Below are positions 1 to 25,061 of a stretch of DNA of 25,061 nucleotides, one piece after another. A model generated the notes under the pieces. It searched no databases. It had not been told where the DNA came from and saw nothing but the letters and a program-made list of their open reading frames with translations. A program made the position numbers and the translations under genes. The DNA is from a virus. Taxonomy: Duplodnaviria; Caudoviricetes. The stretch's first letter is position 1, and every line of letters starts with the position of its first letter. Where the stretch lies: the IMG/VR virus record IMGVR_UViG_3300031836_000045, positions 1 to 25,061 of that record; one strand, given 5' to 3'.

Positions 1-47
1 TAGCGACAACCGATCGTGCACTTCACATCGGTGAAGGTCACAAAAGC

Positions 48-72
48 AAAAACCCTTCCCCGATGGGAAGGG
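48..72 (-). terminator. Intrinsic terminator downstream of the tRNA 3' end (host side of the att junction)
   Basis: Minus strand reads CCCTTCCC-ATCG-GGGAAGGG-TTTTT: a perfect 8-bp stem (53-60/65-72) plus U-tract (48-52), about 20 nt past the tRNA-fragment 3' end. Confidence 0.85.
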
Positions 73-91
73 GCCGTGGCCATGATGTTGA

Positions 92-126
92 GTGCGCCCG
101 GAGGGATTCGAACCCCCAACCTTCTG
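92..126 (-). other. Prophage att core = displaced 3' half of tRNA-Arg(ACG); not an intact tRNA
   Basis: Reverse complement CAGAAGGTT-GGGGG-TTCGAAT-CCCTC-CGGGCGC-AC gives the anticodon-stem 3' strand, variable loop, T-arm and acceptor 3' strand, matching the actinobacterial tRNA-Arg(ACG) 3' half as I recall it. There is no anticodon loop, D-arm or 5' acceptor strand beyond 126. It lies next to an integrase. Confidence 0.9.
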
Positions 127-271
127 GTTAGTGGCCAGTGAGCACGGATCAACCGTCACCAGGCGCGCCGCCAGCATGGCTGTGCATCCTGTCGACCTCG
201 ACGGGATCCGCCGTAAGAAGACTGCGGTGACACGCATCCAACGCGGCCGCACCGTGAGGGACGCAGCATGA
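92..271 (+). pseudogene. Orphaned 3' end of the att-spanning gene (inferred phage repressor C-terminal tail)
   Basis: Open frame from the first base of the att core: VRPEGFEPPTFWLVASEHGSTVTRRAASMAVHPVDLDGIRRKKTAVTRIQRGRTVRDAA*. Its TGA (269-271) overlaps the ATG at 268. An in-frame TGA at 89-91 lies on the host side. Confidence 0.7.
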
Positions 272-558
272 GTCTCACCGGAGAATGCAGCCCGCGCTTG
301 CTGGACAGGCTTTGCCTCGACGCGATCACCTACGCACTCAACGCACCGACGCTCACAATTGTCCAAGACATCGAGGACTACACCGCTTACCGTCTCCTCG
401 ACCAGGCCGAGCGCTTTGGGGCAGTCGCTGCGGTCACTATCGCCAGAGCAAGCGCTTCAGCGTCACGCATGCGCAAGCAGGAACTGCTTGACCTCGCCAT
501 CATTTCGAAGCTGACCACCCTCCCGCGTTGTCCACAGGTCGGCGAGGTGTCGGCGTGA
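268..558 (+). CDS. Hypothetical 96-aa protein between repressor tail and integrase
   Basis: GAGGG SD at 256-260; ATGA overlap upstream and GTGA overlap (555-558) with the integrase frame; third positions mostly G/C. Confidence 0.65.
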   Translation: MSLTGECSPRLLDRLCLDAITYALNAPTLTIVQDIEDYTAYRLLDQAERFGAVAAVTIARASASASRMRKQELLDLAIISKLTTLPRCPQVGEVSA

Positions 559-1430
559 AAGGCCTGGCACGGGTTTATATTTTGCCTATGGCCCGCCCCG
601 TTCCCGGGGCGTGGGGGGCAACGTTGGCCAACTGGACTGCGTACCTTCGCGCTGCCGGTCACCCCTCTACGACTATTCGCACGCGCCTGGATCATCTGTC
701 GCGGCTGGCCCGGATTTCTGGTGTGGAGGATCCGTGGGAAATCACCACCAACGACTTGATCTCATGGACCGGCCAACAGGAGTGGGCGGCCGAGACACGG
801 CGCAGCGTGCGCAACAGTCTGCTCGCGTTCTACCGGTGGGGCATCCTCGCCGGGCACGTGACCGCTTCTCCGGCAGAAGCACTCCCCCGGATCAAGGCGT
901 CCGAACCACACCCGCGGCCGGTGCCCTACGGGGTGTACCTCGAGGCACTCGCCCGGTCCGATGCCCGCACCACCCTCATCCTGCGCACCGCGGCAGAGGC
1001 GGGACTACGCCGCACTGAGATCTCCAAGATCCACGAGCGCGACCTCATCCCCGACCTCGCCGGCTACTCACTGAACGTGCACGGCAAGGGCGGCAAGCAA
1101 CGCATCGTCCCCCTGAACGACTCGCTCGCGCGTGCCATCCGCGAAGCGTGCCTCACCGGCCGCGGCTTCGCTTTCCCTGGAGATCGCGACGGACACCTGT
1201 CCGGTGAATACGTCGGCAAGCTCGCAACCCGGGCACTCCCCGGCGACTGGACCCTACACAAGCTGCGCCACTCCTTCGCGACAGACCTGCTCGGTATCGG
1301 CACCGACCTGCTCACCATCCAGCAGCTGCTCGGCCACGCGTCCGTGGCCACCACCCAGCGCTACACCCTGCCCCCCGACCACGCGAAGCGCGCCGCCATC
1401 ATCGCCCTGCACCAGCGCCGGATCGCATAG
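555..1430 (+). CDS. int: Tyrosine integrase, short XerC/D-like type without arm-binding domain
   Basis: Catalytic motifs GLRRTEI (R), GKGGKQR (K), HKLRH (HxxR), LLGH (H), TTQRY (Y). Start is either GTG 555 (SD GAGGTG 544-549) or ATG 588 (leaderless candidate). Confidence 0.95.
   Translation: MKGLARVYILPMARPVPGAWGATLANWTAYLRAAGHPSTTIRTRLDHLSRLARISGVEDPWEITTNDLISWTGQQEWAAETRRSVRNSLLAFYRWGILAGHVTASPAEALPRIKASEPHPRPVPYGVYLEALARSDARTTLILRTAAEAGLRRTEISKIHERDLIPDLAGYSLNVHGKGGKQRIVPLNDSLARAIREACLTGRGFAFPGDRDGHLSGEYVGKLATRALPGDWTLHKLRHSFATDLLGIGTDLLTIQQLLGHASVATTQRYTLPPDHAKRAAIIALHQRRIA
576..581 (+). promoter_or_regulatory. Candidate -10 hexamer (TATATT) for a leaderless integrase transcript starting at ATG 588
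   Basis: TANNNT hexamer in an AT-rich patch, 6 nt before an in-frame ATG. No clear -35. Confidence 0.45.
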
Positions 1431-1452
1431 CGCAATACCGAGAGTGACTGGA

Positions 1453-1731
1453 CTAGCTGTAGCAGCCTGCGTCAGTCAGCTTCCCGTTGATGTAGTCCAT
1501 GAGCTCTACGTTGCCGTGACCGGTGCGCTCACGGGTCGAGCCGTTGTTCTGATCGGCAACATCAAACTGCTCCTGCAGCGCGGCACAGTCCGAGTCATCG
1601 GCATACCCATCGATCTTCGACTTGAGCGTCGAGTCATAGTCGTCCCAGGCCACGGACGAATTGGGCACGTCAGACGAACCGCACCCCGCCACCAGTAGTG
1701 CAACTGCCACGACAACCCCTAAGCGCTTCAT
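1453..1731 (-). CDS. Small lipoprotein (moron; superinfection-exclusion candidate)
   Basis: MKR, hydrophobic stretch, lipobox LVAG-C. The mature part is acidic with two further Cys. It sits between int and the lysis cassette. Confidence 0.85.
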   Translation of the reverse strand: MKRLGVVVAVALLVAGCGSSDVPNSSVAWDDYDSTLKSKIDGYADDSDCAALQEQFDVADQNNGSTRERTGHGNVELMDYINGKLTDAGCYS

Positions 1732-1737
1732 GAGGCC

Positions 1738-1743
1738 ACCCTA
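1738..1743 (-). promoter_or_regulatory. -10 hexamer (TAGGGT) of a leaderless promoter for the lipoprotein
   Basis: Minus strand TAGGGT-ggcctc-ATG: TANNNT, 6 nt, then start codon, with no SD. Confidence 0.65.
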
Positions 1744-1815
1744 GCGCAGCACGGTGGCCGACGTCAGAGTTGCTCCCCCTCACCGGCGCGACGTCATCGT
1801 CGATGCGCGACAAGA

Positions 1816-1860
1816 GAGCCCCGCTCTGTTCCGGCGAGGGTCCGGAACAGAGCGGGGCTC
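1816..1860 (-). terminator. Strong hairpin ending the late operon after the holin
   Basis: Perfect 19-bp inverted repeat GAGCCCCGCTCTGTTCCGG / CCGGAACAGAGCGGGGCTC with a 7-nt loop, 15 nt after the holin stop, followed by TCTTGT on the minus strand. Confidence 0.85.
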
Positions 1861-1875
1861 AGTCTTGGGTCAGTG

Positions 1876-2307
1876 CTACTCGATAGGGATCTTCGACTCC
1901 GCGGGGGCAGCCACGAGCGACTTCACCACCGCGAGGAACACCGTCAAACCAATCGCACTCAAAGTGTTGGCCCAGTCAAACGTGAGAGCGTTGAACACCC
2001 CATCTGCCGCAGCGGCAGCCACCGCAGAGATAGCGGTCGCGAGCGCGATCGCGAAGGTGCGGACGATGCGCCACGCCATGGCCTGCCAGTAGGGGACGTT
2101 GGTGCCGGCCGTCTCGGGCAGTGATGCTAGCGAGACGACGAGGGACCAGATAGCACCGCCGATGGCGACGCCGGCCGCGAGCGCCCAGTTGATGGCGTCG
2201 AAGCTGGTGACGATGATGACTGCGAGGACGGACTGTGCGGCCTGTGAGAGGGCGCGTTCGGCCGCGGCCTTCCACCAGGTAGTCGATGTGAGTTTCTCCT
2301 TGAGCAT
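1876..2307 (-). CDS. Holin (r1t-like, two tandem units, about 4 TM segments)
   Basis: WWKAAAERALSQAAQ motif and a second copy YWQAMAWRIVRTFA; hydrophobic; directly after the endolysin. Confidence 0.88.
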   Translation of the reverse strand: MLKEKLTSTTWWKAAAERALSQAAQSVLAVIIVTSFDAINWALAAGVAIGGAIWSLVVSLASLPETAGTNVPYWQAMAWRIVRTFAIALATAISAVAAAAADGVFNALTFDWANTLSAIGLTVFLAVVKSLVAAPAESKIPIE

Positions 2308-2316
2308 GGTGTCTCC

Positions 2317-3273
2317 CTAGTTCTTGATCTTGCCGTCGTTGATGGCACGCTGGAGCGCCTCGACGGTGGTGGACTTGCCGTTCTTGCCGGTACCCAGTCG
2401 GCCGTCAATGGCGCCGCGGTAGTCGCCGGTGCGGTGAAGCCACGTCTGCAGGCCCTCGATGTGGTTGGGGCCGATCTTGCCGTCACGCTTACCGAGGATC
2501 GACTTGCTCACCCCCTGGCTGACGAGGAAGTCGTACAGCGCGTAGATCAGCGGGGAGCCCTTAGAGGAGGTCGAGGCCTTCCACCCCCACGTGAGTGCGG
2601 GGTTGTCGTCGAGCCAATGCGAGGACTGGTTCCAGACCTCACCGTCGACGGGTGTACCCAGGTCGGACTGCAGCTCAATGATGGTGTCCGTGCCCCAGTA
2701 CCCATCGGGCTTGGAGTAGTCGTCGACCTTGTCATGCTCCTCGGGCTTGGGCTTCGGCTTGGGCTGAACGTCGTGCGCGCCAGCGTAGGCAAAGATCATG
2801 TCGAGGAAGTCCTCCCACGAGATGTCTGCCTTGCTGCCACGCAGTTCACGCGGGCAATCCTTGCCCCATGGGGAGTAGTCCTCGTGCTGCTTGATGTCGG
2901 AGCGTTCCCAGCCGTACTCCACGACATCCATCGCGATCCGCTCTGCAGCATTGGAGATCATCTGCACGTAGTTGCCGTCGGAGTTGACGCACAGCTCATA
3001 GCTGATCGTCGACGTGTTGCCGGGGCCGCGGCCGTCGCCGGCGTGCCAGCACTGGCGCGAGTCGATGTAGGACTGGAACGCAGCCTCGTCATCAATGGTG
3101 ACGTGCCACGACGCGACGCGCACGTTGCCCCTGGACTGAAGGTTCGCGTGAGCCTGCGCGTCTGCGCCCTTGTTGGTGTTCGCGGTCATGTGGGCGGTCG
3201 CACCGGTGCAGGGATTCACACCCGGGTAGTAGCGCTTCTTCGACGTGATCTGATTCACGATCTTGACAGGCAT
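2317..3273 (-). CDS. Endolysin: Zn-dependent N-acetylmuramoyl-L-alanine amidase (Amidase_2 type) with C-terminal peptidoglycan-binding repeats
   Basis: AHMTAN, ASWHVTIDD, WHAGDG, SYELC, QH...GKDCP; PKPKPKP linker; DGxxGxxT/HxxxLQ repeats. Confidence 0.93.
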   Translation of the reverse strand: MPVKIVNQITSKKRYYPGVNPCTGATAHMTANTNKGADAQAHANLQSRGNVRVASWHVTIDDEAAFQSYIDSRQCWHAGDGRGPGNTSTISYELCVNSDGNYVQMISNAAERIAMDVVEYGWERSDIKQHEDYSPWGKDCPRELRGSKADISWEDFLDMIFAYAGAHDVQPKPKPKPEEHDKVDDYSKPDGYWGTDTIIELQSDLGTPVDGEVWNQSSHWLDDNPALTWGWKASTSSKGSPLIYALYDFLVSQGVSKSILGKRDGKIGPNHIEGLQTWLHRTGDYRGAIDGRLGTGKNGKSTTVEALQRAINDGKIKN

Positions 3274-3336
3274 TATTCCTCCAGGGCATGGGTCGAGACC
3301 CGGCCACGTGTGCGGACGGGTTGGTGTGGTGGTGGA

Positions 3337-3648
3337 TTAGACGCCGGTGGGTCGTGGCGGTGGGGGCGGTGGCATCTGCTGCCAGATGTGGTGCTCCAAA
3401 ACGTCGATGTGGTCGCCCTGCTCGCGTTTGATCCGAGCATCGGCCTCACGTGCGGCCCATAGCACATCGCACCGACGTGACCACTCGGCGTCCCGGTCCT
3501 CGAGCGCTTTGATGCGGGCCCGGTCTGACTCGCGCTCCGCGAGTTGCGTGTTGCGGGTCGATGATTTCGCCACCGCCCACGATCCGGTGAGCGCTGTCAC
3601 GAGTGTCACAATGGCGGTGACGATGACGGCGGCGAGATTGATATCCAT
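3337..3648 (-). CDS. Lysis-region membrane protein (one N-terminal TM, coiled coil, Pro-rich tail)
   Basis: SD GAGGAGG; N-terminal hydrophobic helix; ends PPPPPPRPTGV; directly upstream of the endolysin. Confidence 0.8.
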   Translation of the reverse strand: MDINLAAVIVTAIVTLVTALTGSWAVAKSSTRNTQLAERESDRARIKALEDRDAEWSRRCDVLWAAREADARIKREQGDHIDVLEHHIWQQMPPPPPPRPTGV

Positions 3649-3741
3649 CGGTCAGGGCCTCCTCGGCATCGGGGACTGGGGGGTAGGGCAAGAATGTGGG
3701 GCGGCAGGGGGCGTTAAATTGCTCACACCGTGTAGGAGATG

Positions 3742-3763
3742 GCCCCAACGTTCACGCCGGGGC
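3742..3763 (-). terminator. Hairpin between last tail gene and lysis cassette (possible terminator or RNA stabiliser)
   Basis: Minus strand GCCCCGGCG-TGAA-CGTTGGGGC: 9-bp stem with two G-U pairs that form only in minus-strand RNA. No U-tract. Confidence 0.4.
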
Positions 3764-3775
3764 TGGTGGTCGTGG

Positions 3776-4366
3776 TTAGCCGACCGGGTATGTGACGGTG
3801 CCGCGGATCGTGTTACCGCTTGCGTTCGCGTCTACGAAATAAATCGTAATAGCCCCGTTAATACTCACAATTGCCCGGTAGATTTCGGGGCCGTTAACCA
3901 AGAACCAAACGCCGCCAGAAACCGTATGCGCCCAACGAGAGTCTGCGTTCATCACGCCGGTGATCGTTCCCGCCGCCCGGATCGAGGCCGCCGTGAGGTT
4001 GACGTTGATGGTCGCCCAGCCGTCCTTGACGCGCACCGAGTTGCTGGAGTTCCAACCCCCAGGCGAGCCAGCCGGGGTAAACCAGCCCGTATCACTTGTG
4101 GCGACGTGCGTGTTCCATGTCGACCCGTCCACCGTCGACTGGAGTTGCTTTCCCGCCGCCTGCCCCTTGTTGTGGACATACAGCGGATTGTCGGCATTGA
4201 CGGTGTAGCCCGCGACGGCGAGGTCGGACACCAGCGTCGCTCGGGCCGTGTTGTCGGCGACGTGCACGATGTCGTTGACCGACAGAGAGAGCGCCTTCAC
4301 GATCGCTTCAATATCGACCGCGCTACCACCCGTGGGCACTATGTGATTGCGTGCATCTATCGCCAT
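3776..4366 (-). CDS. Minor tail protein (tail fibre/receptor-binding candidate)
   Basis: Last gene of the tail module; SD AGGAG; SDTGW motif followed by a beta-rich C-terminus. Confidence 0.75.
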   Translation of the reverse strand: MAIDARNHIVPTGGSAVDIEAIVKALSLSVNDIVHVADNTARATLVSDLAVAGYTVNADNPLYVHNKGQAAGKQLQSTVDGSTWNTHVATSDTGWFTPAGSPGGWNSSNSVRVKDGWATINVNLTAASIRAAGTITGVMNADSRWAHTVSGGVWFLVNGPEIYRAIVSINGAITIYFVDANASGNTIRGTVTYPVG

Positions 4367-4375
4367 GTCAAACTC

Positions 4376-5434
4376 CTAATTCGCTGTCGTGTAGGTGATC
4401 TTGAGTGCCATGCCATCCGCCGCCGAGGTGCCCCGCACCGCGTTGTAGCCCGAACCGACCAAGCAGATGCCCTTCAGGGTGCCGTCCGCGAAGTCGGTAT
4501 ACAGGCCGCCTGGAATGGTCACCACGTCCTTGCCGGTTTTGCCCGGATCCCCAGTCACCGTGGAACCCGACGACGACGGCGACCCGCCAGGCTTCGACCC
4601 ATGCGGGGAGCCTTGCACCTCAATGTTGGGGTAGGACCCGAGAGCCAAACCCGCACCACGCAACGTCAGCTTCATCGACGTGATCTCGATCGCGTTGAGG
4701 TTCTTGATCTGGTTGCCGTAGGCTGCCAAACCCTTGAGAGTGCCCGACCCGAAACTGGCACCCTGGTACAGGGTGGAACGGCCACCGTAACGGTTGGTGT
4801 TCCAGCGATCCCACGTCGAACCCGACCTATGTGTTCCCGACCACGAAGGGGTGATCGTTACCGTGCGCGTCACCGTCGACGGTGGCGGCGGCGGAGGGGG
4901 CGGCACATCTTCCACGTCCTCTGGCTCCGTAGGCACGGGATCGACCGGTGGGTTTGTCGCAAGACCCGCGATCAGATACGGGACACCATCAAACGGATTC
5001 ACCAGTACCCACGTCGCGGCGGCCGTCGTGTAGGTCGGCCCCGTCACATAGGGCAGCACATACGCCACACCCTCATACGTGACCGTGGCAGTACGAGCCG
5101 ACGTGTTTACTACGGAAGGGATCAGCGACGTGCGCGCCGGATACGACACCGGGAACACGGGTCCCGCACACCACTCAGCCGAGCCCCCACGGAGCGGGTT
5201 GCGCACCACAAACACGGTGCGACCCACGATGTAGCGCGCAGCCAGCGCACTCATCCACGAACCAGCACCACCATTGATCGCGACCTTCACACGGTTCGTG
5301 GCACGGTCGACCTCGACCACCACCCCGCTGACCACCATCGACGGGTCCGCGCCACGCACCAAACCACGCGGCAGCGCCTGTACCTCCCGCGCCACATCAA
5401 GTCGCGAGCGCTGGAAGTGGTGTGAGGCTGGCAT
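4376..5434 (-). CDS. Minor tail protein
   Basis: TAATG overlap with the upstream gene; small beta-rich N-terminal domains, poly-Pro linker, Gly/Ser/Thr-rich C-terminal domain. Confidence 0.8.
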   Translation of the reverse strand: MPASHHFQRSRLDVAREVQALPRGLVRGADPSMVVSGVVVEVDRATNRVKVAINGGAGSWMSALAARYIVGRTVFVVRNPLRGGSAEWCAGPVFPVSYPARTSLIPSVVNTSARTATVTYEGVAYVLPYVTGPTYTTAAATWVLVNPFDGVPYLIAGLATNPPVDPVPTEPEDVEDVPPPPPPPPSTVTRTVTITPSWSGTHRSGSTWDRWNTNRYGGRSTLYQGASFGSGTLKGLAAYGNQIKNLNAIEITSMKLTLRGAGLALGSYPNIEVQGSPHGSKPGGSPSSSGSTVTGDPGKTGKDVVTIPGGLYTDFADGTLKGICLVGSGYNAVRGTSAADGMALKITYTTAN

Positions 5435-6537
5435 TATCCGACACCCACGTCTACGCGCATTGGGTTGCCATCAGCGGTCAGGGGCATGTCGATTCCGACG
5501 ATGTACCCACGCTCCTGGAACTGCCACAATTGGGTTGACGGCAGGTAGTCGGACAGCACTGCGACCGGGTCGTCGAGCTCGAGTCGAGGGTCTGGGACGA
5601 TCTCGACGGGGATAGTTCGTGAGGGGCGAAGCGCCGATGCGCGGAGCTTGTCTGCTGCCTTCTGGGCTTGAGCGACGCTACCGATCAGCGGTGACGAATA
5701 GAAGGTCGGCACCTCACCGTAAACGTCAACAGCCATAGGCCCCGATGTTGTGGACGACACCGCTTGGATGGGTGCCTGCTGAGGGTCGTCGATCGCGCTC
5801 GATCTAGCCACCACCACGTTGTACGCACCCTCCCGGGTGTCGCTCATAGTCTTGCCGACCAGGGTGCCACCTTCACCGTCACGCAGCGTGGTGATCGGGG
5901 TGGCAACATCGGCCAGAGGCGGCAGCACGAGTAGCTGCCCGATGCCGTCCGCAAGGATCCGTGCAGGCCACGCGTTCGCGATGTCGTACAACGCGCCGAG
6001 GCGATCTTCAGCCCACTCGAAAGATCGTGGGCAGGGGCGATCAACCAACTCAGCGTCGAAGCCGGCGATGACACCGGGAGGGAGGAGGCGCCGGAACTCA
6101 GACTTGAGTGTGCCGCCCACACGTGGGGCAAGCGGGACGATGAGGCGAGCGTCATCCACGGGCTGGAGGACACCCTTCGCGGTGACCCTGATGGTGTCGC
6201 CAGCGTCCTTCGAGTCTTGAATCGCGAACATGCCAAGTCGGGTCTCATAGTCCATGCTGGCGAGCTGCGACCGCACTGTGACCTTCACCGCAAGTTGCTG
6301 ACCAAAGCGCGCCAGTGGATGGTCCGGATCGTGACCCGGGTGGTAATCGGTCCCACCGTCGAAACGGGGAACCTCAACGGTGAGGATCTCCGGGACCCGC
6401 TGCGACCGCGACCACGTGATCCGGCCACCCACGATGGGGATGTCATCAGCGAGCAGGGTGCCGTTCTTCCACGACGCCATCTGCGGAGTCCACTGCACGA
6501 AGCCCGCGAGCAGTTCGTCTGGGGCACCGCTCCTCAC
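5434..6537 (-). CDS. Minor tail protein, baseplate hub-like (DUF5047-like)
   Basis: Second gene after TMP; motifs LARFGQQL, LGMF, YNVVVA, FYSSPLI, PDPRLELDD; GTGA overlap. Confidence 0.8.
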   Translation of the reverse strand: MRSGAPDELLAGFVQWTPQMASWKNGTLLADDIPIVGGRITWSRSQRVPEILTVEVPRFDGGTDYHPGHDPDHPLARFGQQLAVKVTVRSQLASMDYETRLGMFAIQDSKDAGDTIRVTAKGVLQPVDDARLIVPLAPRVGGTLKSEFRRLLPPGVIAGFDAELVDRPCPRSFEWAEDRLGALYDIANAWPARILADGIGQLLVLPPLADVATPITTLRDGEGGTLVGKTMSDTREGAYNVVVARSSAIDDPQQAPIQAVSSTTSGPMAVDVYGEVPTFYSSPLIGSVAQAQKAADKLRASALRPSRTIPVEIVPDPRLELDDPVAVLSDYLPSTQLWQFQERGYIVGIDMPLTADGNPMRVDVGVG

Positions 6538-7325
6538 AGCAGCACACCCCAGTCGTACACCCGCAAGTCATCGAGCGTGTAGCTACTGAAGAACGTCTTG
6601 AAGCCGTCGAGGTCACCACCCGTGAACGCAGTCTTGACGTCGTTGAGGTCGAACGCGACCAACGCCACACCAGGCTCCGGGTCTCCCAGCTGCTGAACCG
6701 GGAACGCCCAGTTGCGTAGCGTGCCCACAGCACCGACCAGCTTCGCCGTGCCCGAATACACGGCAAGGATCTCCACCGGAGGGATCCCCCGGTCAGTCAC
6801 CCGGACCGAGTTACGGCGAATCACCGCACCGCCAGCCAAGATCAACTGCTCCAGTTTGAGCGAGTCCGCACCACCGACCTCAACGATCAACTTGCCTGCC
6901 GGAGCGAGACCAGCGTCAAAGCGGCCCGACATTGACGACCTCGCCGAGATAGCAAACACCGAGACGCGGCCCTCGAAGGTGCGCTCGTCATCCGTGGAGA
7001 TCACCGCACACCCCACCACCAGAGTGCCGGCAAGGTTCTGCAACACACAGTCACCGTCATAGTCCACAGTGACTGGGTCCGCCTGGGTCACCACACCGCC
7101 GATCGTGACGGTGTACACGATCTCCCCATTGAACGGGGCACGGTTATCGACCAACACCAACGACGTGCCGTCGGACGTGCCCGTGCCACCCGGCACAGGC
7201 CACGACCTCACACCGTAAGTCCCGACCACGGTGAACACGTCACCGTCGCTCATGCCCGACGCCACGACCTGCACCGGGCGCGGGTCACTCGTCGTCAACA
7301 CCGATGCCACAATCGCCACAGCCAT
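6534..7325 (-). CDS. Minor tail protein (distal-tail position)
   Basis: First gene after TMP with TGATG overlap; beta-rich. Confidence 0.75.
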   Translation of the reverse strand: MAVAIVASVLTTSDPRPVQVVASGMSDGDVFTVVGTYGVRSWPVPGGTGTSDGTSLVLVDNRAPFNGEIVYTVTIGGVVTQADPVTVDYDGDCVLQNLAGTLVVGCAVISTDDERTFEGRVSVFAISARSSMSGRFDAGLAPAGKLIVEVGGADSLKLEQLILAGGAVIRRNSVRVTDRGIPPVEILAVYSGTAKLVGAVGTLRNWAFPVQQLGDPEPGVALVAFDLNDVKTAFTGGDLDGFKTFFSSYTLDDLRVYDWGVLL

Positions 7326-9946
7326 CAGCGTGCCCCCGCCGTCATCATCGATACCCGGTTGCTGTCATGATCCTGCAGCGATGCATCGACCACACCTTGC
7401 ATCGTCGCGATAAGTTGACCGTCACGATCCACAAATGTGAGGTTCACCGTGGAAGGCATCGCACCGGAGCCCGGAGCGGCCATCACGTTGGACCGGTATG
7501 GGCTGCCCATCGCGGCACCTGAGTATGACGACGCACCGAGTTGCCCACCGCCCGCAAACGAACCCATCGACAGGCCAGCGAACACCCCAGCGACGTCCAT
7601 ATTATTCATCGCCGTCATCGTGTTTGTGCCCCAGAAGTTGTGCGCCGCGGCCGTCTGCATGAACTCACCGTTGGACGCCGAGACGAGGACATCATCAGAT
7701 GTACCTGTCCCGGGTCCAACGATCGGGCCGCCACCGGCATACTTCGTCGTGCCACCCTGGGTGCCCATCGCAATACGAAGGTTCTTGTTGCCAGTGGTCG
7801 AGCGCAGTTGGTCCTGGATCCTTTTGAGCGACTGGTAGGTGTCGGCATAACCCTTGAGCACAATTGTGGTGTCGACCTTGGTGGGGATCAACCCGTAGGC
7901 GTCCGCGAGCTTATTGGCTTCCTTCTTCGTGGCACCCATCCTTGTCGCGGTCTTGATGAACGCGTCACGTTGGGTGCTCATGTCTTCATTCATGCCCTTG
8001 ACGGACGTGCCCGCATCGTTCTGAGCGTCACGGAAGGTCAGTGCAGACTCGGCGATGCCCCGCAACGCTGCATCGTTGTCGCGCCCCTTCTGCGTGTTCA
8101 GATCGAGCGTCCTACCGTTCTCCTTAACCGCGTCAGTCGCGTCATCCACGGACTGCTCATAGCTCGACAGAGCCGCGCGTGAGTCGAGCGCCACCCCCGC
8201 AATGTCGGCCTGAAGGGTGATCTGTTCCGAGAGCAAGTCATTGAAAGACTTGACCTTGTCGCCCGCGTCCTCCGTAGCGTCAGTGAGTTCCTCAGTCGAG
8301 TCCGTCTGCTCGTCTGTAGAGTCGGCCGCCAATCGAGTCTGGTTTTCCGCGTCCGCGAGCGCATCTGTGTAGGCGGGCAGAAAGTCCTTAACGTCCTCGT
8401 ATTTGAACCCGAGGTTCTCAATTGCCGTCGCGGCCTCGTCGGCGTTACCGGACTGCACGAGCGATGACAGGCCCTCGTCGAGGGTGGCGAAGAGCTCCTC
8501 CGATTGGGTGCGAGATGTCGAGGTTGCCTGACCGAACGTCACGACGGAGGAGATCACGTTGTCTATTTGGTCTTCAACAGACGTGTCCTTAAGCACCGCA
8601 TACGCGCGCTCAAGGCTGTCGACGTCGTTACCCGTAAACCAGTCTTTGAAGCCGCCTCGGTCGATCATCTTGCCGATTGACGTCTTTGTGATGTCGGCGC
8701 CCTCAGCGATGTCGAGTAGCGCTGATGTGACTTCGCTCGCACCCTCGACCGTCTCAGTGCCCCACTCTGGAATTTTTGACGATGCCACCATGACGGCCAG
8801 CGCCGCACCGACGGGCCCGATCACCTTGCCGAGTTTGCTGAAGCTCGTTGTGTTCGCTTTGTTTGCAGCGGTGTTTGCCGCCGTGATGGCCGTGTTCGCG
8901 GCTGTAGTGGCCGTAAGGGTGATTGATGCCGCGATCGCGGCATTCGTCGCTACGGTGTCGGCCGTCTTGAGTGGGATCGATCGACCAAGAACAGTGTTGC
9001 TCACGGTCTTCGCGGCAGTCCACGCCCACTCCGCGCCCGCCGCAATAGTCGTGGCCGTCGTCGAGATTGCCTGCCAGTTCGCTGCAACAGCGATCGCAGC
9101 CGAGAGCGTGCCCACCGCGATCGCGATCGCCACCGTCGCACCGTGATGATCATCCATCCAGTCCAACGCGGACAGCCCGGCACTCGTCAAAGTGAGCACG
9201 GCTGGCAGCAGTTGCTCGCCAAGCTCAGCCGTCATGTTCTCCGACGCGGCCGCGACGATCTTCTGCTGGTTGGCCAGATCGCCCGACGTGCGGGCAAAGT
9301 CACCCGTCGCATTCGACGCGTCCTTGTTGATCACAGCAAGCGTCGCCGCGACCTTCTCCTGAGCGGTGAGCTCAGACGCCACAGACTTGCCCGTGGTCGC
9401 GAGCGCCTCGCTCTCAATACGGGCGGCGCTGATGTTAGGGATGAGTAGTTTGAGGGAGTCGTACTCGCCACGCATTGCGCCCTGGATGCGGAGCAGTACG
9501 TCTTCGGTGGGGAGGTTGCGGAACGACCCGAGGTCGGCGGCGAGTTGCACGGTGCTCTGCGACAGTGATGCCGCCTCGTCACCAGAGAACTGCAGCTGCG
9601 TGAACATGTCGCCAAACGTGGCCGTCGCCTCGAGTGCGGCCTGCTTGGACAGGCCCACGGTGCGATCGGCGGTGTCGGCCCAGGTGATCATCTCGTCGGC
9701 CTGGTTGCCGAAGACGACGGAGGCCATGTTGGTGGTCTCGACAAGGTCACGGCCAGCGTCGATCGAGTTCTTTGCGAGGAAGCCGGCAGCGGCCGCGAGC
9801 GCTATGAACTGGGCGGTGCCAGCGATGCGCAGGCCCTTGAGGGCGCGCTCCTGGTTGTCGATCTTATCGGTCATCTTGTCGAACACCTTGGACGCGTTGT
9901 CCTTCGCCAGGATGTCAAACGTGATGTTGGCGGACCGTGATGCCAT
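7325..9946 (-). CDS. Tape measure protein
   Basis: 873 aa, Ala/Thr-rich helical; N-terminal ITFDILAKDNAS; C-terminal YAGGGPIVGPGTGTSDDV...SNGEF motif. Confidence 0.95.
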   Translation of the reverse strand: MASRSANITFDILAKDNASKVFDKMTDKIDNQERALKGLRIAGTAQFIALAAAAGFLAKNSIDAGRDLVETTNMASVVFGNQADEMITWADTADRTVGLSKQAALEATATFGDMFTQLQFSGDEAASLSQSTVQLAADLGSFRNLPTEDVLLRIQGAMRGEYDSLKLLIPNISAARIESEALATTGKSVASELTAQEKVAATLAVINKDASNATGDFARTSGDLANQQKIVAAASENMTAELGEQLLPAVLTLTSAGLSALDWMDDHHGATVAIAIAVGTLSAAIAVAANWQAISTTATTIAAGAEWAWTAAKTVSNTVLGRSIPLKTADTVATNAAIAASITLTATTAANTAITAANTAANKANTTSFSKLGKVIGPVGAALAVMVASSKIPEWGTETVEGASEVTSALLDIAEGADITKTSIGKMIDRGGFKDWFTGNDVDSLERAYAVLKDTSVEDQIDNVISSVVTFGQATSTSRTQSEELFATLDEGLSSLVQSGNADEAATAIENLGFKYEDVKDFLPAYTDALADAENQTRLAADSTDEQTDSTEELTDATEDAGDKVKSFNDLLSEQITLQADIAGVALDSRAALSSYEQSVDDATDAVKENGRTLDLNTQKGRDNDAALRGIAESALTFRDAQNDAGTSVKGMNEDMSTQRDAFIKTATRMGATKKEANKLADAYGLIPTKVDTTIVLKGYADTYQSLKRIQDQLRSTTGNKNLRIAMGTQGGTTKYAGGGPIVGPGTGTSDDVLVSASNGEFMQTAAAHNFWGTNTMTAMNNMDVAGVFAGLSMGSFAGGGQLGASSYSGAAMGSPYRSNVMAAPGSGAMPSTVNLTFVDRDGQLIATMQGVVDASLQDHDSNRVSMMTAGAR

Positions 9947-9966
9947 TGTCGTTCACCCCCTCGGTG

Positions 9967-10242
9967 TCATGCAGTTCGGTTGTGGAGTGCAGCCATTTGG
10001 GCGTCGAGGTCCTCGCAGAAGATGAGGAACTGCTCCAGGGTGAGTGACCACACGTCGTGTGGCGTCAGGTGGTACGTGCGAGCGAACGTGGGCAGCCGGC
10101 GCAAGACGGAGACAGCGACTGATTCCTCTTGCGCGACCGGTGGCCACGGAGCAGGTACGTCTAGTTCTCTGGTGCGGCGTCGACGGCCTGACCGGAATCC
10201 GTCGACGCCTCCTGAGGGTCTCCGTCGTCGCCTTCCGGTTCG
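9967..10242 (-). CDS. Tail assembly chaperone C-terminal extension (gpT-like) in the -1 frame; absent from the ORF track
   Basis: Stop-to-stop frame encoding ...ELDVPAPWPPVAQEESVAVSVLRRLPTFARTYHLTPHDVWSLTLEQFLIFCEDLDAQMAALHNRTA*; high GC3; fills the gap to TMP; no well-placed start plus SD. Confidence 0.75.
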   Translation of the reverse strand, partial: RTGRRRRRPSGGVDGFRSGRRRRTRELDVPAPWPPVAQEESVAVSVLRRLPTFARTYHLTPHDVWSLTLEQFLIFCEDLDAQMAALHNRTA

Positions 10243-10637
10243 TCAGCTCCGTGCTCGGCGAGCATTGCATGGTCGGCTTCGTCGTCAGCGATAGCCCTAA
10301 AGTCAGTGATCGACATCGCGCATACCTGCCGCCAGGTGACCGGGAACCCTGCCGTGCGCAGCGACGCGAACACTGTCAACTGGTTGCTGTGAATCTCATC
10401 CATTCCCGTGATCTCTGACGGCGGTCCGTCGTAGGGCTCGCCATTGCGCTCGGCCCGTTGCTCCAGCGATGCGAGGGTGGCGCGCATCACCAACCCCTGC
10501 AGGTCGGAGAGCCGCCACTTCAGTTGACGGAGTGCTTCCCCGAGGGCATCCATCGGCATGCCCAACGGGGCAACGATAGTGACCTTCGCGTCCGACCATG
10601 GAAGTGAGGTGTCTTGAGGGGTGAAGTGGTAGCGCAT
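10161..10637 (-). CDS. Tail assembly chaperone (gpG-like)
   Basis: ATG 10637 with SD GGAG; 158 aa with acidic C-terminus; upstream of TMP. Confidence 0.8.
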   Translation of the reverse strand: MRYHFTPQDTSLPWSDAKVTIVAPLGMPMDALGEALRQLKWRLSDLQGLVMRATLASLEQRAERNGEPYDGPPSEITGMDEIHSNQLTVFASLRTAGFPVTWRQVCAMSITDFRAIADDEADHAMLAEHGADEPEGDDGDPQEASTDSGQAVDAAPEN

Positions 10638-10650
10638 GGTGTCTCCGCGT

Positions 10651-11256
10651 CTATTCGAGGGGATGGGATTTGATGAGCTTTGCGGCGTCTTCAACGACCT
10701 GCATGATGGCCTCGCGGGCCTCAACAATGCCGGACTTGACGCCTGTAGAGAAGTACTGGTTACCGGCCTGCTCCACATAAGGCGCGTGCCCGAACGTGGG
10801 GTGACGCCACTTCTTCGAGTTCAACGCCTTGTTGATCCACGAGGGCTTAGCCGATGCGACACGCACCGATGCGCCACGGCCACTCCGAGGCGTCGTCACC
10901 CGCGTCGTGAGATTCGCGGCGGCCTGCTCCCGCAGACCCGTGTGGTAGCCGCGGGCTGACGCCTGCGACTCGATCGAGATGATGCGGGCGCCGGCCAACT
11001 TGTTCTTGTTGGCACCAGAGCGGACACCGCCACGGCGGTTCGCCATGGACTTGGTATACGTGGTCTTGGACACCACACCACCGACCGGGACACTCGCAAG
11101 GATCGCCCGCTGCCGGGCGATGATCGAGTCACCAGCCTCACGAAGCGCACGGCGGGTGCCCGTCGCCAACTTCGGGTTGATCTGCTTGAGGTCCTCAAGC
11201 AGGGGGCGCAGGTTGGTGCGTACCTCGAACGTCTGATCCGAGGACGCACCAGCCAC
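10651..11256 (-). CDS. HK97 gp10-like tail-completion/neck protein
   Basis: Basic protein with LRPLLEDLKQ...RRALREAG N-terminus and WRHPTFG...EQAGNQYF C-terminus; SD AGGAG. Confidence 0.65.
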   Translation of the reverse strand: MAGASSDQTFEVRTNLRPLLEDLKQINPKLATGTRRALREAGDSIIARQRAILASVPVGGVVSKTTYTKSMANRRGGVRSGANKNKLAGARIISIESQASARGYHTGLREQAAANLTTRVTTPRSGRGASVRVASAKPSWINKALNSKKWRHPTFGHAPYVEQAGNQYFSTGVKSGIVEAREAIMQVVEDAAKLIKSHPLE

Positions 11257-11265
11257 GACAGGCTC

Positions 11266-12294
11266 CTAGACTGCGACGTCGGTCGACTGGTAGCAGATGT
11301 ACACCGGCGCCGTCGACGCGGCCAGCGAGTCCAACCCCACGAAGTTCATGGTGGTCACGACGGGCTTGCCGCCGTTGTCCTGGGGCAGTGAGTCGTTGAA
11401 CACGATGATCGGGATGTATACCTGCAGCATCGGCTTCGACGAAGCACCGATTGTCGACGGGTGCTCGAACGTGAGGAGCAACGACAGCCGCTCCTGGTTC
11501 AGCAGGGCGTCGCGCATGGTGGTGCCCTGCAGCTCAATGTCAAGCGAACCCGTGACGTCGAGCATGCCCTGCTCGCCCGTGCGACCCCGCTTGCCCGCAC
11601 TGCCCAGGTGGTAGCCCTCGTTGTCGAGGTTGTTCGCCACCTTGACCTTGCCACCCTTAACGAACGCGACCGGGTCGCCGGCCGTGGAGGCCGGCGTCGT
11701 GGCGGTCGGCTTGGTCACTGTCGCGCCGATGTACACCTCGCCACCAACAAATGTCAGCGGTTCCGCACCCGCCGCATACGAGGGTGACGCGTAGGGCTCC
11801 GTCGTGACAACCTCACGTGAGAGCCAGTCCGTGACGAGCTTGACTATCGCACTGGAGAAGTCGATCTCGATCGAGTCACACACGGACCCGGGGAACGTGT
11901 ATGCCTGCACCGAGCCGCCACCCACAGGGGGCAGTCCCTTCTGCAGCGTGAACGACTTTGCCGGTCCCGTGCTCGTGGGCGTGTGCACTTGGAGATGTAC
12001 CCCCGTGTCGGTGGTCTCGGTAACCGTGGAGGTGCCCAGCGCGGCGTCGATCCACAGACCGAGGCCGCTCGTGCACGCTTCCAGCTGGATCTGTCCGCCG
12101 GCGTCGACCTTCTCCAGGACACGGCCCGCGGCACGCGCCATGCGAGTACCCACCCGCTGGCCTGCCGATTGGACATACGTGTTCTTGAAGTCCAGGCTCT
12201 CCCCGATGAACTCCGGGAACCTGTCAACGGTGACCGCAGTGCCGAAGGTGGACTCTTCCTTGATGCCGATCGATGAATCGAGAACGTTGGTCAT
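11266..12294 (-). CDS. Major tail (tube) protein
   Basis: IGIKEESTFGTAVT N-terminus, SFTLQKG, VTGSLDIE; 342 aa; position in tail module. Confidence 0.9.
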   Translation of the reverse strand: MTNVLDSSIGIKEESTFGTAVTVDRFPEFIGESLDFKNTYVQSAGQRVGTRMARAAGRVLEKVDAGGQIQLEACTSGLGLWIDAALGTSTVTETTDTGVHLQVHTPTSTGPAKSFTLQKGLPPVGGGSVQAYTFPGSVCDSIEIDFSSAIVKLVTDWLSREVVTTEPYASPSYAAGAEPLTFVGGEVYIGATVTKPTATTPASTAGDPVAFVKGGKVKVANNLDNEGYHLGSAGKRGRTGEQGMLDVTGSLDIELQGTTMRDALLNQERLSLLLTFEHPSTIGASSKPMLQVYIPIIVFNDSLPQDNGGKPVVTTMNFVGLDSLAASTAPVYICYQSTDVAV

Positions 12295-12297
12295 GGT

Positions 12298-12633
12298 CTA
12301 CTCTCCCTGTGCTGTCGGAGCGGGGTCGCTGCCGTCGTTGGTGGTGGAGGGCTGGTTGCCCTCCTCAGTGGTCGCGGAGAGGATGGGGATCCCGTCCTCG
12401 CCGATGGTGACGCCGGGGCCTTCCACCACCGCCGCATCCGGATTCCGAGGCTCCACGTCGGACTTCCTCGCGAGCGCGATCGCCTCTTTGCCTACCGGTG
12501 TCCAGATGCTTTGGCGGAGCAGGCGGGTGGCCTGGTCCTTGGTGACGGTGACGGTTGCTCCGGCCTTGATGACGCCTCCGAGCAGGGGGACGTCGAGGGC
12601 GCCTAGCGGTGACGTGTTCTTAATCTTGATCAT
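12298..12633 (-). CDS. Hypothetical virion-module protein
   Basis: SD AGGAGG; tightly packed between tail terminator and tail tube. Confidence 0.75.
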   Translation of the reverse strand: MIKIKNTSPLGALDVPLLGGVIKAGATVTVTKDQATRLLRQSIWTPVGKEAIALARKSDVEPRNPDAAVVEGPGVTIGEDGIPILSATTEEGNQPSTTNDGSDPAPTAQGE

Positions 12634-12642
12634 GATGGCCTC

Positions 12643-13140
12643 CTAGCCGGTGACGCGCGATCGCGCGACGAATGTGCCTGAGAACTCCCACATGCGGCCC
12701 ACGCCGCTGTCGGCCTGTGCGCGTCCGGGGATTGCTTGGAATGACTCGAGGCGGCACCACATGGCTATGCCTCCGAGGGTCGTGTCTCCGTTGGGTGCAG
12801 AGCGGCGGACGTGCTCGGCAATACGGGAGAGGTAACTGGCCGCGGCTGCGAAGGCGTCAGCATCGGCGTCCTGTTCGACGTCGACGGAGCCGGCGCGGAC
12901 TGCGTAGGTGGAGATGTCGAGGGACAGGTCCCAGTCCTGGGTGCGTTGCGATGCGGAGTTCGGGGCGTCCTCGCGGATCCCGGCGAGCTCACCGATGAGC
13001 ACGATGTCCTCGGCGGCTTCAGCGATCACTGTGCGGGTGACGTAGATGTAATCCTCATCCGCGAAGATAGCTTTCGCGGCGGCGAACATTGCGGCACGGA
13101 ACGCGACGCCGGCGTCGATGGGATTCGTTGCGGGGCTCAC
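12643..13140 (-). CDS. Tail terminator-like protein
   Basis: GTG 13140 overlaps the upstream stop (GTGA); acidic; DTTLGG motif; position. Confidence 0.7.
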   Translation of the reverse strand: MSPATNPIDAGVAFRAAMFAAAKAIFADEDYIYVTRTVIAEAAEDIVLIGELAGIREDAPNSASQRTQDWDLSLDISTYAVRAGSVDVEQDADADAFAAAASYLSRIAEHVRRSAPNGDTTLGGIAMWCRLESFQAIPGRAQADSGVGRMWEFSGTFVARSRVTG

Positions 13141-13919
13141 GCTGCGCCTGCAACCCGGGGCAAGGTCTGGAGCCACTCGAGGGCCCGCTTGGGGATCGCG
13201 TAACCCATTGACGTGACGACGGTCTGCATGCCGTCATCCGTGACCGGCGTCGCCGACTGGCGGGTCTGCTGCCACGAGTGGGCGATGATCTCCAGGCATG
13301 CCATCTGGGCGGCCACGGGGATGACCGTCCCACCCACATTGTAGGTGACGGACACCTTGGACCCGCGCGGTACGTAGGCGTGGATGATGCCGGCCGGATC
13401 GTCCACTGTGTATGCGGACTCAGAGATCAACGAACCGTCGATCTGGAGCACCACGTCCGTCACGTCCTGGTGAGGGAGGACGATGGCCGGTTGGCCGTAC
13501 ATGCTCACCTCGACCCAGGTCTCCTGGGTCGTGAACAGCGGGCCGGTGTGCCACTCCACGACGGCGGACGCGGCCGCGATGTACAGCATGATCGCGTCGA
13601 ACTTGTCGCCCGCTTTGTTGTTGCGTTGCTGCAGCCTCTCCATGGCACGCTCGCGTGACACGAGGAAGCGCGGGTCCGTGGGCCACACGTCCAGGATGTC
13701 CACGAACGTCTCCGTCGCGGTGATCCAGCGCAACACATAGCGTCCGGGCAGGGTCGGCGTCAGTGTGGCCGTGTGCGCTGCGCTGGCGTCCGTGACGATC
13801 AGTGCCGGGGCCAGCGTGGTGCCGTCCGGCTTGGTGACCGTGAGTGACGCCGTCTCCGAGTCTGGACCCGTCCACGCCACGCGTGCCGGAGCGTCTACAT
13901 AGTTGACGACATCACTCAC
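13137..13919 (-). CDS. Head-tail adaptor (gp6/gp15-like) with extra N-terminal Ig-like domain
   Basis: YIAAASAVVEWHTG, VTYNVG...IP...AAQMACLEIIAHSWQ, YAIPKRALEWL; N-terminal LTVTKPDGT...PGRYVLRW. Confidence 0.8.
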   Translation of the reverse strand: MSDVVNYVDAPARVAWTGPDSETASLTVTKPDGTTLAPALIVTDASAAHTATLTPTLPGRYVLRWITATETFVDILDVWPTDPRFLVSRERAMERLQQRNNKAGDKFDAIMLYIAAASAVVEWHTGPLFTTQETWVEVSMYGQPAIVLPHQDVTDVVLQIDGSLISESAYTVDDPAGIIHAYVPRGSKVSVTYNVGGTVIPVAAQMACLEIIAHSWQQTRQSATPVTDDGMQTVVTSMGYAIPKRALEWLQTLPRVAGAA

Positions 13920-13976
13920 GGTTCACCACCTACTCAGTTGTTCGCACGGACGTGGGGTGTAGCTGCCACAGGGTGG

Positions 13977-14345
13977 CTAGGACTTCTTTAGGAGATTGAT
14001 CTGCGTGTCGACCTGCTTGACACGCGCGTCGAGGCCACGCCGGACGTATCCGTCGCGTTCGGTGTTGAGAGCTGCGATCATCTGCTCGGCTGCCGAGGGG
14101 CCCTTCTGTCCCTTCTCAGCGTCCGCGCGTTTCTGCGCTGCCGACCGCTTGGCGGCCGTCGCAGCCTTCGACTCCTTGGGCTTCGACTCTGCGTCCGCCG
14201 GTGGTGCTGGCGTGGGAGCCGTGGCTGCTGCGGCGGCCGGCGCGGCGGCCGCCGCGGCGTTCGTCGCTGCGTTCGTCGCTGCAGGCTTCGGGTCCTCGGC
14301 CGGCGCGGTGCTCTTGGTGCTCTTGGTGCTCTTGGTTTCCGACAT
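13977..14345 (-). CDS. Hypothetical Ala/Pro/Lys-rich protein after the capsid gene
   Basis: ATG 14345 with SD GAGG; low-complexity N-terminus; helical C-terminus IAALNTERDGYVRRG. Confidence 0.8.
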   Translation of the reverse strand: MSETKSTKSTKSTAPAEDPKPAATNAATNAAAAAAPAAAAATAPTPAPPADAESKPKESKAATAAKRSAAQKRADAEKGQKGPSAAEQMIAALNTERDGYVRRGLDARVKQVDTQINLLKKS

Positions 14346-14379
14346 GATTTTCCTCACTGTTTAACTGCTGGTGGAGGGA

Positions 14380-14412
14380 GGGTGGCCCCGCGTGTGTCAC
14401 GCGGGGCCACCC
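14380..14412 (-). terminator. Hairpin just after the capsid gene (attenuator or mRNA stabiliser)
   Basis: Perfect 15-bp inverted repeat GGGTGGCCCCGCGTG-tgt-CACGCGGGGCCACCC, 9 nt after the stop. No U-tract. Confidence 0.7.
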
Positions 14413-14421
14413 GATGACCGA

Positions 14422-15831
14422 CTAGAACGTCGGCGTGACGAGACCAGTGCCACCGATGACGCGCACGGCGCCGGCGTACCGGGTGAAGCAGGTGGCCGCG
14501 TAGCCGTAGACCACGAAGTCGACAGTCAACTTCTTAGACTGCGTCTGCTCTGCACGGATCATCATCGGCGCCGAGGGGTCGAGCCACAGGTGTGCCTCGT
14601 TCTTGGCGTAGACCGCGACGACGTCCTCGTTCGTTCCCGTTCCCAGGTTCGAGGGGATGTTGCCGTCGGTGACGACCGGGTCATCCGACGGCAGGTAGCC
14701 GCGGACACCCTTGAGCGCACCAGTCGCGACACCCTGGCCCATCGCGCCGGTGTTGCGGCCGGCGATGAAGGGGTGGGTGTCGATGAACTGGTTCTGAAGC
14801 CAGCGCCACCGGTTGCGGCGCATGAGCACGCGGATGTTGTCATCCACGGCCTGGTCCTTGAGTGCATCCTCCACAGCGGAGATCCCGCCGAGGATCTTGC
14901 CGTAGAGCTCCACCGCGGTGGGTGAGGCGTCGGTGTAGGCCAACGCGGTGCCCGCAGCGATCAGACCGGTCGATGCCCGGTTGATGGCCTTGCGGTCCAG
15001 GTCCGTGTAGTACTCACGGATCAGGTCCTCGAGCATCGTGTCCACGGCCTGGGGTGCACGGTCGAGCACCTGGCGTGGTGCCGACTGGGATCCCGCGATG
15101 GTGAAGATCGGGACACTGATGAGCGCGTCATCGAAGTCCGTCTCCTCGACGGTGGCACCTTCCGATGCCTGCTCGTCGACGGTGGTGCCCGTCGACGTCT
15201 TCGGGATGTAGGCCACCAGTCCCGACTCGGGCAAGTCGTGCACCGTCATGTTGTCGGAGTTGGCGAGCTGCGCGCCCTCCTTCGCCTCGGGAGCGAAGAG
15301 GTCCGTCAGGTACTCCGGGACAGCGAACCCGGACACGTTGGCGGTGCCCGCGATGCGCTGGGAGACCGGGTTGCCGGCCGCGCTGCGGGCGTCGAGAACC
15401 TGCTTCGTCGACCGTTCGAGTCGCGATCGTGCCTCGGTGTTGCCGAGAAACGACTGCGTCAGGTCGCGCATGAACTCCTTGCCCTTGGGGTCCTTGTCTG
15501 CGCGATAGATGGACTCCTCGCGCAGGACCGTGGTCGTGGTCGAAGGCTCGCGCTCTTCGTTCGGCAGGTCAGCGCCGGCCGTGGTTTCCTGTGCGCGCTC
15601 TGCTGCTGCAGAGTCGGCCGCGATCTCGGCACTGAGGTCCGCAGCGCGGGACTCCATGCTTTCGATCTCGTCGTCGATGGCGCGCTTGGTCGAGAGTTGA
15701 GCCTCAACCTGGTCGGCGTCCGGGGCGTCCTGACCACGCAGCTCCTTGAGCTTCGTGACGGAGTCGGAACGCTCCTTGTACTTGGCGGCGACGTCGTTGC
15801 GCAACTTCGCCAGAATCTGCTTGGGATCCAT
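14422..15831 (-). CDS. Major capsid protein, HK97 fold, with N-terminal coiled-coil (delta/scaffold) domain
   Basis: 469 aa; coiled-coil N-terminus; GFAVPEYL, EQASEG, VVYGYAA motifs; SD GAAAGGA; follows the protease. Confidence 0.93.
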   Translation of the reverse strand: MDPKQILAKLRNDVAAKYKERSDSVTKLKELRGQDAPDADQVEAQLSTKRAIDDEIESMESRAADLSAEIAADSAAAERAQETTAGADLPNEEREPSTTTTVLREESIYRADKDPKGKEFMRDLTQSFLGNTEARSRLERSTKQVLDARSAAGNPVSQRIAGTANVSGFAVPEYLTDLFAPEAKEGAQLANSDNMTVHDLPESGLVAYIPKTSTGTTVDEQASEGATVEETDFDDALISVPIFTIAGSQSAPRQVLDRAPQAVDTMLEDLIREYYTDLDRKAINRASTGLIAAGTALAYTDASPTAVELYGKILGGISAVEDALKDQAVDDNIRVLMRRNRWRWLQNQFIDTHPFIAGRNTGAMGQGVATGALKGVRGYLPSDDPVVTDGNIPSNLGTGTNEDVVAVYAKNEAHLWLDPSAPMMIRAEQTQSKKLTVDFVVYGYAATCFTRYAGAVRVIGGTGLVTPTF

Positions 15832-15939
15832 GATGGGGGTCCTTTCGGATGTGGTGGTGGGGTGTGAATCCCTGCCAGACAGCCAGGACGCCAGGCGGAT
15901 GCGCGGCGGCGCGGTCGTGCGGTCTTACTGGGTGCGTCG

Positions 15940-16659
15940 CTATGCGCGGCGCGGAGCGATGTCGGCCTCAGAGATGAGGTCGACACCACGCTTGAGGGTG
16001 GCTGCGAGCGCGGGCTCGCGGCCTTCTTCGGTCTGGTCAGATGCGAGACCAGAGCCGGCGGTGAACGGGTTGGCACCGTAGCCGACGATGGCGACGTCAC
16101 CGCGGTGGAGGTCTACCTCTTGGATGTTGTACTGCAGGTAGTCTGGGGACCACTGGCCGCGGACGATGCGGAACGCGAACGACATCTCGTCGATGAGGCC
16201 GGCGCGCAGCTTGGGGACGATGTAAGCGACGTCAGGGTCGGACATCTGCAGTGTCGCTCGCACGCGGAGGCCGGATGTGTCCTCCTCGAGGGTGAGGTCC
16301 TCGGTGGTGGTGCGGGCCATGCGACGGATCTGGTCGTGGCCGACAACGAAGGGCACATCGAGGTCAGACTTCGCGAGCGTCTTGGAGAACGCGCTGGCGT
16401 CGACCACTTCGTCGTAGGGGCCGTACCAGTCCCACATCTCGTATGCGGTGTCGGTGATTGACGCGTAGCCGTCGAACTCGACGGTGCCGTCGGCGGCCGT
16501 GTCGGTGACGCGCAGCTGCGTGATGCGTGCCGAGACCCGGGCTGGTGCCGTGGGCGCTTCGGAGCATCGTCGCTGCGAGGGTCGGTCCGCAAGCGTGCGG
16601 ACTTCGAGTGAGCGCTTGGTGGCCGCGTCGGCGCGGCGCTGCAGCTGAGCGGTGGTCAT
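15940..16659 (-). CDS. HK97-family prohead protease
   Basis: FDGYAS, GHD (His), LEEDTSGL, EMSFAF (Ser), DVAIVGYGANP; ATGA overlap with portal. Confidence 0.93.
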   Translation of the reverse strand: MTTAQLQRRADAATKRSLEVRTLADRPSQRRCSEAPTAPARVSARITQLRVTDTAADGTVEFDGYASITDTAYEMWDWYGPYDEVVDASAFSKTLAKSDLDVPFVVGHDQIRRMARTTTEDLTLEEDTSGLRVRATLQMSDPDVAYIVPKLRAGLIDEMSFAFRIVRGQWSPDYLQYNIQEVDLHRGDVAIVGYGANPFTAGSGLASDQTEEGREPALAATLKRGVDLISEADIAPRRA

Positions 16660-17936
16660 GGTGCTCCTTCGTTAGGCGTGAAGTCCGGTCCAGGTACCGG
16701 TAGTCCTGCGCCGATGCGGTTTGCGAGTGCGCGGAGTTCGTCGGAGGTGATGCCCTTGCCGACGGCGAGGTAGCCCTGCTGGAGGATCCTCGCGATATTC
16801 GAAGCCCGATCGTCCTCTGACAGTCCGGACTCCCCCATCTCGAGTGGTGGGAGGTTCTCCAGTTCGCGTGCCTCGTTGACGGTCTTGAGGCCAGCACCCA
16901 CTTCGAGGATGAGTAACTTGCGTCGGGTGTCGGGGTCGAGGCGTAGCAGGCCATCGGTGTTGAGCTTCACGAACCCGCGCCCAGGCACCACACGGGACAG
17001 TGCCTTCTCGCGGCGGACGATCGCAGGACCAAAGTGCATGATGAGGAACTGCAGGTTGCGTTGGCTGATGTTCGCGTAGGTGATCGACTGGCCCGACACG
17101 GCGCCATCGATCATGTCCGCGGGTACGTCGAAGAAGCGGGCAACGTCGACGACGGTGTGGTCCATGAGGTCGAGGAAGCCGACGTCCTTGGCGCGGGCAC
17201 CTTGGACGTCGATGGCCCACTCTTTGCCCACGACTGCCGGCTCACCGTTCTGCATTGACGCAGCAACACGTCGCTGCACCAGTGCCGCATCGGTCGCGTT
17301 CAACTCGCGGGTGGTGCTCCTCATGATCATGCTCGGCGTCGCACCACGGTCGAACCAGTCGAGGGTGAACTGCAAAGCGGAGGCGTAGGTGCTGATGGTG
17401 CGTGCCGCGAACGCGATCGGGGACAGACCCAACGGTGAACCGGCCTCGGTGTACTGGCGCTCATGCCAGATCTCGGCTGGGTTGTAGCTCTTGTTCTTGA
17501 CGCGGTACTCGTCAATTCGGGAGCCCTTGCCCACCACCGAGACGTCTTCGGCGGCCACCAGGTGAATCTCGCGAGGTAGCCCGTTGCCGTCGCGCGCTGT
17601 GATGATACCGAACGCGTTGCCGTACCGGTCCAGATCGAGGCGTGTGGCGTAGAGCCACTCGACGATGTCCATCGGTTGGCCTTCGCCCCACGTGTCCGGC
17701 GTGACGAGAACTTCGGGGACGGTCGTCGGCACCTGCAGTCCCGAGCCGGTGTACCGGGTGTAGCAGTCGACGGGGAGTGTGGACTCCAATGAAGCGCGCA
17801 GTCGAAGCGCTGCCCACACTGCGGACGTCCGCATGGCGGCGACGGTGGAGACCTGCCCACCAGAAGAGCTGCCGCGGCGCGTCGGGATGCCCGCATCGGC
17901 TCCTGAGATGCGGCGCTGGGGGAAGAGGAACCCCAC
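16656..17936 (-). CDS. Portal protein (HK97 family)
   Basis: SAVWAALRL, YGNAF, GLSPI, VARFFDVP, TYANISQ, TVNEARELENLPPL. Start placed at GTG 17936. Confidence 0.95.
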   Translation of the reverse strand: MGFLFPQRRISGADAGIPTRRGSSSGGQVSTVAAMRTSAVWAALRLRASLESTLPVDCYTRYTGSGLQVPTTVPEVLVTPDTWGEGQPMDIVEWLYATRLDLDRYGNAFGIITARDGNGLPREIHLVAAEDVSVVGKGSRIDEYRVKNKSYNPAEIWHERQYTEAGSPLGLSPIAFAARTISTYASALQFTLDWFDRGATPSMIMRSTTRELNATDAALVQRRVAASMQNGEPAVVGKEWAIDVQGARAKDVGFLDLMDHTVVDVARFFDVPADMIDGAVSGQSITYANISQRNLQFLIMHFGPAIVRREKALSRVVPGRGFVKLNTDGLLRLDPDTRRKLLILEVGAGLKTVNEARELENLPPLEMGESGLSEDDRASNIARILQQGYLAVGKGITSDELRALANRIGAGLPVPGPDFTPNEGAP

Positions 17937-17938
17937 GG

Positions 17939-18085
17939 TTAGCCACCCATCCTGTAGCCGATGTACGCGAAGGACGCGCCACCGACGATGAAGCCGAGCG
18001 GGATCGCTATCAGCACGGCGCCGGCGGTCACGGCAGCGACTCCGATGAGGGTGATCACGGTGCCGAGGTTTGATTTCTTGAGCAT
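17939..18085 (-). CDS. Small two-TM membrane protein between TerL and portal
   Basis: SD AGGAGG 7 nt before ATG; 48 aa, almost entirely hydrophobic. Confidence 0.75.
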   Translation of the reverse strand: MLKKSNLGTVITLIGVAAVTAGAVLIAIPLGFIVGGASFAYIGYRMGG

Positions 18086-18096
18086 CAGCAAGCCTC

Positions 18097-19575
18097 CTAG
18101 AGGACAGTTTCGGCGGGACTCTGACCACTGGGGGGGTCTTCGAGCCATTGATGGCGGGCAAGTGTGACGGCGTAGCACGGCGATATGTCGCCCATTCCGC
18201 GGCCGCGGAACCAGATGAAGCCGTTGCCGTAGGTCCGTTTAGCGACACCCGCGAACGCTTCGTTCTGGTCGGCGTCGTCGACGAACCACGCTTTGCGGTT
18301 GACGACATCCGCGAAGAGACCACCGCACGCTGCGGCGACGTCGCGGGATCCGAGGACTACGACGTCGAAGTCCGCCTCTTCGAGGTCCCGCTTCAGCGCC
18401 ATTGCGGCACCGGTGCCGGCCAGCACTACGGTGTTGCCACCGCGATCTTCACGCAGCTGCTCGAGGTGGTCGACTACCCAGCCTGTGCCGAGTTCGTGAG
18501 CGACCAAAGAGAACGCGATGCGGCGTGACGGATCGACCGACTGGCCAGCCACTCCGATCGAGGAGTACTCGTGATCCGGGGCAATGTCCACTGACCATAC
18601 GGGCGGCACGTCGAAGTCGATCGGTGAGGACGGTGCATCCCAGGCGCACTCTCGGTACGCGAGTACCGGGATGACGGGGTCGACCTTCTGACCACCAGAC
18701 CAGATTCCACGATAGGGCCGGTCGAACTCTTCGAGGTTGGTGCGGTTCGCGTCCAGCTCGGTGCGGACATCGTCACTGCGGATGGTGTACCCCAGTGCCG
18801 GCATGAACAACGGCCACCGGGTGTCGTCCTGGCGATCGGCTTCGGGGTCTGGATCCGACCACTCGAAGTACGCGATGCGGGACTCCACGCCGGCCTCGAT
18901 GATCGCGCGACCGTCCAGCACCATCGGATACCAGAAGCCAGACTCGGTCTTGTTGCCGGCAGCTGAGAAGGTCCAGATCTGCGCACCCGGTCGAGTGATC
19001 ATCGTTGGCCGCACGTTCTGTGCTGCCGTGCCGTCGGCGTGCGCGAAGACCTCATCGGCGTGCCACTCGTCGAGCGTGCCACCGTGCGATGACGACTTCT
19101 TGACCGCGTCGATGAGCACCGTCGACTGGGTGGCGAAGCGGATCCGCTCGGCGCCCGTGCGGGCCACCCACCCCGGCTTGAGCCGGTTCGCACCAGGCTG
19201 CAGGACCGGGCGCAACCGCTCGAGGATCACCGAGTAGAAGTTCTCCTCAAGGCGCTCGAGCGCCTTGTTGCGGTCCTGCGCGGTGTACAGCGTCCGCGAG
19301 CGCGGCTCCGTGATAGCCCGGTGCGTGCTCTTCGAGACCATGATGGTGGTCTTGCCCGACTGGCGAGGCACCAAGGAGCGCACGTCGCGGTACCAGAAGT
19401 TGCCGCTGGCGGGGTCGATCTCGCACCCGACGTCGAGGACTAGGCGCTGCCAAGGCATGAGGTCCCAGCCGAGGAGCTTCGCGACACGTGCTACCTGCGG
19501 ACCCAGAGTGTCCCGTTGGGGGTTGCGGGGTGTCCCCCACTGTGGTGCCGGCAGGTAAGGGAGCTTAGCCGGCAC
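18097..19575 (-). CDS. terL: Terminase large subunit
   Basis: LMPWQ Q-motif, Walker A VPRQSGKTT, Walker B WHADE, nuclease WSVDIAPD. Start probably GTG 19575. Confidence 0.95.
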   Translation of the reverse strand: MPAKLPYLPAPQWGTPRNPQRDTLGPQVARVAKLLGWDLMPWQRLVLDVGCEIDPASGNFWYRDVRSLVPRQSGKTTIMVSKSTHRAITEPRSRTLYTAQDRNKALERLEENFYSVILERLRPVLQPGANRLKPGWVARTGAERIRFATQSTVLIDAVKKSSSHGGTLDEWHADEVFAHADGTAAQNVRPTMITRPGAQIWTFSAAGNKTESGFWYPMVLDGRAIIEAGVESRIAYFEWSDPDPEADRQDDTRWPLFMPALGYTIRSDDVRTELDANRTNLEEFDRPYRGIWSGGQKVDPVIPVLAYRECAWDAPSSPIDFDVPPVWSVDIAPDHEYSSIGVAGQSVDPSRRIAFSLVAHELGTGWVVDHLEQLREDRGGNTVVLAGTGAAMALKRDLEEADFDVVVLGSRDVAAACGGLFADVVNRKAWFVDDADQNEAFAGVAKRTYGNGFIWFRGRGMGDISPCYAVTLARHQWLEDPPSGQSPAETVL

Positions 19576-20170
19576 CTTCGGCGTCTCCGTTGCCGGTGAT
19601 GGCGTTGACGATGTCCTCAATGCTTGGACCCTGGGCGCCAGGCACCGGGTTGGCGCGTGGTGGCTCGAGTCGCTTCAGTGCGTCGAGGATGCGGATCTGC
19701 ATCGTGGAGATCAGGTCGAGCCGATCGATCTGGTCGGCGTTGTCGAGGATGAGGGCTGCCTGGCGTGCCATCGCAGAGACGGTGCGCTGAAACACGTAGG
19801 AGCCGTCGACTGCCGGCAGGTCCTCGATGAGTGCCTTCGAGATCTCACCGACCTCGAGGTTCTTGAGCAGTACCATCGCGGCCGGCGCTTCGGGCGTGGC
19901 CGGCAGCTGCACCTCGTCGGGCACGTCGACGACTGCCTTCTTCGAGGCGCGGTAGGCGCGCATGCGTGCCGTGTTCGCCCCCCGGCACGGGTCACACTTG
20001 CAGCCACGTCGATACCCGGGGAGCCCAGGCTCGAGACCGAGGATGTCGTGCCGGGTGCGGATGACGATGCGAGGCTTGGCCTCTTTCTTGGCTCGAGGCT
20101 TCGCCGCGGCCTTGGCCTTCGGTGTGGTCTTGTCTGAGGGTGACCGGCGCCGGCCAGAGGGCTTCGCCAT
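19565..20170 (-). CDS. Probable terminase small subunit with basic N-terminus and CxCxxC motif
   Basis: Between HNH and TerL, overlapping the TerL start; SD GGAGG; helical C-terminal half. Confidence 0.6.
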   Translation of the reverse strand: MAKPSGRRRSPSDKTTPKAKAAAKPRAKKEAKPRIVIRTRHDILGLEPGLPGYRRGCKCDPCRGANTARMRAYRASKKAVVDVPDEVQLPATPEAPAAMVLLKNLEVGEISKALIEDLPAVDGSYVFQRTVSAMARQAALILDNADQIDRLDLISTMQIRILDALKRLEPPRANPVPGAQGPSIEDIVNAITGNGDAEGAG

Positions 20171-20288
20171 GTCATCCTCCGATCACGTGTAATCCGGTTA
20201 CCAGGGCTTTTGTAAGCAGACAGAAAAATGAACATTGGGCGATCCCGCGGTCCTGGCATCCGCTAAAAGCGCGGCGCCGATGCCGGGG

Positions 20289-20615
20289 TCACCGGTCGAG
20301 GGCGTTCATCCGTGGCCGGCCGAAGAGCTGCTCGCGCAGTGGCTTGACCACGTTGTGGTGGCGGCGGTTGCGCTTCGAGTTGCACGACCGGTGTGCCGGG
20401 CGGAGGTTCGACAGGGCATCGCTGCCACCCTCGACCACCATGATGATGTGGTCGGCAGTGGCGGCCCGTGGGTGCAACCACCATCGGTCGCGTTGGTCCT
20501 CCGCGAAGTCATCCGCGAAGAGCATGGTCTTGAAGCACAGGGCGCACAGCGGGCGCGGGGCCAGGATGAACTGCCGGTTGCGGAGGTACTCCTGGGACTT
20601 GCGGGCGGCAGGCAT
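20289..20615 (-). CDS. HNH endonuclease (packaging-associated, HK97 gp74-like position)
   Basis: CALC ... ATADHI...GG...SNLRPAHRSCNSKR; SD GGAGG before ATG 20615. Confidence 0.9.
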   Translation of the reverse strand: MPAARKSQEYLRNRQFILAPRPLCALCFKTMLFADDFAEDQRDRWWLHPRAATADHIIMVVEGGSDALSNLRPAHRSCNSKRNRRHHNVVKPLREQLFGRPRMNALDR

Positions 20616-20750
20616 GGTGAACCTCCGCGTGTGCAGGTGGTGGGCCCTGGCCGCTGGACACCCCACCTGCAGTGGTACTCCCGGCGCGGACGTCTCCCAT
20701 CACGCGCGACCAGCCACACACGCCCGTCACCCTGCAAGACGCCGGACATG

Positions 20751-20782
20751 CGAAAGGCCCGAACACCAGGTGATCGGGCCTT
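20751..20782 (-). terminator. Intrinsic terminator in front of the late operon
   Basis: Minus strand AAGGCCCGA-tCACC-t-GGTGt-TCGGGCCTT-TCG: 9-bp outer stem (20754-20762/20774-20782) with inner extension, ending in a short U-run. Confidence 0.7.
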
Positions 20783-20818
20783 AGCGGGGGAAGCGTCTAG
20801 AGACACCTCACCCAGCAG

Positions 20819-21568
20819 TCACAATGGTACGCCTGAATCGGTGTCATCGTCCAGGGGTGCAGGGTCCGGCGTGTCGGACTCCGCCTCCTCGAGTTCCCTG
20901 CGTCGCTCGATCTCAGCGATCAGCAGCCCGATGTTCTCCTCATCCCACGCCTCACCACAGTCCTTGCACCACGCGATGCCCGTGACGGAGGTGGTGTCGA
21001 GGCGCACACGGATAGTGTCGACGTGGTCGCACAGTGGGCAGTGGATGTGTGGGGTCTGGGGTCGCTCCTCCAGGCCAGCCACGATCTTCGCTGCCACCCA
21101 CCAGGTGCGCACCAGCTTCTGCGCCTCAGCGATCTCCTTGTCCGTCAGCGTCGGCATACGCGCCGACATCAGACGCAGGTTCGCCTCGAGCCCACCGTGC
21201 TGCGCCTTGCCCGTGCCCCGGAGGAACGTCGCACACTGCACCTCGATACGGATCTCCACGTCGATCGCATCCAAGGCAGCCGCCGGCCGCGACTCATAAC
21301 CACCCGTCGAGTTCGATGCACCGTTTGTACCCTCTGAGGCGAGGCGGACTTGCTCCAGCAGCGGCGGCATCTGCACCGTGTGCCAACCACGGGGCGCATC
21401 CTCCCACCGGTCAACCACAGCATCGAACCTCCACCACGGCTCCGTCGTCTCGAACGCGTTCACAAACTGAGAGAGCCGATGCCGGATCTGCGACACCTTC
21501 CGCAGACGGTCGTACTCGTCAAGCTCAACAACCTCAGGGTGCTGAGGCGTAGCGGGCTTAGGCATCAT
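20819..21568 (-). CDS. Zn-ribbon protein, putative late-gene activator/antiterminator
   Basis: C-terminal CPLC...CKDC; PPLLEQV and YESRP motifs; last early gene before promoter, terminator and HNH. Confidence 0.7.
   Translation of the reverse strand: MMPKPATPQHPEVVELDEYDRLRKVSQIRHRLSQFVNAFETTEPWWRFDAVVDRWEDAPRGWHTVQMPPLLEQVRLASEGTNGASNSTGGYESRPAAALDAIDVEIRIEVQCATFLRGTGKAQHGGLEANLRLMSARMPTLTDKEIAEAQKLVRTWWVAAKIVAGLEERPQTPHIHCPLCDHVDTIRVRLDTTSVTGIAWCKDCGEAWDEENIGLLIAEIERRRELEEAESDTPDPAPLDDDTDSGVPL
20824..20853 (-). promoter_or_regulatory. Candidate late promoter: -35 TGGACG, 18 nt, -10 TACCAT
   Basis: SigA-like hexamers in the last codons of 20819..21568, pointing into the late operon. Confidence 0.5.
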
Positions 21569-22584
21569 GACCCTTCCCCAGCATCGGCGGGTGACTTGGG
21601 CTTGCCACGGCGAGACCTAGAGCGTGGCGGACGTCCAGGCACGGGCCCAGCCAGACCCGTACCGGCAAGACCAGGTAAGGCACTACCCGTCCCGTCCCGA
21701 CCCGGGGGCGCCAGATCGGGGAGACCCCGAATCATTTGATCGGCGCCAGATACGCCGTCAGAGCCCCTAGGAGGGGGGTCTGGCGGTGGTGGGGTCGCGT
21801 TCGCCTTGCCGGGTCGCTGGCCAGTCGTCGCGTGCTCCGAGGCGGTCCGCTGGCCCGTGGGGGTCGCGTCCTCCGTCTCGGTCCGCTGGCGGCTGGTCGC
21901 GGTACCCGGCAAGGTCCGCTGACCGTTGATGTACTCGATGATCTCGTTCTTAGTGGGCCACTTGCCGAGAGCCTTCTTGACGTGGGCCTTGGTCTTAGTG
22001 CCGTACTGAGGGGCGCGTGGCGCTTCGGTCGCTTCAGCCATGGGGTCGTTCTGGCAACCGAAGCAGTACACGACGTACTCCTGCTGCCTCGTGGGCTGTT
22101 GGCCGATGTCGATGTGCTCCCAGGTGCCGCCGGCGGGGCTCTTGCGATCCGACCAGTTCACTGTGCGCCCACACGAACGACAGTTGTCGCCGTCGCGGAG
22201 CAACGCCATGATCGTGAGGCGAGGGTTCTTCGCGTCACGCTTGCGGATTCGGTTACGATCGATCTCGTCCTGCAGCAGCAGGTGGATGTAGTTCGGGTCG
22301 TTGACGAGGCAATACCCCGTGCCGTCCGGCACCCACACTTTGGCGGCCACAAGGCGCTCCATGAGCCAGTCCGCGTACTGCTTGGACCCGGCCATCTGCA
22401 GCACCATTGACCGCGTGACACGGCGGTCGGTGTCGTCGTGCTCCTTACCCCCCGACTCGCCAGCCAGGCGCACAGAGAAGCCCGCGACCTCATTGACGTG
22501 GCGGATGTCGCCGTCGTCGAGCTCGAGCGGGTACAGCGTGCGGGGGTCGTAGGCGAAAGTGTCGCCAACGCGGACAAAGCTCAC
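21565..22584 (-). CDS. Replication-initiator-like protein with degenerate HNH/Zn domain and repetitive C-terminus
   Basis: N-terminal MSFVRVGDTFAYDP resembles actinophage Rep starts; RDGDNCRSC...WEH...CFGC; internal repeats and GRDGTG tail. Confidence 0.65.
   Translation of the reverse strand: MSFVRVGDTFAYDPRTLYPLELDDGDIRHVNEVAGFSVRLAGESGGKEHDDTDRRVTRSMVLQMAGSKQYADWLMERLVAAKVWVPDGTGYCLVNDPNYIHLLLQDEIDRNRIRKRDAKNPRLTIMALLRDGDNCRSCGRTVNWSDRKSPAGGTWEHIDIGQQPTRQQEYVVYCFGCQNDPMAEATEAPRAPQYGTKTKAHVKKALGKWPTKNEIIEYINGQRTLPGTATSRQRTETEDATPTGQRTASEHATTGQRPGKANATPPPPDPPPRGSDGVSGADQMIRGLPDLAPPGRDGTGSALPGLAGTGLAGPVPGRPPRSRSRRGKPKSPADAGEGS
21794..21922. repeat. Four direct repeats GTCGCG-N11-GG(T/G)(C/T)CGCTG (iteron-like)
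   Basis: Units start at 21794, 21827, 21863 and 21896 (spacing 33/36/33). Confidence 0.75.
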
Positions 22585-22602
22585 AGTCGATTCCTGTTCT
22601 GT

Positions 22603-22791
22603 CTAGTCGGAGCAACCGGCGCACTCGGCCGTGTAGGGGTTGACGAGACCACCGCAGCTGGTGCACTTGATGGGCGCCGGCGGGTGGCAGCGACGGCACG
22701 GGCACGAGACTCGCTGGTCGTTTTCGTCAAAGGCGAAGCCCGCACACAGGTGGTGCTTGCCGTCCCGGCACTCCGGGCACATGCGGATCAT
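22603..22791 (-). CDS. Small Cys-rich Zn-binding protein
   Basis: CPEC..KHHLC, CPCRRC, CTSC, CAGC in 62 aa; ATGA overlap. Confidence 0.75.
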   Translation of the reverse strand: MIRMCPECRDGKHHLCAGFAFDENDQRVSCPCRRCHPPAPIKCTSCGGLVNPYTAECAGCSD

Positions 22792-23024
22792 GACTTCTCC
22801 TCTAGGTCGATCTCGGTGACTGCACGGCGACGTCGCTGCTCCTCGAGGAGGAAGTTCACCATGCTGCGTCCGATGCGCTCGGCTCGAGCCTGACTCCCCA
22901 ACACGCTCTTGCTATGGCCGCGCAGGCCGACGGTCGCGCTCACCAACCAGCCAACGCGACGAGGCTCGATGCGGAGACGCCCCGCGGCGGGCAGCACGGC
23001 CGGCGGCTTTTCTCGGTTGGTCAT
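22788..23024 (-). CDS. Hypothetical protein
   Basis: ATGA overlaps at both ends. Confidence 0.7.
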   Translation of the reverse strand: MTNREKPPAVLPAAGRLRIEPRRVGWLVSATVGLRGHSKSVLGSQARAERIGRSMVNFLLEEQRRRRAVTEIDLEEKS

Positions 23025-23389
23025 TGGTTGCCCTTCTCGATGGCTTGTTCGTCAACTGGGATGTGTTGGGCCGCGATGGTCGCGACGGCGCGGATCACCT
23101 CGATGAAGATGTTCCACACCTCTTCGAGTTCGGCCAATTTGTCGCCGTTGACCATGTGCTTCGGGACGTCCACGTCCCCGTCGCGGACCCATGCGGTGAA
23201 GTCATTGCGGTAGAGGATGCGCCCACCGTTGCGGGCCTCATCCCAGACCGTGACGTCGTGGGGATAGACGAGGAACTCGCCAGAACGTCGAGGTGAGGCC
23301 ATCACAATGAACGTGCCGGTCAAGCGAGCGCCGTCGACCCCCACGACGTGCCAGAACCGGGCCATGCTGTGTGCCTTGATGTCACTCAT
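23021..23389 (-). CDS. Hypothetical protein
   Basis: ATGA overlaps at both ends; protein-like composition. Confidence 0.75.
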   Translation of the reverse strand: MSDIKAHSMARFWHVVGVDGARLTGTFIVMASPRRSGEFLVYPHDVTVWDEARNGGRILYRNDFTAWVRDGDVDVPKHMVNGDKLAELEEVWNIFIEVIRAVATIAAQHIPVDEQAIEKGNQ

Positions 23390-23772
23390 GAGTCACCGTC
23401 CGACGCGTCAACATCTGGTTTCACGAGCGTGATGTGCGTCTCGCCAGTGCGACGATCCAGGGACGCCTCTTGGAAGATCGCGCTGATCTCGTCGGCGAGG
23501 TAGAGGGCCAGGGTGCTCTGGCCCGTGCGCTCCTGCATGGCACGGCGCATGAGCCGCTCACCGCTGGCGGCGTCCTCGGGACGGATCTGCTCGACGCGAA
23601 GGATGCGCAAGGTGGGCTCCTCGTCGCCCGTGTCGACGTTCTGGGTGACCTTCGCTGTATCGACAACCGCGATCAAGACGTGACGACGGGTTGGATCCTC
23701 GACGAACTGGCCGACCAGGTGGCCGATGCCGTTGCGGTCTTCCTTGGGCAGTGAGCCAGAGAGCTTGGTCAT
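23386..23772 (-). CDS. Hypothetical phage protein (MTKLSGSLPKEDRNG...)
   Basis: ATG 23772 in ATGA overlap with the upstream stop, SD GAAGGA; the listed longer N-terminus is out-of-frame overlap. Confidence 0.8.
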   Translation of the reverse strand: MTKLSGSLPKEDRNGIGHLVGQFVEDPTRRHVLIAVVDTAKVTQNVDTGDEEPTLRILRVEQIRPEDAASGERLMRRAMQERTGQSTLALYLADEISAIFQEASLDRRTGETHITLVKPDVDASDGDS

Positions 23773-24254
23773 GATCGGTCCTTCTGGTCGTCGCGCATGG
23801 GGACGTTGAGCACGGGCACCTTCACCGTGTCCGCGAGCGCTGGTGTGTGGGTGTGGATGGTTTTGAAGATGAGTGTGTTTGTGATGGCCAAGTCGACGGC
23901 CTTTGCTGTGAGTGCTGAGTGCTTGAGGACTCGAACTTGCCAGGGGTGCAGTGCGTGGGCGAGCACTGTGGTGAGTGCGATGCAGTGGATCCCTAGTGCG
24001 TTGGCAAGGTAGATCTCGATGCCGGCGCCCTTTGAGTTCTCCCACCCGTCGAGGTACACCAGTGCGTCGGCGTGTTGGATGAGTTCGACGAGGTCATGGC
24101 GCATGTACTCGACCCAGGTGTCGCACGTGGGGGCTTCAGCGGGGTTGACGACTTCGAAGCCGCGGTCGCGCAGCTGCTCGGCGGCGGCGTTGAAAGCGGG
24201 GTAGTTGTTGTCGGGCAGGCCCGTCATCGGTCCCGACAGGTAGATGGTAGTCAT
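23769..24254 (-). CDS. DUF4406-like (nucleoside 2-deoxyribosyltransferase-like fold) protein
   Basis: IYLSGPMTG...NYPAF...VVNPAE...W..YMR.DL...DALVYLDGWENSKGAGIE; ATG 24254 with SD GAGG. Confidence 0.88.
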   Translation of the reverse strand: MTTIYLSGPMTGLPDNNYPAFNAAAEQLRDRGFEVVNPAEAPTCDTWVEYMRHDLVELIQHADALVYLDGWENSKGAGIEIYLANALGIHCIALTTVLAHALHPWQVRVLKHSALTAKAVDLAITNTLIFKTIHTHTPALADTVKVPVLNVPMRDDQKDRS

Positions 24255-24460
24255 CGTGACTCCACCTCGAGTCCGTGGTCGCTGATCCACTGGTCGACGG
24301 CGCGCGAGAAAGACCGACTGAACGTCTCCACGAGTGCATCGGTGTTCTTTGCGGTCTCGCGCACCTTGGGGCACGGCTCGCTAGCGAGTGACTTCGCGAT
24401 GGTTGCACCGCAGCCATGGCAGTCGGTGGTCGCGAGCGCGGTGTTGGGTGGGCGTCTCAT
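24251..24460 (-). CDS. Small hypothetical protein with CxxC
   Basis: ATG 24460 in ATGA overlap; CHGC...PCP; its stop overlaps the next ATG. Confidence 0.65.
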   Translation of the reverse strand: MRRPPNTALATTDCHGCGATIAKSLASEPCPKVRETAKNTDALVETFSRSFSRAVDQWISDHGLEVESR

Positions 24461-25061
24461 GCTGCTACCTGCTCGGTGGTCTCGAGGAGTGCGTCGACGT
24501 CGAAGAGCAGCAGTGCCGCGTGGTGGGTGTCTAGGTATTGGACGGACTGGGGGGCGCGACGGATCCCGATCTGGGCGAGTGTCACGTCGCATTCGGCCAC
24601 GTCTTCGAGCCACAGGGCCACGGGGTTAGGTGCGTCTTTGATGTACGCGATCGCGTCGTCACCGCCGGCGAGTTCTTGAACTCCGCGCGGATACCAGTCG
24701 CCCATGGGGGAGGTGGTCTTGATGCTTGCGATCGCGACGATGCGTTGGGTGGGTGCGGTCTCGTAGATCGCGATGTGTGTGGTGTCAGCGCGTAGGGGTC
24801 GGCGGCGCAGCTCGACGGTCTTGGTGCCGTCGAGGATGGCCTGTGACCAACGAGGGTGGAGGGGCAGCAGGGCGATCCTCATGGTGGCAGCGACACCACG
24901 TGCGGCATCGTGGCGGTGGGTGACGTCGGCAACCAACGCTTCGTGGGCGTCACGGAACGCGGCGAGAGTGTAGGTAGCGTAGCGGGCACCGAGCGGGCCG
25001 TGGTCCTCGAGCATCTCCCGGGCCAGCGTGTTCGCGAGGTCCTGCCAGGCGGTGCTGGGGG
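24457..25061 (-). CDS. ASCH-domain protein, 5'-partial (ASCH domain from about 24882; frame open to the window edge)
   Basis: LLPLHPRWSQAILDGTKTVELRRR...IYETAP...IVA...APQS ASCH motifs. The upstream in-frame sequence is stop-free with high GC3. Confidence 0.8.
   Translation of the reverse strand, partial: PSTAWQDLANTLAREMLEDHGPLGARYATYTLAAFRDAHEALVADVTHRHDAARGVAATMRIALLPLHPRWSQAILDGTKTVELRRRPLRADTTHIAIYETAPTQRIVAIASIKTTSPMGDWYPRGVQELAGGDDAIAYIKDAPNPVALWLEDVAECDVTLAQIGIRRAPQSVQYLDTHHAALLLFDVDALLETTEQVAA

Follow-up and report, generated by a model that had tools for sequence, protein, structure and literature searches.

A Repressor-Gene Remnant at the attR Site of a tRNA-Arg(ACG) Prophage, Likely Part of a BPs-Type Integration-Dependent Switch

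Organization of the Prophage End

The window, that is, the whole stretch of 25,061 nt that was analysed, opens with host chromosomal DNA (positions 1 to 91) located downstream of a tRNA-Arg(ACG) attB site and ending in a stop codon at 89-91. An intrinsic-terminator-like hairpin with a T run (53-72, minus strand) lies on this host side behind the tRNA 3' end and was identified by a consensus match only. No sigma-70-like promoter was found in 1-1800 with a consensus that is weak for actinobacteria. The flank is followed by the common att core (92-126, minus strand), present here in its attR copy and corresponding to the last ~35 nt of tRNA-Arg(ACG), as judged from the Rfam tRNA match, the identity to the BPs attP and the tRNA continuation found in runs X2 and X4. 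Read on the plus strand, the core opens a frame of 59 codons (92-271), which starts with VRPEGFEPPTFW and finishes with TVRDAA and a stop; its residues 1-11 are core-encoded. A sequence-only reading of this DNA had pointed out such an open frame running from the core to an RDAA end, and the translation of 92-271 confirmed it. Because a TGA stands in frame at 89-91, directly 5' of the GTG at 92, there is no read-through into the frame from the left.

The stop of this frame (269-271) shares bases with the ATG (268) that starts a 96-aa helical ORF (268-558, plus strand), and the stop of the latter overlaps the start of the integrase gene (stop/start pairs 271/268 and 558/555), all three being co-oriented. 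It had been proposed that the stop of the frame is coupled to the next gene, and the two do meet, the next gene being the 96-aa ORF and the integrase starting only at GTG 555. The integrase (555-1430, plus strand) is a tyrosine integrase of small size and of the BPs/Brujita type: the 291-aa protein matches PF00589, ends in -RRIA, leaves no space for an arm-binding domain and shows 45% identity to BPs gp32 across residues 11-284. The C-terminus is -RRIA, and not -AA, in the window phage and in its two sisters L008 and L009 described below, among which the dN/dS of Int is 0.06-0.08 (small samples).

The remainder of the window (1453-25061, minus strand) is a partial siphophage-like prophage with holin, amidase, tail, tape measure, capsid, portal, terminase and right-arm genes. 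The contig ends before the immunity region, and the window's own attL and repressor are absent from it: no second core copy was found across the window, which is the whole record, and no repressor match was obtained within it. Between int and the holin gene, a 92-aa lipoprotein-like ORF (1453-1731, minus strand) has a signal peptide with LLVAGC and no family match in Pfam or PHROGs; its position is typical of lysogenic-conversion or exclusion genes. The right arm encodes an ASCH-domain protein (24457-25014, minus strand; match at the cut-off).

The Core and the Host-Made Stop Codon

The minus strand of 93-166 scored 26.5 bits as a tRNA in Rfam (gathering score 29 bits), with a good match confined to the 3' part, and ARAGORN found no complete tRNA in the window. 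Over 36 bp, positions 91-126 match the attP annotated within BPs gene 33 without a difference. The likeness to the host tRNA stops at 126, which is the boundary, after the TG of TTC TGG, that had been drawn from the letters of the window. Core-bearing contigs of runs X2 and X4 then read A TCC GTA GTC AGA, the antisense of the tRNA-Arg(ACG) anticodon arm, and this continuation turns codon 125-127 from TGG into TGA. The antisense of tRNA-Arg(ACG) had been expected to supply TTC TGA TCC GTA, and these contigs, which cover only the core and may come from organisms other than the window's host, give exactly that A. The host is presumably an actinobacterial species, met in brine metagenome runs.

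Compared with the sister locus L009, the window shows 3 mismatches in the 91 nt of host flank and identity throughout 92-146. The L009 flank continues into host-type genes; one related member of the L008 cluster carries the name aldose 1-epimerase. Window-type and L009-type prophages are found behind one host flank (window 1-146; L009:4313-4458), with pieces of both in run X1, and this common flank together with the presence of both pieces in X1 indicates that related phages use one attB in one host.

Both Repressor Forms Are Found in Sister Prophages

The closest relatives by integrase are the loci L008 (Int 92% identical) and L009 (94%). In both, the order is core, tail of 60 or 59 codons ending in -KDAA, homologue of the 96-aa ORF and int, and the tail of the window is 60-61% identical to theirs. 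L008 is identical over 5873 bp to the start of a complete provirus, G002, whose Int is 92% identical to that of the window. The far end of G002 carries a cro-like HTH_17 gene (E 3e-8) and a divergent HTH_3 gene. In G002/L006, the HTH_3 gene continues into the core without a change of frame and terminates at TTC TGA; an HTH ORF at the far prophage end, in the core frame and ending in EPPTF at this stop, had been predicted and is thus seen in close relatives. In the immunity region of this sister prophage, a HIRAN-domain gene adjoins cro (L006:115-858). Searching with the G002 repressor yielded 6 proteins out of 16 candidates, and 5 of the 6 end at the core-encoded EPPTF. The repressors P0005 and P0006 have this end.

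P0005 (100 aa) is 47% identical to BPs gp33 over 91 columns. A longer protein of the same cluster, P0027 (148 aa, ending in -KDAA), consists of P0005 plus exactly 48 residues, and these are the tail of L009. The two proteins are a natural pair of an L009-type sister and differ by the 48 aa that had been predicted for the long form. The window frame 92-271 (plus strand), with its -RDAA end, has its C-terminal counterpart in this L009-type repressor P0027, and we annotate it as a repressor 3' remnant. For P0005, for an 84-aa ORF of L009 and for a protein of the L009 flank alike, the longest contig measures 99,436 bp.

The two prophage ends were also found joined. In run X3, one 5010-bp contig (depth 24) carries in order the 3' end of cro, the end of the repressor, the core, an L009-type tail and int, with 78 nt (26 codons) between the last aligned repressor codon and the core; it was taken as one record across two analyses by its length, depth and matching coordinates. 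On its gene order, this contig is the joined attP form. The sequence-only reading had called for attP to be rebuilt by joining the ends, with an HTH ORF running into the core, and the contig offers such a join in natural, L009-type form. The L009 prophage is recorded as G001, which is cut off before the immunity region and is without the core. When longer proteins were searched with the tail alignment, a cluster G repressor was the sole match among the best 8000 candidates scored, no viral loci were found for P0027, P0030 or P0003, and the genome-contig searches gave no match with the Int alignment and no match with the host flank plus core.

These records bear on two other readings of 92-271, as a frame open by chance on the antisense of a tRNA fragment and as a small gene standing alone. 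A run of 48 open codons occurs at 42% of positions in the six frames of three related phage records, so that in such GC-rich phages the openness of the frame carries little weight alone, and the L009 remnant was called by the gene caller as a 46-aa protein (P0026). However, in P0027, a natural HTH protein, and in BPs gp33 the same frame encodes the C-terminus, and the GTG that would start a stand-alone gene is core sequence with a stop just before it. P0027 and the X3 contig already contradict both versions, to which we attach next to no probability.

Since the window's own attL and repressor are absent from the contig, the case for a split repressor rests on sisters with 92-94% identical Int. 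The remnant and the core are in the window itself; the host-made stop, the two protein forms and the attP join are seen in the sisters, and we infer that the window's own far end is built like theirs. The window prophage could be mosaic or decayed, with a far end that has no matching repressor, and its tail would then be a relic. The three sister genomes are indeed mosaic (65-96% identity in patches), the far end is outside the contig, and in run X1 the window tail piece has a depth of 11.5 against 787 for the L009-type piece, depth being no measure of the share of cells. Nevertheless, none of the tail, the 96-aa ORF and Int is interrupted, the three are coupled, and a second repressor of the P0005 type exists, one without a link to the window: P0006 has 100 aa, is 79% identical to P0005 and has the same linker and core-encoded end. 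We regard a relic as very unlikely.

Conservation of the Tail and Survey of Core-Bearing Loci

Residues 1-23 of the remnant weakly match cluster G repressors, including BPs gp33 (77 of the 79 matches are Mycobacterium phage records; E about 1). Over the last 28 codons of the tail, dN/dS is 0.34-0.39 in three pairs (three sisters; small samples). Over the whole post-core part (47 codons) it is 0.41-0.79, again in small samples, the N-terminal half of the tail being poorly conserved. An AA ending is rare in such genomes, since it closes only 25 of 2133 stop-to-stop stretches (1.2%) in three related phage records.

A degenerate core pattern led to 92 viral loci, 12 of them with short flanks, and to 98 core matches, 97 in these loci and one in the window. 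The core continues into the tRNA in 31 matches, lies at a record end in 22 and runs into phage DNA in 45. The TGA stop is present in all 31 tRNA-continuing matches because they were sorted that way, and it is not evidence. With a seven-repressor profile, which misses other repressor families, an in-frame HTH was found before the core in 8/31 tRNA-continuing, 17/22 record-end and 17/44 phage-DNA matches. The 45 matches that enter phage DNA represent 36 distinct tails, of which 29 are 20-100 aa long; the remaining seven were kept outside the AA count, six because their stop comes within 14 codons, at 11-14 aa, and one because it is an Int fusion (311 aa). An AA ending is found in 19 of the 29 tails, compared with the background of 1.2%, and an A ending in 25, the counted tails being related and not independent events. 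AA-ending integrases behind the tRNA-Arg(ACG) core account for 7 of 22 distinct ones. This core thus serves many unrelated actinophage repressors likewise.

The survey helps to weigh a different role for the tail, in which the repressor is split but the tail alters its activity, through a basic stretch that affects DNA binding, oligomer state or RNA-polymerase contact, and does not lead to its degradation. The conserved half is rich in Arg and Lys and exceeds the length required for a degron, and PMC4557955 raises two possibilities for BPs, mixed tetramers and an activating role of the tail. However, tails that are otherwise unrelated end in AA more often than in anything else, and in BPs both forms bind DNA alike while A135E stabilises the long form (PMC4557955). 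A change of activity appears improbable to us, and a tail that marks the long form for degradation is the reading that we prefer.

A Likely BPs-Type Integration-Dependent Switch

We conclude that 92-271 is very likely the 3' remnant of a repressor gene, located at attR after integration into tRNA-Arg(ACG) and belonging to what is likely a switch of the BPs type, with the 48-residue -DAA tail as a predicted Clp-type tag. In the free phage, attP would lie inside the repressor gene, and the long form made there (about 148 aa in a sister) would be unstable and, by analogy with BPs, degraded via its AA end. The repressor gene, the 96-aa gene and int would be expressed as one operon, coupled through the stop/start overlaps. 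Upon integration, the first host base after the core would become the third position of the Trp codon and change TGG into TGA. At attL, the resulting 100-aa HTH repressor, of the type seen in the sisters, would be stable, would repress the divergent cro-like lytic promoter and may thereby confer immunity, and at attR the tail, the 96-aa gene and int would be severed from the repressor promoter and from translational coupling. The interpretation put forward in the sequence-only reading, in which integration itself works the switch, is supported in that every prediction that could be tested on sequence held in close relatives.

The BPs-type switch is established from work in BPs, where its mechanism was tested (PMC3694055, PMC4557955, PMC9262239). 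The cited papers (PMC3694055, PMC4557955, PMC9262239, PMC8092301, PMC9934374) describe a tRNA-Arg core of 35 bp, a stop codon whose third base is the first one of the host, and an -AA remnant at attR. BPs belongs to cluster G and encodes Int (gp32), Rep (gp33) and Cro (gp34); it has the tRNA-Arg site, the core and the reading frame in common with the window. The comparison with BPs in the sequence-only reading, with attP inside the repressor gene, was well placed, the tRNA being the same, the core identical over 36 bp and the frame that of gp33. In the sister G002, as in BPs, the repressor gene has a divergent cro-like gene (HTH_17) beside it, and the X3 contig carries cro too; for the window, this region falls outside the contig. 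The cassette faces lysis and structural genes, as it does in BPs. Several details differ. The stop-forming codon is Cys in BPs (PMC9262239) and Trp here, although the first host base falls at the third position in both; the tail is 48 aa long and ends in -DAA here, compared with 33 aa and -KAS in BPs; and rep overlaps int directly in BPs, whereas here the 96-aa gene lies in between. Int has 291 aa and ends in -IA here, and BPs Int has 398 aa as annotated. The window phage is otherwise unrelated to BPs.

Comparable arrangements are described for the Mycobacterium abscessus prophages MabB, C, H, K, N and O, with a truncated repressor at attL, whose stop arises from the first bacterial base, and an -AA 3' remnant at attR (PMC8092301, PMC9934374). 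In these prophages transcription of the tRNA runs toward the repressor, and int adjoins rep or is 3 to 5 genes away (PMC8092301, PMC9934374). Several of their integrases are without ssrA-like ends, and genes in such an intervening position have been reported before (PMC8092301). The Mab prophages lose 20-35 residues and the window phage 48; unlike them, the latter has a single coupled gene in the interval, whose family found no match elsewhere. Like the simple (arm-less) tyrosine recombinases named IntBrujita (PMC8138268), the integrase of the window consists of a core-binding and a catalytic domain only, has about 290 aa and comes from a temperate actinophage; its likeness to BPs gp32 and its length would place it in that subgroup. 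The mechanism, the tRNA site and the core sequence are already known from BPs, and the present case is an ordinary further example of them. It adds an environmental example in which both natural repressor forms are recorded for a sister phage.

The 96-aa Gene between the Tail and the Integrase

Homologues of the 96-aa ORF were found only in L008, L009, P0003 and, more distantly, P0030. The ORF has no match in Pfam, PHROGs or phage records, and its best score in the Atlas was 0.86, to unnamed clusters, and gave no hit. Its structural model is all helix and of low confidence (pLDDT 63, pTM 0.38), with no fold match at E <= 0.001. The dN/dS of the ORF is 0.34-0.58 (three sisters; small samples). 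The repeat proteins P0029 and P0031 were considered as homologues and dropped, since their matches were short and repeated. The ORF was also considered as a frameshifted N-terminus of Int. This was rejected, since the L009 copy ends 157 nt 5' of the Int start and a GGCGAGG motif stands 5' of the Int GTG in the window, L008 and L009.

In five other loci (L045, L059, L073, L089, and L096), ORFs of 78-89 aa start inside the repressor stop codon, in a GCATGAG context as in the window, and precede the integrase. These five ORFs do not match the 96-aa family (best E 0.11), and this suits a cargo slot equally. Together they describe a recurring gene slot between the repressor stop and the integrase. 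There is a small chance that the 96-aa gene is a fourth part of the switch, expressed from the attP state only and tuning the integrase as a directionality factor or a protease competitor; cargo is the more likely role. If true, the gene would be the control element that the arm-less integration-dependent switch was thought to lack. A product that steers the integrase would also bear on how prophages without an RDF are induced, a standing question in PMC3694055.

Further Observations on the Surveyed Loci

At L052, where 3 bases are known 5' of the core, the core frame runs into the integrase with no stop (311 aa), so that attP would encode a repressor fused to the integrase, provided that the frame is also open on the upstream side. 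The tails of L028, L058, L037, L075, L032, L070, L051 and L072 end 0-3 codons past the core despite phage-like DNA beyond, and those of L028, L058 and L037 resemble frameshifted versions of longer AA-ending tails.

The repressor-linker DNA encodes a strong hairpin on the opposite strand (L006:1440-1536, minus strand; z -3.8), placed where the rebuilt tRNA needs a terminator. When the 70 nt before the core were compared across 37 repressor-bearing loci, using mononucleotide shuffles, z was below -2 in 18/37 linkers versus 3/37 control stretches taken within genes.
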